Virus record (IMG/VR): IMGVR_UViG_3300025601_000007
Source of the DNA: a virus
Taxonomy: Duplodnaviria; Caudoviricetes
Length of the DNA stretch: 64,000 nt
Direction: 5' to 3' (one strand)
The notes under the pieces are model-generated. The model made no database searches. It saw only the letters and a program-made list of their open reading frames with translations, and was not told the origin of the DNA. Position 1 is the stretch's first letter, and every line of letters begins with the position of its first letter. The position numbers were made by a program, and so were the translations under genes. This document shows positions 1 to 64,000 of the stretch, in pieces.

Positions 1-412
1 AGTTTGTTAATCCAGCCTCATCCATTTTTTGATTTATAGCAGATGCGTTCCCTTTTGCAATTGCGTCCCTACTTGCGGGGTCTGACTCGGCAAGGTTAAA
101 TGTTCCTCCAGGCATTTGAACGCCCGCGTACATAACTTGAGTAGCCAGTCCTTCTACGATTGTTTCCTCTAGGAAAGTTCCAGCTTCATCAAGTACACGA
201 GAGAAAAATTGTTGGAATATAACCTCTGGGCTGATTCCCATCGACTCAAGTATCCTCAATAAATAATCGAAAGTGGAAACCTGGTCCAGTTTTGGAATGT
301 TTTTAAACTCCAAAAAAGGCAACTCCAAAAGGCTCTTCATAGAACCTATTTTGGCTGTTAATTCACTTTGTGTGGATGTAAGCGGATTTGATTTTGGGAT
401 GTTTAGTGGCAT
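1..412 (-). CDS. Hypothetical protein, partial (runs off the window start)
   Basis: ATG at 412 overlaps the TAA of the upstream ORF. Open frame MPLNIPKSNPLTSTQSELTAKIGSMKSLLELPF... continues to the window edge. Not in the ORF track. Confidence 0.75.
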   Translation of the reverse strand, partial: MPLNIPKSNPLTSTQSELTAKIGSMKSLLELPFLEFKNIPKLDQVSTFDYLLRILESMGISPEVIFQQFFSRVLDEAGTFLEETIVEGLATQVMYAGVQMPGGTFNLAESDPASRDAIAKGNASAINQKMDEAGLTN

Positions 413-834
413 TATTCTTCATTTTCATCAGCACCACTATCATTGCCATTATTTCTTCTTTTTTCCCTACGGTCCTTAACAATATTCTGCATCCTCTCAG
501 CCATGAATCGTTTTTCTTCGTCAGACATAACTGTGTTGTTTATAATTGTTGGTTGGTCTGTCTTATGAATAATCTTACCCATTTCTTTAACGATGTCATT
601 CAGAGTGTTAGATGCGTTAGAGGCGGCTTGAAGATATCCTAAAGCTGACTTACTCATCGTGAACACTTCTTCTTTAGTCTGCATGTCAGCATCAACCCTA
701 CGATATCTATCTAGGGCCATATCTCGCTCTTCAACTTTAAATTGAGCCACTTTATTAAGAAGTTCTGCATGGCCGTCTGCGGTCATTTCAATCTTCTTTT
801 CACTTGTAGCTTTAGGGTTATCTGTTGCGTCCAT
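412..834 (-). CDS. Hypothetical coiled-coil protein
   Basis: 140-aa ORF; CTATTTAT motif at 855-848 upstream. Confidence 0.7.
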   Translation of the reverse strand: MDATDNPKATSEKKIEMTADGHAELLNKVAQFKVEERDMALDRYRRVDADMQTKEEVFTMSKSALGYLQAASNASNTLNDIVKEMGKIIHKTDQPTIINNTVMSDEEKRFMAERMQNIVKDRREKRRNNGNDSGADENEE

Positions 835-867
835 AGCTTCTTTTGTTATAAATAGAGCTTGGAATTT

Positions 868-1242
868 TTATGGTATGTTCAAAAATAAGCCCATTCTTAA
901 AATTGCGTCAGCTCTAACAGACTCTAATGCGCTTTTTACCTCATCCTCTGACATCATGGTTTTGTCTCGCAAGTACTCTACAACAAAAGTATCATATTTA
1001 ATCATGTCAGCCGTTTGTTGTTGGTCCATTTCTGGGAATGATTCTAAAACACTTACAATAGCGTCGCACACTAAAAAATCTTCATCATCCTCCTGAAGAA
1101 GAACTTGAGACTTCGACTCTAATCCATCCATTAGGTAATGATAGAACTTAATGCAATTGTCTTTCGTTATTCCTGTTAGCTCATTCTTAAATAGCGATTG
1201 AGCAAGTGTTATAAATGTGAGCTTTTTTAAGTCTAGTTCCAT
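868..1242 (-). CDS. Hypothetical acidic protein
   Basis: 124-aa ORF abutting the upstream stop. Confidence 0.7.
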   Translation of the reverse strand: MELDLKKLTFITLAQSLFKNELTGITKDNCIKFYHYLMDGLESKSQVLLQEDDEDFLVCDAIVSVLESFPEMDQQQTADMIKYDTFVVEYLRDKTMMSEDEVKSALESVRADAILRMGLFLNIP

Positions 1243-2109
1243 TTACTCGTTTTTCTTTCGTAGGTACTCTGTCTTTTTTGTGTCGTAGATGCCTTTGATT
1301 CTTGAAAGTGAATAAGTAACCTCTCTAGACTCTAACTTTGTCTCATCAAGTATTGCATGTCTAATAGATTGTTTAGCATACTTTCCTTCTTCGTAAGCAT
1401 CTTGATTCTCCATCACTTTCAGAATTGCGTTTATCACCTTTACGTCATTTGGAGGAATGTTCTTTTTGTTGAGCTCATTTTCCATCATGCTGTGAACATA
1501 TTCGAAAAATTCAAATGTTTCATCCTGTTCCACATCAGCGTCCATTTCAAAACTTTCTTGCCTTTCGGTCTCGTCTTTATGGTCTTCCCAAGAGAGGTTT
1601 ACAGATTTTAAATCATCTAAATCTTTTTTTCTGTTTTGAAGGTAGTGTTTAGCTACTGTTCCATAGTAAGAAAAAGACTTGGCGCCATTATCAGGGTCAA
1701 AATTTGCAAATTTAAGATAAAGGTGGGTGACACACAGTTTCTGAAGTGTCTTCACGTCTACATCGTGACTAAATAGCTTGTAAGTGAAGATGATGTTCTC
1801 TACCAGTCGGTAAAGTGGCTTTTCTATATCATCTCTAAAGATTCGCTCTTTCCTTGCTTGGGTTTCTGGGGAGTACGCACCTGTGATTCTATACTCTAAT
1901 TCAGCTACATAACCGTCATCAATTGTTTCGTCTAATTCCCCACGCTCGATAAGATATTTATCGAGTTTTCTTTCAAGGTAGACTGTGTCAAGGTTTAAAA
2001 AAACTTTAACAGCGTGTTCAGTGCCTTGTGTCCAGTACACTTTGCTCTTCTTTTTCTCAATACCATTATCCGCCGTGGTGCCTGTTTCGGATGGACTAAT
2101 TGTTTCCAT
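1243..2109 (-). CDS. gp55: Phage sigma factor, T4 gp55-like (late transcription)
   Basis: Sigma region-2-like motif HLYLKFANFDPDNGAKSFSYYGTVAKHYL resembles the gp55 FDP...FAYFT segment. Confidence 0.65.
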   Translation of the reverse strand: METISPSETGTTADNGIEKKKSKVYWTQGTEHAVKVFLNLDTVYLERKLDKYLIERGELDETIDDGYVAELEYRITGAYSPETQARKERIFRDDIEKPLYRLVENIIFTYKLFSHDVDVKTLQKLCVTHLYLKFANFDPDNGAKSFSYYGTVAKHYLQNRKKDLDDLKSVNLSWEDHKDETERQESFEMDADVEQDETFEFFEYVHSMMENELNKKNIPPNDVKVINAILKVMENQDAYEEGKYAKQSIRHAILDETKLESREVTYSLSRIKGIYDTKKTEYLRKKNE

Positions 2110-3053
2110 TATGCTTCGATATATTCAATTTGTTCATCATCCTCTACGAAATAAGCATCAGTTGCTGTTTTGTGCCAGAACTCAGCTTCTTTCTGAGGCA
2201 TGCCACCTTTGTCTATAGGAATCTGGACCAGATTTTGAGGAAGTTTGCAACTAGTGTGGCTGTAAGAGTCTCTTCTTAGAATTCTCTGCTCGTAACCCAG
2301 CCTTGGAACGTTCATTATCAAAATGTCGTTATAAGCCATCCTCAAGAAAAATTCGTAAGGCGATACTAATTTAATGTTTGACTTCATTGGATATAGAACA
2401 TCGTCTCTTTCTTCAATCGCATCCTCTTCTTCGGTCATAGACGAGACTTTGTATAAAGCGCCAAGAGGGGATAGGCAGTTGAATTTCAGAAGAAGATTTT
2501 GGTCATATTTACCAGCTACCTCAGCCATTCCTTCTGCCCAACAAGCTTCGTTATAGTACCCTTGGAATGCTCCATGAACTACGTTTCGAATTACTGGAGT
2601 GAAAATTCCAACTTCTGGATTCTCCGATGCATATATCTTAGCTGTGTGTATCCAGGACGTGCTGTATACGTCTTCTGGCTCCGCGATTGAGAAAAACTCA
2701 TACCCGCTTTCGACTGCGCTTTGAAATCCTAAGTTAAAAGCCTCTGCAAAATTGGTTACATCCACTAAGTGAATTGTGTATTCCAATGGAAACACAGACG
2801 ATACTGGCTCTCTTATTAATTCACCTGGTTTTTTAGGGTCTTCTTTTGTCTGTTGGATAGTCGGTTTATCAATTACGCTTTGAAGCACATCTAGCTCCTT
2901 TTGGCTTAGGCCCCCGTGCATCAAAAGCACATCAACGGGCTCACGTTGCATTGCTAACGAGTAAATAAACTCATGAAGAGACTCCACCATAGGCAGTTCT
3001 CTGAAATACGCTGCAATTAGCGTGTTATGCTTCTTTTGCTCTGTTAAATTCAT
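2109..3053 (-). CDS. Glycosyltransferase-like protein (GT-A/GT2-like)
   Basis: Motifs NFAEAFNLG, FSIAEPEDVY and GALYKV...EFFLRMAYNDILIMNVPRLGY resemble the GT2 fold; DxD is degenerate. Confidence 0.55.
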   Translation of the reverse strand: MNLTEQKKHNTLIAAYFRELPMVESLHEFIYSLAMQREPVDVLLMHGGLSQKELDVLQSVIDKPTIQQTKEDPKKPGELIREPVSSVFPLEYTIHLVDVTNFAEAFNLGFQSAVESGYEFFSIAEPEDVYSTSWIHTAKIYASENPEVGIFTPVIRNVVHGAFQGYYNEACWAEGMAEVAGKYDQNLLLKFNCLSPLGALYKVSSMTEEEDAIEERDDVLYPMKSNIKLVSPYEFFLRMAYNDILIMNVPRLGYEQRILRRDSYSHTSCKLPQNLVQIPIDKGGMPQKEAEFWHKTATDAYFVEDDEQIEYIEA

Positions 3054-4239
3054 CGATTCTTTCGTTTTTGTATTCTTCTATAATCTCAAGGACTCTTTTT
3101 TCTTCACCTTCTACGGTGTATTTATCAAGCGTTTTTTCATACTCAGCTTGAAGGCTAGTTTCCAAATCTATTTGTCCACTAACCCATTTATCCGCAGCTA
3201 TTCCCAAAAGCTCTGCTAACCCAAATAGATTCCCATTTTGAGACCAGAATCCGTTTTTATCAGTAGCATATTCTCGTCCTCCTGGTGCATCGAATCCAAT
3301 TACGTGGGTTCCGCAAGCCATAGCTTCAAGTGGAAGCGTACCGAATCCAGCAATGTCATCTGTATATAAAACAAATGCACAATCTCTCAGTCTTTCTGCG
3401 AATTCATTTCGGCTCATTCCGCTCATTTCCATGAATCGGAACCAACGCATATGAGGATTGGCAGCATAGAACATTTTAATGATTGTGTGCATTTTCATTT
3501 CTGACTCTGGGCCGCGACCTCTTTGATACCCAATCAAAGGCATTTTGTCGCTGAGCTTTTCAGGCTTATAAAAAATGTCACGATTGATTCCTTGCTTAAG
3601 AGATTTGATTTGAATCCCTGGCATAATAGCTCCTATATATTGACTAATGCAATCGGATACAGAAACTACATCATTGATTCCGAAATTTTGCCACATCTGA
3701 CCGTTCTTCATTCCAGCTAAAACATACAACCAGCTCTGGGCTAGAATGATTCTCTTACACGGTGCGTTTATTGTTCTCTCCATTACATTTGGAAAGCCCT
3801 CTGGGATAAACATAAAGTCCTCAGTAGCTAATTGAAGTGAGAAAGTTTGTTTCACCTTTCCGTCTGTGCAAATTATTTTTCCGTCTTTAGACTCTTTCAA
3901 TGGGAAGAACTCGATGCCTGAGATGTCAAAGTCAACCCAGTTTGGGTTGAATATGTCAAATACTTCCACTTCTTCTTTTGCTTGCTGAGAAGCTTGCATT
4001 GATGCCTCTCTGTTCATGCTTGGTTCATACCAAACCTTGACATTGAACCCTTGTTTTTTGTAAGCTGCGGCGACTCTTAAAAGAACTCCGATTCCGCCAG
4101 AAGGCTGATTCATTGCTGGACAATAAAAATGGATGTTGAACTCATTTTTCTCTAATTTAGAGATGAGTCCATCGATAACCTCTCCTTTTGTAGGTTCGAT
4201 TTTTTCCACCACTTTTTCTTGTTCTACTGCTTTTTCCAT
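3025..4239 (-). CDS. Glycosyltransferase, GT-B/GT4-like
   Basis: N-terminal PSGGIGV and C-terminal GFGTLPLEAMACGTHVIG motifs. Confidence 0.85.
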   Translation of the reverse strand: MEKAVEQEKVVEKIEPTKGEVIDGLISKLEKNEFNIHFYCPAMNQPSGGIGVLLRVAAAYKKQGFNVKVWYEPSMNREASMQASQQAKEEVEVFDIFNPNWVDFDISGIEFFPLKESKDGKIICTDGKVKQTFSLQLATEDFMFIPEGFPNVMERTINAPCKRIILAQSWLYVLAGMKNGQMWQNFGINDVVSVSDCISQYIGAIMPGIQIKSLKQGINRDIFYKPEKLSDKMPLIGYQRGRGPESEMKMHTIIKMFYAANPHMRWFRFMEMSGMSRNEFAERLRDCAFVLYTDDIAGFGTLPLEAMACGTHVIGFDAPGGREYATDKNGFWSQNGNLFGLAELLGIAADKWVSGQIDLETSLQAEYEKTLDKYTVEGEEKRVLEIIEEYKNERIDEFNRAKEA

Positions 4240-4370
4240 CGTTGTGATTAATTCGTTTAGAAAAATGTAGTTGAATAAGACCCTAAAATTAAAGGCACAA
4301 CTTAAAAAAAATGATTTTATGCCCTATTTATTTGCATGCGCTTTAAGTACAGCATCTTAAAAAATATTTC

Positions 4371-4901
4371 GTGAAATCAAATAAACTAAACAACACAGGT
4401 CTGGCAAAGCTCGTTCAAGAGCATGTTTCAGCTAATGGTCGAATCGATGAGATGGAACAGCACTTAAAAGATGTTGACTCTTTAATTGAGCGATTTGAAA
4501 GCGGTGAAGAAATTACTGATGAAGAGCTAAACGAGCTCTTAGGAGGTTTAGGAGCTATTGGTAAGTGGGGTGCAAAAAAAGCAAAATCTGCTATGGGTAG
4601 CGCTGGTAAAGCGATTGGTCAAGCAGCTTCAGATGTTAAACAGCAGTATCAGACAGGTCAGCGTGCTTCTGCAATTAACAAGCAAAGAAAAACTGTAGAC
4701 AAGCAGCAAGGGGCAAACAACGAGAAGGTGATGGATTTAGCTGCAAGAGGAAGGTCTATTAATGATACAATAAAAAAGTATCGAATGGCGTTGAATAAGA
4801 TTGGTGCTGAATATCAACAGCTGACAGGGAAAGAGTATGTTCCAGGGCGTGCTATCGCAAATGCTCAGCGTTATATCGATGAATCCCAAAAAAAAAAGTA
4901 A
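4371..4901 (+). CDS. Hypothetical acidic/coiled-coil protein, possibly the N-terminal part of a frameshifted gene
   Basis: 176-aa ORF, GTG start, ends in an A10 run (CAA AAA AAA AAG TAA). Confidence 0.7.
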   Translation: MKSNKLNNTGLAKLVQEHVSANGRIDEMEQHLKDVDSLIERFESGEEITDEELNELLGGLGAIGKWGAKKAKSAMGSAGKAIGQAASDVKQQYQTGQRASAINKQRKTVDKQQGANNEKVMDLAARGRSINDTIKKYRMALNKIGAEYQQLTGKEYVPGRAIANAQRYIDESQKKK

Positions 4902-5623
4902 GAAAAGTCTATAAAAACAAAGTCGAAGAATCTTATGTTTTAGGTAGCTCAAATATTAGCAATGCGTATGCTAACGAGATTATTTCTATCGCAAAAGACC
5001 TGGACGAAATGGCGCGGGGAATACAAAAACTTCTAGATAAAAAGGCTACACTTTTTATTGAACACAAGCAAAAAATTTCAGAAATACGTCAACAGGTAAT
5101 GAAATTTGACTTCAACCAATTGTTTGCCGTACCAGGTAAATTTGATTCTCCAGACGAAAAGAATTCAGCGGTGCAAGCTGTTTTGGAATCAGTCACAACA
5201 AAACTCCCTAGAGTATACGAGATGTTTCCACACTTATGGGACCAACACCAAGGGTATTCTGATGCTAACCGTAAAATTGGTGGAAGAAAAACTTCAGGTA
5301 TCGTGCCTGGGGCTTGGAATGAAATTGTAAATGACTACGGCGTTATCAACAACGAGAAAGGTTGTATTGAGCTTTTAAGAAAAGTTGAAGAATACAATAG
5401 CACTTGGCAAAATGAATTCGAATTGCGTGACATCCAGGAAGAAAGTAAGTCTGGATTTATTGAACTATCTCAAGCTATAGAAGCCGCAATAGGGGCTATT
5501 GATTCAAGCATGAGTTACGAGACTCTTGCAGACGCAGTTGCGAAAATAATTAAAGATTCATACGGAGAACATCTGTACGAGCCATTCTCAAGAAGGCTAA
5601 TGAATAATCTGTACGGAGAATAA
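4883..5623 (+). CDS. Hypothetical protein; frame is open from 4883, first ATG at 5009
   Basis: The frame of ORF 5009..5623 is stop-free back across the A10 run (KKKVRKVYKNKVEESYVLG...). Confidence 0.6.
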   Translation: MPKKKVRKVYKNKVEESYVLGSSNISNAYANEIISIAKDLDEMARGIQKLLDKKATLFIEHKQKISEIRQQVMKFDFNQLFAVPGKFDSPDEKNSAVQAVLESVTTKLPRVYEMFPHLWDQHQGYSDANRKIGGRKTSGIVPGAWNEIVNDYGVINNEKGCIELLRKVEEYNSTWQNEFELRDIQEESKSGFIELSQAIEAAIGAIDSSMSYETLADAVAKIIKDSYGEHLYEPFSRRLMNNLYGE

Positions 5624-5642
5624 TAGAAAATTACATCAATGC

Positions 5643-5679
5643 AAAAAAAAGAGAGCTCTTACGGGCTCTCTTTTTTTTT
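5643..5679. terminator. Bidirectional intrinsic terminator
   Basis: A8-GAGAGCTC TTAC GGGCTCTC-T9 between convergent genes. Confidence 0.9.
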
Positions 5680-5689
5680 GATACTGTGT

Positions 5690-5899
5690 CTATTGCTTGC
5701 CGTGTTTTGAAGTCATAGTTTTATGCAAGGACTCAATCTCTTTAGAGGCTGCTGTTTTAAACATAAACGGAAAAAAAGCGTGAACGATTGAAACCCCCCA
5801 AATCCACCCGCCAGCTGAGGCGGTCCCAAGTGCAAATAACAAATGTTTTAAGTAAGACATTTTGTTCTCGCTAGGGTGATGTGTGAAGGGATTTCTCAT
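5690..5899 (-). CDS. Small hydrophobic protein (DUF6356-like)
   Basis: SYLKHLLFAL...IVHAFFPFMF..AS pattern. Confidence 0.55.
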   Translation of the reverse strand: MRNPFTHHPSENKMSYLKHLLFALGTASAGGWIWGVSIVHAFFPFMFKTAASKEIESLHKTMTSKHGKQ

Positions 5900-6732
5900 T
5901 ACTTTTTCCTCTTGTCGTTTTTCTCTTTCTCGTCATCAATCAACTGGTCCAGTGCGGTCATGTTAAGTGATTCTGACATTTGACCATCCACAGTAACGGT
6001 TGATGCAAATAAATCAGACTTCAAGCTGACACCTTTTTTCTTCGCGTACCCACGAGAGTAAAGCGCATTTGAAATCCCTCTTGAGGACTCTGTGTATGCT
6101 TGAGCGCTTGATGTGTCAACGAATGATGTATTCTGAATCCCAAGAGTGTCGGCGGCGTTTAAAGCTGAATCTTTGCTGGCTCCAATGAAAGAAATGGTCC
6201 AGTTGTCTTTTTTGTCAACTTCCTTGATAAGGTCTGCAACATCGCTTCCTTTCCATTCAGCAGAGGCGTTTTCATGTCCATCTGTTAAAATCATAATCAA
6301 AGCTTCGTTTTCCTCTTTCTTTAGCTCTTTCATCTGTCTTTCTTTTAAACTTGTGACAGTGATTCCAATTGCATCATGCAAAGCTGTTGAGCCTCTTGGG
6401 ACATATGTTTCTTCGTCTAAAAGCTCAATCTCATCGAGAGGCTTGTCTTTGTAAATGGTTATGATTTCATGGTCGAACAAGCAGAGAGTAATGAAGTACT
6501 TCTCCTCAGGAGAGTCTTCCTGCAAAGCTCTTAATGTCCCAATTTGCTCATTGAAATTGTCAATGGTTTCTTTTTTGATTGGATTCATCGAATAAGAACG
6601 GTCGACTACAAATGCGTAGTAAGTATTCCCTGGTGTTTTTTCAACAATAGTTTCCTCAACTATCGTCGTCGTCGTCGTTGTGACTTTCTTTGTGGCCTTA
6701 GCCTCTTTCGAGTCCTTTTTCTTTTTTGTCAT
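5899..6732 (-). CDS. von Willebrand factor A (VWA) domain protein
   Basis: MIDAS motif DRSYSM, GSTALHDAI, ILTDGHEN. Start set to ATG 6732, downstream of a TATATTTG promoter box. Confidence 0.85.
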   Translation of the reverse strand: MTKKKKDSKEAKATKKVTTTTTTIVEETIVEKTPGNTYYAFVVDRSYSMNPIKKETIDNFNEQIGTLRALQEDSPEEKYFITLCLFDHEIITIYKDKPLDEIELLDEETYVPRGSTALHDAIGITVTSLKERQMKELKKEENEALIMILTDGHENASAEWKGSDVADLIKEVDKKDNWTISFIGASKDSALNAADTLGIQNTSFVDTSSAQAYTESSRGISNALYSRGYAKKKGVSLKSDLFASTVTVDGQMSESLNMTALDQLIDDEKEKNDKRKK

Positions 6733-6763
6733 GTTGATGTTTTGCTGTGTTATTGTTCCAGTG

Positions 6764-6771
6764 CAAATATA
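6764..6771 (-). promoter_or_regulatory. Bacteroidota-type -7 promoter element (TAnnTTTG)
   Basis: TATATTTG ~30 nt upstream of ATG 6732; the same box occurs at 33885-33878. Confidence 0.55.
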
Positions 6772-6822
6772 AGTAGATAAAAAAATAATTCCCAAGCTGG
6801 GAAGTATAATAATTTATTCACA

Positions 6823-7614
6823 TTATATTTTTTCTTTCAACACAATGTTTTTTAGAGCACCATTTTTGTTTAGAGCTGCAAGGGATTCGAATGAAATCGG
6901 TGTCTTGTCCCACTTGTTCCAAGGTCTTTCAATTTTTATCAATTCTTTACCCATTGGCTTTGAGTGGATGGCTTCTGGGGTGTCATCTATCAAGATGTCA
7001 CACAGGTCCCACTTCTCTTCATTGCTGTCGACAAAATGGATGCTTTGCACTCGGCAGTGGTGAGTGCTTAGGAAGGCGAATGTTGCTGGGATTGCTCCTT
7101 GTTTACATGTTGAAACCAAAATGGTTTTGTAGAGCCCTTTGTCCCGACCGAAAGCTTGGATTTTATTGACAGTCTCCATTGCATCTTTGTACTGGTCTGC
7201 CCTGCCGAATATCTGAAATGGGTAGTCTTCGTAGATAAATTTGTCTAGCACCTCCATAGAGGTTAAGCGAATTGGTTCATCGTCACCTTTGTTGTCATCA
7301 AACGAGATAACTTTTAACTTCTTTGGTTCGAATCGATAGTGATTTGTTAAATCGTCCGTGTCCACTGGGAGAGAAAGGAGTTCGTTTTCTTTTTCTTCAA
7401 TCATTGCAGCTAGTGCGTCCATTTCTTCTTCTGAGAATTCCTCTTTCAGCTGAAAAGTGCTTTCATCTATATTTCCTGATGCAACATCTGTGTGGGTTGG
7501 AATATTTCCATCTACTTCGCTTGCGTTGTGAATGAATTTCTTGCGGTATATGAAATCGAACTTAGAAATGAAGTCTCGAATTGTCCCGTCTATGTTTATT
7601 GCTACTGTTTTCAT
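6823..7614 (-). CDS. HAD-family 5'(3')-deoxyribonucleotidase-like protein
   Basis: INIDGTIRD N-terminal motif and ILIDDTP C-terminal motif; likely start ATG 7614. Confidence 0.75.
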   Translation of the reverse strand: MKTVAINIDGTIRDFISKFDFIYRKKFIHNASEVDGNIPTHTDVASGNIDESTFQLKEEFSEEEMDALAAMIEEKENELLSLPVDTDDLTNHYRFEPKKLKVISFDDNKGDDEPIRLTSMEVLDKFIYEDYPFQIFGRADQYKDAMETVNKIQAFGRDKGLYKTILVSTCKQGAIPATFAFLSTHHCRVQSIHFVDSNEEKWDLCDILIDDTPEAIHSKPMGKELIKIERPWNKWDKTPISFESLAALNKNGALKNIVLKEKI

Positions 7615-7649
7615 TTGTTTAAAATTAATAGTCCTATTGTCCGATGACA

Positions 7650-8072
7650 CTATATCTCATTCTTAGATTTCATCTTTTCGAACTCTTTTAAAGAAGCGAT
7701 GTAGTCACTTTTTTCGTAATTAGTATCACAAAGAACAAGTAAGACGCTTTTGTCTTCTTTATATTTTTCTTCTGCCCACAGCCCTTTAGGGATTAGTAAT
7801 GCTGAATTTGGTTTATTCAATAAACACTTTTTCCATGTGGTTCCGTCAAAACAATTTACTTCTACACGTCCTGAAATACAAATTAATAATTGATTTGTAT
7901 TATAATGAGCATGCTTTCCTCTTGTTGTGTTGATTGGTACATTGTAAACGTAAAATGTTCTTTTAATTAAAAAAACACTATCAAGTCCTGACTCTATAGG
8001 AACTAAATTGCCAAGCTCGTCTTTAAAGGTTTTTAGCTGTATCTCTAAAACATCTTCAATTGTTGATTTCAT
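7650..8072 (-). CDS. fdtA: dTDP-sugar 3,4-ketoisomerase (FdtA/WxcM cupin)
   Basis: D..GNL..IE, KRTFYVYNVP, RGKHAH, LLVLCDTNYEKSDYI. Confidence 0.9.
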   Translation of the reverse strand: MKSTIEDVLEIQLKTFKDELGNLVPIESGLDSVFLIKRTFYVYNVPINTTRGKHAHYNTNQLLICISGRVEVNCFDGTTWKKCLLNKPNSALLIPKGLWAEEKYKEDKSVLLVLCDTNYEKSDYIASLKEFEKMKSKNEI

Positions 8073-9123
8073 TATTATAGTTTGTTAATTCTAATTCAAA
8101 ATCTGGTGCGGACTTCGATATTTCTGATTGATACTTTATTGCTCTATCCATTAAATCTGGAATAGTAATAGCTAGACTATTATCTCCTAGGGAAATCTCA
8201 CAATGTCTACCCATTCTAAAGTCTAAGTTTTTATGATAAAAGCTCTTTGTATTAAATTCTTCACCAGAAGCTCTTGGTAAGTTTTGTATTCGCTTCACGA
8301 GTGTATCAATAGAATGTTCTTCGCTAACATGGTTTTTGATATCATCATGAGGCATGGGAGAAGATTCTAGTTGATTCAGCGCTTTCAGAGTTTGTTCAGC
8401 ATAATATTTATCATGTTGGACACGATAAAAAAAAGGCTCATTATTAAATTTGTTCGGCAGAAATGTAGCTAAATCAGGATGACCTACTACGGGTATGCCA
8501 CTTGCCCATGCGTAGCTGCATAGTCTCGAATGCCGTTCTCCTTTTGCAGCGTGAATGAAAACTTTTGAAGACTTGTAAAAATGAGCTAAATAATACTTAT
8601 CCAATGTAAATGGGTAATCATAATCAAAAAAAAGCGCTACAAAATTTCTTCTCTCTTCTCGTGTGAATTGCTTTAAATATTCTTCTTTAGGGTTTTCAGG
8701 AGAAGCTCCTTCCTCTGGGATTGAGCAAATTAACATTATTTTAATATCAGGCTTCAATCTGAGTAATTCTTTACAAGTGTTAAAAAACACTTGTAAACGC
8801 TTGAACCCAACTGCTCGTGTTATATATAAAACATCAATGTCTTTTGTGCTATCTCCAGGGCGGTAGATTTCTGGAGAAAAATTACAGCAGTCCATATCTA
8901 AACAAGACCCTCCCCCCACTAAATCTCCTGGATTGCAAAGGCTGGCATCAAAAAAAGAGTTGTGACTACAAGGTTGCCAATTGTGATGTATCAGATAAAT
9001 CCATTTATGCTGTTCAGCAATAATGTGGTCAAGTGTTTTATTGTTTATTTGGAGACGGACTTCATTGGAAGTAAAGGAAATCACTCCTTTTGATTCGTCT
9101 GGTGTTTTTAGAATGCAAGCCAT
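8056..9123 (-). CDS. Glycosyltransferase, GT-B/GT4-like
   Basis: YITRAVGFKR, SKVFIHAAKGERHSRLCSYAWASGIPVV. Confidence 0.7.
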   Translation of the reverse strand: MACILKTPDESKGVISFTSNEVRLQINNKTLDHIIAEQHKWIYLIHHNWQPCSHNSFFDASLCNPGDLVGGGSCLDMDCCNFSPEIYRPGDSTKDIDVLYITRAVGFKRLQVFFNTCKELLRLKPDIKIMLICSIPEEGASPENPKEEYLKQFTREERRNFVALFFDYDYPFTLDKYYLAHFYKSSKVFIHAAKGERHSRLCSYAWASGIPVVGHPDLATFLPNKFNNEPFFYRVQHDKYYAEQTLKALNQLESSPMPHDDIKNHVSEEHSIDTLVKRIQNLPRASGEEFNTKSFYHKNLDFRMGRHCEISLGDNSLAITIPDLMDRAIKYQSEISKSAPDFELELTNYNNEINN

Positions 9124-9746
9124 TATTTTTTTGTATATATTTCTAAAACGTTATTTTCACCAGCCTGAGCTTTGTGAACTAAAGATAAATTGTATCTTTG
9201 AACTATGTATTCCCAGTAGTTTTTTCCCATTTTTCTTCTAATATATGGTTTAAACTCGCTTTTTGAGTGTGGATTTTTACCAATAGTAACAATGTCGTGC
9301 TCATACTTCGGAGTGTCATACCAGTGAATAGCTACGTAAGTTGCTGCCTTCGACGCTTTGTCCATAATCATATCAGGGCTTTCAATGCATTCAATCATAT
9401 GAGACAATACAGCGAAGTCGTATTTTTCTTTATTCGAGTTCATAAAGTCAAAAATGTCAGATTTAACTATTTCTCCATCACCTTTTACAACTTCCTTAGC
9501 TGCGTTTACCAGCGTCTCTGAATTGTCTACTCCTAAATATTTTATGTCTTGGTTTTGAGATTTTAAAATCGGGTATATTTGAGCGTTTCCACAGCCGATA
9601 TCTATTACCGACGGAGAGTCAGACACACTCTTCATATATTTGCTCAACTCTATCTTCATTTCTTTAGAGTAATAATGTAAGTAGTCTTTAGCAATCTTAT
9701 CTGAAGGATTCCATGAGTCTTTTGTTATATCTGTGTTAATATTCAT
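9123..9746 (-). CDS. Class I SAM-dependent methyltransferase
   Basis: VIDIGCGNA motif I; YLGVD; LSHMIECIESPD. Confidence 0.85.
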   Translation of the reverse strand: MNINTDITKDSWNPSDKIAKDYLHYYSKEMKIELSKYMKSVSDSPSVIDIGCGNAQIYPILKSQNQDIKYLGVDNSETLVNAAKEVVKGDGEIVKSDIFDFMNSNKEKYDFAVLSHMIECIESPDMIMDKASKAATYVAIHWYDTPKYEHDIVTIGKNPHSKSEFKPYIRRKMGKNYWEYIVQRYNLSLVHKAQAGENNVLEIYTKK

Positions 9747-9759
9747 TACTGTTTTTTAT

Positions 9760-10395
9760 TTATGTTGTTTCATTCTTTTTTAAAACCACCTTAAAAGTGT
9801 TGTTTTTGTTTTCTTTGTGAAAAATTTCATAACCTAAAGATTTGTTAGATTCATAAAAATCTTTCCACTCTGACTCTGTTTTTATGTTTATATGAACATT
9901 ATCAAATCCGTTCTGCCTTGATATACCATCTAAATGAGCTGTCCCCATTGCGTTGGCATGAAATACCCATTTACTAGTTACTCTAAGTTCTTCCTTAAGT
10001 GTTTCTAGCTCCCATTTAACTGGAACATGTTCCATTCCATCTAAATGCTGCACAATGTCATAGGAATCATTTTCCATATCTATTTTATGACAGCTCATGT
10101 GAAATGCATTTATACCTTCTTTTTTAAGTTCTTTTACAACCCAGTCAGAGATATCTATACCAGCATACTTCACCCCTTCTTTGTGTAGGTGTTTAACTAT
10201 TTCACCACTACCTAATCCTACCTCCAGGATACTAGCTCCCTTACTGTATTCTTCCTGCCATATTTTATGAAATTTATCTGAGTCGTTTAAAAGAAGATTT
10301 AGCTGTCTACCATACCCTGTTTGGCTTTCATGAAGCCCTGTGTATTGGTGAATAGAGTTGTATTTATCTTGCTCATGCTTGAATAAGTCAGTCAT
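9760..10395 (-). CDS. Class I SAM-dependent methyltransferase
   Basis: ILEVGLGSG, GIDIS, DGMEHVP. Confidence 0.85.
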   Translation of the reverse strand: MTDLFKHEQDKYNSIHQYTGLHESQTGYGRQLNLLLNDSDKFHKIWQEEYSKGASILEVGLGSGEIVKHLHKEGVKYAGIDISDWVVKELKKEGINAFHMSCHKIDMENDSYDIVQHLDGMEHVPVKWELETLKEELRVTSKWVFHANAMGTAHLDGISRQNGFDNVHINIKTESEWKDFYESNKSLGYEIFHKENKNNTFKVVLKKNETT

Positions 10396-11041
10396 TTTGT
10401 TTTTTTTGTTGTATTAAAGTTTCTATCATAAACCAATCTTCTGGTTCATCTATTTCTAAATAAGTTTCTGGCGAACACTCTACCATACCAACTTTTCCGT
10501 AAAGCCTGCATGAATTTTCGATTACACCTTTTGCTCTTGAGATATAAAAAGCTCCATTTTCAACTAAAAACCCATCCCACTCTTGTCTTCTAGGGCGCTT
10601 ATGAATATTATATGTAGGCGTCCCGTCTTCGTTCCATATAAATCTTTTTTGCCTAACGACACTTAAAGATGAATCATAGCCTTCGTTTAGCACTTGCTTA
10701 ATTCCTGTATCCAATTCTTCTACATCCACAAGCGGAGATGTAGCTTGTATAAAAACTATAACATCTTCTGGTTGTATGGTTTTAGCAAATTCAATAAGCA
10801 CGATTTCACTAGAAGCTTCATCAGTAGAAGATTCTTTTGACCTAGAAAACATTTCAGCGCCTTTACATTTCTGGAATATATCATCCAAATCTGTTGCTAC
10901 GATTACACTATTTACCAAGGTAGACTTATTTGCTGTGTCAATAGACCATTGTAATAGAGGTTTACCATTTATGAGCTTTATGTTTTTTTGTGGTATACTC
11001 TTACTCCCTGAACGTGCTGGTATAAATGCGTAAATATTCAT
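10388..11041 (-). CDS. neuA: CMP-nonulosonate (acylneuraminate) cytidylyltransferase
   Basis: IPARSGSKSIPQKNIK, QATSPL, ENGAFY, EIDEPEDW. Confidence 0.92.
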   Translation of the reverse strand: MNIYAFIPARSGSKSIPQKNIKLINGKPLLQWSIDTANKSTLVNSVIVATDLDDIFQKCKGAEMFSRSKESSTDEASSEIVLIEFAKTIQPEDVIVFIQATSPLVDVEELDTGIKQVLNEGYDSSLSVVRQKRFIWNEDGTPTYNIHKRPRRQEWDGFLVENGAFYISRAKGVIENSCRLYGKVGMVECSPETYLEIDEPEDWFMIETLIQQKKQND

Positions 11042-11044
11042 AAA

Positions 11045-11740
11045 TTAAAAATAATATTGTGTAATAGCTTTTCTTTCATCTGCTTCAATTACTTTCCCCC
11101 TATGAATATAAGTGGTATCCGCTAATATAACAGTTCCTTTAGGCCCTGTTATGTTAACAAGCTCACAAGATTTATTTGTTTCAACTATACTATCTACAAC
11201 ATCGTCTGCATATCTAGTATTATAAGATGCAGTTCTAGGAGTGGGGTATCCTATGTGTCGTTTAGAAGAATTAGTAATCCATTGAAAATTTCCTTGAGAC
11301 TCGTCAACATCAGTAAGGTACATGATAGATTTAAACTGGCAATCATGGTTGTCTCTGTGCCACCCTCCTCCGCTACTGTTAGTGACTCCTTTTTTAAATT
11401 TTAATTGATTTATCAATGTTTTTTTTAAATTACCAGCCCTGCTTGTATAAGAGTTGCTTAATTTATTTAAAAGAGCATGGTCAGCATAGTTGTCTTTTAT
11501 AAAAGGAGAAAGTTTTTGTGCATGAAAAATACGTTCGTCCTTAGAGCAGTCTTCTTTATCTAAAACATCTATAAGATTCTTGTGTTCGATAAAAATCCTG
11601 TCGAATTCTGATGCAATATCGTCAACAACCTCGCTTGTGAATAGGTTTTTAATTATTACTATACCATCATTATTAAGCGCTTGTAAAAAAACGTCATGAG
11701 AGTTTTGAATAGAAAAATCTATAGCTTGTATTTGTTCCAT
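11045..11740 (-). CDS. 2OG-Fe(II) dioxygenase, PhyH family
   Basis: WHRD (HxD), YLTDVDESQG and IHRG distal His. Confidence 0.8.
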   Translation of the reverse strand: MEQIQAIDFSIQNSHDVFLQALNNDGIVIIKNLFTSEVVDDIASEFDRIFIEHKNLIDVLDKEDCSKDERIFHAQKLSPFIKDNYADHALLNKLSNSYTSRAGNLKKTLINQLKFKKGVTNSSGGGWHRDNHDCQFKSIMYLTDVDESQGNFQWITNSSKRHIGYPTPRTASYNTRYADDVVDSIVETNKSCELVNITGPKGTVILADTTYIHRGKVIEADERKAITQYYF

Positions 11741-11744
11741 ATAA

Positions 11745-13643
11745 TTATAAAATGTTTTTATATTCGTGTAATAGTTTCAAAGCTTTATATGCTCCAGCGC
11801 TTTTATGGAGGTGTCCACTCCATATTTCTGTCACCCAAGAAAAGTTAAAACCTTCCATCTCCTTAATTAGAAGAGGAAAGTTGATGTCCCCAAGGCCTAT
11901 TTGCACACCTTCTCCGTTAATTCCGAGAGCATCTGATATGTGCAAATGCTTAGCAATAGGCATTACAGTTTTTGTGTATTCAATCAAGTCTTTACCATGC
12001 TCTGCGCAATAAAGTTGAGCATGGCAAACATCATATGTCATACCAAGATTGTAGTGGTCGCAGAACATTCGCATATCTTCTGCTGACGCAAATCCATGCT
12101 GGTACCATTCTCCTCCTAAGTACCAGGGTCTTGATGGTAAGTTTTCAGGCATAATATCTACAACATCTTTGTATACATCAAACTCTCTGAAGTTTTTTAT
12201 AGCATTTTCCATCATCTCGGTCGTATCATCCATCTTGCGAATGTTTAACGACATACCGCCTAAGTGGACGACAATTCTAGGCTTTGTAGATGGAAAGTGC
12301 TTATGTAAAAGCAGTGTCTTGCTTATTGTTTTATGCAGAATATCTTGCGACCGTTTTACTTTATCTAAATCGTTAGAACAAATGTCAAATAGCTCTCTGT
12401 CAAATATTTCTGGAGCATGAACTATTAGCTGATGAGGATTAGGGGTTATTTCAGGTTTGAAATCAATGTCTAAATCGTTTTGAGAACAGTGGAATTCGAC
12501 AACTGGAGCAGGTAATGTATCATATGTCTCAAAGTCGTGAAATCTACATTTAAAACCCCAATTATTTGAATATTCGAAATTCTCCCAATCTGCTACCTCT
12601 ATTATATCTTCAAAATTATACTTCGTTATATATTGCTCTTTATTTACAGAGTTGTTCAACACTTTCCCATAATAGCTTTTTATCTCATGAGGGAATATTC
12701 CTTTTCCTGGGGATTTAAACACAACATCTTCTTTTGTGAGAACATGTCCTGGTAGTAATTCTGTTTTTGCTACGGCTGATTTGGCAAACAATTCTTTGTT
12801 CAGGGTTTCAGCTTGGTTTACCTCTTTCTTATTTCCTATTGACAACTCAAGCATTCGAATATTGTGAACCATAGTCTTCCACTCTTCTGGAAGCATTGAT
12901 GCCTTGTGGTCAGGGCCTTTGCTTAAAGTGTCAAAAGTTATATGTTTTTCTATTATTCTGCACCCCAAGCTAACCGCTGCGATAGGAATAAAAATTCCTC
13001 TTTCATGACCAGAGAACCCTACAACTTTGGAGTATTTTTTCAATTTCTGTATAAATCCTAAATTCAAAGATTCATATGGTGATGGATATGTAGATTGAGT
13101 ATGAAGAAGTATGTATTTTATCTTTTTATCTGAAAAAATAGTTGCACATGTAGAAATGTCTTCTTCGCTCCACATTCCTGTTGATATAATAACAGGTAAA
13201 TTATAAGTAGCACACTTTTCTATTAATGGAATATTTGTCATATCCGCTGATGATATTTTAAAAGCAGTAACACCTATGTCTGCACAAAAAACAACTGAAT
13301 TTTCATCAAAAGGGGTTATGATAAGGTCAAGCTCTAGCTCATCACACAGTTTTCTAATTTGTAAATAGTCACTTTTTGACAACTCAGTTTCTTTTAAAAG
13401 CGGAATTAGGTAGTCAAAGCTCCATTCAGAGTTGTTTGAGTCCTCAAGCACATCTGAGCTGTATATGCTTGGTAAATCTCTTTTTTGAAACTTTACTGCA
13501 TCAACTCCAGAATCTTTTGCAGCGTGTATTAGTTTTATAGCTTGAGAAATGTCCCCATTGTGATTTATCCCTATTTCACATATAATGTAAGTTGAGTCTG
13601 ATTTACCCTCAAGTATATTATCTATTTTATTGGTTCTATACAT
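11745..13643 (-). CDS. neuB: Nonulosonic acid synthase (NeuB/SpsE) with SAF domain and C-terminal TIM-barrel domain
   Basis: EIGINHNG, DAVKFQKR, HTQSTYP, GFSGHE, IIEKHIT, GPDHKAS; C-terminal ENLP...YDVCHA..HLHISD. Confidence 0.92.
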   Translation of the reverse strand: MYRTNKIDNILEGKSDSTYIICEIGINHNGDISQAIKLIHAAKDSGVDAVKFQKRDLPSIYSSDVLEDSNNSEWSFDYLIPLLKETELSKSDYLQIRKLCDELELDLIITPFDENSVVFCADIGVTAFKISSADMTNIPLIEKCATYNLPVIISTGMWSEEDISTCATIFSDKKIKYILLHTQSTYPSPYESLNLGFIQKLKKYSKVVGFSGHERGIFIPIAAVSLGCRIIEKHITFDTLSKGPDHKASMLPEEWKTMVHNIRMLELSIGNKKEVNQAETLNKELFAKSAVAKTELLPGHVLTKEDVVFKSPGKGIFPHEIKSYYGKVLNNSVNKEQYITKYNFEDIIEVADWENFEYSNNWGFKCRFHDFETYDTLPAPVVEFHCSQNDLDIDFKPEITPNPHQLIVHAPEIFDRELFDICSNDLDKVKRSQDILHKTISKTLLLHKHFPSTKPRIVVHLGGMSLNIRKMDDTTEMMENAIKNFREFDVYKDVVDIMPENLPSRPWYLGGEWYQHGFASAEDMRMFCDHYNLGMTYDVCHAQLYCAEHGKDLIEYTKTVMPIAKHLHISDALGINGEGVQIGLGDINFPLLIKEMEGFNFSWVTEIWSGHLHKSAGAYKALKLLHEYKNIL

Positions 13644-14559
13644 TGTTTCTCCAGAATTTTAATGTGTCTTTTATAGTTTCTACTAGAGTGTATCTAAATT
13701 TAAAACCTAACTCTATTATTTTTCTATTATCTGAAAGAAGAATGTTGTTTAACTTATTTCTTTCATTGATTGTCTGACGATTAACTATCTTTACCGCTGT
13801 TGTTACGCCAGATTCTTTTATAGCTGTGTCTAGTAAATGCTGTATTCGTGTAATATTTCCAGAACCAATGTTATAAACCTCTCCTGTGTTTCCTTTCTCA
13901 AAAATTAGTTTATACGCCCTAGCTGCGTCTCTACCATCAATAAAATCCCTTTGACAGGAGAGGTCTCCAACGTTTAAAACAGCCTCAGCTCCTCTTTCTA
14001 TTTCAATCAACCTTGAAGCAAATGCAGATAGCACAAAAGACTTTCTCTGCCAAGGCCCTATAGCATTAAACTGTCGTACATAAACAATCGGAAGCCCTTT
14101 GCTATAGTAATACATAGAAGTGTTGTATAGAAACACTTTACTTAGCCCGTATATAGAGGAAGGGTATAAAGAACTTTCTTCTTTTAACGCTTCTGAACCT
14201 TTCGCATATTCTGCTGCTGAGCCAATGATTATTATTTTCTCAAGAGACTTTAGGTTCTTTAAATTTTCATATAATTGCTCCAAGGCAACAGCTATGGGAG
14301 TGACATTTTCTTTAATTGACTGATTAATCGTGTTGTTGTCTTTTACTAATGAATTTCCCTTGGCAAAAAGAATGTAATTAGGCTGAAATTCCAGCGCATA
14401 GTCATAAATGTTTTTTGAAACCTTCTCTTGCCTGCATTTAAATTTAGGCAAATCATGGTTATGATACAGTACAAACACTTCGTTTTTTGAGTTTGAAAAA
14501 ACATCACTAACATGTCTTGATAAAAAACCTGAACCAATTATAAGGATTTTTTTATTCAT
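13636..14559 (-). CDS. NAD-dependent epimerase/reductase (extended SDR, RMD-like)
   Basis: IIGSGFL, GSAAEY, YGLSK, RQFNAIGP, RDFIDGRD. Confidence 0.85.
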   Translation of the reverse strand: MNKKILIIGSGFLSRHVSDVFSNSKNEVFVLYHNHDLPKFKCRQEKVSKNIYDYALEFQPNYILFAKGNSLVKDNNTINQSIKENVTPIAVALEQLYENLKNLKSLEKIIIIGSAAEYAKGSEALKEESSLYPSSIYGLSKVFLYNTSMYYYSKGLPIVYVRQFNAIGPWQRKSFVLSAFASRLIEIERGAEAVLNVGDLSCQRDFIDGRDAARAYKLIFEKGNTGEVYNIGSGNITRIQHLLDTAIKESGVTTAVKIVNRQTINERNKLNNILLSDNRKIIELGFKFRYTLVETIKDTLKFWRNNV

Positions 14560-15280
14560 ATTTTATTTTTTCACTCCAATCACTTTCTGGAATGGCATAT
14601 GCCATTCCAGAAAGTGTAACTTCATTGTACAAGTTGGTTAATAATTTTAAAGACTCTTCTTTAGGGCGAATCAAGGAGCAGTCAAGCTTCATTTTCTCAG
14701 TGTCGATTATACTGCAGAAAGTTGCATCAATCAAATCTTTATCATGTAAGTATTTGATTAATGAAATTTCTACATTAGCATTGTGCATTGTTTTGTTGAT
14801 GGATAATTTATTGATTTGGTGGTTTTCATTTTCTTCTGTTTTTATAGAAAACCCTATTATAAAAGGCTTTACACCGCAATTTATAGATTGAGTTATATAT
14901 GAAAATCCGCACCTGAGTTCAAAGTCTATTTTTATCGGTATTTTATTTTTAGTTATTATCTGTCGCATAAAACTTGTATTATTGGAAGGATATGTTACAA
15001 AACTGCTTTTTGTTTCATGAATGTATTCTTTAAAAGAATCTATCACCTCTTTATTTACGATTGAATCATACACAGAGAAGTCTTTATCTAGATAATGCTT
15101 ATACACATGACAGTTCAGCACTTGAACACTAGATTCCCTTGTTCCATATCCAACATTATTCATTAACATGTTATTTCTAACTATTTCTTCAAAAGAGTCA
15201 ACAATACAGTTTAATGATTTTTTATAATGCTTTGACCCGCATATAATCGTTGCATTTTTTTGTAAAATTAAATCAGACAT
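14552..15280 (-). CDS. GT29-like sialyltransferase
   Basis: Sialylmotif-L-like ATIICGS...IVDSFEEIVRNN...GYGTR; S-like CGFSYITQSINCGVKPFIIGF; VS-like HNANVE..IKYL. Confidence 0.6.
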   Translation of the reverse strand: MSDLILQKNATIICGSKHYKKSLNCIVDSFEEIVRNNMLMNNVGYGTRESSVQVLNCHVYKHYLDKDFSVYDSIVNKEVIDSFKEYIHETKSSFVTYPSNNTSFMRQIITKNKIPIKIDFELRCGFSYITQSINCGVKPFIIGFSIKTEENENHQINKLSINKTMHNANVEISLIKYLHDKDLIDATFCSIIDTEKMKLDCSLIRPKEESLKLLTNLYNEVTLSGMAYAIPESDWSEKIKYE

Positions 15281-16253
15281 GATTCGTTTTTTTTAAACTA
15301 AGCTTTGATGCGAGTTTTTCTACTATTTGCTTCACTTTTTTGCGCTGCTCTGTTGTTGCCAGCGGGAATGGTGCGCGAGTACAAGGTGCTTGTAGTCCCA
15401 TTTCTTGCAGCGCCGTCCTAAAGCCTAAGTGCCATCCTATATTCATAAGAGCTTCAAAGCCCTCAGCCTCGCGAGCTAGGTAGTAACGAGTTGATAAACC
15501 TTGCTGTTTAAGGTCTAAGTAGTTTATAGCATATTCTGGAAAAAGGCTTCCTATACCAGTTAAGAATGAGCATGCTCCATTATCATGTTGCATTTCAAAC
15601 CTGCTCATAGAGCCTTCTGCTAATATTATCGCAAACTCTTCTGTTTTAACATCTTCAATTACTTGAGTAGCTTTCGCCATGTGAGAACTTTCCTCTTTCA
15701 TCCCAATGATGTTCGGGTGAGAAGCTATTTCGTTAATCAAGTTGGCTTCAAAATCTACTGAGTAACCATGTTTTGCATGCTTCATCGGTTTCCCGTCAAA
15801 CAAGCAAGGTCTTTGAGCGTGGTCAGTTAGCTCAAAGAAATAGTCCATAACTATGGCATCGTCGTAATACCTCTCTGGATAAAGCCACATGTAATAAACC
15901 TTGTCCAAGTGGTCTGCTGCAATTCTTTCAAACTCCTCTACAAACTTCTTTGCAGTTCTGGTGTCATACGCAGGGACTCCAACGACCACTTTGCCAGGAA
16001 AATTCTCAACCACAATGCGATTGAACTGCAATATCTCTGAGAACCCTAAAAGATTGTATGCAGATGTTCCCGCTGTCGTCATTACAATTTTAGCTTGTTT
16101 AGAGGCGAGGTGCTGAACATATAACCCAATTTGGGGTAAATCGAGCTCGTTTCCGTGTTTCGCTCCATCATCTCCCAAATAGGTGTCAGTAAATGCTGGT
16201 GGGATTGGGAATATAGGTGTTGAAAATATTTCTTTATGTTGCTTTTTTTCCAT
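15273..16253 (-). CDS. DapA/NanA-family class I aldolase
   Basis: TAGTS motif and Schiff-base lysine in IIGMKEES. Confidence 0.85.
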   Translation of the reverse strand: MEKKQHKEIFSTPIFPIPPAFTDTYLGDDGAKHGNELDLPQIGLYVQHLASKQAKIVMTTAGTSAYNLLGFSEILQFNRIVVENFPGKVVVGVPAYDTRTAKKFVEEFERIAADHLDKVYYMWLYPERYYDDAIVMDYFFELTDHAQRPCLFDGKPMKHAKHGYSVDFEANLINEIASHPNIIGMKEESSHMAKATQVIEDVKTEEFAIILAEGSMSRFEMQHDNGACSFLTGIGSLFPEYAINYLDLKQQGLSTRYYLAREAEGFEALMNIGWHLGFRTALQEMGLQAPCTRAPFPLATTEQRKKVKQIVEKLASKLSLKKTNHV

Positions 16254-16267
16254 TTTAACAGTTGTTG

Positions 16268-16604
16268 TCAGTATAATATATTTACTTTTCCTGACTTTTT
16301 CAAGTATAATAGGAATTCTCGTTCTCTATTGCAGCTGTGACAAGACTCGTTTAGGTCTCTATCTTAAAGGTAATGCGTGATTACAGCTCCTTCATTTACG
16401 CTGAACCCGTAAAGGCTTAGTACTATTCCAGGCTCTACGCAAGCATAAACCATCATAATTCCAACAGTGGAAATTTTATTATTTTCAGGGATGCGAGCAC
16501 AGCCTCTATTGAGATATCCGACATCAAATTTATTTACATTTGAACTGCTGCCTACGATTGCGACATTCGTGTGTGAGTAAACTTTAGGATTGGTCCATTT
16601 TCAT
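16268..16604 (-). pseudogene. Decayed GT29-like sialyltransferase
   Basis: Frame reads ..NVAIVGSSS...STVGIMMVYACVEPGIVLSLYGF...THYL*D...HSCNRE.FL.YLKKSGKV. Lesions: ATG 16604 out of frame by one A, in-frame TAA at 16366-16364, shortened L-to-S interval. Confidence 0.65.
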
Positions 16605-16906
16605 ATCCATTCACCATTTTCCCAAGACCTAGCATTAATAGCTTTATCATCAATAAAAACATCAAAAGGAGGCTTGTCCAATCTTAAATAATGATATTTA
16701 AGACCTGCTTCGTCAAGCTGTTTCTCCGTCAAGTCTCTCCAATCTATCCCTGTCTTTGCTCCACGCGCTGTCCACACAGTGATGGTGTGGCCTTGGTCAA
16801 ATAGTACGTTGATTTTATTGATATTTTCTGATATAGACGTAGCTCCTTCGTAATCCATACCTTCTGTTTTCATCAGAGTCTCATCTATATCTACATAAAC
16901 ATCCAT
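16601..16906 (-). CDS. Small HAD phosphatase (capsule-biosynthesis type)
   Basis: DIDETL, WTARG, KPPFDVFIDDK. Confidence 0.85.
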   Translation of the reverse strand: MDVYVDIDETLMKTEGMDYEGATSISENINKINVLFDQGHTITVWTARGAKTGIDWRDLTEKQLDEAGLKYHYLRLDKPPFDVFIDDKAINARSWENGEWI

Positions 16907-16981
16907 TGTTGTATTATTTTTTTATTGTAAGTCTATTTCTGTATTTATAATTTTTTGCGCTCTCGTATGTAAAACACTTTA

Positions 16982-18142
16982 TTAACCGTTATCTGCGTAA
17001 AAATCTTTAATAATGTTGACAACAAACTCAACTTGCTCTTCGTTCATAAAAGGGTGCATTGGGAGGCTTAGTATAGATTTTGAGTTTTTCTCAGTGTTAT
17101 TGTTTTCATACCCAAAAACCAACCCTTTATTGCAGACGCTGCTTTGAATGGAAATTGGGTAATGGATTACTGTGTGAACGCCATTTTCTATTAAGTGTTT
17201 TTGGAGTTCTTCTCTGTTTTCAACTCTCAAGCAATAGATGTGAAACACTTGTTCTTCTGAATATTCAGCTTCGATAGGTAGTTTTATCTGCTTGACATCT
17301 TTAAGTTTTTCACTGTAAAGAGCAGCGATAGAGCGGCGTTGAGAATTCCACTGGTCTAAGTGAGTTAATTTCTCTTTTAAAAAAATAGCTTGGATACTGT
17401 CCATCCTATTATTCCATCCATCAACAATATGTTCATATTTTTTTATACTACCTAAATTTCTGAGAGCAAGAAGCCTTGTTCGATACTCCTCGATATTAGT
17501 AGTAATAACTCCAGCGTCTCCTATGGCTCCTAAATTCTTTCCAGGGTAGCAACTATATACACAAAGGTCTCCATATTGTCCAACCATTTTCCCTTCGCTT
17601 GTTCGAGCTCCATGAGCTTGAGATGCATCTTCAATCACATAACATTTAAACTTTGATGCAATGCGCGAAACTTCTTTCATATCAGATACGTGTCCATATA
17701 GGTGGACGGGCAATAAAACAATGTTGTCAAAATCTTTTCGACGGTTTTCTAGGTGGGTTTCTAAAAGTTTTGTGTCTATTTGAAAATAATCATCATGGTC
17801 AATAAGCTCTATATCAAAATCTCCGTGTTGATATTTAACAGAGTAGATATCAGCAATATATCCATTTGCTGGCATTATCACTTGAGTCCGACCTTTGAGC
17901 TCAAGTGCTTGAAGAGCTAATTTAAGGCCGTCTGTGCCATTAGAGCACCCGATAGCATAGTTTGTACTGGTATACTCTGCAAACGCTTCTTCAAAAGCCT
18001 CCACTTCGCCTCCGCCGATGTAGTAGCCTTTTTGAAAAAATGCATCCAACTTTGGTTGAACCACATCTTTAATTGCATCCCACTGCGCTCCTAAGTTATT
18101 GAAATCAACTTTAACTTGTTTTCGTACTTTTCCTTTGCTCAT
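16982..18142 (-). CDS. PLP-dependent sugar aminotransferase (DegT/DnrJ, FdtB-like)
   Basis: SNGTDGL, PVHLYG, EDASQAHG, SCYPGKNLGAIGDAG, NNRMD. Confidence 0.92.
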   Translation of the reverse strand: MSKGKVRKQVKVDFNNLGAQWDAIKDVVQPKLDAFFQKGYYIGGGEVEAFEEAFAEYTSTNYAIGCSNGTDGLKLALQALELKGRTQVIMPANGYIADIYSVKYQHGDFDIELIDHDDYFQIDTKLLETHLENRRKDFDNIVLLPVHLYGHVSDMKEVSRIASKFKCYVIEDASQAHGARTSEGKMVGQYGDLCVYSCYPGKNLGAIGDAGVITTNIEEYRTRLLALRNLGSIKKYEHIVDGWNNRMDSIQAIFLKEKLTHLDQWNSQRRSIAALYSEKLKDVKQIKLPIEAEYSEEQVFHIYCLRVENREELQKHLIENGVHTVIHYPISIQSSVCNKGLVFGYENNNTEKNSKSILSLPMHPFMNEEQVEFVVNIIKDFYADNG

Positions 18143-18306
18143 TGTTCTAGAATTTTTAATGTTGTTTTCGTTAGATGATGTTGTTTATCCATGTCTTCTT
18201 TTGTCATTCTAAAAAATGCTTGGATAGAATTTTCTAAAGGAGAAGATTTGGCGTCTGATGTAATGATGTTCGACTTATTTTTCCTTTTTACTACTTTCGT
18301 TGTCAT
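18139..18306 (-). CDS. Small hypothetical protein
   Basis: 55-aa ORF with stop/start overlaps at both ends. Confidence 0.5.
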   Translation of the reverse strand: MTTKVVKRKNKSNIITSDAKSSPLENSIQAFFRMTKEDMDKQHHLTKTTLKILEQ

Positions 18307-19253
18307 TATACGTCGGCTGTTTGGCATTCTAATTCTAAAATAAAGTTAGACAACCATCCCCAGGGAGCCAAATATTTTTCCCACAATTGTCTATTATATG
18401 TTTGTAATTTTGTAATTACGAATCTATTTCGTTCCATCCAAGCATCGATATGCTCAGCAATGTTTGGTAGCTCGCTTTCTGGTATAATGATGGCGCAGTC
18501 CTTGTAATTGATTTGGTCTTCGAATGGTAATATTTGGTCGGAATCTATTATTAAAGGAATTCGGCCCATCATCATTGTTTCGTAGAGTCTATAGGAGAAG
18601 TTTCCTGCGCCTCTTGCACAGAGAATAAACACGTTGTTTCGAAGATTGTCTATGAATTCTCTTCGGGCCTGACCCTTGGGGAGCTCTGGTGCCCAGAATC
18701 CTTTTCTCAGAATGAAATCTGTTTCTAGAATGGTTTGTTTTCTGAGTTTTTGTATAGCTTTTCTTCTCACGGGGATAAACGCTTGGCCACAGAATCCAAC
18801 AGACAACTGTTTATTTGGGTTATCGATTATCTTCGATTGGTCGTAAAAATCTCCTGTGAACGCTGGAAATGCATATTCATTCTCTTTTCGGTCTCTGGTG
18901 TTGAATGATGTTCGAAACACATAACCTTGTTCTGGCCTAACATTTATTGGGTTTTCATCGTCATCGTTGTAAATCACAATTATCTTCTTCCCTGCGTCGT
19001 TTGCTTCTTTGATTAACTCTTTGGTCTGAAGGGTGTCTTCATATTTATAAGGAAGGACTGCATAGTCACAATCCTTCAAAGATGCGTATTGAATGATGGA
19101 GTCCCCGCTGGACATTACTCTTGAGAATCTGTCGTTGTGAAGTGGCTCCTGGGGCCAGTTTGATGTATCCTCAAAAGGCATACAGAAGATGGTCTCGGTC
19201 ATCCCTCCATCTTTTCCTTTGAAAGCTTTTTTGTTGTAGTATATTTTGGTCAT
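18306..19253 (-). CDS. Exostosin-family glycosyltransferase (GT47-like)
   Basis: FILCARGAGNFSYRLYETMMMGRIPLII...LPFEDQINY. Confidence 0.85.
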   Translation of the reverse strand: MTKIYYNKKAFKGKDGGMTETIFCMPFEDTSNWPQEPLHNDRFSRVMSSGDSIIQYASLKDCDYAVLPYKYEDTLQTKELIKEANDAGKKIIVIYNDDDENPINVRPEQGYVFRTSFNTRDRKENEYAFPAFTGDFYDQSKIIDNPNKQLSVGFCGQAFIPVRRKAIQKLRKQTILETDFILRKGFWAPELPKGQARREFIDNLRNNVFILCARGAGNFSYRLYETMMMGRIPLIIDSDQILPFEDQINYKDCAIIIPESELPNIAEHIDAWMERNRFVITKLQTYNRQLWEKYLAPWGWLSNFILELECQTADV

Positions 19254-20101
19254 ACCAGTTTTCGTATTAACTCCTTAGCTCCTCCAGCTGACTGGAAGTG
19301 AAGAGTGTTAAAAACGACATTCTCTCCAGTAATTATGTTTTTAATCACGGGCATACCGTCAATCATTTTGAATTTTTTAACAAAAATCTTTCTACCTAAC
19401 CCTATGTCTTGTTCAACCATTTCGTACTCAACTCGCTCTTGGTTCTCTGCCGCGTTGATGTTGTGGTCAAAAGTGGAGCCTTCAAAAACGGATGTCATGC
19501 ATTCGACTTCGTTTTCTTGAGCATACAAATACAATAGAGTCATGTCGCAAATTCCGCCTGGCTGTTTATTTTTGATGTGATGTGCTTGCTTGCGTTTGAG
19601 ACGTTTTCGAGCAGATTTTTCTACATACTGAGCCTTCATAAACACCCAAAGCTTCTCTAACTCTGTAACCGTCATGTAGGACGTGTGCGCGGAGCAACTC
19701 CAGCGATATTCTGGCTGGTGAGTTGGCACGCTCATCCCTATTGAGTTGTGACGAATTCTGGCAGTAATATTCTCGTTTAGGTTTTTGAAAATCAAAACAT
19801 CTGAATCCAAATAAACTGCTGCTATGTGCCCTTTTTCTTTTAAAAGGTTCAGCATCATTTTCCACCTTACAATGCAAATGTGTTCAACCCAGGCTGAGTT
19901 GGTTGACATGTGCGTGTATGTGTCTGTGAATTCCTGAACTCCTTCTAAGTAATCTTCCGATTGGACCACTTCAATTCCTTCGTACTTAACTTTTTGGTCC
20001 GTAATCAAATAGACTGTGTCATGAAATTTCCTCGCTTGCTTCAAGACAGGCTCCAAATACCAGGCTGCTCCAAAATGGATAAAAACTATTGGTAGGTTCA
20101 T
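19250..20101 (-). CDS. GT-A glycosyltransferase
   Basis: CIVRW...YLDSDVL (DxD); GGICDMTLL. Confidence 0.65.
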   Translation of the reverse strand: MNLPIVFIHFGAAWYLEPVLKQARKFHDTVYLITDQKVKYEGIEVVQSEDYLEGVQEFTDTYTHMSTNSAWVEHICIVRWKMMLNLLKEKGHIAAVYLDSDVLIFKNLNENITARIRHNSIGMSVPTHQPEYRWSCSAHTSYMTVTELEKLWVFMKAQYVEKSARKRLKRKQAHHIKNKQPGGICDMTLLYLYAQENEVECMTSVFEGSTFDHNINAAENQERVEYEMVEQDIGLGRKIFVKKFKMIDGMPVIKNIITGENVVFNTLHFQSAGGAKELIRKLV

Positions 20102-20898
20102 AATGATAACTCTATTGATTTATGAAAATTCTCTGGGCTCAAGTAGTTGTCGTAAACATCTTTCATCGCAACACGCATGGTATTTATGTCGCTCAAAGAG
20201 AACTCTTCTAATACTTTTGAAATGGTCTTTATCTTTTTCTCTGGGATAGTAACCGAGATTAGGGCCCAATCAATGTCTTCGTGTAAAGGTGGTCTGTATC
20301 CATCTGCTATGATAACAGGTATTGTGCCCATAGCCATCGCCTCAAACATTCTAACCGAGCTTATCCCTGTTCCTCTCGGACAAAGAGCAAACTCACAGCT
20401 AGCCAATGCGTTTGTGTAATTTTTTGAGAACTCCTCTCCCAAGTTTACATCTAGACCCCAGTGGACTCCACTGTCAGTACATTGGTCAGGAAACAACTTT
20501 ACTATTCCCTTCCTAGTGTGATGGGTTGTGGTCGAACCTAGGAATCCAAACAGTTTCGTGCGACCGCAAGGCTGCTCAGAGACATTAACAGGGAAATGCG
20601 GAATAGATATTACATTATTGCTGTCAGTGGCATGTGGGCTACACATGACGCTGTTGTTGTCTACTTGCAGTTGATTCACAAGAATATGCTGACACACAAG
20701 TATTTTTTTCTCCTTCGGGTCCAAAGAGTCTATGACGCTCTGCGTTGCTGGGGCACCAATGTTATTTATCATGTGAGCCAATGGCAGCATGTGAAGAACC
20801 CAGTCATCACTAATAGTGGATTCCTTCAGCTTTTGAAACATTGTTTCTTCTGTCGGAATGTATGGGTCTTTGCCATAATTGTGTTCTACTACTTTCAT
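20098..20898 (-). CDS. Exostosin-family glycosyltransferase (GT47-like)
   Basis: FALCPRGTGISSVRMFEAMAMGTIPVIIAD..RPPL. Confidence 0.88.
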   Translation of the reverse strand: MKVVEHNYGKDPYIPTEETMFQKLKESTISDDWVLHMLPLAHMINNIGAPATQSVIDSLDPKEKKILVCQHILVNQLQVDNNSVMCSPHATDSNNVISIPHFPVNVSEQPCGRTKLFGFLGSTTTHHTRKGIVKLFPDQCTDSGVHWGLDVNLGEEFSKNYTNALASCEFALCPRGTGISSVRMFEAMAMGTIPVIIADGYRPPLHEDIDWALISVTIPEKKIKTISKVLEEFSLSDINTMRVAMKDVYDNYLSPENFHKSIELSL

Positions 20899-21496
20899 AG
20901 TTGAATAAATGTAATCTCTGTTCGTTTAGGGTTTGTTTTCAAAATGACGTAGTCATTTTCCTTCATCATCTCAATCATTTTTTCGGTATCTATTGAGATT
21001 TATCATCCAAACAAAAATGGTGAAACTCTACGCATATTTGCTTAATTCCTACACACTCTTGAAGACACTCATATTCAGAACCCTCTATATCCATTTTGAT
21101 GACGGAAATATTGCTATAACGTTCTCTAAGTTCTTTGAATGAAACACATTTAGCCGTATAAGTTTCTCCCCCAACGCTAGCGTGATTTGGAAGAGCGCTC
21201 TCACTAACCCAGTCGGGGTTTGTATTTTTATGCATCACTATCTCTTTCACTCCGTGTGGGGCCACAGCCTTTTCTAGTAGTTCGAAGTTTTTTGGATTTA
21301 ACTCATTAACATGATTAATGCTTTTTTCAGTTGGGTCCACTCCGACTATTTGTATTTTTCGATGTTCTTGGAGCTCTAAGGGGAAAGTAATGTCTTCTCC
21401 TAGGCCAGCATCGATTATAAAATCGCCGTCTTTAATGTGGTCTAAATCTACGGTCCAACCGCCGTAATCGGTTCCAAAGTGTCTTATATTAGGCAT
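20895..21496 (-). pseudogene. FkbM-family methyltransferase with a 1-nt frameshift near 20990
   Basis: FGTDYGGW, DAGLGEDITF, KMDIEGSEY, EFHH. TAG at 20992-20990, but the shifted frame continues DTEKMIEMMKENDY...FIQL to a TGA overlapping the next ATG. Confidence 0.75.
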
Positions 21497-22136
21497 ATGT
21501 TTTCATTTGTTGCTTTACATACTCAAACATCTCTGCTTTCTTCTCTACTCCAACAGTGAAGTTTGCGTGATGCGCCATTATGTTTCTTGGTAGGATAAAG
21601 TTTTTTTCTCCATTCCAAACTTTCGCTCCGTTAACTGAGGCGATTGTAAAATATTTATCCTGGGGAAGCAATTTATACCGCACTCTACCCTTGTGGACGT
21701 TCATGGCTACTTGGTCGTTTGCAAAGTCAGGAGTAACCTTGTGGATGTGTTTTAAGAATTTCTTCATAACCTTTGTTCCTCTTCCGATGAAAAGTCCAGC
21801 GCATATTGTTCCGTTATCAGATTGAGCAACCATATCAGTCTTGTCATCTATATACGTCAGTATGTCATCGTGGAAATTATCAAAGAACTGAATGTCACAA
21901 TCGGCAAAAACAAATGGTTGGTCTGAATTTTCTTCTGCGGCCCGAATCAAAATATCGACTTTATCAACCATTGTGTCGTTGAAACCTTTTGTTCCGAAAT
22001 CTCCGTTTCCTTTTTGACCCACAACTGTAACGTCTAACTCAAAGTCTTTATCCAAACCCAATCGATTGAATGACTCCAGAAAATAATTTTCGTAGAGCTC
22101 TCTGTGGGACTCGCTATAGAATGTGTAGATTTTCAT
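21489..22136 (-). CDS. Nucleotide-diphospho-sugar transferase (GT77-like)
   Basis: FVFADCDI (DxD), ICAGLF, NDQVAMN, HHANFTVG..KK. Confidence 0.75.
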   Translation of the reverse strand: MKIYTFYSESHRELYENYFLESFNRLGLDKDFELDVTVVGQKGNGDFGTKGFNDTMVDKVDILIRAAEENSDQPFVFADCDIQFFDNFHDDILTYIDDKTDMVAQSDNGTICAGLFIGRGTKVMKKFLKHIHKVTPDFANDQVAMNVHKGRVRYKLLPQDKYFTIASVNGAKVWNGEKNFILPRNIMAHHANFTVGVEKKAEMFEYVKQQMKTYA

Positions 22137-22579
22137 CTGAGCTGTCTTTTTATGTTTGATTTAAAATCTTCCGAAACGGTTTTAAGCTCACTTCTCATTA
22201 AGTCTAGCTCAGACGAGTTTGGGTCTCGCTTGATTAATTCGATATTGACGATGTCGTGTTTGCTTATTCTGTTTCTGCATATCATTCTAATTCCAATCAC
22301 GGGAATAAAAAATCTAGCGTTTGGGTCCGCTATGGTGTCGACGATTAAATCCATCATAGTATCTGGGAAAACAGGCATAATTTCTAAGTTGTACTCTTTG
22401 CTTTTCAGCCTTACCGCTGTTTCTAAAATGCTATGATTAATTTGGTCGAACCGTCTTAGCTGTACATAATCGAACTCCCCTGAGTTGTTTTTTACTCCTT
22501 TAATCCAAACTTGGAAATCTGCAAATGTCTTTACAGATTTCAACCGAGTTAGATTTACGATTGAATTACTTACTTTCAT
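22133..22579 (-). CDS. Hypothetical protein
   Basis: 148-aa ORF inside the coupled operon. Confidence 0.6.
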   Translation of the reverse strand: MKVSNSIVNLTRLKSVKTFADFQVWIKGVKNNSGEFDYVQLRRFDQINHSILETAVRLKSKEYNLEIMPVFPDTMMDLIVDTIADPNARFFIPVIGIRMICRNRISKHDIVNIELIKRDPNSSELDLMRSELKTVSEDFKSNIKRQLR

Positions 22580-22581
22580 TA

Positions 22582-23274
22582 TTATGTTTGTTTTAGAGCG
22601 AACCTTTTATTCTTTCTATCTTCAAAAGTTGTCTTATCAACATGAATAGGACCTTCGTTTTTCTGGTAAAGACCGTCCATTTTCCCAAATCCCCACGCCC
22701 AATGCTGGTGCTCAATAATGACCATTGGTGAGTAGTGAACTTTATTTAGAGCCCTGGATACTTCCATGAATTCGTTATCACAATAAAGCGATACGTAAGA
22801 TGGGTGGTATATGTACCCGAACCTATTATAGTATTTTTTTCCGAGTATGCAAAGTGTGTTCAGTTTATCTCCCTGGTGTCCGTCGTTAAAATGGAGCACG
22901 CCATCAAAGTCTGGGAAATGTTTTTTGAAACCTTTTCGAATATGCATGTCATATCCTTGAATCTTTGGCATCATATCATCCGACACCAGCACCACGATAT
23001 TCCAAGGTTCTTCGTGCTCTTGGATGTCTCTGTTGCAAGCGAATATTTTCCCTTTGGATTCTCCCACAACTGCGTTTAGATTCTTGTACTCCGATAATCT
23101 CTCTAACACCTCAGGGGTGTTTAATATTTCATCGTCGTGGTCAATCGAAATAAGGAATGTGAAATTTTTTTTGTCCACCATTAGACCGTAGTACTGGTCG
23201 AGTTTCTCGAAAAGTTTGCCTTTGCGCTCTCGCGCAGGAAACTTAAATAAGATATGTGCGTCTTTCCAACTCAT
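22582..23274 (-). CDS. GT2-like glycosyltransferase
   Basis: GKIFACN, VLVSDDM, YHPSYVSLYCDNE, IIEHQH. Confidence 0.8.
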   Translation of the reverse strand: MSWKDAHILFKFPARERKGKLFEKLDQYYGLMVDKKNFTFLISIDHDDEILNTPEVLERLSEYKNLNAVVGESKGKIFACNRDIQEHEEPWNIVVLVSDDMMPKIQGYDMHIRKGFKKHFPDFDGVLHFNDGHQGDKLNTLCILGKKYYNRFGYIYHPSYVSLYCDNEFMEVSRALNKVHYSPMVIIEHQHWAWGFGKMDGLYQKNEGPIHVDKTTFEDRKNKRFALKQT

Positions 23275-24083
23275 TCTACAGCTGCGTCTTTTTTACCTGT
23301 GAGCAATCGAAGTATGCCTATATCTTTATGAATCTCTTCCGTTTTTGAAATATCGAAAAAATGAAGCTTGTGACGTTCTCCTTTCATTAGCTGAATATTA
23401 GTGAGCATTTTTGTGAGAAAGGAAGTTTTTTCGTTTTGGTCTGGCTTCTGTGTGAACAAAACGCTTTTTTTTGGACACAGAGATTTATGTCGATGATAAT
23501 TGCCGAACATTTGAAACCCTTCCTGAAGGTCCTCTCGTGTTGTAAACGGAATTGCTTTGATTATTTTGGCGATTTCCTTTTTACGGTAGATACTTCCAGC
23601 GATGGAAAAAGGTTCATTGAAATCAACATAATGGACTGTCCAGTCATATTTAAGAAGCTTCCCCGACTTGCCTTCTGGCTTAAAAATGTTTTCAGCTCCT
23701 AAAGATGAGTTTTTCTTAATGTTCTCACCAAGTCTTGTGTGAATAGATAAGACCTCTTCATCTGAAAAAGTTTTGTCTAAGTCTGGAATAACAAAAGCGC
23801 GATAGAACACATCTTCTGTTGTGCAAAGACAAACATAGTCTTGGTCTGTTCGCTCGTTGATGTCTTTCAGAAAAGCATCTTTGTAACTGTCTACTTTTAC
23901 AAAGTCTAGTTTTTCGCTTTTGTATTCACGAAATATTAGCTCGTACATCAAGGAATAATCCGATGTAGAAGCTTTGTATATTATTGTAGTGGAGTAGTCT
24001 CCAATTACGTTCTCCTTTAAGCTCTGGAGAAAGAGGCGTGTATTAAACGCGGAGTCCTCTGAGAGGGCAATAAATTTCAACAT
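23271..24083 (-). CDS. Glycosyltransferase-like protein
   Basis: Weak GT-A-like pattern (CLCTTEDVFYR, PFSIAGSIYRK). Confidence 0.45.
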   Translation of the reverse strand: MLKFIALSEDSAFNTRLFLQSLKENVIGDYSTTIIYKASTSDYSLMYELIFREYKSEKLDFVKVDSYKDAFLKDINERTDQDYVCLCTTEDVFYRAFVIPDLDKTFSDEEVLSIHTRLGENIKKNSSLGAENIFKPEGKSGKLLKYDWTVHYVDFNEPFSIAGSIYRKKEIAKIIKAIPFTTREDLQEGFQMFGNYHRHKSLCPKKSVLFTQKPDQNEKTSFLTKMLTNIQLMKGERHKLHFFDISKTEEIHKDIGILRLLTGKKDAAVE

Positions 24084-24115
24084 TGTTTTCTGCTTGCCTG
24101 GCTGGCAATAAAAAC

Positions 24116-24436
24116 TTAGGAAATGTGCTCGTCGATTTTGTCACTTAACGCTTTTACTGTCTGCATGCCTATAAGAGAAGCTACGCTCTCTCCTTCTTTG
24201 ATTAAGAACATCTGAGGAATACTTCTAACTTTGTACTCTTTTGCGAGCTCAGAGTTTTCGTCCACATTAATTTTAACAATGCGAATGCTATCATATTTAT
24301 CAGCAACTTCATCAAGTACTGGACTAAGGGCTCTACAAGGCCCACACCAGTCTGCATAAAAATCTACAAGAACGAGGGTGTTTTCTTGGATTGTTTGTTT
24401 GAATTCTGCGGTATCTGCATTTGCTACTTCTGCCAT
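24116..24436 (-). CDS. trxA: Thioredoxin
   Basis: VDFYADWCGPC; VRSIP. Confidence 0.95.
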   Translation of the reverse strand: MAEVANADTAEFKQTIQENTLVLVDFYADWCGPCRALSPVLDEVADKYDSIRIVKINVDENSELAKEYKVRSIPQMFLIKEGESVASLIGMQTVKALSDKIDEHIS

Positions 24437-24656
24437 TTTGTTTGTGTTGTTGTAAGTGTTGTAATCGTAAATAAGATTATAATGCTAAAGTAACAAAATT
24501 CTTTTTCTATGCCTCAATCCGCGTCAACTAAAAAACCTCTATTCCACTTTTCCCAGCTATTTACTTACACAGCCAGAGTTTATATACCTCTAAGCTGGGT
24601 GGAAAGAGAAGCAAAATCAACTTTTTCTTAATATTTATTACAAAACACACACTTCG

Positions 24657-25040
24657 ATGTCTAAGAAATTAAGTCCGACGCTTGTACAGGAAGCTATCCT
24701 TGCAGAAGCAAAGGTAATCAAGAGAAAAAGAGAAATCTACACTCAGCTGCAAGCTTTGAATGAAGAGATTCAACAGCTCGATGAGCGTGGCATGGTAGGG
24801 ACCTTCGGTTTTGAAGGAAACCCTAACGACCGAGTTCATACTTCAAAAACTGGGTTCGTAAACGACTTCCAAAACATTTCACACGTTGCCAGGTTGGCAG
24901 CTGAGTTTGCTGAGGCTGACGCAATAGATGAGTCAACCCAAGAAGAGAATACAAGGCTAAGAGCTAAGCTTGATGAACTGCAGGCTCAGTTGGATGAATC
25001 CAACAAAGCAGTAAAAGCGGAGAAAGCAGAAAAAAACTAA
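24657..25040 (+). CDS. Hypothetical coiled-coil protein (possible head-associated)
   Basis: 127 aa; ATATTTAT at 24631-24638. Confidence 0.7.
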   Translation: MSKKLSPTLVQEAILAEAKVIKRKREIYTQLQALNEEIQQLDERGMVGTFGFEGNPNDRVHTSKTGFVNDFQNISHVARLAAEFAEADAIDESTQEENTRLRAKLDELQAQLDESNKAVKAEKAEKN

Positions 25041-25064
25041 GTAATCAATCCCGATAACACAATC

Positions 25065-25853
25065 ATGAAAAAAGTAATTGCAAAATTAACAAAAACAGAG
25101 CTTAATCAGTTGATTGCTGAAGAGTATGCAAACCTTAAGAAGGTAGTATCGCTTAAGGCAAAAAAGGAAGCTATCCAAAAAGAGATTAAGCAGCTAAAAG
25201 AGTCTTACGGGCTTAGTGAGGTTGAGGTTTCTGGTCACAAAGATAAAGGAGATGCCTATTTTATGAAAGGTCTTCCAGTTCAAAAATTCGAAAAGAAAGG
25301 GACTCACTTGAAAGAGATGGACCTTGACGATGAAGAGATGGACACAGAGATGGACACAGAGATGGGTGCAGAAATGGGTGAAGAAGAATGTGGAGAAATC
25401 GAAAGCATGCTTCGCGACCTCGGTAGAAAGCTTGACGCACTAGTTGACGGAAATGAAACACCTGTTGATGCAGGCATGGAAGACATGGAAGACATGGGTG
25501 GAGACGAAGAAGAGCTTGAAGTTGACATGGGTGGAGACGAAGAAGAGCTTGAAGTTGACGAGCAGTCACAAATACCAGTCGCAGGAGGCGATGATTCTTT
25601 TTCTGAGGAAGATATTGTTTCTGATGAAGATGACGAAGACACAATCGACGAACAAGACGGAGAAACTGTGGTTAACGCTGCAAAAGAAGACACCGTTAAT
25701 GATAACATGAGTAAAGTTGATAACAAGAACGCTGAGGCAGACAAACTCTACGAGGGAGCTGGTAAAGGCAGAGGTTCTAGACTTAATCCAAAAGGAAGTA
25801 GGGTTATCAACGAAGAGCTTCAAAGAATGCGAAAACTCGCAAATCTTATTTAA
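25065..25853 (+). CDS. Highly acidic protein, scaffold-like C-terminus
   Basis: D/E-rich; ends EELQRMRKLANLI, like the scaffold end EMKRMKKLAGI. Confidence 0.75.
   Translation: MKKVIAKLTKTELNQLIAEEYANLKKVVSLKAKKEAIQKEIKQLKESYGLSEVEVSGHKDKGDAYFMKGLPVQKFEKKGTHLKEMDLDDEEMDTEMDTEMGAEMGEEECGEIESMLRDLGRKLDALVDGNETPVDAGMEDMEDMGGDEEELEVDMGGDEEELEVDEQSQIPVAGGDDSFSEEDIVSDEDDEDTIDEQDGETVVNAAKEDTVNDNMSKVDNKNAEADKLYEGAGKGRGSRLNPKGSRVINEELQRMRKLANLI
25491..25559 (+). repeat. Exact 33-bp tandem duplication within a CDS
   Basis: GACATGGGTGGAGACGAAGAAGAGCTTGAAGTT x2 (DMGGDEEELEV x2). Confidence 0.95.
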
Positions 25854-25861
25854 TAATAACC

Positions 25862-26173
25862 ATGAAAAAACAGTTTCGGGATATACTGAGAGAGAGTCTA
25901 CAAGAGCAGGCTATTTCTGCTAATTTCGACTCTAAGATAAGCGAAATTGATATTCTTATAGACGCTCATGAGCGTGCGCTTGAAAAGGCTGATAAGGATA
26001 TGAATACTGAGGACCAACCTGCACACAGTGAGGCTTTAAATCGTAGAATCTCGGAACTCGAAAAGCTTATTCCTTTATACGCTAGGAAGGAGCAGTTGAT
26101 GATTCAGACGCTTGATGCAAGCAGGGGAGAGGCAATTGACGCAGTTGACTATGGAGCAGCAGCGGCAGGATAG
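25862..26173 (+). CDS. Hypothetical protein
   Basis: 103 aa, starts MKKQFRDILRE. Confidence 0.7.
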   Translation: MKKQFRDILRESLQEQAISANFDSKISEIDILIDAHERALEKADKDMNTEDQPAHSEALNRRISELEKLIPLYARKEQLMIQTLDASRGEAIDAVDYGAAAAG

Positions 26174-26192
26174 AACTCTCTTACATGGAAAC

Positions 26193-26227
26193 AAAAAAAA
26201 GGCAACCTTTACGGGTTGCCTTTTTTT
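26193..26227. terminator. Bidirectional intrinsic terminator
   Basis: A8-GGCAACC TTTACG GGTTGCC-T7. Confidence 0.9.
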
Positions 26228-26243
26228 GTTTGAACAAATTAAC

Positions 26244-26393
26244 TTAGGTCAACAGCTCTTTTCCATCATCAGTGATAATTTTTTCATCACTTCTTTCGAC
26301 GATGTCGTTGTTTCGTTTTACCTTTTTGGTTATCTTCTTTAGAGAACCAGACTCAATTTCTTCTGGATTTATAAGGTCTTTCTTGTCGCTCAT
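26244..26393 (-). CDS. 49-aa microprotein ending IITDDGKELLT
   Basis: Translated by hand; C-terminus matches the neighbouring ORF. Confidence 0.75.
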   Translation of the reverse strand: MSDKKDLINPEEIESGSLKKITKKVKRNNDIVERSDEKIITDDGKELLT

Positions 26394-26399
26394 GATTGT

Positions 26400-26612
26400 T
26401 TATGTTAATAGTTCTCTCCCGTCAAGGGTTTGAATTTTGTAATTTTTCTTCTCTTGTAACTCTGTTACGGAATGGGCCATTCCAAATGATTTCTCCTTCT
26501 GTTCCATCACTCTGTCTTCTTGACTCATTAATCCGTCATGAAGTGTTTTTGCCTTCTCAGCTTTTTCTGGTTGCTGTTGTCCAGCAAAACCATATGCACC
26601 TAAAATGTTCAT
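26400..26612 (-). CDS. 70-aa protein ending IQTLDGRELLT
   Basis: ORF track; CTATTTAC at 26633-26626 upstream. Confidence 0.75.
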   Translation of the reverse strand: MNILGAYGFAGQQQPEKAEKAKTLHDGLMSQEDRVMEQKEKSFGMAHSVTELQEKKNYKIQTLDGRELLT

Positions 26613-26697
26613 GTTGTGTTTTCATGTAAATAGGCTGATTTTCACAAACATTACCTTATACCCGTTAGTCTCTACTTCTGTGCTTGCTGGGGCGGAG

Positions 26698-28557
26698 TTA
26701 GCTTTTTAATTCAAGTTTATACCTCTTCATAACATCTATTAGAATACCTGAGCGAACGATTTCATCTTCTGTGAATTGTATAAAACCAATTTTTGGAAGG
26801 CCTTGAAACCTATTAAAAGCATCGTCTAATCCTGAGCGCTGACCATTTCTTAGATAAAGGTCTGTTTGGTCTGTGTCTCCGATAATTATAAGCTTTGAAC
26901 TTTCTCCTTTACGAGAAATCCAAAGCTTTAACCCAGCTACTGTTGTATTCTGCGCTTCATCAATTATTGCTACTGAATTTTCAAACGTTTCACCACGAAG
27001 ATATGCAAGAGGAACATATTTAACAACGTCATTCTGAATGAAGTCCTTTGTCTTTGTTGAGCCTACAAGTTTTTTAAAATTTCCCAAAAATGAGTCCATA
27101 TAGGGGTCTATTTTTGAGTCTATGTCTCCAGGTAAGAACCCTATTGATTCGCCAGCTTCTACAATTGGTTTTGTGAGTATAATCTGGCTATATTCGTTGT
27201 CAATTTTCAGTAATTCTAAAGCAGTTTTTAAACTAAGTAAGGTGTTGTGAGTAACATTATAATCTCTTGTCACATATAAATGTCTTGGGTGGTCTATGTG
27301 AATACAAACACACTCTTCTTCTCCTTGTTTTTCGACACCAGTAATATATTTTATTTTCATTCTTTTTTTATCAGAAAATAGTCCTGCTTTTCTTGATAAC
27401 TTAAAAGGGTTAAGCGTTTCAAATAAAACAGTGACAACATAGCATATCTTTCCTTGCTTTTTTTCTCCAAATTTATCTGTAAAAAAGGGTTTTTTAGTTC
27501 TAATTGAAGAAATACCACCAAGGCTTCTAATTAGCTCCATGACTTGACTAGCTAAAATTTGCGACGTGGTGTAATATTCAATAGAAGAGCCATTTTTAGG
27601 GATATGCCCATCTGTATCCATTAAACCCCTTAGTAACTCCACCCTATCTTCAACAGAAGAGTAGAGATATTTATCAGGAATTATTTTCTCATGAGATTTT
27701 TGACCCATTAAACCTAAATCCCTCATCTCAAAGAGGAGTAAATTATTCGCCTTATTTGACCTTGTCTTAGTTGTTATGTAATAATCATAATTATCTCCAG
27801 GTTTTTTACTTATCTTAACAGGGTGAGGGAGGCTTTGCTTAAACTCACAAATAATTTCTTCGTCCGCAGAGCTAAACGAGACAAAATGTTGGCTGTAGCA
27901 CCCGTCGCCTATTAAACAGCCCATTAGATAAGGGTTAATTATTAGTTCTTTATTTGCAAACTGTATAGGATTGCAGATGGGGATTGAGTGGTTTTTCCTG
28001 CCTCGGTTAGTCAGTAAGCTCTCTTTTATTTCAAAAGTAGTTTTTACTGCTCCTGACAGCGGCTCTCTTATTGCAACCCCATTCCTTTTTTTTCTATTAT
28101 TTCTATCAGCTTCTGTTTGTGTTTCCCATAAATGCTCACCACAGCATAGTGTATGCGTTCCATCAGAAAAAGACACCTTATAGACATCTTTTTCTCCTTG
28201 TGGATGAATAGAGTTGACATTTACAGGTGTTCCATCAACCGAAATTACTTTATCTCCAGGACGAATGCTTCCGATTTCCACAAAACCGCCAGGCGTTAAT
28301 ATAGGCTCAGTTAGTGGTTGCGCCTTACCTGTCCCAGCAGCTCCAGCAACAAATGTGATTTCATTTTCCATGATAGTTTTGCACAGAAGCTTTTGCTTAG
28401 CGTTTTTGTGCTTAATATCTTTGTTGATTTGAAAATGAGATATTGCATTAAGCCTATCCATCTGAGCTTCCTTATCTCTCTCTAAGCCCATTTTTTCCAA
28501 GTCGCTTTGTATCTCACGAGATGTTTTTTGGCGTTGTACTTTTCTGTTTTTATTCAT
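26698..28557 (-). CDS. phoH: PhoH-family ATPase containing an intein
   Basis: GAAGTGK/T Walker A split by the intein; LGFLPG-like IGFLPG, PLAYLRGETF, IIDEAQN, GDTDQTD. Confidence 0.93.
   Translation of the reverse strand: MNKNRKVQRQKTSREIQSDLEKMGLERDKEAQMDRLNAISHFQINKDIKHKNAKQKLLCKTIMENEITFVAGAAGTGKAQPLTEPILTPGGFVEIGSIRPGDKVISVDGTPVNVNSIHPQGEKDVYKVSFSDGTHTLCCGEHLWETQTEADRNNRKKRNGVAIREPLSGAVKTTFEIKESLLTNRGRKNHSIPICNPIQFANKELIINPYLMGCLIGDGCYSQHFVSFSSADEEIICEFKQSLPHPVKISKKPGDNYDYYITTKTRSNKANNLLLFEMRDLGLMGQKSHEKIIPDKYLYSSVEDRVELLRGLMDTDGHIPKNGSSIEYYTTSQILASQVMELIRSLGGISSIRTKKPFFTDKFGEKKQGKICYVVTVLFETLNPFKLSRKAGLFSDKKRMKIKYITGVEKQGEEECVCIHIDHPRHLYVTRDYNVTHNTLLSLKTALELLKIDNEYSQIILTKPIVEAGESIGFLPGDIDSKIDPYMDSFLGNFKKLVGSTKTKDFIQNDVVKYVPLAYLRGETFENSVAIIDEAQNTTVAGLKLWISRKGESSKLIIIGDTDQTDLYLRNGQRSGLDDAFNRFQGLPKIGFIQFTEDEIVRSGILIDVMKRYKLELKS
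27244..28323 (-). mobile_element. 360-aa intein with LAGLIDADG endonuclease, class-3-like (Ala1, WCT triplet)
   Basis: Starts AQPL, block B EHLW, block F ECVCI, ends VTHN before Thr; GCLIGDG and RGLMDTDG motifs. Confidence 0.9.
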
Positions 28558-28652
28558 TTAACATTATTATCAGGCATGTGTATCAAGAGTAATCAACCCT
28601 CTTCTCAATATCAATGGATTATTCCAAGCTATTTAGAAGAAACGTTTTATAG

Positions 28653-29744
28653 ATGTCTGAAAAAATTAGCAACGAAGAACTTAAACACAAGATTGTTACC
28701 ACCATAAGAGAGGAAGGTCTTGACGGAATCTTTGGGGAGGAGGTTGTGCTTGCTATTCAAGAAAAAGTTAAGCACATGTACAAACAGCAGCTTGAGAAGT
28801 CTGTATTTGAAGACGTACCGCAAGAAGAGCTTCAAGAGGAAGTTCAGGAAGAGGAAGATGGGCTTCAAGAAACGGATACTAGACCGCCTGTGCAAGGTGG
28901 TCCAAATCAGTTTCCTTATGAAGATGATTTTATTGACTCAAATGCTGTACCAGGGCAAGACGTTGAGCAGGAAGATATAGGGATGACAGCTGGAGAGGCT
29001 GTGTCAAATGTTCCTTACACTCCTGTTCGTGCAAATACTGCACAAGTTCCCAAGCCATTACAAAACCAGGAGCCAGGTGAGATAATTGTGTTTGACTATA
29101 ATGATGTTGCAGCAGTAAGTGGCGAAGGGTTAGCTAACAAACCATTTAGAACAATGGATGACCCAGAGTCTTTGAAGACTATTCACGACTTTTGGATGCA
29201 GGAGGGTAAGACTGATGTTAAAGTGTACGCCGCTAAGTTTGAACAAATAGGGATTGTTAAGTACGATTACCGAAGTGGCACTGCACTGTTTACAGACGAC
29301 AAAGAAGCTCCAGAAGTGATAAAGCCTTCGTATCAAGAAAATCCTTATGCTACACCTAGCACTCCTCATATAGATGAGCCTTCAACAGAAATCGACCTCA
29401 GAAAATCTATTGAGTCATCTGTCGATTTGGAGGCTGTTTTGCTAAAGGTAATGAAAGACATTTTAAAAGATGGACTAGGTGTTGCGCAAGAGCCGACTGT
29501 GCCTACCGAAGTACCAACTGCTCCAGCTGCTCAGCCAGTATATGAGAGACAGACGAAAGAGAACGTTATTAATACGTTTAAAAAAGTTGAAACACCAGAG
29601 GCCATTCAAAATAGACTTCTGGGCGAAAATGATAATCGTGTGGAGTATTTAGGTCAGTCGTCAGAGTATGCGACGTATTTATTTAAAGATAAAAGATACG
29701 TCGTTTTTAATGAGAATGAAAAGACAGCATATCGTCAACCTTGA
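28653..29744 (+). CDS. Acidic Pro-rich hypothetical protein
   Basis: 363 aa; CTATTTAG at 28629. Confidence 0.75.
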   Translation: MSEKISNEELKHKIVTTIREEGLDGIFGEEVVLAIQEKVKHMYKQQLEKSVFEDVPQEELQEEVQEEEDGLQETDTRPPVQGGPNQFPYEDDFIDSNAVPGQDVEQEDIGMTAGEAVSNVPYTPVRANTAQVPKPLQNQEPGEIIVFDYNDVAAVSGEGLANKPFRTMDDPESLKTIHDFWMQEGKTDVKVYAAKFEQIGIVKYDYRSGTALFTDDKEAPEVIKPSYQENPYATPSTPHIDEPSTEIDLRKSIESSVDLEAVLLKVMKDILKDGLGVAQEPTVPTEVPTAPAAQPVYERQTKENVINTFKKVETPEAIQNRLLGENDNRVEYLGQSSEYATYLFKDKRYVVFNENEKTAYRQP

Positions 29745-29784
29745 TATTAAGAGGATAATTGACTATTAATTATAAAATAAAAAC

Positions 29785-30060
29785 ATGGAAACAGTTTGGA
29801 AAATAACTAACACAGGAAGATTAGACAAGATTAAGTTCACCGTTGCTATCGCATCGAATAAATCTCCAGGAGTATTCTTAAAGAAAGACGAATTTATTCT
29901 TTCACAAAAAAGAATGACTACAATGCTTGATGCCCAAGCCAAGAGAGGCTACGTGGCAATTGAAGAATTTGAAAATGTAGACAACATCGTTATCGGAGAG
30001 GTAATGAAGATGTCGGATTCTGAGTACGCTCAGAAGCGAGTTCAAGATTACTCTAAGTGA
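29785..30060 (+). CDS. Hypothetical protein whose stop codon is supplied by the IS end
   Basis: 91 aa; TGA lies within GTGAACTACCC. Confidence 0.7.
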   Translation: METVWKITNTGRLDKIKFTVAIASNKSPGVFLKKDEFILSQKRMTTMLDAQAKRGYVAIEEFENVDNIVIGEVMKMSDSEYAQKRVQDYSK

Positions 30061-30290
30061 ACTACCCACCCACGCCAGAGGCGATGGGATGGGCTTCAAG
30101 GGTCAACGCTCCAACTAGTGTTGGCAACTTACCTTGATTTTTTCTGTCAGTTCCTGACAAAATATTTCTTAATGTACAAAAATACAAAAGTTTAAAGAAA
30201 TAACAAAATTTATTTAAAATAATTAAGATAAGGTCGCTTACATCCCACCCACACTACGTGATGAGTGGGCTTTACGCTCCGTAATGTAAA
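30057..30290. mobile_element. Non-autonomous IS200/IS605-type mini-element (both ends, no tnpA/tnpB)
   Basis: GTGAACTACCC plus hairpin 30065-30093 at the left; CGCTTACATCCC plus hairpin 30244-30269 and TTTACGCTCCG at the right. Confidence 0.7.
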
Positions 30291-30677
30291 AATGCAATTC
30301 AAGGTCAAAAAGAAGGAAGGCTAAAATGTGCTCCAGTATCAAAAGCTGAAAGAGAGATAGTAAATAGACTCAGAGAAAAAAGCATAAAATCTGAATCTCA
30401 GTTTTCGTTAGAATCATTCAAGTTCGACATATACATCCCTGATAAAAATCTTCTTATAGAATATAATGGAGACTATTGGCATTGTAATCCTTTAAAATAT
30501 TTACCTAGTTTTATTCATCCTCATAAAAACAAAACAGCTAAAGAACTTTGGAAAGCTGATGATAATAAGAAAAAGCTTGCAATTAAGTCTGGATTCAATC
30601 ACCTTACTATTTGGGAATCTGAATATAATGCAGATAAAAATAAAATAATAGAATCACTGATATCATATGGAGAATAA
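30285..30677 (+). pseudogene. 5'-truncated Vsr/DUF559-like endonuclease
   Basis: Start-less open frame: SKAEREI...FDIYIPDKNLLIEYNGDYWHCNP...LTIWESEY. Confidence 0.8.
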
Positions 30678-31956
30678 AAGAATTAAATTGCTAGTTTGCC
30701 CGTCAGATGTGCAAGGCGTCGGGCATTTTCGCTCAATCTGGATGGCTCAGCAACTTAGGAAATCCCACAAAGAGGAGCTCCAAATTAAGATTGATGTCAC
30801 TCCTGATTTTACCAATATAAACTACCTGTCATCATTTGATATAATTCATTTCCACAGACAGCTTGGGCCATTTGAAGCATCTGAGAAACTATTCGCGGAG
30901 CTTCAATCCAAAGGGACTGTGCTGGTGATGGATATTGACGACTTCTGGAGTCCGCCTCCAACTCACCCTCTTTATGATTTGGTGAAAGCTGAAAAAATTG
31001 ACAAGCATATAGAGAACAATTTGAAACTTGTTGATTGGGTCACTACGACCACAGAGATTTTTGCAGAAAAAATCAAAGAGGTCAATAAAAATGTGGTTGT
31101 GATTCCGAACGCTGTAAACCCCGAAGCTAAGATGTGGAGGAGTGAAGCGGTTCCAAACCCTACTGACCGTACAAGAGTTGCTTGGATTGGTGGGTCATCT
31201 CACTTACATGACTTGTTTCTTCTGCGTGACTCAATGGAGATGCTTAATAAGGACCAAGAGCTGAAGGATAAGACACAGATTGTAATGTGTGGATTTGATA
31301 CCAGAGGTAATCTGACCAGCATCGACGACAATGGGAACAGGCACGAAAGACCTATCCAACCACACGAGACGATTTGGATGCAATTCGAAAGAATATTTAC
31401 AGCAGACTACCAGCTTCTAAAAGAGGACAAGGAGTATTTTAACTGGCTGTATAAAATTAAAAATGAAAAGTATCCAAACATGGATGAAAAACCATATTTG
31501 AGACGCTGGACTTTACCTTTGAAAACATATGCAACCCATTACGACCATTGTGATGTTTGTTTAGCTCCTCTAGTAGACCATTACACTCAACAAGTAGGTC
31601 AGGGCCAGAAGGCAAAAATAGTTAAGCGACCTCACATTTTCAACAAAGTAAAATCTGAGTTGAAAGTTATTGAAGCGGGTGTTAAAAGAAAAGCGCTAAT
31701 CGCGCAAGATTTCGGAATCTATTCTAAGACTATTAAAGACGGCGAGACGGGTATTTTGGTTAAGAACAACAAAAAGGGGTGGTATAACGCCATTAAGCAG
31801 GTTGTCGATGACCCTGGGTACCGACAGGAGCTTGCAGACAATCTTCACGACTGGGTGATGGATGAATATTCCATCGATAGAATTAATGGAATCAGAGCAA
31901 GTTTCTACGAGCAAGTTTACGAGGGAATGAAACAAAAAGACAAAATCATCGTATAG
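30667..31956 (+). CDS. Glycosyltransferase, GT-B/GT4-like (phage type)
   Basis: GVGHFRS, DIDDFW, WIGGSSHLHD, FNKVKSELKVIEAG. Confidence 0.85.
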   Translation: MENKRIKLLVCPSDVQGVGHFRSIWMAQQLRKSHKEELQIKIDVTPDFTNINYLSSFDIIHFHRQLGPFEASEKLFAELQSKGTVLVMDIDDFWSPPPTHPLYDLVKAEKIDKHIENNLKLVDWVTTTTEIFAEKIKEVNKNVVVIPNAVNPEAKMWRSEAVPNPTDRTRVAWIGGSSHLHDLFLLRDSMEMLNKDQELKDKTQIVMCGFDTRGNLTSIDDNGNRHERPIQPHETIWMQFERIFTADYQLLKEDKEYFNWLYKIKNEKYPNMDEKPYLRRWTLPLKTYATHYDHCDVCLAPLVDHYTQQVGQGQKAKIVKRPHIFNKVKSELKVIEAGVKRKALIAQDFGIYSKTIKDGETGILVKNNKKGWYNAIKQVVDDPGYRQELADNLHDWVMDEYSIDRINGIRASFYEQVYEGMKQKDKIIV

Positions 31957-32013
31957 TTAGGTATAACTACATGAGAACAAAGATACAGCTTAGATAAGAA
32001 AATAAAATGATTA

Positions 32014-32196
32014 GTGAGAAGAAACTATAAAATAGAAAGGCTGGAGAACGGTGAAACGTTTACCACAAAAGAACGAGGGAGCTCAATGGTTCCTTTGATT
32101 CATTCAAACCAAGAACACGTCCTGGCTCCATTAGAACTAAGTAATGCAAAAGTAGGCGACATTGTCTATTGCAAAGTAAGAGGAGGGCTTTACACA
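32014..32196 (+). pseudogene. 5' half of a split S24/S26-like small peptidase-fold gene
   Basis: RGSSMVPLI...VGDIVYCKVRGGLYT, then unrelated sequence. Confidence 0.7.
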
Positions 32197-32198
32197 AA

Positions 32199-32486
32199 TT
32201 ATCACACTCTCCCCTCTTCTTGTGCGCCGCCCTTCTTCCATCGATGAAAGCTGTACTCTAAGCTCTCTCTATTTTTTTGGCTTATGAGTTTCATTAAAAA
32301 CCTTCTTCGATATAGTCCATACTATCGTATATCTCACTTAGATATTCTCTGTTTATAGAAATTCCAACTTTCAACTTATCTGAATTTCTTTCACCAACTT
32401 CCTCCAGGGTATCCGATAATCTCAACCAGAAGCTCGCACCCTATAAAGAGCAGTACTGTTAAAATTGTAAATATTAATGTTTTCAT
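32199..32486 (-). pseudogene. Frameshifted small lipoprotein-like gene inside the insertion
   Basis: MKTLIFTILTVLLFIGC signal/lipobox-like start, then continuation in shifted frames (DTLEEVGERNSDKLK...). Confidence 0.4.
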
Positions 32487-32615
32487 GATTTTATTTTAAT
32501 ATACGTGGTTATTAGAAAAAAGTTTCTACGAGTGTAAAAATTTACAGCACTGTTCACTGTGAAGTACGAGGACGACTACATGTTATTTTTACTTATTTAT
32601 AGGTAAAATACATGC

Positions 32616-33452
32616 ATGATAATCTACAAAACAACGAACGTAATAAATAAAAAAATCTACATAGGGCAAGACTCAAATGACAATCCTAAATATTTAGGGT
32701 CGGGGTTACTTCTTCATAAAGCGATTAAGAAATATGGAAAAGATAATTTTAAAAAGGAAGTGCTAGAGGTTTGTTCCGACAGAAAGTGTTTAAATAAGCA
32801 GGAAATATATTGGATTAAATTTTATAAAGCGACTGACAAGGAAATTGGATACAATATATCTGAAGGCGGAACTGGTGGTAAATTAGTTCTTGTTGAGGGT
32901 AAAAAAGGTAAAACTTATGAAGAATACTATGGAGAGAAGAAAGCGAAAGAGCTAAAGGCTCTTTTTTCTAAAATTAGAAAAGGAAAAAAAAGAAAATACG
33001 TCAATATAACAGCTGAGGAAGTAGGTAAAAAGGTAGGCAAAGCATTAAAAGGGAGAAAAGTATCCAATGAATGTAAGGGTAAAATTAGTAATACGCTAAA
33101 GAAGTATTTTCAAACAGAAAAAGGGATTAAATCAAGAAAAAGCATTAGCGGATTTCACACTGGAAGAAAACATAGTGAAGAAAGTAATAAAAAAAGAAGT
33201 GACGCCATGAAAGGGAGACGGCCAAAAATAATGGACATTCACCCCAGTGCTCGATATTGGTTTTTTTATGACAATAAAAATAAACTAATTTTCGAAACAC
33301 TTGGAGATAAAAAGCATGCCTTAGAAAAGCTAAAAACAAATCAAAGAAAATTAGTGACTTTTGATAATTTGAACGATTGCTTAAATTATAAATTAGAAGA
33401 CAGTAAGCATTTTAAAGTTTTTTATAAAAAGTATTATAAAAAGAAAACCTAA
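32616..33452 (+). CDS. GIY-YIG homing endonuclease (Seg-like) with NUMOD3-like repeats
   Basis: IIYKTTNVINKKIYIGQ, YLGSG, YNISEGG, GRKHSEESNKKRS. Confidence 0.92.
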   Translation: MIIYKTTNVINKKIYIGQDSNDNPKYLGSGLLLHKAIKKYGKDNFKKEVLEVCSDRKCLNKQEIYWIKFYKATDKEIGYNISEGGTGGKLVLVEGKKGKTYEEYYGEKKAKELKALFSKIRKGKKRKYVNITAEEVGKKVGKALKGRKVSNECKGKISNTLKKYFQTEKGIKSRKSISGFHTGRKHSEESNKKRSDAMKGRRPKIMDIHPSARYWFFYDNKNKLIFETLGDKKHALEKLKTNQRKLVTFDNLNDCLNYKLEDSKHFKVFYKKYYKKKT

Positions 33453-33453
33453 C

Positions 33454-33567
33454 CTGGTCAAAGCTTTAGACCCGCAAAAAGGTTGTTTGATTGGAAATAA
33501 TAAAGGCGGTACAAACGGGTGGACTCGACAAGTATACGGAAAGGTTACTGAAGTTCTTCCTCAATAG
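33454..33567 (+). pseudogene. 3' half of the split S24/S26-like gene
   Basis: LVKALDPQKGCLIGNNKGGTNGWTRQVYGKVTEVLPQ*, same frame as 32014, no start codon. Confidence 0.7.
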
Positions 33568-33859
33568 ACTCTTCCCTCGGCGCTGGCTTATTCAAAAGCA
33601 CTCTCAGGGCCGAAACGGATTTCATAAACTCTTGCTTATCGTCAGCGTCGCCAGCATCAAGCATGCTTACGGTATTTTCCTCTAGTTGTCTGTAAAATAC
33701 ATCTGGAGCTTCGAACGTTTTCTGCTCAAACAACTCTCCTGAGACGTGGTCGAAGAAATTGTTCAGGCACATATTTAAAACTTTCGTCTTATCCTTCCCT
33801 TTTTTTCCAGCTATCTCAAGAATCTCTAGAATTTGTTCTGCATGCTTCGTTGCGTCCAT
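33545..33859 (-). CDS. Hypothetical protein
   Basis: Likely start ATG 33859 after a TATATTTG box. Confidence 0.65.
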   Translation of the reverse strand: MDATKHAEQILEILEIAGKKGKDKTKVLNMCLNNFFDHVSGELFEQKTFEAPDVFYRQLEENTVSMLDAGDADDKQEFMKSVSALRVLLNKPAPREESIEEELQ

Positions 33860-33894
33860 TTTTATAATATTAATTTTCAAATATAGCGAAAAAC

Positions 33895-33925
33895 AAAAAG
33901 GCCTCACATTTCTGCAAGGCCTTTT
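33895..33925 (-). terminator. Intrinsic terminator
   Basis: AAAAGGCCT...AGGCCTTTTT on the minus strand, after the VWA gene. Confidence 0.75.
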
Positions 33926-33944
33926 ATTTTAAAACTTTTCAACT

Positions 33945-36242
33945 TTAAATCTTGATTGCAGACATCTTGTCTTCAAGAATAAACTTGCGCTCCTGGTTGT
34001 CCACCTCAAGCGTAAGCTCTTTGTCGTCTCTCGACTCCAAATCCGTGAACCAGCTCTTTCCGACAATAGTCAAGAACTTCGTTCTAGAAATACTGTTCTC
34101 CAGGTCACGTTTTTCCTTTCTGATTAACTCCGACTTGTTGTCAATCCAATCTTGAATCATGTTTGTGCGCTTTGTGTCATCCATCGATTCAACCATTTTA
34201 TAGAATTCAGAAAACTCCTTGATGTGTGGTTCGAGAATTTCTTCTCTCTCAGTAAGCGGCTTGCTTGCCTCAAACTTCTCAACAACTCCCTTAGCGGAAG
34301 GAAGAGAAGATAGTTTGTCGATTTTAACCTCCATCGTATTCACCATCGCTTCCTCAGTTGTTGGAGTCAAAGTTACTTTAGGGTTGAATCCATAAGAACT
34401 AATTCCAATCTCTTTCAACCACGCAGTAGCTTCTTCACCATAAGTGTCAGCGAATGATTTCGATGCACCGTCTAGGTAACACTTCTTGTAGTAGTTGAAT
34501 ACTGAGTTTCTCGCTTTCAACTTGGTAAGAGCGTAATGGTTTCTGAACAACTCCTCGGCGGATGCTTCTCTAACCATTTTCTGATTGATAACTGGAAGAC
34601 TTGAAAAGTCTAAGTCATAAACAGAATTAGCGTTGTAGATTTCATCTTTAAGGAGTCCGTTGTCCTGGAGTTTTTCGAATGTATCCGAATCCAATGATAC
34701 TGGAAGGATATATGTGTGAATCACTCCGTCTTTAATGATGTTGTAGTTACGAAATATGTTCGTGTCAAACCTTTCTGGTAAACCAAAACTGTTTGTTGGA
34801 AGACTTACGTAGCCTTTATACGTCACTTGAACAGAAAGGTTTGCTCTTTTGTTATTCCACGTGAGTGAAGTAATTGGGAAGCCTTTGTCTTTGTCTTCGT
34901 TGATGAAGCCAATTTTGTTGTCTTTGATTTTTTGCAACATAGACATTGCATCATCAATCTTATTCTCAGAGAGAAGTAAGTCAACTTGTTCTCTATCCGT
35001 GTCTGAAACGTCTTTGCGCTCAGTTTTTCTAGACATGCGCTTGTACTTCATTTGAGAAGGATACCATTTAGCGTCCTCAGAAGTCATTAAGTCGTCAATC
35101 ATGTCCATGACACAATAAGCATCTTCTGCAGGCTCCAAGTCTGGGTTATATCCATCCCTGAACATTTTTTCAGGGTCTTGCATCGTTGCCATCAACTCAG
35201 CTTCAAGCTCGTTGATTTTCTGAGTACCAAAAGTGTTTGCTTTTCTTACAATGAAATATGCGTCACCCACTACTCTAAGCATGTCAGAGATTGTGTTGAA
35301 GTCGTTACTTCTTGAGTAAGCCATCATACCAGCGTACATCGGTTGTAAGATGTTAGAGTACGCATCTGGGGTTCCTGATGCAAGTTTATAGTCCACGGTA
35401 TCGATTTCCGTCGAAGTACGCGGCGCTGAGCTTGTCATGTAAGATACAGTGCTGATTGATTCTGGGTCAACGAAAACTTCGTTGTCAGAGTTTACTTTGT
35501 AAGAGATGACATTTCCTTCGTCGTCATACGAGTAAGCAAAGCCATCAATGGCGTTCTCTGAGAGAGTAACATACTTTCTCGCTGACATCATTTTCTGAGT
35601 AAACTGCTTTTCCATGTACGGCTCGTAGTCTTGGAAGTCTTCTGCGAAGATGTGTGCTCCACCAACCTCAGTAGCCATCTTGTTTAACAAGTCTTTGTTG
35701 CAGTAGTAACCGTACTCAACAATCGTAGCCGAAGCCAGGTTTGGAGCAATTTCACTTACTGATTCTAGAATTTGGCTCTCGCTCCATCCGTTGTCATAAC
35801 CATCTGTCAAAAAGAATAGCGAGTAAAGCTTGCCTGAATTTCTCTCTCTATCGTTGTTAATTAGGGCCTGAGCTTCTTGTAGTGGTTCACAGAATGTTGT
35901 AAGTCCACGTGAAGTAAGTTGTGAATCAATAAGTTTTTTAAGGTTTTTAAGACTTGTGTCGCTTTTGACCTGGAAGTCTTCAACAAGTACGCCGTACTGC
36001 CCTTTTCCAGAAAACCAGATGATTGAGACCGAATCTGTATCTCTTAGTAGGGTTGAGATTTTGTTGTATAGGTCTTTTCTGATTTCCAATAATTCATTCC
36101 ACATCGAACCTGAACAGTCGATTATAAAAAGATGGTGAGTAGGCGACGCCGTTGGCTTTATGTCCCTGGGTGTGTCTGTTGTGAATTCTTCACTCAAAAG
36201 AAATCGACCATCCTTTAATTTAGTGTGTTTATAATTAGCCAT
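33945..36242 (-). CDS. Large VWA-domain protein
   Basis: FIIDCSGSM MIDAS, LTTFCEPL, FFLTDGYDN; 765 aa. Confidence 0.85.
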   Translation of the reverse strand: MANYKHTKLKDGRFLLSEEFTTDTPRDIKPTASPTHHLFIIDCSGSMWNELLEIRKDLYNKISTLLRDTDSVSIIWFSGKGQYGVLVEDFQVKSDTSLKNLKKLIDSQLTSRGLTTFCEPLQEAQALINNDRERNSGKLYSLFFLTDGYDNGWSESQILESVSEIAPNLASATIVEYGYYCNKDLLNKMATEVGGAHIFAEDFQDYEPYMEKQFTQKMMSARKYVTLSENAIDGFAYSYDDEGNVISYKVNSDNEVFVDPESISTVSYMTSSAPRTSTEIDTVDYKLASGTPDAYSNILQPMYAGMMAYSRSNDFNTISDMLRVVGDAYFIVRKANTFGTQKINELEAELMATMQDPEKMFRDGYNPDLEPAEDAYCVMDMIDDLMTSEDAKWYPSQMKYKRMSRKTERKDVSDTDREQVDLLLSENKIDDAMSMLQKIKDNKIGFINEDKDKGFPITSLTWNNKRANLSVQVTYKGYVSLPTNSFGLPERFDTNIFRNYNIIKDGVIHTYILPVSLDSDTFEKLQDNGLLKDEIYNANSVYDLDFSSLPVINQKMVREASAEELFRNHYALTKLKARNSVFNYYKKCYLDGASKSFADTYGEEATAWLKEIGISSYGFNPKVTLTPTTEEAMVNTMEVKIDKLSSLPSAKGVVEKFEASKPLTEREEILEPHIKEFSEFYKMVESMDDTKRTNMIQDWIDNKSELIRKEKRDLENSISRTKFLTIVGKSWFTDLESRDDKELTLEVDNQERKFILEDKMSAIKI

Positions 36243-36374
36243 GTGATGTATTGATTTTGTTTAATTTGTGTGTTATAATTCTAACGAAAATCAATATTTT
36301 TATCCACAAAGCAGCCCTATTGCTTCAATGGGTTTTCTTTTTCTCTTTTGTCAGTTATTTATGAAAAACACGCA

Positions 36375-37202
36375 ATGATGAAGATGACTTCACTAAACTT
36401 CGGAGTATTAAAGGAATCAATCGCTAAAAAGGCATCTGTCGAACTATCTAGAGGATACGAGGGTGACACTCTTATGCGATTTATGGAAACTGTAAAAAAG
36501 AGTCCTTCTCTGAAAAGACAGCATTTTATTTATAAAAACATTGAGATGGCTAAGCCGTTTGAGAAAGAGAGTCTTGCTGAGAGGTTTCTTAATCAGAATT
36601 TAACTTTAATTAAAAGCCTTAAGTGGCACAAGATTACTGCTGAGAATTTAAAGCTTAGAACAAATCTTCTTGGAGCTCCAGATAAATCAACTGTTACAGC
36701 ACGCGAAGACAAAAGAGGTTTGTATGAGGCAATTAACACACTAATTGAATCTAACACAAACACTGCTTTCAACGATTTTGAGTCAGAAGCAAATGCTTAC
36801 AGTGAAATAATTACCCATCTTACACGAGAAGTAAAAGAAGAATCTTCTAAGAGCGACGAAATAGCAACTCATCCTAAACTTGGTAAAGCTTGGGAATACA
36901 TCACAAAAAATGCTGTATCAAACTTTAACGAAAGATTTTCTCACTTAAATGAAGACGAGCAACAGTTGTTTAAGGTTCTCACTGCAGAAGGAGAGCAGAG
37001 AATAACTTATATAAAAACACTTAGAGAGGAAACTCGAAAAAATCTTCAAAGGAAACTAGATGTGTGCACATTAAGAGAAGACATCACTTTGCTTGAGACG
37101 TTTAAAGAAAAGCTTATGCGAGAAGTTGGGGCTGAAATTTTAGTGAGTGACGAGTACATTTTTCACGTAGCAGACTTAAACCAGACGCTTAAGAAATTAT
37201 AA
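36375..37202 (+). CDS. Hypothetical protein (head module)
   Basis: Start shifted to ATG 36375, downstream of TTATTTAT 36355-36362. Confidence 0.7.
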   Translation: MMKMTSLNFGVLKESIAKKASVELSRGYEGDTLMRFMETVKKSPSLKRQHFIYKNIEMAKPFEKESLAERFLNQNLTLIKSLKWHKITAENLKLRTNLLGAPDKSTVTAREDKRGLYEAINTLIESNTNTAFNDFESEANAYSEIITHLTREVKEESSKSDEIATHPKLGKAWEYITKNAVSNFNERFSHLNEDEQQLFKVLTAEGEQRITYIKTLREETRKNLQRKLDVCTLREDITLLETFKEKLMREVGAEILVSDEYIFHVADLNQTLKKL

Positions 37203-37238
37203 ATTTGATTTTTTAGAAACTCATTACTATATTATGTA

Positions 37239-37760
37239 ATGAGCAGAGTAATTGAAAGAGCCGCAAGAGAGTTAGCAGTTCCATCAGTGGAATTAAATAA
37301 TTCTAAAGTAAAAGTAAAGATTGGAGCAACTGAAAAACGTGATGCCCCAACTACGGTTTATATTCAAGTAAGTTTTTGGACGAAACCAGCACCAAAGCAC
37401 GTCAACATGTCAAATCAAGAGTTACATCGACTTATTGATAAAAACATAAACAGAGCTTTTAAAAGCTCTGCTTCTAAAGAGCTTGAACAGCATTATTATT
37501 TTACAAAGCCAAAAGACAATATCACAATTTGGAATATTCCAGATAACTTGAATTATAACTCTAAAAGAAATTACATCTCTCTAGAGTTGTATCTCCACAC
37601 ACTAAACACCGACAGCAAAAATGAGAGCTATCCGCTCCATTCTAAGAAAGACAGAAGGTTGTACGAGTCTGCCTTAGACATAGCTAATGTGTTTGCCGAC
37701 TCAGCTTTCTTCCAAGGTGAGGGAGACTTCCAAATATTCAAAACCGCATCTCAAGTCTAA
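37239..37760 (+). CDS. Hypothetical protein
   Basis: 173-aa ORF. Confidence 0.7.
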   Translation: MSRVIERAARELAVPSVELNNSKVKVKIGATEKRDAPTTVYIQVSFWTKPAPKHVNMSNQELHRLIDKNINRAFKSSASKELEQHYYFTKPKDNITIWNIPDNLNYNSKRNYISLELYLHTLNTDSKNESYPLHSKKDRRLYESALDIANVFADSAFFQGEGDFQIFKTASQV

Positions 37761-37811
37761 AGGGCTGCATTCTGCGAATTTCCAATCTATTTATGGGAAA
37801 CACAGAATGCT

Positions 37812-39629
37812 ATGAGCGGACTTATTTCCGATTACCAAGATAAATATATCATTTCCGAGTACTATACATTTAATGCTCCAACCCGTGAAATGATTATAGA
37901 GGCTGAAAAAAAATATCAGCCTATCGTGATGTCTGGAATTCTTCAGATAGCAGATACGTTAAATAAAAACGGTCGAATTTACCCATACGAAATTTTAAAG
38001 CGCGAGGCTGATAAGTACATGGAGCTCGTAAAGGAAAACGTGGCTGGTGGTGAACTTGACCATCCTGATTGCAACTCATTAGACACTAGCATTTTAACCA
38101 TTAACGGCTGGAAGAAGCTAATAGATATTGCAGAAGATGAGTTTATATATACTTTAAATCAGGAAACTAATAAAATTGAGGCTCATAAGATTGATAAAAA
38201 AATCTTAGAACCCTATAGTGGTAAGATGTATCACTTTAAGGGTAAAGGAATTGATTTGATGGTTACTCCAAATCATAGATTTATACTTGAGACATCTGAT
38301 GGGGTATCTTTTGAGAAGACAGCATCTGAGCTGTCTGAGTATAGAAGCGGAAAGTGGAGAATTCCTAAAAAAGGAAATTGGGATGGAATTAATTACGATT
38401 CCTATATAATCCCTGGAATCGAAGAGTTTAAACCACACATAAGCAATGAGCTTAAGGATAAATATTCTCAAAACCTTGTTGTTAATGCAAAAGCGTGGTT
38501 TGCTTTTTTAGGTTTGTATCTAGCTGATGGAACTTCTGCTGGAGTGTGTGGGAGCAAAGCAAAACACAACCTCGTTAAAATTACACAGAAGAAGTCTGAG
38601 AATTTTGAGGCAATTAGAAAAATATTTGATGATTTAGGGATAGAGTATAACGAACGTGTTTATAGAGATGGGAAAATAGATTTTCAAATTTACGATGCAC
38701 GACTTAAGCAATATCTATTTCCTTTAGGGAATAGTTCTGAAAAATACATTCCAGAAGATATAAAAGCAGCTAATTCAGAATTGCTGACTATTCTTTTTGA
38801 AAATTTTCACATGGGAGATGGAACATCTAAAACATCTTATCATAAAGACAAAGGATATGTGTGTAAAAAGATTTTTTCTACTTCAGAAAAGATGATTAAA
38901 GACTTTAGTGAGGTGCTGTTAAAAATAGGGCTCCACGGAAATATAACTCAAGAACAACCTGTAGATAGATATATAAATGATGTAGTCGTTCTTGAAAAAG
39001 AAGTGGTGATGTCAGATGGGGCTGTAGAGATGGTTAAAGAAGAAATTTTAAAACCAAGATTGATTGAGGCTAAAAATAGTAAAACTAAATTCATCCTTAA
39101 TGTTAGCACTACAGATTTTATTTACATGGATGAGAGATTTTTAAAAATCTCTCAAATCCAAAACCCGTTTGATAAAGTAGCTTGTGTCAGAGTTAAAAAC
39201 GGAAATTTCTTTGTAATGCGTAATGGTAAATCCCATTGGACTGGAAACTCCGCAGTTGTATCTCTCGCTAATGTTTCACACCGTGTTGTTGAGATGTGGT
39301 GGGAAGGAAAAGAATTATGGGGCCGAGTGCAAATTGCTGAAACAGATGCAGGCAACACGTTGAAGGGTCTTCTAAAAACTGGATTCAAATTAGGAATTTC
39401 TTCTCGTGGAGTAGGAAGTGTTAAGTCTCAGGGTGGACAAGACATTGTGCAAGATGATTTTGAACTAATCGCTTTTGATTATGTATCAAACCCATCAACC
39501 CCAGGGGCTTACCTTTTTAAAGAAGGTTATATGAGACCACTTAAAGGGGTTAAAGAAAAAGCTAAATCAATAGGAGAGCTTAACCGTTTACAACTTATTT
39601 CTCAGAAATCTTTCTGGCAATCAGCGTAA
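37812..39629 (+). CDS. gp21: Prohead core protease (T4 gp21-like) containing an intein
   Basis: NKNGRIYP, GELDHPD/S, LGISSRGVGS, DYVSNPSTPGA. Confidence 0.93.
   Translation: MSGLISDYQDKYIISEYYTFNAPTREMIIEAEKKYQPIVMSGILQIADTLNKNGRIYPYEILKREADKYMELVKENVAGGELDHPDCNSLDTSILTINGWKKLIDIAEDEFIYTLNQETNKIEAHKIDKKILEPYSGKMYHFKGKGIDLMVTPNHRFILETSDGVSFEKTASELSEYRSGKWRIPKKGNWDGINYDSYIIPGIEEFKPHISNELKDKYSQNLVVNAKAWFAFLGLYLADGTSAGVCGSKAKHNLVKITQKKSENFEAIRKIFDDLGIEYNERVYRDGKIDFQIYDARLKQYLFPLGNSSEKYIPEDIKAANSELLTILFENFHMGDGTSKTSYHKDKGYVCKKIFSTSEKMIKDFSEVLLKIGLHGNITQEQPVDRYINDVVVLEKEVVMSDGAVEMVKEEILKPRLIEAKNSKTKFILNVSTTDFIYMDERFLKISQIQNPFDKVACVRVKNGNFFVMRNGKSHWTGNSAVVSLANVSHRVVEMWWEGKELWGRVQIAETDAGNTLKGLLKTGFKLGISSRGVGSVKSQGGQDIVQDDFELIAFDYVSNPSTPGAYLFKEGYMRPLKGVKEKAKSIGELNRLQLISQKSFWQSA
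38070..39248 (+). mobile_element. 393-aa intein with LAGLIDADG-like domain
   Basis: Starts CNSLDTSILT, block B VTPNHRF, ends ACVRV...HWTGN before Ser; GLYLADG and NFHMGDG motifs. Confidence 0.9.
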
Positions 39630-39673
39630 AACACGTTTTCTGAATTATTTATTCACAAGCAACCAAATTAACG

Positions 39674-41059
39674 ATGCCACAAAACGAGCAAACATCATTA
39701 GAAAAAGCATTCTTGGACTTCAAATCTTTGAAGGACACAGCTAAGGCTGAACTCATGAACCAACTCGAAGAAAAAGTAGAAGAACGAATTCTTTCGCTTA
39801 TGAACGAGGAGATTCAAGAGGACGTTCCTCTAGAGGACAAAGAAATAGTAAGTGAAGGTGTAACCGTAACAATAAATGTCGATGGCGATGACGTATCAGT
39901 AGATGCGGGAAGCGACGAAGATTTGGAAACAGTAACAGCACCAGAAGAAGACGCAGATGAGATGTTTGAAATCTCAGATGACGCCGAATCATATCAAATT
40001 AAAAACGAAATGAATTACCTCGACGAACAAGAGCCATTGGCACCAGAAATGGGGGCGGCTCCTGAGGCGGCACCAGCACCAGCACCAGCACCAGCACCAG
40101 AAGCTGTGCCAGAGCCAGAAATGGGAGAAGGGCAGCCAGAAGACCAAATCATTAGCGGAATAAAAGCTTTGATTGCTCAAAGCGGAGGAGAGTTAGGGGC
40201 GGACCCAGCAGCGGGTGGAGAAATCGACATCGTAGACGATGCGCCAGAGGCAGCAATGGCTCCTCCAGTGGCAGAAGAGTTTGACATGGAAGAGATTTTC
40301 GAAATCATTGATGAAATGGATGCCGAAGATGATGAATATCTAGGTATGGATGGAAGATTTGGTGCGAAAGACAGAGTTGGTCCGAATGACGATGATATCA
40401 CAATGGACGATATCATGGAGGACGAAGACGAGTTATATGAAATCGCTCTTGATTTAGATGAAGAGGAAGATGAACTCGACGAAGTGAAGATGATGGGACA
40501 CAGCCATTCAGTGCAAAGAAGTACTGGCACAAGTGCAGGTCCTGAGGTTGCTGTTAAAAACAGAAGCCGCAAAGCCGCAGTAAAAGAATCTACTTCCCAA
40601 AAGGGAAACAAGAATACAGCTCATAATGAGGCGAATATCGCTGAGCTTAATAAGGAAAACGAGAGTTTAAAAGCAAAAGTCAACGAACAGAAAGGTGAAA
40701 TTAAGAAATTCCATCAGTCGTTTGTTGAACTCAGAAGTCAATTCAACGAGATGCAGACTTTTAACGCCAAACTTGCTTACGCTAACAAATTGTTTGCAAA
40801 TGGTGGATTCTCCGAGAAAGAGAAACTTCAAATCGCAGAGTCTTTTGATAAAGCAGCTAACGCTGATGATGCAAAGAAGCTGTACAACAGTATTATTTCT
40901 GAAAACAAACTAACTGTAAAAGACATCAAGTCTGAGATTTCAGCAACTCCTTCGAGAGCTGCGAGACCGCAGAACCAGTCTGAGCATGTAGTTCTTCATG
41001 AAAGTGCTGAGATGAAGAGGATGAAAAAACTCGCAGGAATCAGTCGTCGCGAATCATAA
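39674..41059 (+). CDS. Prohead scaffolding protein (gp22-like)
   Basis: Very acidic, coiled-coil C-terminus, located between the protease and the MCP. Confidence 0.75.
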   Translation: MPQNEQTSLEKAFLDFKSLKDTAKAELMNQLEEKVEERILSLMNEEIQEDVPLEDKEIVSEGVTVTINVDGDDVSVDAGSDEDLETVTAPEEDADEMFEISDDAESYQIKNEMNYLDEQEPLAPEMGAAPEAAPAPAPAPAPEAVPEPEMGEGQPEDQIISGIKALIAQSGGELGADPAAGGEIDIVDDAPEAAMAPPVAEEFDMEEIFEIIDEMDAEDDEYLGMDGRFGAKDRVGPNDDDITMDDIMEDEDELYEIALDLDEEEDELDEVKMMGHSHSVQRSTGTSAGPEVAVKNRSRKAAVKESTSQKGNKNTAHNEANIAELNKENESLKAKVNEQKGEIKKFHQSFVELRSQFNEMQTFNAKLAYANKLFANGGFSEKEKLQIAESFDKAANADDAKKLYNSIISENKLTVKDIKSEISATPSRAARPQNQSEHVVLHESAEMKRMKKLAGISRRES

Positions 41060-41107
41060 TTGACTGACGAATTAACTAATTAATAATAAACACAAAAACA
41101 CAACACA

Positions 41108-42754
41108 ATGAGCGAATTGCTAAGAAGTGGTAAGGTTGGAATGACAACATTCAAGAACCTTGCTGAACAACGCACAGCTATCGTGAAGAACTGGGATGAC
41201 TCAGGTCTATTGGAAGGTTTGCGTGGTACACAGAAATCGAACGTAGCACAGCTTCTTGAGAATCAAGCACAGGCGATGCTTAACGAGGTAACACTCGATG
41301 CATCAGCTGGTCGTTTCGACACAGTTGCTTTCCCTATCGTAAGAAGGGTATTCTCTCGACTACTTGCTAATGAGCTTGTATCTGTACAACCACTCGCACT
41401 TCCATCTGGACTACTGTTCTACATGGATGCTAGAGTTTCCTTTAACAATAGTGACAATACATTTAACAATGAAATCGGTAGAACTGCCGAAGTTGCTGGA
41501 GCATCTAAAACTGCACCAAAAAACACAGCCAACCAAAACGTAGGGCCTAATTTTGCTGACACTACTGCATACGAACGTTTTTACAACAATCACGGGTTTG
41601 ACCTTTCCTTTGGAACGGGTGAAACTGTTACAGGTACGTTTCAAATAATTTCAGGTAGTTCGTTTGTAGGTGGTCTTTCTAATATAACGTTTGCATTGGA
41701 CACTGGATTCGACGTGTCGAAGCAGCAATCGTCTGCAACATTACGTTATTCATCTACTACGGAAATCTATTACTCTGCTGGTTCTTCGAACACGCTTGTA
41801 GTAGCAGCTGGTGGCTCAGTACCATTCTTTAGCCAAATTCAAACTTGGACAGAAGACCAGTACGCTGGAAACAATGCTGATGTGGTCCTTGACCTTCGTC
41901 CAGCAGGTGTTTACGGTTCTGACTTCGCAGTTGCCAACTTGAACTCAGGTGGAACTGAATTCGGCGCAGCCGTGAGGTTCACCATCACTCCAGCTTACGA
42001 AATCTTCAACGACCTAGAGGCGAAAAGTGAGATGGCTGAAATCACAATCCGTTTCTCTTCTGTTACAGTTGACACTGTTACTAGAAAGTTGAGAGCACAC
42101 TGGACTCCTGAGCTTGCTCAAGACCTTGAGGCTTACCACTCAATTGATGCAGAAGCTGAGCTTACAGCTCTTCTTTCTGAGCACGTTGCAGCGGAAATCG
42201 ACAGAGAAATCATTATCGACCTTATTAACGGTGCGCCGTTTAAAGCTCGTTGGGATTACAACGGATTGGCTAACAACGCCAACTTCTTTGGAACACAAAA
42301 AGATTGGAATCAAACTCTCATCACTCGTGTAAATGAGCTATCAGCTCAAATTCACAAGGCGACATTGAGAGGTGGTGCTAACTGGATTGTATGTTCTGCA
42401 GAGGCAGGTGCTATTTTCGATGACCTCGAATACTTCCACGTTGACGGTTCTGCTTCACCAGAAGCTGAAAAGTACAACTTGGGTGTTGAGAAAATCGGTA
42501 ACTTGGCTAACAGATATGTTGTCTACAAAGACCCATATTTGCCAGCACAAATCGTTCTTCTAGGACACAAGGGTAACACCTTCTTGGAAGCAGGTTATAT
42601 CTACGCGCCGTACATCCCTCTTCAATTGACGCAAACAATTTATGACCCGAACGACTTTACACCTCGTAAAGGTATCATGACTCGTTACGCCAAGAAGATG
42701 GTTAACAACCGTTTCTACGGAGTCGTATACGTTGACAATATCAACACTTACTAA
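41108..42754 (+). CDS. gp23: Major capsid protein (T4 gp23-like)
   Basis: VSVQPLALPSGLLFY, TRKLRAHWTPELAQDL..YHSIDAEAEL, YAPYIPL, GIMTRY. Confidence 0.96.
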   Translation: MSELLRSGKVGMTTFKNLAEQRTAIVKNWDDSGLLEGLRGTQKSNVAQLLENQAQAMLNEVTLDASAGRFDTVAFPIVRRVFSRLLANELVSVQPLALPSGLLFYMDARVSFNNSDNTFNNEIGRTAEVAGASKTAPKNTANQNVGPNFADTTAYERFYNNHGFDLSFGTGETVTGTFQIISGSSFVGGLSNITFALDTGFDVSKQQSSATLRYSSTTEIYYSAGSSNTLVVAAGGSVPFFSQIQTWTEDQYAGNNADVVLDLRPAGVYGSDFAVANLNSGGTEFGAAVRFTITPAYEIFNDLEAKSEMAEITIRFSSVTVDTVTRKLRAHWTPELAQDLEAYHSIDAEAELTALLSEHVAAEIDREIIIDLINGAPFKARWDYNGLANNANFFGTQKDWNQTLITRVNELSAQIHKATLRGGANWIVCSAEAGAIFDDLEYFHVDGSASPEAEKYNLGVEKIGNLANRYVVYKDPYLPAQIVLLGHKGNTFLEAGYIYAPYIPLQLTQTIYDPNDFTPRKGIMTRYAKKMVNNRFYGVVYVDNINTY

Positions 42755-42794
42755 TCTGCAAAGATTGGTTGGTTTGACCAACAATACCATAAAG

Positions 42795-42824
42795 AAGGGT
42801 TCCCAAAAGGGAGCCCTTTTTTTT
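42795..42824 (+). terminator. Intrinsic terminator after the MCP
   Basis: AAGGGTTCCC AAAA GGGAGCCCT-T run. Confidence 0.88.
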
Positions 42825-42826
42825 GC

Positions 42827-43228
42827 TTAAGCCTGTTCGTAATATCCTTCGATTTGTCTTTTTGCTCCTGCTCCAGCTGTGAAGTCATGCGTGTCTTGGA
42901 ATACTCCGTCAACACATGCAACCAAATGGTCTGTTGCCAAGGCTGCAATTGTTCTTTTTGGCATTAATTCATTCTGTGGTGGCACTGGACGACGCATATT
43001 TGTCCATTTCCATCCATGCTCAGCCATATACTTATCGAGTACGTGGAACTGAACTCCACTACCCTCATGCTTGGGGTCATCATCCAAGCTTAGTTTAAGC
43101 AGAACATCATGAACTTTTTGGTATGGCTCCTTAGTAACAATAGCTACAGCTCGATAAACACAAGCTCCATCTGTGGGTTCGAAGCCAGCCTCGACTCGAC
43201 CTCCATCATTTTGATTCCATTTCATCAT
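42827..43228 (-). CDS. Phage hypothetical protein (DGG...GACVYRAVAI family)
   Basis: 133 aa with Cys in CVYRA and His in HLVACVDG. Confidence 0.65.
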   Translation of the reverse strand: MMKWNQNDGGRVEAGFEPTDGACVYRAVAIVTKEPYQKVHDVLLKLSLDDDPKHEGSGVQFHVLDKYMAEHGWKWTNMRRPVPPQNELMPKRTIAALATDHLVACVDGVFQDTHDFTAGAGAKRQIEGYYEQA

Positions 43229-43301
43229 AAACTAGTATTTAGATATGTAACGGGTTGTTTTTAATAGCATAACCAATATACGCAATAAACCAGAAAAAGT
43301 T

Positions 43302-43367
43302 TCAAGTTACATTTTGTTGTGTTGTCGTTTTTAGTCTCATATCAATTTTTGTTGTCTTTAGTCTCAT
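43302..43367 (-). pseudogene. Vestigial array unit (MRLKTTKIDMRLKTTTQQNVT)
   Basis: Two in-frame ATGAGACTAAA starts 27 nt apart, then TGA. Confidence 0.75.
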
Positions 43368-43627
43368 GCCAATATAAGTCTTATTGTAGTCCAATCCCAT
43401 TCAATCCAGGGGACAGGCCTAGCGGTCCCCTTGTGGATTTCAACGAACCAATCCCCAGGGAATCCATCAGGAAACCACACTTCATAAACCTCACCTGGCC
43501 TGTTTTGAAGACGCAACGCTACCAAATATGGGTACCGCTTCGTGGGTTCAAACCCACCACGAATCAATGCGTCTTTGCATGCATCACTTGCATTACATGC
43601 ATCTGTTTGTGCTGTTTTCAGTCTCAT
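43364..43627 (-). CDS. Array paralogue 11
   Basis: 87 aa, MRLKTAQTDAC. Confidence 0.85.
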   Translation of the reverse strand: MRLKTAQTDACNASDACKDALIRGGFEPTKRYPYLVALRLQNRPGEVYEVWFPDGFPGDWFVEIHKGTARPVPWIEWDWTTIRLILA

Positions 43628-43884
43628 ACCAAACTAAATATTATTGTATTGGTCCAATCCCAAGAAACAAAGCTGATGGTTTTGGGGCCAACAACGGTCC
43701 CTTTGTCGATTCGAACGAATCTATCCCCAAGGTATCCATAAGAATGGAAGTGCGCTCCATAAACCACTTCACCTGGCTTATTTTGAAGCCGCAACTGCCA
43801 CGGGCTGATAGTTTTAAACCCACCACGAATCAATTGTTCTTTGCATGCCTCTGTTGATGTCGTTTTTGCCGTTTTCAGTCTCAT
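43624..43884 (-). CDS. Array paralogue 10
   Basis: 86 aa. Confidence 0.85.
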   Translation of the reverse strand: MRLKTAKTTSTEACKEQLIRGGFKTISPWQLRLQNKPGEVVYGAHFHSYGYLGDRFVRIDKGTVVGPKTISFVSWDWTNTIIFSLV

Positions 43885-44144
43885 ACAAATATAAGTGTTA
43901 TAGGATTAGAAGAATCCCATTCAATAAAGCCACGATGGTCTTTAGAGGCAAGCGTAACTAAAGACCCTTTATGGATTCGAACGAACCAATCACTGCGGTA
44001 TCCATCAGGAGAGAGCCACACTTCATAAGCCTCACCTGACTTTTTTTCACCAAGCCACAACCGCCAGAGGTGCCTTATCGAGGCTTCGAACCCACCACGA
44101 ATCAATGCTTTTTGGCATGCATCTGTTGCTGTTTTTAGTCTCAT
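43881..44144 (-). CDS. Array paralogue 9
   Basis: 87 aa from the coupled ATG; in-frame extension to 44180 possible. Confidence 0.85.
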   Translation of the reverse strand: MRLKTATDACQKALIRGGFEASIRHLWRLWLGEKKSGEAYEVWLSPDGYRSDWFVRIHKGSLVTLASKDHRGFIEWDSSNPITLIFV

Positions 44145-44407
44145 ACCAATATAAGTGTTATTACATTGGTCCAATCCCAATCAACCCAACCATCGCTGAT
44201 TTTGGGGCCAGCAACGGTTTCTTTGCGGATTCGAACGAACCAATCCCTTCGGTCTCCATCGTGAGGAAACCACACTTGATAAATCACTGGACCTGGCTTT
44301 TCTCCACCAAGTTGCAAAACCAAACACTGTGGGTTGTTCGCGTCTTCGAACCCGCCACGAAGCAATGTCTCTTGGCATGCGTTTGCTGTTGTCGTTTTCA
44401 GTCTCAT
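44141..44407 (-). CDS. Array paralogue 8
   Basis: 88 aa. Confidence 0.85.
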   Translation of the reverse strand: MRLKTTTANACQETLLRGGFEDANNPQCLVLQLGGEKPGPVIYQVWFPHDGDRRDWFVRIRKETVAGPKISDGWVDWDWTNVITLILV

Positions 44408-44682
44408 ATCAATTTAAGCCTTATTTCACTGGTCCAATCCCAATCAACCGAACTGTTGGAGGCAGGCCCAATGGTCCCTTTGTGGATTCGAAAAAATAAA
44501 TACCAACGGTATCCATCGCGAGGGAACCACACATCATAAGCCTCACCTGGCTTGTCTCCTCCAAGACGCAACTCAAAAGCCCGCGAGCTGTACGTCGTGT
44601 CTTCGAACCCACCACGAATCAATGCCTCTTGGCATGCATCGCTTGCATCGCATGCATCTTTTGTTGTCGTTTTCAGTTTCAT
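44404..44682 (-). CDS. Array paralogue 7
   Basis: 92 aa. Confidence 0.85.
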   Translation of the reverse strand: MKLKTTTKDACDASDACQEALIRGGFEDTTYSSRAFELRLGGDKPGEAYDVWFPRDGYRWYLFFRIHKGTIGPASNSSVDWDWTSEIRLKLI

Positions 44683-44930
44683 ACCAATCTAAGTCTTATT
44701 GTACTGGTCCAATCCCAATCAACCCCGCTGATGGTTTTGGAGCCCCCAACGGTCCCCTTGTAGATTCGAACGAATCCGCTCCTACGGTATCCATCGCCAG
44801 GAAACCACGCTTCATAAACCTCACCTGATTTGTTTCCAAGACGCAACCGCCACATGTCCCCATTGTGTTTTTTGAACCCACGACGAATCAGTGCCTCTTG
44901 GCATGCATCTTTTGCCGTTTTTAGTTTCAT
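44679..44930 (-). CDS. Array paralogue 6
   Basis: 83 aa. Confidence 0.85.
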   Translation of the reverse strand: MKLKTAKDACQEALIRRGFKKHNGDMWRLRLGNKSGEVYEAWFPGDGYRRSGFVRIYKGTVGGSKTISGVDWDWTSTIRLRLV

Positions 44931-45196
44931 ACCAATATTAGGATTATTCTATTGGAAAAATCCCAATCACCGTTGTCTTTGTAGCCAACAACAGTCCCTT
45001 TGTAGATTCGAACAAATTCACCCTCAAGGTATCCATCATTAGGGAACCACAAATCATAAACCTCGCCTGGCTTGTCTCCTCCAAGACGCAACTCAAAAGC
45101 CTGCGAGCTGTACGTCGTGGTTTCACACCCACCACGAATCAATGCCTCTTTGCATGCATCTGTTGCGTCTTTTGTTTGTGCCGTTTTCAGTTTCAT
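44927..45196 (-). CDS. Array paralogue 5 (mosaic)
   Basis: 89 aa; blocks shared with units 2, 3, 4 and 7. Confidence 0.85.
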   Translation of the reverse strand: MKLKTAQTKDATDACKEALIRGGCETTTYSSQAFELRLGGDKPGEVYDLWFPNDGYLEGEFVRIYKGTVVGYKDNGDWDFSNRIILILV

Positions 45197-45459
45197 ACCA
45201 ATCTAAGTATTATTGTGTTGGTCCAATCCCAATTACCCAAACCGTTGGGGGCAGGCCAAATGGTCCCTTTGTGGATTGTAACAAACAAATCCCAACGGTA
45301 TCCATCAGGAGGGAACAACGCTTCACAAACCTCGCCTGGCTTGTCTCCTCCAAGACGCAACAGACGCACGCTGTACGTCACGTTTTCAAACCCACCACGA
45401 AGCAATACCTCTTTGCATGCGTCTGTTGCGTCTTTTGTTTGTGCCGTTTTCAGTTTCAT
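45193..45459 (-). CDS. Array paralogue 4
   Basis: 88 aa. Confidence 0.85.
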   Translation of the reverse strand: MKLKTAQTKDATDACKEVLLRGGFENVTYSVRLLRLGGDKPGEVCEALFPPDGYRWDLFVTIHKGTIWPAPNGLGNWDWTNTIILRLV

Positions 45460-45731
45460 ACCAATCTAAGTATTATTTTGTTGGTCCTATCCCAAAAAAC
45501 AAAGCCAATGCTGGTTTTGGAGGCAGCGGTCCCTTTGTAAATTCGAACAAATTCACCCTCAAGGTGTCCATCACAATAGAACCACACATCATAAACCTCG
45601 CCTGGCTTGTCTCCTCCAAGATGCAGCCCCTCTGTGCTGTTCGTCATGGTTTCACACCCACCACGAATCAGTGCCTCTTTGCATGCATCTGTTGCATCTT
45701 TTGCATTTGTTTTTTCTGTTTTTAGTCTCAT
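45456..45731 (-). CDS. Array paralogue 3
   Basis: 91 aa from the coupled ATG; in-frame extension to 45767 possible. Confidence 0.85.
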   Translation of the reverse strand: MRLKTEKTNAKDATDACKEALIRGGCETMTNSTEGLHLGGDKPGEVYDVWFYCDGHLEGEFVRIYKGTAASKTSIGFVFWDRTNKIILRLV

Positions 45732-45970
45732 ACAAATGTAAGTATTATTGTACTGGAAGAATCCCAATCACCGTTGTCTTTGTAGCCAACAACAGTCCCT
45801 TTGGTGATTCGAACGAACCAATCCCAACGGTATCCACGAGGGAACCACACATCATAAACCTCACCTGGCTTGTCTCCTCCAAGACTCAACCACTGCGAGC
45901 TGTACTTGGTTTTAAACCCACTACGAATCAATTGTTCTTTGCATGCATCTTTTGCCGTTTTCAGTCTCAT
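45728..45970 (-). CDS. Array paralogue 2
   Basis: 80 aa. Confidence 0.85.
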   Translation of the reverse strand: MRLKTAKDACKEQLIRSGFKTKYSSQWLSLGGDKPGEVYDVWFPRGYRWDWFVRITKGTVVGYKDNGDWDSSSTIILTFV

Positions 45971-46227
45971 ACCAATCTAAGTTTTATTGTGTTGGTCCAA
46001 TCCCAATCATACCAACCGATGCTGTTTTTGGGGCCAGCAGTCCCTTTGTCGATTTCAACAGACCAATCACTGGGGTATCCATCATTAGGGAACCACGCAT
46101 CATAAACCACTTCACCTGGCTTGTCTCCACCAAGACGCAAAACCTGCGAGCTGTACTTATCGTCTTTGAACCCACGACGAAGCAATTGCTTTTTGCATGC
46201 ATCTGTTTGTGCCGTTTTCAGTTTCAT
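45967..46227 (-). CDS. Array paralogue 1
   Basis: 86 aa. Confidence 0.85.
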   Translation of the reverse strand: MKLKTAQTDACKKQLLRRGFKDDKYSSQVLRLGGDKPGEVVYDAWFPNDGYPSDWSVEIDKGTAGPKNSIGWYDWDWTNTIKLRLV

Positions 46228-46281
46228 ACCAATTTAAGTATTATTGTATTGGTCCAATCCAAACATCGCTGTGTTTATGAA

Positions 46282-46305
46282 AAAATATACGTTAATTTTC
46301 AATAA
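46282..46305 (-). promoter_or_regulatory. Putative array promoter
   Basis: TTATTG-aaaattaacg-TATATTTT upstream of the 10-codon leader ORF at 46266. Confidence 0.45.
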
Positions 46306-46313
46306 GGGTTACA

Positions 46314-47510
46314 TTAGTAACTAACGGGAAAAGGAATCACATCGTGAATCTTCTCCGCTTTCGTCAAGAACATAACCAGGCGCTCAAATCCCATTCCGAA
46401 CCCAGCATGTGGAACCGTCCCCCATTTACGAGTGTCTAGATACCATTGCATAGATTTTGAATCCACGCCAGCTTCTTCCATTTGAGTTTTTAGCGTATCG
46501 TGGTCCTCTTCTCGAACAGAGCCTCCAATCAACTCTCCAACTTCTGGGAACACCAGGTCAAAACAAATTGCCTTTCCACCTTCTCTCTTCATATAAAATG
46601 GTTTGAGGTCCTGTGGCCAGTGAGTGATAAACACAGGGCCTTTGTGGTGCGCAACTATTTCACGCTCTAGTTCAGTTCCTACATCTTCTCCATATGACAA
46701 ACCAAACTCATCACATACTTCTTGATATGTTATTCGAGAATACCTGGCACCAACCTCAGATTTAAGTGATTCCAAGGTTACTCCCAACTCTTTTTGATGG
46801 CCACTTTTACCAAGTGAAACAGCCACTTTGGCAATTGTCATTCTCAGCATAGACTCGGCAAAATCCATTATTTGCTCTAAGTCATAATGAGCCAGCTCAG
46901 GTTCAATCATCCAGAACTCAGACAAATGCTTTCTGGTTGATGATTTTTCAGCTCGAAAACATGGACCAAAAGTGTAGATTTTCCCCAACGCCATCATACC
47001 AACTTCTCCATGAAGCTGACCCGAAACCGTTAAATGTCGTTTGAGCCATTCTGATTCGGCTGAAAACTGTTCTCCAGCACCCTCACAATCTGAGCTGGTC
47101 ATAATCGGTGTGTGATATTGAGATACTGACTCCTCATGCATAAACGAGTGTAATGCAAAGCTTGTTTCGCTTCGTGCGTGCATAATAGCGCACATGCGTC
47201 GGTCTCGCCCTCGTGTCTGAGGAATCGTTCTAAGAAAGCTTGAAGAGTGAAATTTAGGCTGAACTGGGTAATCTTCTCCAGACTCGCCAAGAACCTCAAT
47301 TGAAGTTGCTTTGAATTCATAATCTCCCCTGGGGGTTCTCCCATCTTCACCCTGCATTTGAATAGACGCTCCAGCAGATAACCCTAGGGAGACTTCGCAG
47401 TCTGAGTGTTTTATTGTTACTTGAAATTCCTCTTGCCCGTCCGTGACGGCTAAGAATGTTAATGCTTTGGATTTACGCACGGAACGAATCCATCCTTGTC
47501 TTGTTTTCAT
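46314..47510 (-). CDS. asnS: Asparagine--tRNA ligase
   Basis: OB-fold GWIRSVR, LTVSGQLHGE, FRAEKSSTRKHLSEFWMIEPE, GELIGGSVRE, PHAGFGMGFER. Confidence 0.95.
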   Translation of the reverse strand: MKTRQGWIRSVRKSKALTFLAVTDGQEEFQVTIKHSDCEVSLGLSAGASIQMQGEDGRTPRGDYEFKATSIEVLGESGEDYPVQPKFHSSSFLRTIPQTRGRDRRMCAIMHARSETSFALHSFMHEESVSQYHTPIMTSSDCEGAGEQFSAESEWLKRHLTVSGQLHGEVGMMALGKIYTFGPCFRAEKSSTRKHLSEFWMIEPELAHYDLEQIMDFAESMLRMTIAKVAVSLGKSGHQKELGVTLESLKSEVGARYSRITYQEVCDEFGLSYGEDVGTELEREIVAHHKGPVFITHWPQDLKPFYMKREGGKAICFDLVFPEVGELIGGSVREEDHDTLKTQMEEAGVDSKSMQWYLDTRKWGTVPHAGFGMGFERLVMFLTKAEKIHDVIPFPVSY

Positions 47511-47537
47511 TTGTTTATTTTAAAAAAGTTTGGGCAC

Positions 47538-47560
47538 AAAAAAAACCGCTTAGTAGCGGC
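47538..47560 (-). terminator. Attenuator terminator upstream of asnS
   Basis: GCCGCT ACTA AGCGGT followed by T8 on the minus strand. Confidence 0.85.
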
Positions 47561-47587
47561 TTTTGAATATCGATGTTTTTCTATCCC

Positions 47588-47665
47588 TTAATTGGACATA
47601 ACAACCTTATTCATCAGCCGATTGGCGATGTTATTAAAATTGTTATTTAGAGAAAATGTTGTCAT
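47588..47665 (-). CDS. Asn-rich leader peptide (MTTFSLNNNFNNIANRLMNKVVMSN)
   Basis: 25 aa with 8 Asn codons, followed by antiterminator/terminator and asnS. Confidence 0.85.
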   Translation of the reverse strand: MTTFSLNNNFNNIANRLMNKVVMSN

Positions 47666-47745
47666 TGTCTTTTGAAGTCAGTTGCAAGTATATAGATAAA
47701 ATATTACAATACGCAGAATTATTACGATTTTAACCATATAAAGTT

Positions 47746-48126
47746 TCACTTTATAAAGCGACGACCCATGATTCTGAAGTCTATTAAGGGAATGTGAAAA
47801 ATTTCAGTGTTTCTTTTAAAATCTCTATAAGCAGCTCTCCATCTAAAGCCTTGAACTAAATGACTTACTAGTAGAGCAAAAAATAGGCTCACAAAATAAG
47901 TTATAGAAACCCATAATCCCCACCCTCCAGATTTACCGCTCATATAAAGAATGCTGTCAATTAGCCAAATCAAAATAAAAACTGCTTTGACCCAGTTTTT
48001 TGCTAGGGTTTTTTTGTAAACTTTGAGTACTGTTTTTTGCCACGGACTGTCATATACATAAGTTTCAACTGCCTCCTGGATTGCATTTGTATCGTCTTGG
48101 TTCAGTATATATGTTGCTTTTTCCAT
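47746..48126 (-). CDS. Small membrane protein (2 TM)
   Basis: Two hydrophobic segments. Confidence 0.65.
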   Translation of the reverse strand: MEKATYILNQDDTNAIQEAVETYVYDSPWQKTVLKVYKKTLAKNWVKAVFILIWLIDSILYMSGKSGGWGLWVSITYFVSLFFALLVSHLVQGFRWRAAYRDFKRNTEIFHIPLIDFRIMGRRFIK

Positions 48127-48207
48127 ATTTTTTATTTTACAATTATAATCATTTCCAATGTTGGAATAACTTACATTACATTTCTTAGCAACTCAGTAAT
48201 ATTTTTG

Positions 48208-48906
48208 CTAGCTTCCAGCAAGGGTATTTTTTTTACCAGCCTCCAATAGTATTTTTCTAATTTGATTTCTAATTTGGGTTTCCCAAATAAAAGGATGAGC
48301 CTGCACGGCCTTCTTGTAATGAAGCTTTGCTGGGACTTTCATAAAAATCTCATACTCTATTGTTAACTTTCTTCCGTCAGCTAAAGTCATATCAATGTAT
48401 GTACATTGGTCTTTTTTAGATAAGAAAGAAAACATTTTAGGACCCATTTCACGCCCAAGTTCTAGCGTTTTATTGCAATAGTATTTTTTTAATTTATGAG
48501 GAGCTGCATCAAACTCAGCATCAGAAAGTCCTGTTTTTTTTGACAAAACCACATCAATATACAGTTTTTTTAGGTTGAAAGGCAATTGACCGAACTCAGC
48601 TATAGATACCCACCGCTTTTTTTCGATGTATTTCTCCATTTGAGAATGAGTAGCAGCTTCAATTTCGTGGCGTTCAAGCTCTTTTATTTGTGCAATTAAA
48701 ACATTAATATAGCACTTTTTTTGCGCTTTCGTAGCTGCAACAGTTTCGTCTTTATTCAAACGAATGCCCTTTTCTAGGAGATTGTCTATAAAATCCTTTT
48801 TTTCCCGCTTAGATTTATTATTAAAATCTTTTCTCTCGAAATGCACCATGTCCATAAATAGGTCAGGTTTTGCTAACGCAAACCCTCTGTAGAAGCTTAT
48901 TTTCAA
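48208..48906 (-). CDS. Hypothetical protein
   Basis: 232-aa ORF; start uncertain; possible 3' homopolymer frameshift. Confidence 0.6.
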   Translation of the reverse strand: MKISFYRGFALAKPDLFMDMVHFERKDFNNKSKREKKDFIDNLLEKGIRLNKDETVAATKAQKKCYINVLIAQIKELERHEIEAATHSQMEKYIEKKRWVSIAEFGQLPFNLKKLYIDVVLSKKTGLSDAEFDAAPHKLKKYYCNKTLELGREMGPKMFSFLSKKDQCTYIDMTLADGRKLTIEYEIFMKVPAKLHYKKAVQAHPFIWETQIRNQIRKILLEAGKKNTLAGS

Positions 48907-48931
48907 CCTATTTAATAGAAAGACTTATAAA

Positions 48932-49210
48932 ATGGCACAACACAACGCAAATTACACAATAGTCCCTTTTGCTTCAGGGGCAAATGGGAAGCACATCTGC
49001 GGAGATGGCGTCTCCGCATCTACTGTGCACCAAGTATACTGCACATCAGGGGGCGCTGTAACAATTGTAGCACTCGGAGGAGGAAATTTAACTGTGACTT
49101 TAGCTGCTGGACAGTATGTGAATGTTCTATGTAGCAGTGTTAATGTTGGTTCAGGAGCTTTTGTTGGCTTTAGGGCACTAGCAAATAGAGGAAATAGATT
49201 ACTAGGATAA
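48932..49210 (+). CDS. Small beta-rich putative virion protein
   Basis: 92 aa; CTATTTAA at 48908. Confidence 0.7.
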   Translation: MAQHNANYTIVPFASGANGKHICGDGVSASTVHQVYCTSGGAVTIVALGGGNLTVTLAAGQYVNVLCSSVNVGSGAFVGFRALANRGNRLLG

Positions 49211-49220
49211 TAAAAAACAA

Positions 49221-50399
49221 ATGAGCGCATCAATAATCGGCTGCCTAACAGGGGTCACATCATCAGAAAAGAGTAGAATATACAACAGGATTAAGATGTT
49301 GCTGGGTGCGCCTGTTGTTAAGGTTGAACTTCGTGATGAGCAATTTGAAGCGATGGTATGTCATAGTATTGAAGAATATTCTGTACACGTTGCAGACTGG
49401 TTTCTTCAAAATCAGCTTGCTGAAATTTTAGGTGTACCTAGTGAAATTGATTTGACATTAAAATATGTAGCAAACACGCAGTATTTTGAACGCTCTTGGG
49501 CATCTTCTATTGGTGAACAGATTGGATTAGGTGCTAATGGAAATAGAGAGCTTAAAACAGGGGTTATAGAGCTTACTGGGGGAACTCAAGACTACCTTAT
49601 ACAAGCGAATCGAGAAGTTATCGAGATTCTTTGGTTTACTCCGTCGTTTATCAATTTGTTTGGTCTTGACCCGTTCGCTAATACTAATATTGCATTTTCA
49701 GAATTCGGCGCATCTTTCGCTGGACATTCAATGTATCACGTAATGCCTGTGTTTGACACTATCATGACTGCGCAGGCTGCGGAAATGAGGAACAGGGTTC
49801 GTGGGCACGAATACTCGTACAGTATACACCCAGGGCCAGATGGAACAAAACGAGTACGACTATATCCAATTCCAAGAAACACATCGACCGCTGGGTCTAG
49901 TGTTGGTATTGGAGGTGGTGCTGGAACACCAGGAACATGTTACTATAGATACTACGATAGGACTTCAGGAAATGGAAACCCAGAATATTCTGGAACTTCA
50001 GCAAACCCTGGTTACACTGCATCGACAAGCACTGAACAAGGAAACGGGCTTGTTAGTTCTTTTGCTGATGCAGGATTCCATAATCTAAATTATGACCAAT
50101 TAAACGACAAGTCAAAGAAGTGGGTTCTGGATTATACGTTCGCTTTGGCCGCAAGAACACTTGGGCCAATGATTCGAGGAAAGTTTGACGGACAATTGCC
50201 TATCCCAGACGCGGAGCTCCGATTAAACTCAAATACACTGCTTGACATATCCAATCGTGAGATGGATAGGTTATATAAAAAACTAGAGGATGAACTCGAA
50301 AGACTCTCCTTCCGAAAGATTATGGAAGACAGGGCATCGATTCAAGAAAATCTCAACAAATCTCAAAGTTTCGGACCGCTTGATATCTGGATATACTAA
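49221..50399 (+). CDS. gp13: Neck protein (T4 gp13-like)
   Basis: LLGAPVVKVEL.DEQ; C-terminal RGKFDG..PIP...LN. Confidence 0.8.
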   Translation: MSASIIGCLTGVTSSEKSRIYNRIKMLLGAPVVKVELRDEQFEAMVCHSIEEYSVHVADWFLQNQLAEILGVPSEIDLTLKYVANTQYFERSWASSIGEQIGLGANGNRELKTGVIELTGGTQDYLIQANREVIEILWFTPSFINLFGLDPFANTNIAFSEFGASFAGHSMYHVMPVFDTIMTAQAAEMRNRVRGHEYSYSIHPGPDGTKRVRLYPIPRNTSTAGSSVGIGGGAGTPGTCYYRYYDRTSGNGNPEYSGTSANPGYTASTSTEQGNGLVSSFADAGFHNLNYDQLNDKSKKWVLDYTFALAARTLGPMIRGKFDGQLPIPDAELRLNSNTLLDISNREMDRLYKKLEDELERLSFRKIMEDRASIQENLNKSQSFGPLDIWIY

Positions 50400-50515
50400 T
50401 GGAGCCAGGGGAATACAGCAGGTGGATTGCGGATAGTATCCTTAAAGCATCAGAGAAGGAAAAAGTTAATGGCAAAAAGAAAGAAGGGCCGCAGGAGGGC
50501 GAGCAGGAAGAGTAA
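50399..50515 (+). CDS. 38-aa coupled microprotein (MEPGEYSRWIADSILKASEKEK...)
   Basis: ATG overlaps the gp13 TAA. Confidence 0.4.
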   Translation: MEPGEYSRWIADSILKASEKEKVNGKKKEGPQEGEQEE

Positions 50516-50903
50516 AGAAATAGTAGAGATTGATAAATTCAAACGCTATCAGACTCAGCTTCGAGTTCATCATTTGTACCCTGCAAAAAAAGACGGTTTT
50601 TGTGACTGCGGATGCGGACAAGAGCTATCAGGGAGACAGAAACGGTGGGCAAGCACAAAATGTACAAACAAGGTCGTTAAAGAGTTTAAGATAATCAAAG
50701 GTGACACTAAGGTTATCCGAGAGGAAATACAGAAACGAGACAAGGACGTTTGCGCCGAATGTAACGAGCCAGCTGATGTGTGGCAAGCAGACCATATCAT
50801 TGAGGTTAGACATGGTGGTGGCGGATGCACACTAGATAACTTTCAAACCCTGTGCACTGTGTGTCATAAAAAGAAAACAAAGGAAAACTATAATAAGAAA
50901 TGA
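50469..50903 (+). CDS. HNH endonuclease
   Basis: CDCGCG, CAEC, DHIIEVRHGGG...NFQTLCTVCHKKKT. Confidence 0.9.
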   Translation: MAKRKKGRRRASRKSKEIVEIDKFKRYQTQLRVHHLYPAKKDGFCDCGCGQELSGRQKRWASTKCTNKVVKEFKIIKGDTKVIREEIQKRDKDVCAECNEPADVWQADHIIEVRHGGGGCTLDNFQTLCTVCHKKKTKENYNKK

Positions 50904-51469
50904 GCGACGATTTAAACGATATTGGAAGAAAACCTCAAGAAGTAGAGGACCATAATTCTACCCAGAAAGGTGTAAGAATGTTTTTTGGAAAGGAAGAGGC
51001 AGAGTTGTTTTCTTCTTTAGGTCGCGAAATCACAGAGGGATGGTTGCAGGAGAGTTTCTTGCTCTACAGGATAGACCTGCAGCAAACCTCTGTTCACCCT
51101 CTTTATGGTGAAACCAAACATAAAGTTTATAAAGAGTCTGTTGAGGTGTTCGGACGGATAAATACTCAATCCGAGGATACAACGATGCATATTGATGGGG
51201 GACCAATTAAACGTGGTCATGCCACAATGGAAGCTCATTTATACCTTGAACACTTACAAGAACTTGGTTTAGTTGTTCTAGAGAATGACCAAGATGTCGT
51301 TATGGATTTAAAAGTGGGGGACTACCTGGAATTTAAAGGTCAGTTTTTCAAAATTCATGAGGATGGGTACGCTCAAATAAACAACCAAAACTCTTGGGCT
51401 GGTGATAGAAGATTCTACATCACCATAAAAGCAAAAGAAGTCGATGAAGACCAATTTAACGCTAGATAA
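50900..51469 (+). CDS. Neck/head-closure protein (gp14-like)
   Basis: LYRIDLQQTSVHPLYGE; located next to gp13-like gene. Confidence 0.6.
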   Translation: MSDDLNDIGRKPQEVEDHNSTQKGVRMFFGKEEAELFSSLGREITEGWLQESFLLYRIDLQQTSVHPLYGETKHKVYKESVEVFGRINTQSEDTTMHIDGGPIKRGHATMEAHLYLEHLQELGLVVLENDQDVVMDLKVGDYLEFKGQFFKIHEDGYAQINNQNSWAGDRRFYITIKAKEVDEDQFNAR

Positions 51470-51828
51470 TGAAGGTGCCAGAATACATATACAACGCTAC
51501 GGTTGAAAACGTAGTAGACGGAGACACGATTGACTGCTTGGTTGATTTAGGGTTTAACACAACAAACAGAATCAGGTTTAGAATCAAAGATGACGAAGCT
51601 TATTTTGACACTCCTGAAACCTGGAGACCTAAAACAGAGGCGGAAGAAGCTCATGGTGAAGCAGCTAAGGCTAGAGCTAAAGAATTGCTGGAAGGAAAAA
51701 AAGTAGTGTTGAGGTCTGCAAAAAAAGGGAAGTATCGATACGTAGCCGAGGTGTTTATGGAAGACGGAAGCAGTTATACTGACTTAATGATTGCCGAAGG
51801 GTTTCAGAAGAAAGACTCTTACAAATAA
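51469..51828 (+). CDS. Thermonuclease (SNase-like)
   Basis: VVDGDTID..VDLGF, DTPET, KYRYVA. Confidence 0.85.
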   Translation: MKVPEYIYNATVENVVDGDTIDCLVDLGFNTTNRIRFRIKDDEAYFDTPETWRPKTEAEEAHGEAAKARAKELLEGKKVVLRSAKKGKYRYVAEVFMEDGSSYTDLMIAEGFQKKDSYK

Positions 51829-51919
51829 TTAATATTGATTCAATATATAATCCTTTTTTTTGAGTTATAACGCACATCCGCTTTCTTTTCGCAACCTATT
51901 TACAAGAAACACTTTGTAG

Positions 51920-54712
51920 ATGTCAATTCTGGACAATATTGGAGACAACTTAGATAGTCAGCACGAGAACCATAACTTCCTGCCTCAGAAAATTGAGTTA
52001 GAGGATATTGACCTTGGTGTAAAAAACTTTTTTGAAGGTCTCAACATCACGATGATGGACCAGAGTGGTCGTCAACGTCGCGTCCCTATTATTTGGCTTA
52101 ATCAAGAGTTGTTTGCTCAGCGAAAGAATTACTGGGAAAGCTTGACTAATGAAAACGGAGAAGAAATTCAAAGACCGTTTATAGCAGTATCTAGAAAAGG
52201 AATTAAGCAGGGTACATCACCCAACAGAAGAACTATTCCATGGATGAAAAAATTTGGGTTCACAAGACCTAGGACTTTTGATGGAACCTTAATGGGGTAC
52301 GACAAGTATATGGTTAGACAAGCTACTTGGGTAGATTGTGACTATGAAATTCGACTTGTCACCTCTTACATGGTAGACGTAAACGTTTTCTATCAAGAAA
52401 TTCTCAGAGATGGCTTCTCAGATGGGCAAGGATATATGAATATTAATGGTCATCAGATTCGTTCAATCCTAGGAGAACCATCAGAAGACAATCAGGTATC
52501 AAGCATTGATGATGAAAGAGTATTTCAGATTTCTGCTCCACTTGTGGTGCATGGAAAACTTTTTGACCCATCTGACCACGAAAAAAAGACCACAATCAAT
52601 AAGGTTGTCGTTAAAATGTGTGAGGACGGCTCTGAGAATCAGGGGGTAGCAAAAACTTTTGGCGGTCAAAGCTCAGCTAGACCATTTAGAAATAGCTGCG
52701 ACCCAGTTAATGTGTACAGTTACAATAATTTCTTATTATCTTCCGTCGCAGCTGGTCAGAGCTACATAATCTCAGCATCGACTGTATTAAATGTGTCTGG
52801 GACTACTCTTGCAACGCTGGCTCCAGGGGAAATTTATGTTGTGCCTGCAGGCGCTAATGCGACTGTATTAGATTCTACAGGTGGTACACTAGCTTTAATT
52901 TCTGGCGGGCTAAGCGGAACAATTACAGATTCAACAATATTTAATTCCACTGGTGGAACAGTTGGGACAGTAACGGCACAAGGCGCGTTCCTTGCTCCTG
53001 ATTCTACTGTTTTCGATTACTCAGGAGGAACTCTTGCGAGCTTGGCGCCGAGTGGAAGATTTACAGTGGAAGCTGTTAATATTTTATGGTCATCAGGCGG
53101 AACAGTAGCAACACTAGGGCCTTCGAGTTCATACCCGTTAGAGGCTGTTACAGTTCTTAATCACACTGGTGGAACAGTTTTTAATGACGCCGAACAGGGT
53201 CAGACTAGAAGTTTGTCTGCGGGTGTAGTATTTAATTTTTCAGGAGGAACTCTTGCGAACTTGGCTCCAAACGGAGTGTTTACCGTAGCAGCTGCTACAG
53301 GTGTTGTATCAAACTCTGCTGGAGTTTTAAAACTCGATACTACGCTTGGTCCTGGTGATAGCTTTGCATATGTTGTCTCAGATTTAAAAATTTCAAATAA
53401 CAGACCTAAACAGATATTCTCAATTTCTGGTGGAGGTTCCAGCTTTTTCTTAGATGATATATCATGGATTAATAGCGATGGAGCGTCTTTGTCATTTTTG
53501 CCCATCTATTATGATTTAGAAATGACTGCCCCTAATATTGACATAATCGACTCTTCAGGGATGTCTGCTAATACGGTTTTGTCTGGAACTGTTTATACAA
53601 ATTTTTCAGGAATAGTTACAGTAGAAAACTCAAATAGCAGCTTTGTAACTGGGTATACTAGTTTTGGGACTTATCCATTATCAGACATAAGCATTTTAAA
53701 TTCTTCTGGTGGAACAGTAGATACGTGGCCAGCAGTTTCTGCTTATACGATTGGAGATGTAGTTTATAGGAACTCTACTGGTGGAACTTTAGCTTTCATG
53801 CCAAGCATTTACCCTTTAAACGGACAAATACAAATCCCTCAATTTTCCATTATAAATTCTGATGGCCAATCAGGGACAACTTTTGCCTATAATAACCAAG
53901 TTCATACTAATTTTTCAGGAGGCGGGAGTGGGACTCAAATAATTTATCAAAGACCCTCTCCTTTTATAGATGGGACCGTTTATCGAACAGGCGATACGGA
54001 GTGGCATGCTAAAAATGGTTCGTATGATTTCAATGCAGTTACCGCTAGCACAGTTGTTGCTGCTGCTCTAAGTTACACTGCTACCGAGAGTGACGTTAGA
54101 GAAACTTATCATGGAACTATAGGAGATGGCACTGACCTTATTGCTCCGACTTATTTGTCAAACAATAATTTTTTTGGCAACAAGTTTAGATTCACAGATA
54201 GTCTTGGAAACAAAAGTGATTCAAGCGCCTCTAGCTTGTGGGCGCATGTTGATTTTAATGGTCATAATTACACGGGAGCAATAAATAACTATGTTATTGA
54301 CCATTTTACAGGTGTAGGCATGTATTTAAATTACATAACTAGCGGAAGCGCTTTTAACATGAATACAACAACATCAGACGGGGCCAGTTGGGAAAGTTGG
54401 ATTGATTATTTAAAAGTCTTTTCTTATTCAGGATTTTCAAACTGGAGACCTTACAGCGTTAATGAGATGACCATAGGTCCTATGGGCGCTTTTCTAACGG
54501 CGGGTTTATATGATTGGGCTGGAGAATTCTTTAATGGGGAAAGAAGCGATAACAGAATGTATTGCCTTTTAGGTGAAAGCGAAAATGCGACAGAAGCTAT
54601 GTTTGGGTTTGACAGTTCGGCTCCTGAATTAACTATAGACCAAACAAAAGCGGGTGGCTCTGGGTTTGGTCACAGAATTACTAATATTTTCGGTATAAGA
54701 ACTCATTATTAA
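51920..54712 (+). CDS. gp15-like tail-terminator domain fused to GGT-repeat stalk and DUF1566-like C-terminal domain
   Basis: N-terminal DIDLGVK..F, RRVPII, P..WVDCDYEI; about nine N/D-x-S/T-GGT repeats; C-terminal VIDHFTG...WESWIDY...GFSNWRP. Confidence 0.65.
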   Translation: MSILDNIGDNLDSQHENHNFLPQKIELEDIDLGVKNFFEGLNITMMDQSGRQRRVPIIWLNQELFAQRKNYWESLTNENGEEIQRPFIAVSRKGIKQGTSPNRRTIPWMKKFGFTRPRTFDGTLMGYDKYMVRQATWVDCDYEIRLVTSYMVDVNVFYQEILRDGFSDGQGYMNINGHQIRSILGEPSEDNQVSSIDDERVFQISAPLVVHGKLFDPSDHEKKTTINKVVVKMCEDGSENQGVAKTFGGQSSARPFRNSCDPVNVYSYNNFLLSSVAAGQSYIISASTVLNVSGTTLATLAPGEIYVVPAGANATVLDSTGGTLALISGGLSGTITDSTIFNSTGGTVGTVTAQGAFLAPDSTVFDYSGGTLASLAPSGRFTVEAVNILWSSGGTVATLGPSSSYPLEAVTVLNHTGGTVFNDAEQGQTRSLSAGVVFNFSGGTLANLAPNGVFTVAAATGVVSNSAGVLKLDTTLGPGDSFAYVVSDLKISNNRPKQIFSISGGGSSFFLDDISWINSDGASLSFLPIYYDLEMTAPNIDIIDSSGMSANTVLSGTVYTNFSGIVTVENSNSSFVTGYTSFGTYPLSDISILNSSGGTVDTWPAVSAYTIGDVVYRNSTGGTLAFMPSIYPLNGQIQIPQFSIINSDGQSGTTFAYNNQVHTNFSGGGSGTQIIYQRPSPFIDGTVYRTGDTEWHAKNGSYDFNAVTASTVVAAALSYTATESDVRETYHGTIGDGTDLIAPTYLSNNNFFGNKFRFTDSLGNKSDSSASSLWAHVDFNGHNYTGAINNYVIDHFTGVGMYLNYITSGSAFNMNTTTSDGASWESWIDYLKVFSYSGFSNWRPYSVNEMTIGPMGAFLTAGLYDWAGEFFNGERSDNRMYCLLGESENATEAMFGFDSSAPELTIDQTKAGGSGFGHRITNIFGIRTHY

Positions 54713-54762
54713 TATAAAGTCTTGGTGCTTTTCTGTCCTATTTATAGGAAACTTAATTAGAA

Positions 54763-55053
54763 ATGAAAATCACCAACAACAGGTCTACAGCTGCTATTTT
54801 TATGTACAAATGGAGCAATACGACTCAAAAAGAAAAATTTGCTGCATATGAAAAGCGAACACTTCCTAATTTAACGCATGCGGACCAGGTTTTATCTCGC
54901 CAATACATTGTGAATAGGACCACTTCTGGTACTGGTACAGCAGAATCTAATTTTATAGAGGTTACTACTCCAGGGCTAGCTAACAATCACGTGGTTAATT
55001 CATTAAAAGAAGTCGGAAGACAAACTAATGGGACTTGGGAGATTGAAGCTTAA
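54763..55053 (+). CDS. Hypothetical protein
   Basis: 96 aa; CTATTTAT at 54738. Confidence 0.7.
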   Translation: MKITNNRSTAAIFMYKWSNTTQKEKFAAYEKRTLPNLTHADQVLSRQYIVNRTTSGTGTAESNFIEVTTPGLANNHVVNSLKEVGRQTNGTWEIEA

Positions 55054-55347
55054 AAACGAACAACAAGTTAAAATGTGTGGTTTTTAATACCATGCAGATG
55101 GTTGCTGAAAGTTACAATTCTTACCCCTTTAGGAGCTCACAACTAAATTCTCTGACTATTTATACAACACAGGGCAATACAATCACTAAAGTAAGAGTGA
55201 AAGTAGCTCAATAGCATAAAGAGTTTACACTTATAACTATAATGGCACTAATAAAATATCAGCGTGAAGTATGCGCTTTTGTTTTCGTAACAAACGCTGG
55301 AAGATAAGGAAAACGACAAAAAAATACAACACGACAAACTATAAAAA

Positions 55348-57744
55348 ATGGCAACAATTTTCGTATCACCTGGAGTTTACACAAGAGAACAAGACTTTAC
55401 AGCATTTGCTTCTAGAATTGGTCTGACCAGACTTGGAATTGTTGGCAAGACTCCAAAGGGTCCCGCAGGCGAAGCGATTCGTGTTAATGGCGGAGATGAA
55501 TTCCTTTTGAGATATGGTGCAACGGATTTTAAATATCCTTCCACCTATGTTGCCAATGCATTCTTAAGCCAGTCCAATGACCTTACCGTGACAAGAGTTC
55601 TCGGTGAAGGTGGGTTCACAAATGGTCCAGCTTGGATTATTACAGCTGATTTCAGTAATGGCACTTCTGGGAGTAAATCAGGAACAACGCTAGCGGTTTT
55701 GCGTTCAAAGAAGTCAAACGCTGGCGTAGCATTTTATGACACGCAAACAGACATTATAATAGGTAACACTACCTCTGGTTCAACGTCGGCTTCATTTACT
55801 CTTTCTGCGACAACTGGGCCACTTACAGCTCTAACAAACTCAAGTATTACTGTATCTTTAGATGAGACTAAAAATGACTACATCGCTAAACTTCTTGGAA
55901 AATCTCCTGAGGTTGCAGTTGGTGCTTATGATTTTTATGTTGAATCTATCTATCCTCACTTTATTAGAGAGGCAAAGGCTAGAGCAGAAATATATGGAAT
56001 CCACCCAGAGCTTATTTATAACTCAACTTCTGCGTGGACAGATTACGCAAGCGACTACACTCACGCTGTAACTCCTTGGATTGTATCTGAGGTAATTGGT
56101 GGAGATGTTCATAATTTATTTAAGGTTCACACTATCTCAGATGGTAACTCGTCAAACAGAGAAGTTAAAGTTTCAGTTGCTAACCTCGACACAACAAATA
56201 GTTTGTTTGACCTAATTATTAGGAAATACGAAGACAGTGATGCTAATAGCTTTAGTGTGTTGGAACGGTTCTCAAGGCTATCTATGAATCCTGCTTCAAG
56301 TAGGTATTGTGGGAAAATAGTTGGAACGCAGGACGGAAATTACCCATCTAGGTCTATGTTTATCAAATTAGAACTTGCAGAGAGCTATCCAGGCGATGCT
56401 CTTCCAGCAGGGTTTAAGGGGTACTCGTTGAGAAGTATGGCTTCTGGCTCAACTACAGTTGCACCAAATATATACTTCAAAACCAGTTATCTTTCTGATG
56501 ACACAGTTTCTAAAACATATATGGGTGTATCTGAATTAGGATACACATCTATTACAGCTTCTCAGGTTTCTGTAAAAAATGCTGCTCAAAACGTTGAACA
56601 TGATATTTTTCAATACCCAGGAGGAACAGCAACAAGCAAAACTACTACTCTTGGATTCCACATGGAGAGCACAGCTCCTGCTGCGCTTTATTCTTCTGGA
56701 GACAAAGCAGCGCTTTCAGCATACACAAAGACAAACTCAACAGTTGTTGACAGAGCTAAATTGAAATTTACAGTTCTTCCTTATGGTGGTTTTGATGGAT
56801 TTAACAAGTACTTAACTTTTGATTCAAGTTCATTGTACTCTGAATTCACAGATGCTTATACAAGCAATGTGTCCGCATTTAAAACAGCAATTGACACGAT
56901 GGAGTCGTCAGAAGCTGTTGATATCAACTTGATTACCACACCAGGAATTGATTATTCTAATAACGAAACACTTGTTAAGTATGCGCTTAACCTTGTTGAA
57001 GATAGAGTTGATTTGCTCTACGTTATTGACGCACCAAGACTTACTGTAGACACAGTGAAAGGAGACCCTGAAACCGCTGTTTCTAACTTAGAATCAACTG
57101 GAATTGATAGCTCATATGCAGCTACATACTGGCCTTGGATTCAAGTTGAAGACATCAACACTGGACGTTACGTATACATGTCTCCGACATACGCTGTAGT
57201 ACGTGCAATGGCCTTTACTGATAACAAATATCAATCATGGTTTGCACCAGCAGGTCAGATTAGGGGTGTTATGCCAGGAAACGTTATCAGAGCAGACGTT
57301 AAGCTTACAAAGTCTCAGCGTGATACTCTATATGCAGGTAGAATCAACCCAATCGCGACATTTACTCAGAGTGGAGTTCAAATTCAAGGCCAGAAAACAT
57401 TGCAAGTTAGAGAGTCTGCACTTGACAGAATCAATGTAAGAAGGCTGATGTTGAGAGTTCAGAGGCTTGTAGCAGCTGCATCACTTACACTGTTGTTTGA
57501 ACAAAACGACCAGACAGTAAGAGACCAGTTCTTAGCGAAAGTTGAGCCGATTTTGCTTCAAATACAAAATCAAAGAGGTATCTCAGCTTTTAAAGTCACA
57601 ATGGATGATTCTAACAATACGTCAGACACAGTCGATAGAAACATGTTAATTGGTAAGATTCAAATCAAGCCAACAAGAGCGGTAGAGTTCATAGACTTAA
57701 TATTCCAAGTCCTTCCGACTGGGGCCCGATTTGAGGATTTTTGA
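55348..57744 (+). CDS. gp18: Tail sheath protein (gp18-like)
   Basis: FVSPGVYTREQD, SSYAATYWPW, WFAPAG.IRG, LDRINVRRL, IKPTRAVEFI. Confidence 0.95.
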   Translation: MATIFVSPGVYTREQDFTAFASRIGLTRLGIVGKTPKGPAGEAIRVNGGDEFLLRYGATDFKYPSTYVANAFLSQSNDLTVTRVLGEGGFTNGPAWIITADFSNGTSGSKSGTTLAVLRSKKSNAGVAFYDTQTDIIIGNTTSGSTSASFTLSATTGPLTALTNSSITVSLDETKNDYIAKLLGKSPEVAVGAYDFYVESIYPHFIREAKARAEIYGIHPELIYNSTSAWTDYASDYTHAVTPWIVSEVIGGDVHNLFKVHTISDGNSSNREVKVSVANLDTTNSLFDLIIRKYEDSDANSFSVLERFSRLSMNPASSRYCGKIVGTQDGNYPSRSMFIKLELAESYPGDALPAGFKGYSLRSMASGSTTVAPNIYFKTSYLSDDTVSKTYMGVSELGYTSITASQVSVKNAAQNVEHDIFQYPGGTATSKTTTLGFHMESTAPAALYSSGDKAALSAYTKTNSTVVDRAKLKFTVLPYGGFDGFNKYLTFDSSSLYSEFTDAYTSNVSAFKTAIDTMESSEAVDINLITTPGIDYSNNETLVKYALNLVEDRVDLLYVIDAPRLTVDTVKGDPETAVSNLESTGIDSSYAATYWPWIQVEDINTGRYVYMSPTYAVVRAMAFTDNKYQSWFAPAGQIRGVMPGNVIRADVKLTKSQRDTLYAGRINPIATFTQSGVQIQGQKTLQVRESALDRINVRRLMLRVQRLVAAASLTLLFEQNDQTVRDQFLAKVEPILLQIQNQRGISAFKVTMDDSNNTSDTVDRNMLIGKIQIKPTRAVEFIDLIFQVLPTGARFEDF

Positions 57745-57786
57745 TAACTAACTTGTAATAATCCACTTAAGATTACATAATATACA

Positions 57787-57817
57787 GGGGCTTGCCATCA
57801 CGGTGAGCCCTTTTTTT
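57787..57817 (+). terminator. Intrinsic terminator after the sheath gene
   Basis: GGGCTTGCC ATCA CGGTGAGCCC-T7. Confidence 0.85.
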
Positions 57818-57834
57818 GTGCGTGCAGCTTTTCC

Positions 57835-58383
57835 CTAATCTGTGTTGAGATTTTTTTCCGCTATATTTGCATATATCTTTTCGAACTGAGCCAGTCTACT
57901 CATTGGGGTAAAAAGAGTTTTGTACCAACGAAGTGAAAACTGGTATGGTGAGTCTTTCAAAATCCTCTCAAATTTTTCCTGAGTAACTTTGGTCGGCAAG
58001 ATATCTTGTATCTCCTCCGAAGTCAGCGTGGTGTTGACTTCAATCTCTCTATAGGTGATGTCTTCAGTCAGATTGTCCACAAACACAAATGTTTTCATAA
58101 AAGGAGCTAGGTGGAGAAAATTAAGAATGTGATGGACTTCATCTGCAAGCCTATCTTTGGGGTACGACTTTGCTTCTCCAAAAGGTATTTTGAAACTATC
58201 TTCCATTCTTTTTTTCGCGAGCTCTAATGCTTCGCCTTTATATCCATGCTCAGACAGTATGGAGGCGATTGTGGATATTGTAACATCTTTCGGTATCCTC
58301 TTGCGATTTGACGCAAGAGAGTCGAATACGCCAGGTACAATGGAGGCGATTGATTTAACGGTTTCTCTAGATATTGGATACAT
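57835..58383 (-). CDS. Hypothetical protein
   Basis: 182-aa ORF. Confidence 0.65.
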   Translation of the reverse strand: MYPISRETVKSIASIVPGVFDSLASNRKRIPKDVTISTIASILSEHGYKGEALELAKKRMEDSFKIPFGEAKSYPKDRLADEVHHILNFLHLAPFMKTFVFVDNLTEDITYREIEVNTTLTSEEIQDILPTKVTQEKFERILKDSPYQFSLRWYKTLFTPMSRLAQFEKIYANIAEKNLNTD

Positions 58384-58455
58384 GCTTTAATATACGGGGA
58401 AAACAAATAAGAGTTACATGAAACCAAACTCTCAATCTTGCGTATATATGGTAAC

Positions 58456-59037
58456 ATGAAAATTATTAGCAAGTATAAAGACTATTATGATTATCTTGTA
58501 GACCATTACGGGATAGATGAAAAAGTCACAATCGACCGAACCAAAGGCTTTGTGCCTTTTGTTTCAAACCCAACGCGAGAAGGCGAATTCAGCGTGGCTC
58601 AAGTAGCTGTGTGCGGAATGCTTCACTCAGGGCTTATTGACCATAAAGGTGTAATTCACTGGGGAGACAGTGCTATTCCTTTCGGAAAAATGCGTTCAAA
58701 AAGTTGGCTGGATGATGGGTTGAAAATGCTTTATTTTGATGCTGGTTTAAAACGGAAAGACCGAATTGACCCCAAACCAGCTCCAACTGACCTTAACGCG
58801 AGAGAAAATTGTGCTGTTGTTTGGGTTACGGGCTATAGTAGTCAAGATACTAAGAATTGGCCAAAACTTGAGGTTGTGAATTTCGCTGGTTATATTCCTG
58901 CAGAAGAGATGTTTCAAGAAATTTATAGTTGGATGAGTGCTCGCAACGAACCCGACACCACCGACACACGAGATGATGCCACAAAATTATTGAACGCAGG
59001 GTTCGATAAAAAGAAATCTTTTAGACACAGAAAATGA
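58456..59037 (+). CDS. Phage hypothetical protein
   Basis: MKIISKYKDYYDYL...; C-terminal GFDKKKSFR. Confidence 0.7.
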   Translation: MKIISKYKDYYDYLVDHYGIDEKVTIDRTKGFVPFVSNPTREGEFSVAQVAVCGMLHSGLIDHKGVIHWGDSAIPFGKMRSKSWLDDGLKMLYFDAGLKRKDRIDPKPAPTDLNARENCAVVWVTGYSSQDTKNWPKLEVVNFAGYIPAEEMFQEIYSWMSARNEPDTTDTRDDATKLLNAGFDKKKSFRHRK

Positions 59038-59927
59038 GAAAAGCATATAGTGAAGTCACAGTGATTGGCGAAGATAGTAAAATACAAGGCTTATGCCTTG
59101 GATATGACCATTGCTCCGAACATGAATGGGGAATAAAGGGCATTCGAAGAAAACTAGAGCAAAACGACAGGGTTTATAATAAAACCCTGGGTATTGTCAC
59201 TAAAAGTGTTTTAGGGGCAGAAACCAGGATGGTTCACAACTACGAAAACATTGTGTTGGGTAAGTTTGATTATTGGCATCGAAAAGGGACTCAAATAAGT
59301 CACGAGAAAAAAAATGGATACAAAAAGAAAATTGCTTTTTTTCTCGAAACAAAAGGCATATCGATTTATGCTGATGACCAAGAAAGTGCTTTAAGGGAAG
59401 GGCGATGTAATATGCTTTCTTATTATGAACTAGAAAGAGAAGAGCCACCAGAAGGGTTTCTTTGGTCTGAGTGGGATGAAAACAATCTCAGAGCAGTGTT
59501 TACCAATGAAGATATTTTTGACGCCCTAAAGGATGTGATTAAATCAAAAAATTTACTTGTAGGATTAGGAGGTAGTTTAAACCCATTTGCAGGAGCGGGA
59601 TTATATATCTTGGATTTTAGAGCTTATTCAGAAGATGATGTTAAGGAAATGGCTCAAGCAGACCTGAACCACATCAACATGTTAGAATATGCGCGACTCA
59701 CAATGATTGAAAAGCGTTTGAAGAAAGCTGGTAAGAGTTGGTTTGCTTTATCTCCAAAAAAACTGAATAAGGAGGATATGGAAAAACATAAAACCAAATT
59801 CAGCGTCATTTTTTGGCTGAATCCAACTGAACAAAGAATTGTTAATTATGGCTGGTTTACTGTTGAGGAGTTGAGGATGTGGATAAAAGGAAAAGGGCCT
59901 ATAGTCAAGCAGGATGAAGTGGCATAG
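59034..59927 (+). CDS. Phage hypothetical protein
   Basis: 297 aa, ATGA-coupled. Confidence 0.7.
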   Translation: MRKAYSEVTVIGEDSKIQGLCLGYDHCSEHEWGIKGIRRKLEQNDRVYNKTLGIVTKSVLGAETRMVHNYENIVLGKFDYWHRKGTQISHEKKNGYKKKIAFFLETKGISIYADDQESALREGRCNMLSYYELEREEPPEGFLWSEWDENNLRAVFTNEDIFDALKDVIKSKNLLVGLGGSLNPFAGAGLYILDFRAYSEDDVKEMAQADLNHINMLEYARLTMIEKRLKKAGKSWFALSPKKLNKEDMEKHKTKFSVIFWLNPTEQRIVNYGWFTVEELRMWIKGKGPIVKQDEVA

Positions 59928-60243
59928 AAAAATAGATTTAGAAACCCTAAGGAATTCAGTTTTTGTCGTGTCTATAAATATTTTGGCATATAATACATTG
60001 CTTGATAAAGGTGGAGATAATGTAGAAAATCTTATACTAAATTCTCAAAAAACTCTTTCGGAAGGGCTAGGAATTGACAGCAATGAATATCTTCCAAGTA
60101 TTCGTCTCAGCTTTTTTGAAGAGGACCGAAAAAAAACTCAAATAAGTTTTGGGTTTTATAAAAAAGTTGACGGGCTTAGGAGTGTGGCGACTCATTTTAT
60201 ATTCAACTCAGATTATATTAAGACGTATCTTAATTTGGAATGA
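59914..60243 (+). CDS. Hypothetical protein
   Basis: 109 aa. Confidence 0.55.
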   Translation: MKWHRKIDLETLRNSVFVVSINILAYNTLLDKGGDNVENLILNSQKTLSEGLGIDSNEYLPSIRLSFFEEDRKKTQISFGFYKKVDGLRSVATHFIFNSDYIKTYLNLE

Positions 60244-60589
60244 TGTCTGGCGGTATTTCGATGTTGATGTATCCTTGCTGAGGAATGGATAATCTATTTC
60301 CACCGTTGTAATAAAGCTGAAATTCTCCTCTGTATTTACCAGCTTCGTTTGTATCCACAGCCGCCCAATTGTATTGGATTGTTCCGCCTGATATAGATTG
60401 TAGCGAGCCAGCGGCTCCAGCTACTTTGTAATTCCCATGTCTATCCACCATTGAAAATGTAACAGCGGTAGCCCCAGTCATGTTGAATGGTATCCTAGTC
60501 GTGAGATTGGAGTAATCAAACACACAAATTCGCAACACTGGCAGAGTATCGTTTTGCTTGATGATGAAATCTCTTTGACTTAAAGGCAT
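60230..60589 (-). CDS. BppU-N-like / Ig-like virion domain protein
   Basis: IKQNDTLP, G.IQYNW...DT..AG.YRGEF. Confidence 0.7.
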   Translation of the reverse strand: MPLSQRDFIIKQNDTLPVLRICVFDYSNLTTRIPFNMTGATAVTFSMVDRHGNYKVAGAAGSLQSISGGTIQYNWAAVDTNEAGKYRGEFQLYYNGGNRLSIPQQGYINIEIPPDIIPN

Positions 60590-60990
60590 TATGACGTTGT
60601 GAATTGGTTACTAACTACTGTAAAATCTAGTGGTTTGTTGTTAAGCATTTCTACTTCTATTTCTCGTCCCACTGTCGGAGACATCTTAAACTTGAATCGG
60701 GTATACTGTAACTTTACTGGGGAATCAGCAGTGTACTTAACTCTCCAATAAATCTCGTAATTATCATCTGTGTTATAGAGAATCTCGTCGAGGTCTGCGA
60801 AATAGAATCCTACTTCTTGATTTGTTATTGTTGCTCCTGATTCCACAAGGGAATCACCAGTCGATGCGTTGTATACATCAGCAGTAAGAGATGCTGGGTT
60901 TATAACTGTATATGACTCGATGTTTGTACCCCCACTGTTTGAAAACGTGAGTACTCTGAATCGTCGGTATATCTTTATAACTCCAGCCAT
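60589..60990 (-). CDS. Putative Ig-like virion protein
   Basis: 133 aa, beta-rich (GFYFADL, YEIYWRVKY). Confidence 0.5.
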   Translation of the reverse strand: MAGVIKIYRRFRVLTFSNSGGTNIESYTVINPASLTADVYNASTGDSLVESGATITNQEVGFYFADLDEILYNTDDNYEIYWRVKYTADSPVKLQYTRFKFKMSPTVGREIEVEMLNNKPLDFTVVSNQFTTS

Positions 60991-61048
60991 AATATATCAC
61001 ACAAAAAACCCTACTGTGAGGGTTTTTGTGTGTTTTGTTGTGAATTTC

Positions 61049-61537
61049 TTAATTACTGAGAATACACCTGTCTGGTTGGAGGGTCAGGGTAGGCATAATC
61101 AAATCATCAGAACTATAATCGTAATCTCCAAAGCTTGCGTCTACTATTTGGCATCCGATAAGGGTCCATTTTTGAATTTCAACTCCAGGTCCGTCTACCC
61201 CTTTCAGTACAAGGTTCTTTTTGTATCCAACTGCGTATCCGCCACGTCCCGTAGCTGATTCAAAGTGAAGTCGTACCCACTCCATCAATTTTTGAGTCGT
61301 AGAGGGACCAATCACGTCAATGAATGAAACCTCCATTGTTTGCCATACGGCTCTACCAGCGACGAATGTCGAAGTATTCATGTATGGTATCTCAACTGAT
61401 TTGATGTTCAGTGAAGGCGCTTTCGTAGTTTGAACCATATACGAATCGATAGCAAGCTCCGTTGGGAACTCTAGCACAAATCGATTTTTTAATTTTGGTT
61501 CCTGCTCGATAGGAACAGGTCGAAACATATCTGCCAT
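61049..61537 (-). CDS. gp19: Tail tube protein (gp19-like)
   Basis: EPKLKNRF, YVAGR-like FVAGRAVWQ, YKKNL, W.L.G. Confidence 0.88.
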   Translation of the reverse strand: MADMFRPVPIEQEPKLKNRFVLEFPTELAIDSYMVQTTKAPSLNIKSVEIPYMNTSTFVAGRAVWQTMEVSFIDVIGPSTTQKLMEWVRLHFESATGRGGYAVGYKKNLVLKGVDGPGVEIQKWTLIGCQIVDASFGDYDYSSDDLIMPTLTLQPDRCILSN

Positions 61538-61733
61538 TATTGTAGCTTTTATTGTTATTTCCTATAAATAGCTGGCAGAAAAAAGTTTTGTAGCGGCTTG
61601 AGATATTAGTTTACCTATTTATTAAAAAGAGTACTTAAGAGTGTGTTTATAATACATTTTTAGATTAATCTAAATAGGTATTTACCATTATCATTTTTAA
61701 GCTTATATAAGCAAGGTTTTAATAGTTACACAA

Positions 61734-62657
61734 ATGGAACGTAAAATAAAAAGAGCTCTTTGTCTTTCTGGTGGAGGTTCAAAAGGAGCTTGGGCAGGAG
61801 GTGTGATTCAATATCTTACTGAGGACTTAAAGCTCGACTACGACCTTTACGTCGGAACATCCACTGGAAGCTTGTTAGCTCCGCTTACTTCTATTCGTGA
61901 AATAAGCACTTTAAAAGAAGGTTACACCAGCGTAAGCGCTGATGACATATTCTCTTATAATCCATTTAGAAAAGACGGAAGTCCCAGTTATCTTAAAATG
62001 GCTTATAGAATAGCTACTTTAAAAACAACTTTAGGCGAGAGCGAGGGTTTATTAGAACTTATTAAAAAGTTTTTCAAAGAAAAACACTATGACAAACTCA
62101 CTAGTGAGGGAAAGGAAGTAATTGCTGCAGTCGCAAATATTACTGATGAAAAAATTGAATACATGTCATCAAAAGATTGGGGATATGAAATGTTTTGCAA
62201 GTGGTTGTGGGCATCCGCCAATACCCCTCCTTTTATGACTCTTTTTGAACATCAAGGGAAGGAATATGTTGATGGTGCAATTTTGCAACACATCCCTATA
62301 CAAGCTGCTATTGATGCGGGAGCCACTGAAATAGATGTTATTGTATTACGTCCTGAAAAATTTGGTGCAACAGCTAAAAACAAGACAAAAAATGTCATTC
62401 ATCTCTCAAATAAACTAATTCGAATGATGCAACGTAAAATATCACAAACGAATGTTGAAATGGCTCAATTAGAAGCTAATAAGAGAGATGTTAAAATAAA
62501 CATTATATACACGCCTTATCGACTAACTGAAAATTCGCTCGTTTTTGACAAAGAACAAATGTTAAAATGGTGGGAAGAAGGTTATGAATTCGCAAAGGAG
62601 GGGAATATGAGACAGTATAAACTTTCTAAACGGAATGTAATACGTGAGATAGAATAA
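61734..62657 (+). CDS. Patatin-like phospholipase
   Basis: SGGGSKG, GTSTG, YVDGA. Confidence 0.92.
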   Translation: MERKIKRALCLSGGGSKGAWAGGVIQYLTEDLKLDYDLYVGTSTGSLLAPLTSIREISTLKEGYTSVSADDIFSYNPFRKDGSPSYLKMAYRIATLKTTLGESEGLLELIKKFFKEKHYDKLTSEGKEVIAAVANITDEKIEYMSSKDWGYEMFCKWLWASANTPPFMTLFEHQGKEYVDGAILQHIPIQAAIDAGATEIDVIVLRPEKFGATAKNKTKNVIHLSNKLIRMMQRKISQTNVEMAQLEANKRDVKINIIYTPYRLTENSLVFDKEQMLKWWEEGYEFAKEGNMRQYKLSKRNVIREIE

Positions 62658-62686
62658 CTCGCCTATTTATAAAAAAAGCTCTTAAA

Positions 62687-62995
62687 ATGGCATATAGAAC
62701 AGGAGACACTATCTATCAAAACATTGTTTCAACCGATTCCAGTAATAATGTGGAGTCTGGGGCAACTTTCGTTAACAAGCTTTATCGAAATGGCTCTTTA
62801 TATGCTGGCGCCACTCTTAATTTTGCCATATCTGATGCTCCAAGAGGAGTTTATACAGCAAGTTTTTCAGCTTCAACCATTGGAGAATATCAAATATATT
62901 TTAATAACATCACAACAAACACAATTTACATGTCTGGTATATTCAGCTTTAAATCTTCTGAAAATATATCGACAAGCATCTATATAGGTTCCTAA
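62687..62995 (+). CDS. Putative Ig-like virion protein
   Basis: 102 aa beta-rich; CTATTTAT at 62663. Confidence 0.55.
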   Translation: MAYRTGDTIYQNIVSTDSSNNVESGATFVNKLYRNGSLYAGATLNFAISDAPRGVYTASFSASTIGEYQIYFNNITTNTIYMSGIFSFKSSENISTSIYIGS

Positions 62996-63055
62996 TAGCT
63001 GAAAGTAAGGCAAAAATGACTAATTCTAAGCTATTTAGTGTTGATACAACCCTTT

Positions 63056-64000
63056 ATGGAACAAACTAAGATATTAGACAAGGAAGCTGAATTAATGGAG
63101 TGTTCGATGGACCCTATTTACTTTATTAACAGTTTTTGTTATGCCTATGATGTACTAAAAGACCAGCAAGCCAACATTAAGTGTTTTGATTATCAAGAGA
63201 GAGTTCTGGATTCATACATGGACCACAAATGGAATGTGATTTTAAAGTCACGTCAAACTGGTTTATCAGTAATTACCGCATGTTATGTTGCCTGGAGAAT
63301 GATATTTGGTCTGGATGAGACAATCGTAATTATCGCCAACAACCAAGACGGCGCAGTTAGATTTCTAAAACACGTCAAGAATGTTTTTATCAATCTTCCT
63401 GATTTTATTTATAGTAAAAACCGCGATGAAGTTTCTATGGCTACGATGAAAATCGAGCACGCCAATGGGAATATTGCAATCGCTAAGGCAGCTGGTAAAA
63501 ACGCAGGTCGTGGAGACGCTCCTACTCTCTTAATATTAGATGAGTGGGCGTTTGTTAAAGACGACGATGATATCTGGACAGCCGCAGCCCCTTCTTTATC
63601 GCAAACAGAAGGAGACTGTATTGTTATTTCAACACCAAACGGAACAGGTAATCTATATCACAAGTTCTGGGTCGACGCCGCACGCGGAGATGGTGCCTTC
63701 AACCCAATTAAGGTTCACTGGACCGAAAACCCAAAATCAGCTATTGATTTAGAGTATAGAGAAGACTCAAAAGGTATTTTAAAACCTTGGAGCCCTTGGT
63801 ATGAAAAGCGATGTAAAGAAGTTCAGTATGATGGAGTTAAAATAGCACAGGAGCTTGACTTATCATTTGAAGGTTCCAAGTTGTTAGCGTTGGACCCAGA
63901 TTTAATTGCCAGACAACGACAGCGAATTGAGACTGAAAACATCAGGCCCGTCGTGTATTTTGATGTGACAGCAGAAAGTCATAATCTAGTTGGGACTGTC
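63056..64000 (+). CDS. gp17: Terminase large subunit, partial (runs off the window end)
   Basis: LKSRQTGLS Walker A, LILDEWAF Walker B, ISTPNG; translated by hand. Confidence 0.93.
   Translation, partial: MEQTKILDKEAELMECSMDPIYFINSFCYAYDVLKDQQANIKCFDYQERVLDSYMDHKWNVILKSRQTGLSVITACYVAWRMIFGLDETIVIIANNQDGAVRFLKHVKNVFINLPDFIYSKNRDEVSMATMKIEHANGNIAIAKAAGKNAGRGDAPTLLILDEWAFVKDDDDIWTAAAPSLSQTEGDCIVISTPNGTGNLYHKFWVDAARGDGAFNPIKVHWTENPKSAIDLEYREDSKGILKPWSPWYEKRCKEVQYDGVKIAQELDLSFEGSKLLALDPDLIARQRQRIETENIRPVVYFDVTAESHNLVGTV

Follow-up and report, generated by a model that had tools for sequence, protein, structure and literature searches.

Eleven small paralogous genes lie head-to-tail on one strand of a 64,000-nucleotide stretch of DNA (the window) that belongs to a giant (jumbo) T4-like phage from Ace Lake, Antarctica. 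How such an array arises, how it is maintained and what its products might do for the phage are the questions raised by this locus. We propose that it represents a lineage-specific, co-expressed viral multigene family, which recombines and acts as a repertoire of binders or inhibitors; the statement as a whole is, in our judgement, evenly balanced. Its descriptive part, the amplification of one orphan gene head-to-tail into two recombining arrays, is held with high confidence. The function, with every unit a candidate binder or inhibitor that differs from the others in specificity, falls somewhat short of even chances.

Anatomy of the array and its flanks

Eleven intact genes, all on the minus strand and encoding 80-92 aa, make up the array and are joined at each unit-to-unit boundary by an ATGA overlap, as the first-pass annotation had described and as the ORF list and the recomputed junctions bear out. 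Counted from the upstream end, these are unit 1 (45967-46227, 86 aa), unit 2 (45728-45970, 80 aa), whose 3' half is common to unit 5, unit 3 (45456-45731, 91 aa), unit 4 (45193-45459, 88 aa), unit 5 (44927-45196, 89 aa) and unit 6 (44679-44930, 83 aa), which is the last of a proximal block that varies between haplotypes. The five distal units common to all haplotypes then follow, i.e. unit 7 (44404-44682, 92 aa), unit 8 (44141-44407, 88 aa), unit 9 (43881-44144, 87 aa), unit 10 (43624-43884, 86 aa) and unit 11 (43364-43627, 87 aa). The lengths given for units 3 and 9 are counted from an internal ATG, which overlaps the stop codon of units 2 and 8, respectively. The lengths of all 11 units are multiples of three and differ only in ways that preserve the frame. 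In the unit alignment, the constant blocks M[RK]LKT, DAC..L.RGGF, GGDKPGEVY, VRI.KGT and DWDWT alternate with variable ones, and a GTI.PA block is common to units 4 and 7, both as originally noted.

Directly upstream on the same strand lies asnS (46314-47510), an asparaginyl/aspartyl-type class II tRNA synthetase gene (Pfam tRNA-synt_2, E 2e-63, plus an anticodon OB domain), and no terminator-like site was found between asnS and unit 1. The conserved downstream neighbour, also on the minus strand, is a 133-aa gene (p133; 42827-43228), which has no Pfam match but has homologues of 61-85% identity in related phages. In these phages (gp23 89% aa identity; AsnRS 72%) the site is empty, with asnS directly beside the 133-aa gene, and no unit homologues were found near either gene. 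Therefore, the expansion is specific to the present lineage. Alignment with the spacers of the related phages L041 and L042 indicates that the ancestral asnS-to-p133 spacer has been duplicated, leaving one minus-strand copy on each side of the array. Copy 1 occupies 46264-46313 (CGTATATT box at 46284-46291), and copy 2 occupies 43229-43311 (TGTAAC..TTGAAAC..TTTTT..CGTATATT, box at 43275-43282) and carries ~40 extra bases before the 133-aa gene. The CGTATATT motif occurs only four times in the window, two of them flanking the array, and on this count it was rejected as a general promoter box. A scan for promoters and terminators gave counts not above those of shuffled sequence.

Both ends of the array carry truncated relics on the minus strand, which explain why the repeated stretch extends from 43302 to 46266. 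At the proximal end, a truncated unit tail (46228-46263; W-D-W-T-N-T-I-I-L-K-L-V-like DNA) provides unit 1 with the same upstream sequence as all other units. The same relic is found in haplotypes B and C, and the matching position in contig L036 is the tail of an intact unit. At the distal end, a 21-codon ORF that is ATGA-coupled to unit 11 (43302-43367) comprises two truncated unit heads (MRLKTTKID and MRLKTTTQQNVT); the second array, described below, likewise ends in a head relic, of 14 codons. The GC3 of the units (0.42) is only ~1 sd above that of the window's long ORFs and therefore gives no clear sign of foreign origin.

Recombination, haplotypes and the second array

Unit 5 is a four-way mosaic of units 4, 7, 3 and 2. 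The four identity blocks originally reported for it were recomputed and matched exactly: 44/44 with unit 2 (44959-45002 vs 45760-45803), 43/45 with unit 3 (44994-45038 vs 45529-45573), 53/54 with unit 7 (45066-45119 vs 44546-44599) and, across the start junction, 68/69 with unit 4 (45146-45214 vs 45409-45477). A sliding-window map of unit 5 follows unit 4, then 3/7, then 7, then 3 and finally 2. The units are 66-86% identical to one another at the nucleotide level, the tract common to units 2 and 5 has a global p of 0.017, and the PHI test (84 informative sites) gave z = -5.9, a value as low as which was reached in 0 of 2000 permutations (p<0.0005). One unit, in contig L014, directly combines units of two haplotypes, its first 119 nt being identical to unit 6 and its last 144 nt to unit y3 of haplotype C. 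These results support recombination between units as the origin of the mosaic pattern, and thereby the original claim of segmental exchange between non-adjacent copies.

The variation expected in related genomes, in copy number as well as in mosaic structure, is present among Ace Lake phage strains. Contigs with flanks that are 99.6-100% identical (7.6 kb upstream, 5.1 kb downstream) carry arrays of 10, 11 or 13 units, in which replacement affects the proximal units and leaves the five distal ones unchanged. Only a handful of discrete haplotypes was assembled. Haplotype C is identical unit for unit in contigs of 21 Nov 2008, 3 Jul 2014 and 20 Aug 2014, which indicates that turnover takes place on evolutionary rather than per-infection time scales; the window array is likewise 100% identical to a contig of Nov 2008. 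The array can be followed over an 8-year metagenome series from a closed lake, which makes it a natural time series for the rates of unequal crossover and gene conversion.

The array is no product of misassembly. Over 12.2 kb the window is 100% identical to a JGI contig of 207,840 bp, independent ENA assemblies also span the array, and 24 salt-lake runs, none of which is on record as RNA, each contain more than half of its 31-mers. We collected 63 distinct units from 26 contigs; a few variants are broken, fused or truncated, and nearly all of the 63 are intact. In one run (Logan unitigs, fragmented), unit-specific depth was 17-26x against 30-32x in the flanks, a difference that hints at co-existing haplotypes and is not a measurement of them. 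The 'cyanophage' label of PMC7416419 was not transferred to this phage, as the array-bearing contigs are absent from the supplement lists of that paper.

A second array, of about 22 units, follows a YqeY-domain gene elsewhere in the same phage lineage, within a long run of small, overlapping, non-structural genes. The only ground for placing both arrays in one genome is that a single 446,956-bp contig is given as the longest for units from each. The second array also varies between haplotypes, by an internal duplication, by a frameshift and a deletion, and by replacement of the proximal block, and contig L036 is colinear with one of these haplotypes, at 89% identity over 2.97 kb. The 98-aa gene that follows the second array is unrelated to the 133-aa gene, and neither belongs to a Pfam family. 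Exchange between the two loci is apparent at several scales: window unit 1 shares a 138-nt exact tract with a second-array unit, multi-unit blocks are common to both arrays, and the arrays intermix in a tree of units, with 14-16 label changes compared with about 17-18 when labels are shuffled. Three ~90-aa paralogues that follow YqeY in the related phage L043 were considered as relatives and rejected, as no relationship to the units was detected (hhalign probability 0.3%).

A single orphan gene for a protein of ~87 residues has thus been amplified head-to-tail, to give 10-13 units at the asnS/133-aa site and about 22 after YqeY. Homology between units is concentrated in the conserved tail-ATGA-head junction and the conserved internal blocks, and the observed breakpoints fall there too, so that unequal crossover and gene conversion probably use these stretches as their substrate. 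Such events delete, add and replace blocks of units, create chimeric units and carry multi-unit blocks between the two arrays.

The unit protein

The unit product is a soluble protein of ~87 residues that lacks a hydrophobic N-terminal segment. The first-pass annotation did not recognise the family, and neither did our searches: no match was obtained for the units in Pfam, PHROGs or NCBIfam, no relative among PDB sequence profiles, none by blastn against 50,697 phage records or by a pattern scan of viral contigs, and no usable match in a search of the ESM Atlas by features. A search of the unit profile against 1.84 billion proteins returned eight sub-threshold matches, four of which are PepSY-repeat proteins, matched only through the sum of weak repeats of 8-17 bits each. 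The PepSY likeness is a weak, in-register similarity over profile positions of about 10-72, in which a helix is followed by VY[DE][VI]xF..GY..D..I..(K/T)G, and hhalign of the units against PepSY likewise gave a weak match (probability 26.6%, E 6.9e-4, 54 columns). However, no unit matches the PepSY Pfam model (PF03413) even at E<=1 (hmmscan, 11 units), no PepSY structure is among the Foldseek or VIA fold-search matches, and the units differ from PepSY proteins in lacking an export signal and in possessing an extra C-terminal strand with a W-D-W motif. The other four remote matches (P0076, P0077, P0081, P0082) are internally repetitive proteins with Ricin or Kelch repeats and were set aside as spurious summed-repeat matches.

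The AF2 model (pLDDT 76) predicts a fold of one helix and a beta-sheet, with the helix at residues 3-17 and strands at 21-23, 26-33, 40-45, 56-67 and 73-84. Change is concentrated in three variable segments, V1, V2 and V3, with dN/dS of 1.25, 1.08 and 1.03. The model places V1 in the connector between helix and sheet and in the short first strand, whereas V2 and V3 map to a loop and the tip of a hairpin. In the 27 conserved scaffold columns, pN is 0.04 vs a pS of 0.24 (dN/dS 0.15), which indicates constraint at the protein level. The surface charge of the units is also variable, with a pI of 4.8-10.2. A constant scaffold with three variable segments agrees with the earlier suggestion of one small fold with variable loops.

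A candidate binder repertoire and its alternatives

The arrangement of the units suggests how such a family could be deployed. All units would be carried on one message, probably along with the upstream gene, and would be translated by termination-reinitiation at ATGA, so that the cell would receive the whole repertoire at once. The rigid helix-plus-sheet scaffold would expose three segments that evolve fast, together with a surface charge that differs between units, to targets that may be variable host or rival-phage proteins, for instance defence effectors or toxins. The first-pass annotation had suggested that the products may be anti-defence or decoy binders, or exclusion factors. The arrays would then correspond, in a phage, to the homogeneous polyimmunity loci of bacteria and to the multigene families found in large DNA viruses. 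In a more ambitious version, which we regard as doubtful, more than 30 co-expressed mini-binders in two block-exchanging arrays would form a self-renewing library that neutralises shifting host defence effectors or toxins, and the tail-ATGA-head junction would double as a signal for translational coupling and a substrate for recombination.

Host-virus arms races in poxviruses, asfarviruses and giant viruses are characteristically marked by tandem multigene families that expand, contract and recombine. The MGF110/360/505 families of ASFV, for instance, are lineage-specific paralogue arrays whose copy number varies between isolates, and are thought to be host-directed. They differ from the phage arrays in belonging to a eukaryotic virus, in encoding larger proteins and in not being translationally coupled. 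To our knowledge, from a non-exhaustive search, no phage counterpart of such families has been described at this size, nor has a natural phage case in which two exchanging loci hold more than 30 diverged copies. In bacteria, homogeneous polyimmunity loci are tandem SUKH/Imm paralogues, which are small, similarly oriented, minimally spaced and presumed polycistronic; the number and type of their units vary between close strains, and the units have been proposed to be functionally equivalent binders that differ in specificity (Zhang et al. 2012, PMC3482391). The phage arrays resemble them as tandem same-strand paralogues with minimal spacing and strain-variable number and type, but are found in a lytic-type jumbo phage, with no toxin context and no Pfam match to Imm/SUKH. 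If the binder reading is correct, the locus would constitute a viral 'polyimmunity' or counter-defence repertoire derived from an orphan fold, and as a candidate polyvalent counter-defence locus it is amenable to study unit by unit. For binder engineering, an orphan scaffold this compact, with three segments randomised by nature, would also be of interest.

The alternative that survives best, though we consider it unlikely, is a diverged genomic accordion. A past amplification for dosage, e.g. to out-titrate one host factor, would have been followed by drift and recombination, the units would be equivalent and their variety a by-product. Genomic accordions are known from poxvirus K3L, and transient amplifications are known in T4. 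Like these, the phage arrays show recombination-driven tandem amplification, head-to-tail, with copy-number polymorphism among near-identical genomes of a large dsDNA virus. The overall dN/dS of the units (0.86), being near 1, would also fit a relaxation of constraint among copies that are partly redundant. Recombination-driven tandem amplification at counter-defence loci of T4-type phages has been reported for T4 dmd-tifA and for SegB-driven amplification (PMC9391042, PMC13096335). However, experimental accordion copies are young and almost identical, arising in the laboratory within passages, whereas the phage units are old, diverse and mosaic, occupy two loci, have been stable for at least 6 years in nature and are nearly all intact. 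The constraint on the scaffold columns, with change concentrated in the three connecting segments and the surface charge, also argues against equivalence. If the units are nevertheless functionally equivalent, the locus would still be a clean case, from a wild phage population, of a genomic accordion that is old.

We regard a structural or assembly role as improbable. The units would be virion-associated (head-internal, decoration or neck accessory proteins) or subunits of a hetero-oligomer kept equimolar by coupling, and translational coupling does suggest balanced synthesis. The first array adjoins gp23 and lies between the gp23/protease module and a gp13-like neck gene, and phiKZ-like jumbo phages carry paralogous families of head proteins. 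Yet the array is on the strand opposite to the late structural genes gp23, protease and gp13, it is missing in related phages with the same structural module, and it varies between 10, 11 and 13 units in strains with identical structural genes. The units show no common targeting-sequence pattern and no conserved [LI]xE head-protease site, the test for T4-type packaged head proteins; the motif occurs in at most 6 of the 63 units at any column and never near the N-terminus. The second array, moreover, is situated in a non-structural region. In T4-type phages, an opposite-strand position and a layout of small overlapping genes are typical of early, host-directed genes, as the binder reading would have it.

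The first-pass annotation had gone further and likened the array to cassette-based antigenic variation. Read as a programmed combinatorial system that makes variants within infections by high-frequency segmental conversion, this part of its claim was not upheld, and we find it very improbable. Segmental patchwork exchange is indeed how Neisseria pilE/pilS and Borrelia vlsE vary, and patchwork identity of non-adjacent units with significant recombination is what the phage array displays. Unlike those systems, it has no single expression site with silent truncated donors, because each unit possesses both a start and a stop codon and is ATGA-coupled, only the two end relics being truncated. The unit products are not surface-exposed antigens of their carrier, and the few discrete haplotypes, with haplotype C unchanged from 2008 to 2014, give no sign of high-frequency switching. 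Features of a diversity-generating retroelement are also lacking, as no reverse transcriptase (RVT_1) was found in the 92-kb record (~29% of the genome) and the substitution spectrum has no adenine bias; among the called genes, no recombinase is adjacent to either array.

Finally, a non-coding tandem repeat or assembly artefact open in one frame by chance, a reading to which the ~266-bp period detected by TRF and antisense ORFs of 109-144 aa might point, is already contradicted and its probability next to nil, as the scaffold columns show synonymous change without amino-acid change, all indels across the 63 distinct intact units are in frame, the AF2 fold is predicted with confidence, and the same array recurs in independent assemblies and in the 24 runs.

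Anatomy and recombination of the two arrays

The first array consists of 11 ORFs (u1-u11) on the minus strand of the window between 46227 and 43364, with codon counts of, in order, 86, 80, 91, 88, 89, 83, 92, 88, 87, 86 and 87. An ATGA is present at every unit junction and each unit length is divisible by three, the start of u3 and of u9 being taken as the ATG that overlaps the stop of the preceding unit. The first-pass annotation had described the same intact ORFs, junctions and in-frame lengths, and the constant blocks that it listed are all contained in the protein alignment of the 11 window units, which has 18 invariant columns and a mean column identity of 62%. A truncated unit tail (46228-46263, minus strand) lies directly upstream of u1, so that the sequence ahead of u1 is the one found ahead of every other unit, and 3' of u11 an extra ATGA starts a 21-codon ORF (43302-43367, minus strand) composed of two truncated unit heads; together, these relics explain the wider limits first given to the array. 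The second array has the same end anatomy. In some units the N-terminal segment is enlarged by 9-nt tandem repeats (GATGCATGC and variants) encoding D-A-C/T/S, and in-frame lengthening by two to three copies of the GCATGCATC type is found at window 43578-43603, 44632-44658, 45418-45437 and 45684-45711. These repeats are a second, slippage-type source of unit length variation.

The window units are mosaics. Unit u5 tracks unit 4, then 3/7, 7, 3 and 2, which recovers the mosaic described earlier, and the four nucleotide identity counts previously reported between units were reproduced exactly. The PHI statistic for the 11 units lies below all 2000 permutations (z = -5.9), a significant signal of recombination. 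Comparison of related genomes, as suggested in the first-pass annotation, revealed both copy-number and mosaic variants. The flanks are 99.6-100% identical between contigs (7.6 kb upstream, 5.1 kb downstream), yet the arrays differ: haplotype A, that of the window, comprises u1-u11 (11 units), haplotype B comprises x1 and x2 followed by u1-u11 (13 units), and haplotype C comprises x1, x2 and y1-y3 followed by u7-u11 (10 units). The five distal units (u7-u11) are identical or nearly so in all haplotypes, and the proximal block is swapped. A chimeric unit on contig L014, of which the first 119 nt match u6 and the last 144 nt match y3, is a direct recombinant between haplotypes. Variants of the second array are a 123-aa unit created by internal duplication, a frameshift and a deletion, together with one haplotype in which the proximal block is replaced. 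In a maximum-likelihood tree the units of both arrays are intermixed, nearly as with shuffled labels, and u1 shares a 138-nt exact tract with one second-array unit. Contig L036, colinear with the alternative second-array haplotype (89% over 2.97 kb), carries an intact unit at the site where other haplotypes retain the tail relic only. The mosaics, the haplotypes, the L014 chimera, the intermixing and L036 therefore indicate three routes by which the arrays change: unequal crossover, with the conserved junctions and blocks as its sites; gene conversion, both inside one array and from one array to the other; and recombination between strains that occur together. Among unit variants on other contigs (P0001, P0075, P0072, P0074) are a 123-aa unit with internally duplicated middle blocks, 71-aa and 54-aa internal-deletion forms, a fusion of 158 aa and a product of 95 aa that results from a frameshift, which show that recombination takes place within units as well.

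The unit protein and its possible role

The units match no library family (Pfam, PHROGs, NCBIfam), and two profile searches, one covering 5.8 billion clustered proteins and the other 1.84 billion representatives, recovered the unit family from this phage lineage only, in keeping with the family having gone unrecognised at first pass. A faint in-register resemblance to PepSY repeats is the sole clue: four of eight sub-threshold profile matches are PepSY-repeat proteins, and hhalign of the unit family against PepSY gives an E of 7e-4 at a probability of 27%. Fold searches with the unit model gave this no backing, and we do not assign the family to PepSY. Unit proteins have neither a hydrophobic N-terminus nor a conserved [LI]xE site for the head protease, and their pI spans 4.8-10.2. 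The AlphaFold2 model (alignment of 71 sequences; pLDDT 76, pTM 0.64) predicts a helix (residues 3-17) followed by strands at 21-23, 26-33, 40-45, 56-67 and 73-84. Placed on this model, variation is concentrated in three segments, namely V1, the helix-to-strand connector (dN/dS 1.25), V2, the loop ahead of the fourth strand (1.08), and V3, the tip of the last hairpin (1.03).

We hold with high confidence the descriptive part of our reading, i.e. that the units have been amplified and exchanged, combine a scaffold with variable segments, are arranged as coupled genes and are restricted to one lineage. The units would be co-transcribed with the upstream gene, as no terminator-like site separates them from it, and their translation may proceed by reinitiation at the ATGA. 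We tentatively propose that the products could together form a polyvalent repertoire of small proteins that bind or inhibit variable host or competitor proteins. This suggestion draws on the gene layout and between-strain variability, which match homogeneous polyimmunity loci (PMC3482391), on the known amplification of counter-defence genes in T4-type phages (PMC9391042, PMC13096335), and on the location of the arrays, which are found among small genes and on the non-late strand. That the arrays represent a drifted dosage accordion seems to us unlikely, and a structural or oligomeric role of the unit products distinctly improbable.

Tempo of change and coding status

The first-pass annotation had read the shuffled units as a candidate combinatorial diversification system akin to cassette-type antigenic variation. 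Its observations are upheld and extended, as is recombination within its interpretation; the programmed cassette system is not, and we consider it very improbable. Haplotype C recurs in contigs dated 21 Nov 2008, 3 Jul 2014 and 20 Aug 2014 (haplotype A is dated 19 Nov 2008), the assembled haplotypes are few and discrete, no reverse transcriptase was found in the 92-kb record (estimated 29% complete), unit substitutions show no adenine bias, and no recombinase gene was called beside either array. The data thus speak against a programmed, high-frequency system and fit ordinary homologous recombination on repeats. The arrays belong to a kind of object already known, the viral multigene family that evolves through accordion-like recombination; what sets them apart is the size for a phage, the two exchanging loci, the orphan fold and the natural time series.

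A 207,840-bp JGI contig is 100% identical to the window across 12.2 kb, including the whole array, which is also spanned by independent ENA assemblies, and more than half of the array's 31-mers are present in 24 salt-lake runs. In a set of 63 distinct units collected from 26 contigs, the changes in length keep the reading frame, and 27 well-conserved columns have a pN of 0.04 vs a pS of 0.24 (dN/dS 0.15). With these assemblies, constrained columns and in-frame lengths, and the AlphaFold2 fold, the units are genes encoding a folded protein and not a non-coding repeat; a non-coding artefact seems to us barely conceivable.

Origin and genomic setting

Related phages retain the neighbourhood without the array. 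In L042 (AsnRS 72% and 133-aa protein 85% identical) a gap of about 37 nt separates asnS from the 133-aa gene, p133, that comes next, and in L041 (gp23 89%) asnS and the array are both absent; no unit homologues are detectable at either locus, nor is the family present in relatives of the YqeY locus. In the window, two copies of the ancestral asnS-to-p133 spacer flank the array, one at either end, which marks the array as an insertion. The final asnS codons (..FPVSY-like DNA) are retained before the spacer in L041 (7935-8000), where the gene itself is missing, indicating that asnS was deleted in L041 rather than acquired by the Ace Lake phage. In L043 (YqeY 64% identical) YqeY is followed (1265-2456) by three paralogues of ~90 aa that belong to a different small family, and two of these are coupled by ATGA; any relation to the units is undetectable (hhalign probability 0.3%), and the site after YqeY may be generally prone to the expansion of small genes.

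The source record is a 92-kb IMG/VR fragment (completeness estimate 29%) whose capsid protein is a distant gp23, the top named relative being a Microcystis phage (44% identity over about 62% of length). Sample numbers trace the array-bearing contigs to upper-water samples of Ace Lake (Antarctica), 0.1-µm fraction, dated from Dec 2006 to Aug 2014 (PMC7416419 and its supplement). The first array lies 3' of a class II Asn/Asp-type tRNA synthetase gene and 5' of the orphan p133, on the opposite strand to gp23, the scaffold gene, the prohead protease and a gp13-like gene. The second, spanned completely by a 60-kb contig, comprises 22 units after a YqeY-domain gene, among small overlapping genes and near an ECF-type sigma factor gene. 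Because the longest carrier listed for units of both arrays is the same 446,956-bp contig, we infer that one genome holds both, with about 32-35 unit copies. Each array is directly 3' of a translation-related gene, the tRNA synthetase (window 46314-47510) or the YqeY (GatB-like) domain protein (L025:2261-2707), which may be due to chance or reflect an expression context common to both. About 20 more small genes (53-129 aa; L031:1863-6988, L037:3424-8791) precede the second array; many of them have overlaps of a few bases, and none has a Pfam match.

On the side beyond window position 47510, between the gp13-like gene and a 930-aa gene, lie a gene for a free-standing HNH endonuclease and one that is SNase-like (L019:2158-3587); segmental amplification in T-even phages is reportedly promoted by homing endonucleases (PMC13096335). 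The 605-aa prohead protease gene (Peptidase_S77; window about 37812-39629, plus strand, equivalent to L012:10256-12073) has an internal LAGLIDADG_3 signal, is called as 468 + 131 aa in strain L019 and is just 212 aa in L041, which suggests that the head protease carries an intein or homing-endonuclease insertion.

What the first reader, a model, noticed from the sequence alone, without database searches (positions are those of the whole stretch)
47538..47692. Phage-encoded Asn leader-peptide attenuator controlling asnS
Seen in sequence (minus strand): a TATACTTG promoter box at 47692-47685, then a 25-aa leader MTTFSLNNNFNNIANRLMNKVVMSN with 8 Asn, five of them in codons 7-12. A terminator (GCCGCT/AGCGGT + U8) lies about 28 nt before asnS. 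A mutually exclusive antiterminator is possible: CGGCUgaUGAAUA (47620-47608, codons 16-20) pairs with UAUUCAaaAGCCG (47569-47557), which overlaps the terminator 5' arm. Established knowledge: this is the trp/his/pheST attenuation geometry; stalling at codons 7-12 frees the antiterminator arm. Inference: the phage senses Asn-tRNA charging and induces its own AsnRS. Ribosome-mediated attenuation on a phage aaRS gene is, to my knowledge, rarely described.
Basis: partly seen in the sequence, partly recalled or inferred. Interest (0 to 1): 0.8.

Follow-up and report, generated by a model that had tools for sequence, protein, structure and literature searches.

The report
Asparagine-sensing attenuator before phage asnS
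A large T4-like phage puts a tiny reading frame full of asparagine codons and a switchable transcription stop in front of its own asparaginyl-tRNA synthetase gene; twelve related phage sequences keep the same device, so the phage probably makes the enzyme only when charged tRNA-Asn runs short.

Summary
On the minus strand lie a promoter-like box, a 25-codon ORF with Asn at 5 of codons 7-12, a hairpin with eight U's 27 nt before a 398-aa AsnRS gene, and a competing antiterminator. That Asn run is the only one in all six frames of the 92-kb record.

Both alternative folds are more stable than shuffled sequence. In folds with part of the RNA masked, a ribosome stalled on the Asn codons gives the antiterminator; a ribosome at the stop codon gives the terminator.

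Twelve further phage or metagenome sequences carry an Asn-run leader, terminator and antiterminator before their asnS, in three sequence types. One is a 634,780-bp GenBank phage. Base pairs covary strongly in the Asn-codon hairpin and the terminator, more weakly in the antiterminator. Only Asn is enriched in these leaders.

Fifty sampled cellular asnS genes, ten other phage-type asnS genes and five other aaRS genes of two related phages lack such a leader.

The best reading is classical ribosome-mediated attenuation, as in pheST or trp, here Asn-specific and phage-borne. I found no paper describing this. Nothing is shown in vivo.

This scan has noted similar Asn-leader devices on other phage DNA. 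Two earlier notes read them as pyrBI-like, which my tests do not support.

The parts
47685..47692 (-). Promoter-like box TATACTTG. It is one mismatch from the Bacteroidota -7 consensus TAnnTTTG and lies 19 nt before the leader AUG.
   Evidence: Sequence. The orthologous box in L003 is TATATTTG. In all, 10 of 13 leaders have a perfect TAnnTTTG and 2 have one mismatch. No transcription start data.
47588..47665 (-). Leader ORF of 25 codons plus UAA stop: MTTFSLNNNFNNIANRLMNKVVMSN.
   Evidence: The L003 ortholog MTTFPLNNNFNNIALRLMNEIVMSN keeps the frame, the Asn run and the stop.
47630..47647 (-). Regulatory codons 7-12 (AAU AAC AAU UUU AAU AAC): the proposed ribosome stall site.
   Evidence: It is the only window of 6 codons with at least 5 Asn in six frames of 64 kb and of 92 kb.
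47598..47646 (-). Region 1:2 hairpin (anti-antiterminator). The outer stem pairs 47646-47635 (Asn codons) with 47609-47598. The inner hairpin 47630-47612 sequesters CGGCUGAUG.
   Evidence: MFE -16.7 kcal/mol, z = -4.63, 0 of 200 shuffles as stable. Against L003, a synonymous UUU to UUC change is matched by A to G in the partner. The homologous stem in 11 relatives covaries.
47608..47620 (-). Antiterminator 5' arm (region 2), CGGCUgaUGAAUA. It starts 12 nt after the first base of Asn codon 12.
47557..47569 (-). Antiterminator 3' arm (region 3), UAUUCAaaAGCCG. It overlaps the terminator 5' arm at 47564-47557.
   Evidence: The antiterminator conformer is the MFE of the nascent RNA: -20 kcal/mol, z = -2.58.
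47538..47564 (-). Intrinsic terminator: AAAAGCCGCU, loop ACUA, AGCGGUUUUU, with a run of eight U's (47545-47538).
   Evidence: The consensus scan listed this hairpin only under the + strand. The minus-strand U-run is read directly from the sequence.
46314..47510 (-). asnS: a short (398 aa) phage-type asparaginyl-tRNA synthetase. Its ATG lies 27 nt after the U-run, with no Shine-Dalgarno sequence.
   Evidence: PF00152 plus PF01336. TIGR00457 scores 371 bits, above its cut-off. It aligns end to end with solved AsnRS 5zg8. It falls in a phage-type clade with 100/100 support, apart from the cellular AsnRS sampled.

Best explanation
This is a classical ribosome-mediated (leader-peptide) transcription attenuator. 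It senses charged tRNA-Asn and gates read-through into the phage's own asnS.

How it most likely works:
1. Transcription starts at a host-type promoter just upstream. Translation of the 25-codon leader begins while RNA polymerase moves on.
2. If Asn-tRNA(Asn) is plentiful, the ribosome passes codons 7-12 and runs to the stop codon at 47590-47588. It then sits between the two antiterminator arms. Region 2 stays unavailable, either behind the ribosome in its small hairpin or blocked sterically. The terminator (47564-47538) forms and transcription stops 27 nt before asnS.
3. With no translation at all, the hairpin containing the Asn codons forms and sequesters region 2. The terminator again forms.
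4. If Asn-tRNA(Asn) is scarce, the ribosome stalls on the Asn codons and melts that hairpin. Region 2 (47620-47608) then pairs with region 3 (47569-47557). The terminator cannot form and asnS is transcribed.

Shown here: the sequence elements, the thermodynamic plausibility of each conformer, the conservation and the covariation.

Inferred: the promoter and transcription start, coupling of transcription and translation in the (probably Bacteroidota) host, actual stalling, termination and read-through, and AsnRS activity.
For: 1. All parts are present and mutually exclusive as required.

2. Folds with part of the RNA masked behave as the model needs. With a ribosome on Asn codons 7-9 and the terminator 3' arm not yet made, the MFE is the antiterminator (-20 kcal/mol). 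With a ribosome at the stop codon, the terminator forms. The same holds for the 7 leaders modelled this way. With a ribosome on the first Asn codon, all 13 give an antiterminator fold.

3. Both conformers beat shuffled sequence: z = -2.58 and z = -4.63.

4. The Asn run is unique in the 92-kb record.

5. The device recurs. Besides the window, 12 sequences carry an Asn-run leader, a terminator and an antiterminator before asnS: L003, L001, L214, L226, L155, L156, L157, L158, L212, L221 (LR745206.1), L222 and L224. AsnRS identity to the window's protein falls to about 53%.

6. The three sequence types use different region 2/3 sequences: CGGCU/AGCCG, CCUGAC/GUCAGG and GUCUGAU/AUCAGAC. Complementarity of region 2 to 3 and of region 3 to 4 is kept in each.

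7. Covariation in 11 aligned leaders. In the Asn-codon hairpin plus terminator, 98.2% of cells are paired, 11 pairs change on both sides, and 0 of 500 shuffles reach this. Slid controls give 32-50% paired.

8. In the antiterminator, 75.8% of cells are paired against 12-39% when slid, and 4 of 500 shuffles reach its covariation score. The pair next to the invariant CUGA/UCAG core is C-G in 3 sequences and U-A in 8. Its 3' partner lies in the terminator loop in 8 of the 11, so the terminator does not explain it there. The next pair runs G-C, A-U, G-U.

9. Only Asn is enriched. In 11 of 23 phage-type asnS upstream regions a small ORF has at least 4 Asn in 6 codons. No other amino acid reaches this on the sense strand.

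10. The leader region is 83.5% identical between the window and L003. The asnS coding DNA is 73.5% identical and the DNA further upstream 59%.

11. No promoter box lies between the terminator and asnS, so asnS transcripts must pass the terminator.

12. The spacing is conserved. Region 2 starts 9-18 nt after the last Asn codon of the run in 11 of 13 leaders. L226 and L222 give -5 and 4, because the count there includes an Asn codon lying after the main run. The stop-to-terminator distance is 21-33 nt.
Against: - There is no RNA or experimental evidence of any kind. No RNA sequencing run holds this stretch.
- For the window's own sequence type there are only two sequences (the window and L003). 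Covariation of its particular antiterminator is therefore thin. The strong statistics come from the other two types.
- The core of the antiterminator helix in relatives is invariant and so uninformative. Three of its nine pairs are formed in at most 6 of 11 sequences.
- The promoter motif is not enriched before genes of this window, and one relative (L158) lacks it.
- Close relatives lack the device: L213 at 71% and L004 at 64% AsnRS identity. It is therefore dispensable.
- Fifty sampled cellular asnS genes lack it, so there is no host precedent to lean on.
- Whether the host couples transcription and translation closely enough is not known.
Confidence: 0.8

Rival explanations
1. Translation-coupled attenuation of the pyrBI or rph-pyrE type, with the opposite logic. 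A ribosome that translates the leader efficiently (Asn plentiful) follows RNA polymerase closely and suppresses the terminator. Stalling at Asn codons uncouples the two and lets the terminator act. Two earlier notes of this scan read similar lake-phage elements this way.
For: The leader stop lies 21-33 nt before the terminator stem. In E. coli a terminating ribosome can still lower termination at 17-30 bp, depending on sequence (PMC4824070). The antiterminator helix is short (7-9 bp) in the 15- to 19-codon leaders.
Against: In the same E. coli study the effect is gone beyond about 30 bp and strongest within a few bp. Here the stop is never closer than 21 nt, and it is 23 nt in the window. A ribosome at the stop covers region 2 (short leaders) or sits between the antiterminator arms (window type), which favours the terminator. 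Region 2 stays complementary to region 3 in three different sequence solutions, with compensatory changes that reach into the terminator loop; a pyrBI-type device has no need for this. Inducing an AsnRS when Asn-tRNA is already plentiful makes no physiological sense.
Confidence: 0.07
2. An RNA-only element. The hairpins are bound by a protein (for example AsnRS repressing itself, as ThrRS does on thrS) or by uncharged tRNA (T-box-like). The small ORF is incidental and not translated.
For: aaRS genes are often controlled this way: T-boxes in Firmicutes, and thrS in E. coli (PMC1262725; PMC2965389). There is no Shine-Dalgarno sequence before the leader AUG.
Against: No T-box or other Rfam family matches; the best hit is a sub-threshold Trp_leader at 24.6 bits against 41. 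In all 13 sequences an AUG is in frame with the AAY run and a stop follows. AAU and AAC alternate synonymously while the pairing partner compensates. Peptides differ outside the Asn run. Shine-Dalgarno motifs are not enriched anywhere in this phage, at 4 of 62 genes against 8% at random positions, so their absence here says nothing.
Confidence: 0.05
3. An ordinary terminator closing the upstream transcription unit, next to a chance small ORF. asnS would be expressed constitutively from read-through or from an unrecognised promoter.
For: Phage genomes hold many intergenic terminators with partial read-through. The consensus scans find promoter-like and terminator-like sites at chance frequency in this region.
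Against: The Asn run is unique in 92 kb. It recurs before asnS in 12 other sequences whose upstream genes differ. Only Asn is enriched. The region is conserved above the coding level, and a hairpin involving the codons covaries.
Confidence: 0.03

Closest known systems
E. coli pheM-pheST attenuator (leader peptide controlling an aminoacyl-tRNA synthetase operon). Cited in PMC1262725; mechanistic details are from my own knowledge.
   Same: A short leader ORF rich in the cognate codons, alternative terminator and antiterminator hairpins, and control of the matching aaRS gene by the charging level of its own tRNA.
   Different: It senses Phe, not Asn. It is chromosomal in a gamma-proteobacterium, not phage-borne. 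There is no sequence similarity. The host here is probably a Bacteroidota, which does not use Shine-Dalgarno sequences. In most relatives the leader AUG lies 4-5 nt after the promoter box, so the mRNA would be nearly leaderless.
trp, his, leu and thr leader attenuators of enterobacteria (Rfam Trp_leader RF00513 and the like)
   Same: The four-region logic: regulatory codons in region 1 paired to region 2, a 2:3 antiterminator and a 3:4 terminator with a U-run. Termination also occurs when the leader is not translated.
   Different: Those control biosynthetic operons, not an aaRS gene. The window matches Trp_leader only below threshold (24.6 bits against 41), mostly through the terminator. It is not a member of any Rfam leader family.
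Predicted classical attenuators before trpS and leuS in Streptomyces (PMC1262725)
   Same: Leader-peptide attenuators in front of aaRS genes outside the proteobacteria, found by comparative genomics only.
   Different: A different amino acid and a different phylum. They are cellular, not viral.
T-box riboswitches before aaRS genes of Firmicutes (PMC2494555 is listed; the mechanism is from my own knowledge)
   Same: The same physiological logic: uncharged tRNA leads to antitermination and more synthetase.
   Different: T-boxes bind tRNA directly and need no translation. No T-box was found here.
pyrBI (pyrL) and rph-pyrE attenuators
   Same: A leader ORF plus an intrinsic terminator, with the outcome depending on the position of the ribosome.
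   Different: There the ribosome must reach the terminator itself. Here the stop lies 21-33 nt upstream of it, and a covarying antiterminator exists.

Membership tests
Ribosome-mediated leader-peptide transcription attenuators (trp/his/pheST class) | Short ORF upstream on the same strand with clustered codons for the cognate amino acid | tested here: met
   The ORF has 25 codons, and 5 of codons 7-12 are Asn. It is the only such run in 92 kb. Only Asn is enriched across 23 phage asnS upstream regions.
Ribosome-mediated leader-peptide transcription attenuators (trp/his/pheST class) | Intrinsic terminator (GC-rich hairpin plus U-run) between the leader ORF and the regulated gene | tested here: met
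   The hairpin at 47564-47541 is followed by eight U's and ends 27 nt before asnS. A terminator is present in all 13 leaders, at -11 to -21 kcal/mol. This is sequence-level evidence only.
Ribosome-mediated leader-peptide transcription attenuators (trp/his/pheST class) | Antiterminator that is mutually exclusive with the terminator | tested here: met
   Arm 47620-47608 pairs with 47569-47557 and overlaps the terminator 5' arm. It is the MFE of the nascent RNA, z = -2.58. In relatives 75.8% of cells are paired against 12-39% when slid, with compensatory changes.
Ribosome-mediated leader-peptide transcription attenuators (trp/his/pheST class) | Region 1:2 pairing that includes the regulatory codons and sequesters region 2 when no ribosome is stalled | tested here: met
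   Arm 47646-47635 pairs with 47609-47598, with an inner hairpin; z = -4.63. The homologous stem is 97% paired, and 5 of its 10 pairs change on both sides.
Ribosome-mediated leader-peptide transcription attenuators (trp/his/pheST class) | Spacing such that a stalled ribosome frees region 2 and a ribosome at the stop blocks the antiterminator | tested here: met
   Shown by modelling only. Region 2 starts 12 nt after the first base of codon 12. The stop is 30 nt downstream of the start of region 2 in the window, and lies inside region 2 in the short leaders.
Ribosome-mediated leader-peptide transcription attenuators (trp/his/pheST class) | Regulated gene functionally tied to the sensed amino acid | tested here: met
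   It is asnS: TIGR00457 scores above its cut-off, both the OB domain and the class II core are present, and it aligns fully with solved AsnRS. Enzyme activity was not tested.
Ribosome-mediated leader-peptide transcription attenuators (trp/his/pheST class) | Promoter upstream of the leader, and none between the terminator and the gene | tested here: inconclusive
   A TAnnTTTG-like box precedes 12 of 13 leaders, and none lies between the terminator and asnS. However, the motif is not enriched before genes in this window, and there are no transcription start data.
Ribosome-mediated leader-peptide transcription attenuators (trp/his/pheST class) | Termination and read-through in vivo that respond to charging of the cognate tRNA | not testable with these tools
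   No RNA run holds the stretch. Reporter assays, Term-seq or in-vitro transcription are needed.
Rfam leader families (Trp_leader RF00513 and others) and T-box (RF00230) | Covariance-model score at or above the family's gathering threshold | tested here: not met
   The best hit is Trp_leader at 24.6 bits against 41, E = 0.058. There is no T-box hit at E up to 10.
pyrBI / rph-pyrE type translation-coupled attenuators | Leader translation ends within or a few nucleotides before the terminator hairpin, so the ribosome blocks it directly | tested here: not met
   The stop-to-terminator stem distance is 23 nt in the window and 21-33 nt in all 13 leaders. In E. coli the effect fades by about 30 bp (PMC4824070).

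The most novel reading that the evidence does not exclude
Large phages of Bacteroidota, both T4-like jumbo phages and 630-kb megaphages, monitor the host's charged tRNA-Asn pool. They do so with their own Asn-codon leader ORF, which may be nearly leaderless, and they switch on a phage AsnRS only when ribosomes stall. This would be the first Asn-specific leader-peptide attenuator. It would also be among the first amino-acid-sensing attenuators described in a virus. It implies that phage aaRS genes are conditional rescue devices rather than constitutive takeover genes.
Probability: 0.65. Interest if true: 0.65.

Novelty: new member of a known kind. Interest (0 to 1): 0.6.

Why it matters
Huge phages carry up to 15 aminoacyl-tRNA synthetase genes (PMC7162821). 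Why they carry them, and when they are used, is an open question.

A cognate-codon attenuator in front of a phage asnS suggests that the enzyme is made on demand, when the infected cell runs short of charged tRNA-Asn. That turns the question into a simple reporter experiment.

The finding also extends textbook attenuation in three directions:
- to asparagine;
- to viruses;
- to a host phylum that lacks Shine-Dalgarno-led initiation.

Finally, it supplies 13 natural variants with three different sequence solutions for the same switch.

Tried and rejected
- **Expression data.** No RNA holder is listed for the stretch; all 20 holders are salt-lake DNA metagenomes.
- **Host precedent.** I sampled 50 cellular asnS genes from the phylum of a Bacteroides uniformis genome. 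None has an Asn-run small ORF within about 500 nt upstream. This means not found in those searched, not absent.
- **Other aaRS genes.** GlnRS/GluRS-type and class IIb genes of LR745206.1 and of the 132-kb relative have no cognate leader.
- **Motif scan of IMG/VR** for an Asn run, CTGA and GGGTTTTTT. It gave five hits. Only the known relative is a real leader; the other four are chance matches without a leader ORF.
- **Scan for further window-type leaders** in IMG/VR. It gave one chance hit inside a coding region.
- **blastn of the locus against GenBank phages.** It matched only the asnS coding part of LR745206.1.
- **Promoter motif.** TAnnTTTG is not enriched before genes of at least 120 aa in the window. 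TATATTTG occurs 8 times against 3.5 expected.
- **Literature.** Searches for an Asn leader or a phage aaRS attenuator found nothing relevant.
- **Homology between leader types.** The window-type and short-type leaders share AAUAACAAUUUUAA and the complementary GUUGUUAU. Because Asn codons force such sequence, convergence cannot be excluded. I leave this open.
- **Not used.** Structure prediction and complex prediction were not used, because no claim here rests on them.

Full report
**What is there**

On the minus strand the window holds, in order:
- a box TATACTTG at 47692-47685;
- a 25-codon ORF at 47665-47588, MTTFSLNNNFNNIANRLMNKVVMSN, in which 5 of codons 7-12 are Asn;
- a GC-rich hairpin at 47564-47541 followed by eight U's that end at 47538;
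- 27 nt later, a 398-codon gene at 47510-46314.

That gene is an asparaginyl-tRNA synthetase.
- It has the OB anticodon-binding domain and the class II catalytic core.
- It scores 371 bits on the asnS equivalog TIGR00457, whose cut-off is 343.
- It aligns end to end with solved AsnRS structures, with a shortened insertion between motifs 2 and 3.

The window belongs to a T4-like phage. A Gp23 capsid gene lies at 41108-42754. The source is a 92-kb IMG/VR record, found in salt-lake metagenomes.

**Is it more than chance?**

- In all six frames of the 64-kb window, and of the whole 92-kb record, there is exactly one stretch of six codons with at least five Asn. It is this one, about 120 nt upstream of asnS on the same strand.
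- The full leader folds into a hairpin that pairs the Asn codons (47646-47635) with 47609-47598. This hairpin encloses a small hairpin that ties up the antiterminator 5' arm. The terminator follows.
- The Asn-codon hairpin alone has z = -4.63 against dinucleotide shuffles.

**Folds with part of the RNA masked**

I masked the RNA that a ribosome would cover and folded what RNA polymerase would have made by then.
- With the A site on Asn codons 7-9, the MFE is the antiterminator.
- With the ribosome at the stop codon, the terminator forms. The ribosome then occupies the 38-nt loop between the antiterminator arms, so the arms cannot meet.
- The same two outcomes hold for the seven leaders modelled this way. 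With the first Asn codon in the A site, all 13 leaders give an antiterminator fold.

**Relatives**

The nearest AsnRS homologues are about 390-400 aa proteins from metagenomes and viral contigs. In a tree they form a clade with 100/100 support, apart from the cellular AsnRS sampled.

I fetched the DNA upstream of 23 such genes. Thirteen, including the window, carry an Asn-run leader ORF followed by a terminator, in three sequence types.

| Type | Sequences | Leader peptides |
|---|---|---|
| A | window, L003 | MTTFSLNNNFNNIANRLMNKVVMSN; L003 is homologous with four residues changed |
| B | L001, L214, L226 | MKSLSINNNNHNRKP, MKISKVNNNNSNRKT, MKMKVNNNNNSNRNT |
| C | L155, L156, L221, L157, L212, L158, L222, L224 | for example METKLNNNNNLTDKV and MKQVSINNNNSNRLV |

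- L003 has 72% AsnRS identity to the window's protein.
- L221 is GenBank LR745206.1, an uncultured phage of 634,780 bp. L212 is a 630-kb contig.
- Huge phages of more than 634 kb were predicted to infect Bacteroidetes (PMC7162821). That LR745206.1 is one of them is my inference from its size.

Ten phage-type asnS genes lack the leader, among them close relatives of the window's gene: L213 at 71% and L004 at 64% identity. On the tree the device occurs in two places and needs two to four gains or losses.

**Specificity**

- In 11 of the 23 upstream regions a small ORF has at least four Asn in six consecutive codons. No other amino acid reaches that on the sense strand. The two remaining leader-bearing sequences, L156 and L221, have shorter Asn runs (NNRN) and fall below that threshold.
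- A motif scan of IMG/VR that did not ask for asnS found five places. The only one with a leader ORF is the one before asnS.
- Other aaRS genes of two of these phages have no cognate leader.
- Fifty cellular asnS genes sampled from the phylum of a Bacteroides genome have none either.

**Covariation**

I aligned 11 type B and C leaders.
- RNAalifold recovers the Asn-codon hairpin and the terminator.
- On these two helices 98.2% of cells are paired and 11 of 20 pairs change on both sides. No shuffle of 500 reaches this. Sliding the partner gives 32-50% paired.
- A telling pair is the wobble base of an Asn codon: AAC or AAU is matched by G or A downstream. The peptide is kept while the RNA pairing is kept too.
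- For the antiterminator the four central pairs (CUGA with UCAG) never vary and say nothing.
- The pair next to that core is C-G in type B and U-A in type C, and it is paired in 11 of 11 sequences. Its 3' partner lies in the terminator loop in 8 of the 11, so the terminator does not explain it there.
- The next pair out is G-C, A-U in LR745206.1 and G-U in L222.
- Overall the antiterminator is 75.8% paired against 12-39% when slid, and 4 of 500 shuffles reach its covariation score. This is real but weaker support than for the other helices.
- Across the three types, region 2 and region 3 have different sequences (CGGCU/AGCCG, CCUGAC/GUCAGG, GUCUGAU/AUCAGAC) yet stay complementary.

For the window's own type only two sequences exist.
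- Between them the leader region is 83.5% identical. The asnS coding DNA is 73.5% identical and the DNA further upstream 59%.
- One synonymous change, Phe UUU to UUC, is matched by A to G in its partner.

**Geometry**

- In types B and C the leader stop UGA lies inside region 2, so a terminating ribosome masks it directly.
- In the window type the same CUGAUG is read out of frame and the ORF runs ten codons further. The ribosome then ends between the arms.
- In all 13 leaders the stop is 21-33 nt before the terminator stem.
- Region 2 begins 9-18 nt after the last Asn codon in 11 of 13 leaders. L226 and L222 give -5 and 4, because their count includes an Asn codon that lies after the main run.
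- Ten of 13 leaders are preceded by a perfect TAnnTTTG box, two by a one-mismatch box, and L158 has none.
- In types B and C the box ends 4-5 nt before the AUG, which suggests nearly leaderless leader mRNAs. This is inference; there are no transcription start data.
- Shine-Dalgarno motifs are not enriched before genes of this phage: 4 of 62 genes against 8% at random positions. That fits a Bacteroidota host.

**Mechanism and rivals**

The best-supported reading is classical ribosome-mediated attenuation.
- No stalling gives the terminator.
- Stalling at Asn codons gives the antiterminator and asnS transcription.

Two earlier notes of this scan, on other phages, read similar elements as pyrBI-like switches that open when Asn is plentiful. 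I tested that reading and do not support it, for three reasons.
- The stop is too far from the terminator for direct blocking. In E. coli the effect is strongest within a few bp and gone by about 30 bp (PMC4824070).
- A ribosome at the stop favours the terminator here.
- The antiterminator covaries.

The other rivals fare as follows.
- An RNA-only, protein- or tRNA-bound element is unlikely. The AUG, the frame and the stop are kept in all 13 leaders while peptides vary outside the Asn run, and no T-box is found.
- A plain terminator with a chance ORF is excluded by the comparative data.

**Comparison with what is known**

- Leader-peptide attenuators before aaRS genes are known for pheST and predicted for trpS and leuS in Streptomyces (PMC1262725).
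- Leader-peptide attenuation has been inferred for amino-acid operons in a Flavobacterium (PMC9723704).
- I found no paper on an Asn-specific leader or on an attenuator in front of a phage aaRS.
- The huge-phage paper lists the synthetases but not their control.
- The element is not a member of any Rfam leader family.

I therefore class it as a new member of a well-known kind. It is new in the amino acid it senses and in being viral.

**What is not shown**

No transcript end, no transcription start, no stalling, no response to Asn, no enzyme activity and no host has been demonstrated.

Noticed in passing
L005:2359-2529 and L011 (about 140 nt upstream of asnS): Another subclade of phage-type asnS has no Asn leader. 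Instead it shares a conserved small ORF or hairpin just upstream (peptide ..KTAGVYG..APFAFYN; DNA core ACTGCGGGCGTCTATGGT...CACCATTCGCC). This may be a different regulatory element.
   Followed up: no
L004:2415-2500: The 64%-identical asnS relative lacks the leader. It has two tandem TATATTTG boxes and a 22-nt perfect hairpin (GGAGTTATAATATTATAACTCC) with no U-run right before asnS.
   Followed up: no
L212:3098-5881; L221:57-1308; L156:141-1167; L155:752-1157: In the megaphage relatives the Asn leader and asnS sit directly downstream of large tRNA gene arrays. L212 has 18 tRNA genes, three of them tRNA-Asn(GUU), within 3 kb upstream. The window's 92-kb record has no tRNA gene.
   Followed up: partly
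window 46314-47510 and homologues P0004-P0122: The phage-type AsnRS proteins (about 390-400 aa) form a clade with 100/100 support, apart from the cellular AsnRS sampled. The best cellular hits reach only about 40% identity. They are shortened between motifs 2 and 3 relative to solved AsnRS.
   Followed up: partly
L212:8307-9293 and 9342-10811: In the 630-kb contig a GIY-YIG/NUMOD1 homing-endonuclease gene and a GlnRS/GluRS-type gene lie next to asnS. That aaRS has no cognate leader.
   Followed up: partly
window, genes of at least 120 aa: Shine-Dalgarno-like cores precede only 4 of 62 genes, no more than at random positions. TAnnTTTG is not enriched within 120 nt upstream of gene starts, so most genes probably use other, phage-specific promoters.
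   Followed up: partly
window 47746-48126 (-) and 48208-48906 (-): The two genes upstream of the leader have no Pfam match. No terminator separates 47746-48126 from the leader, so transcription from further upstream would also enter the attenuator.
   Followed up: no
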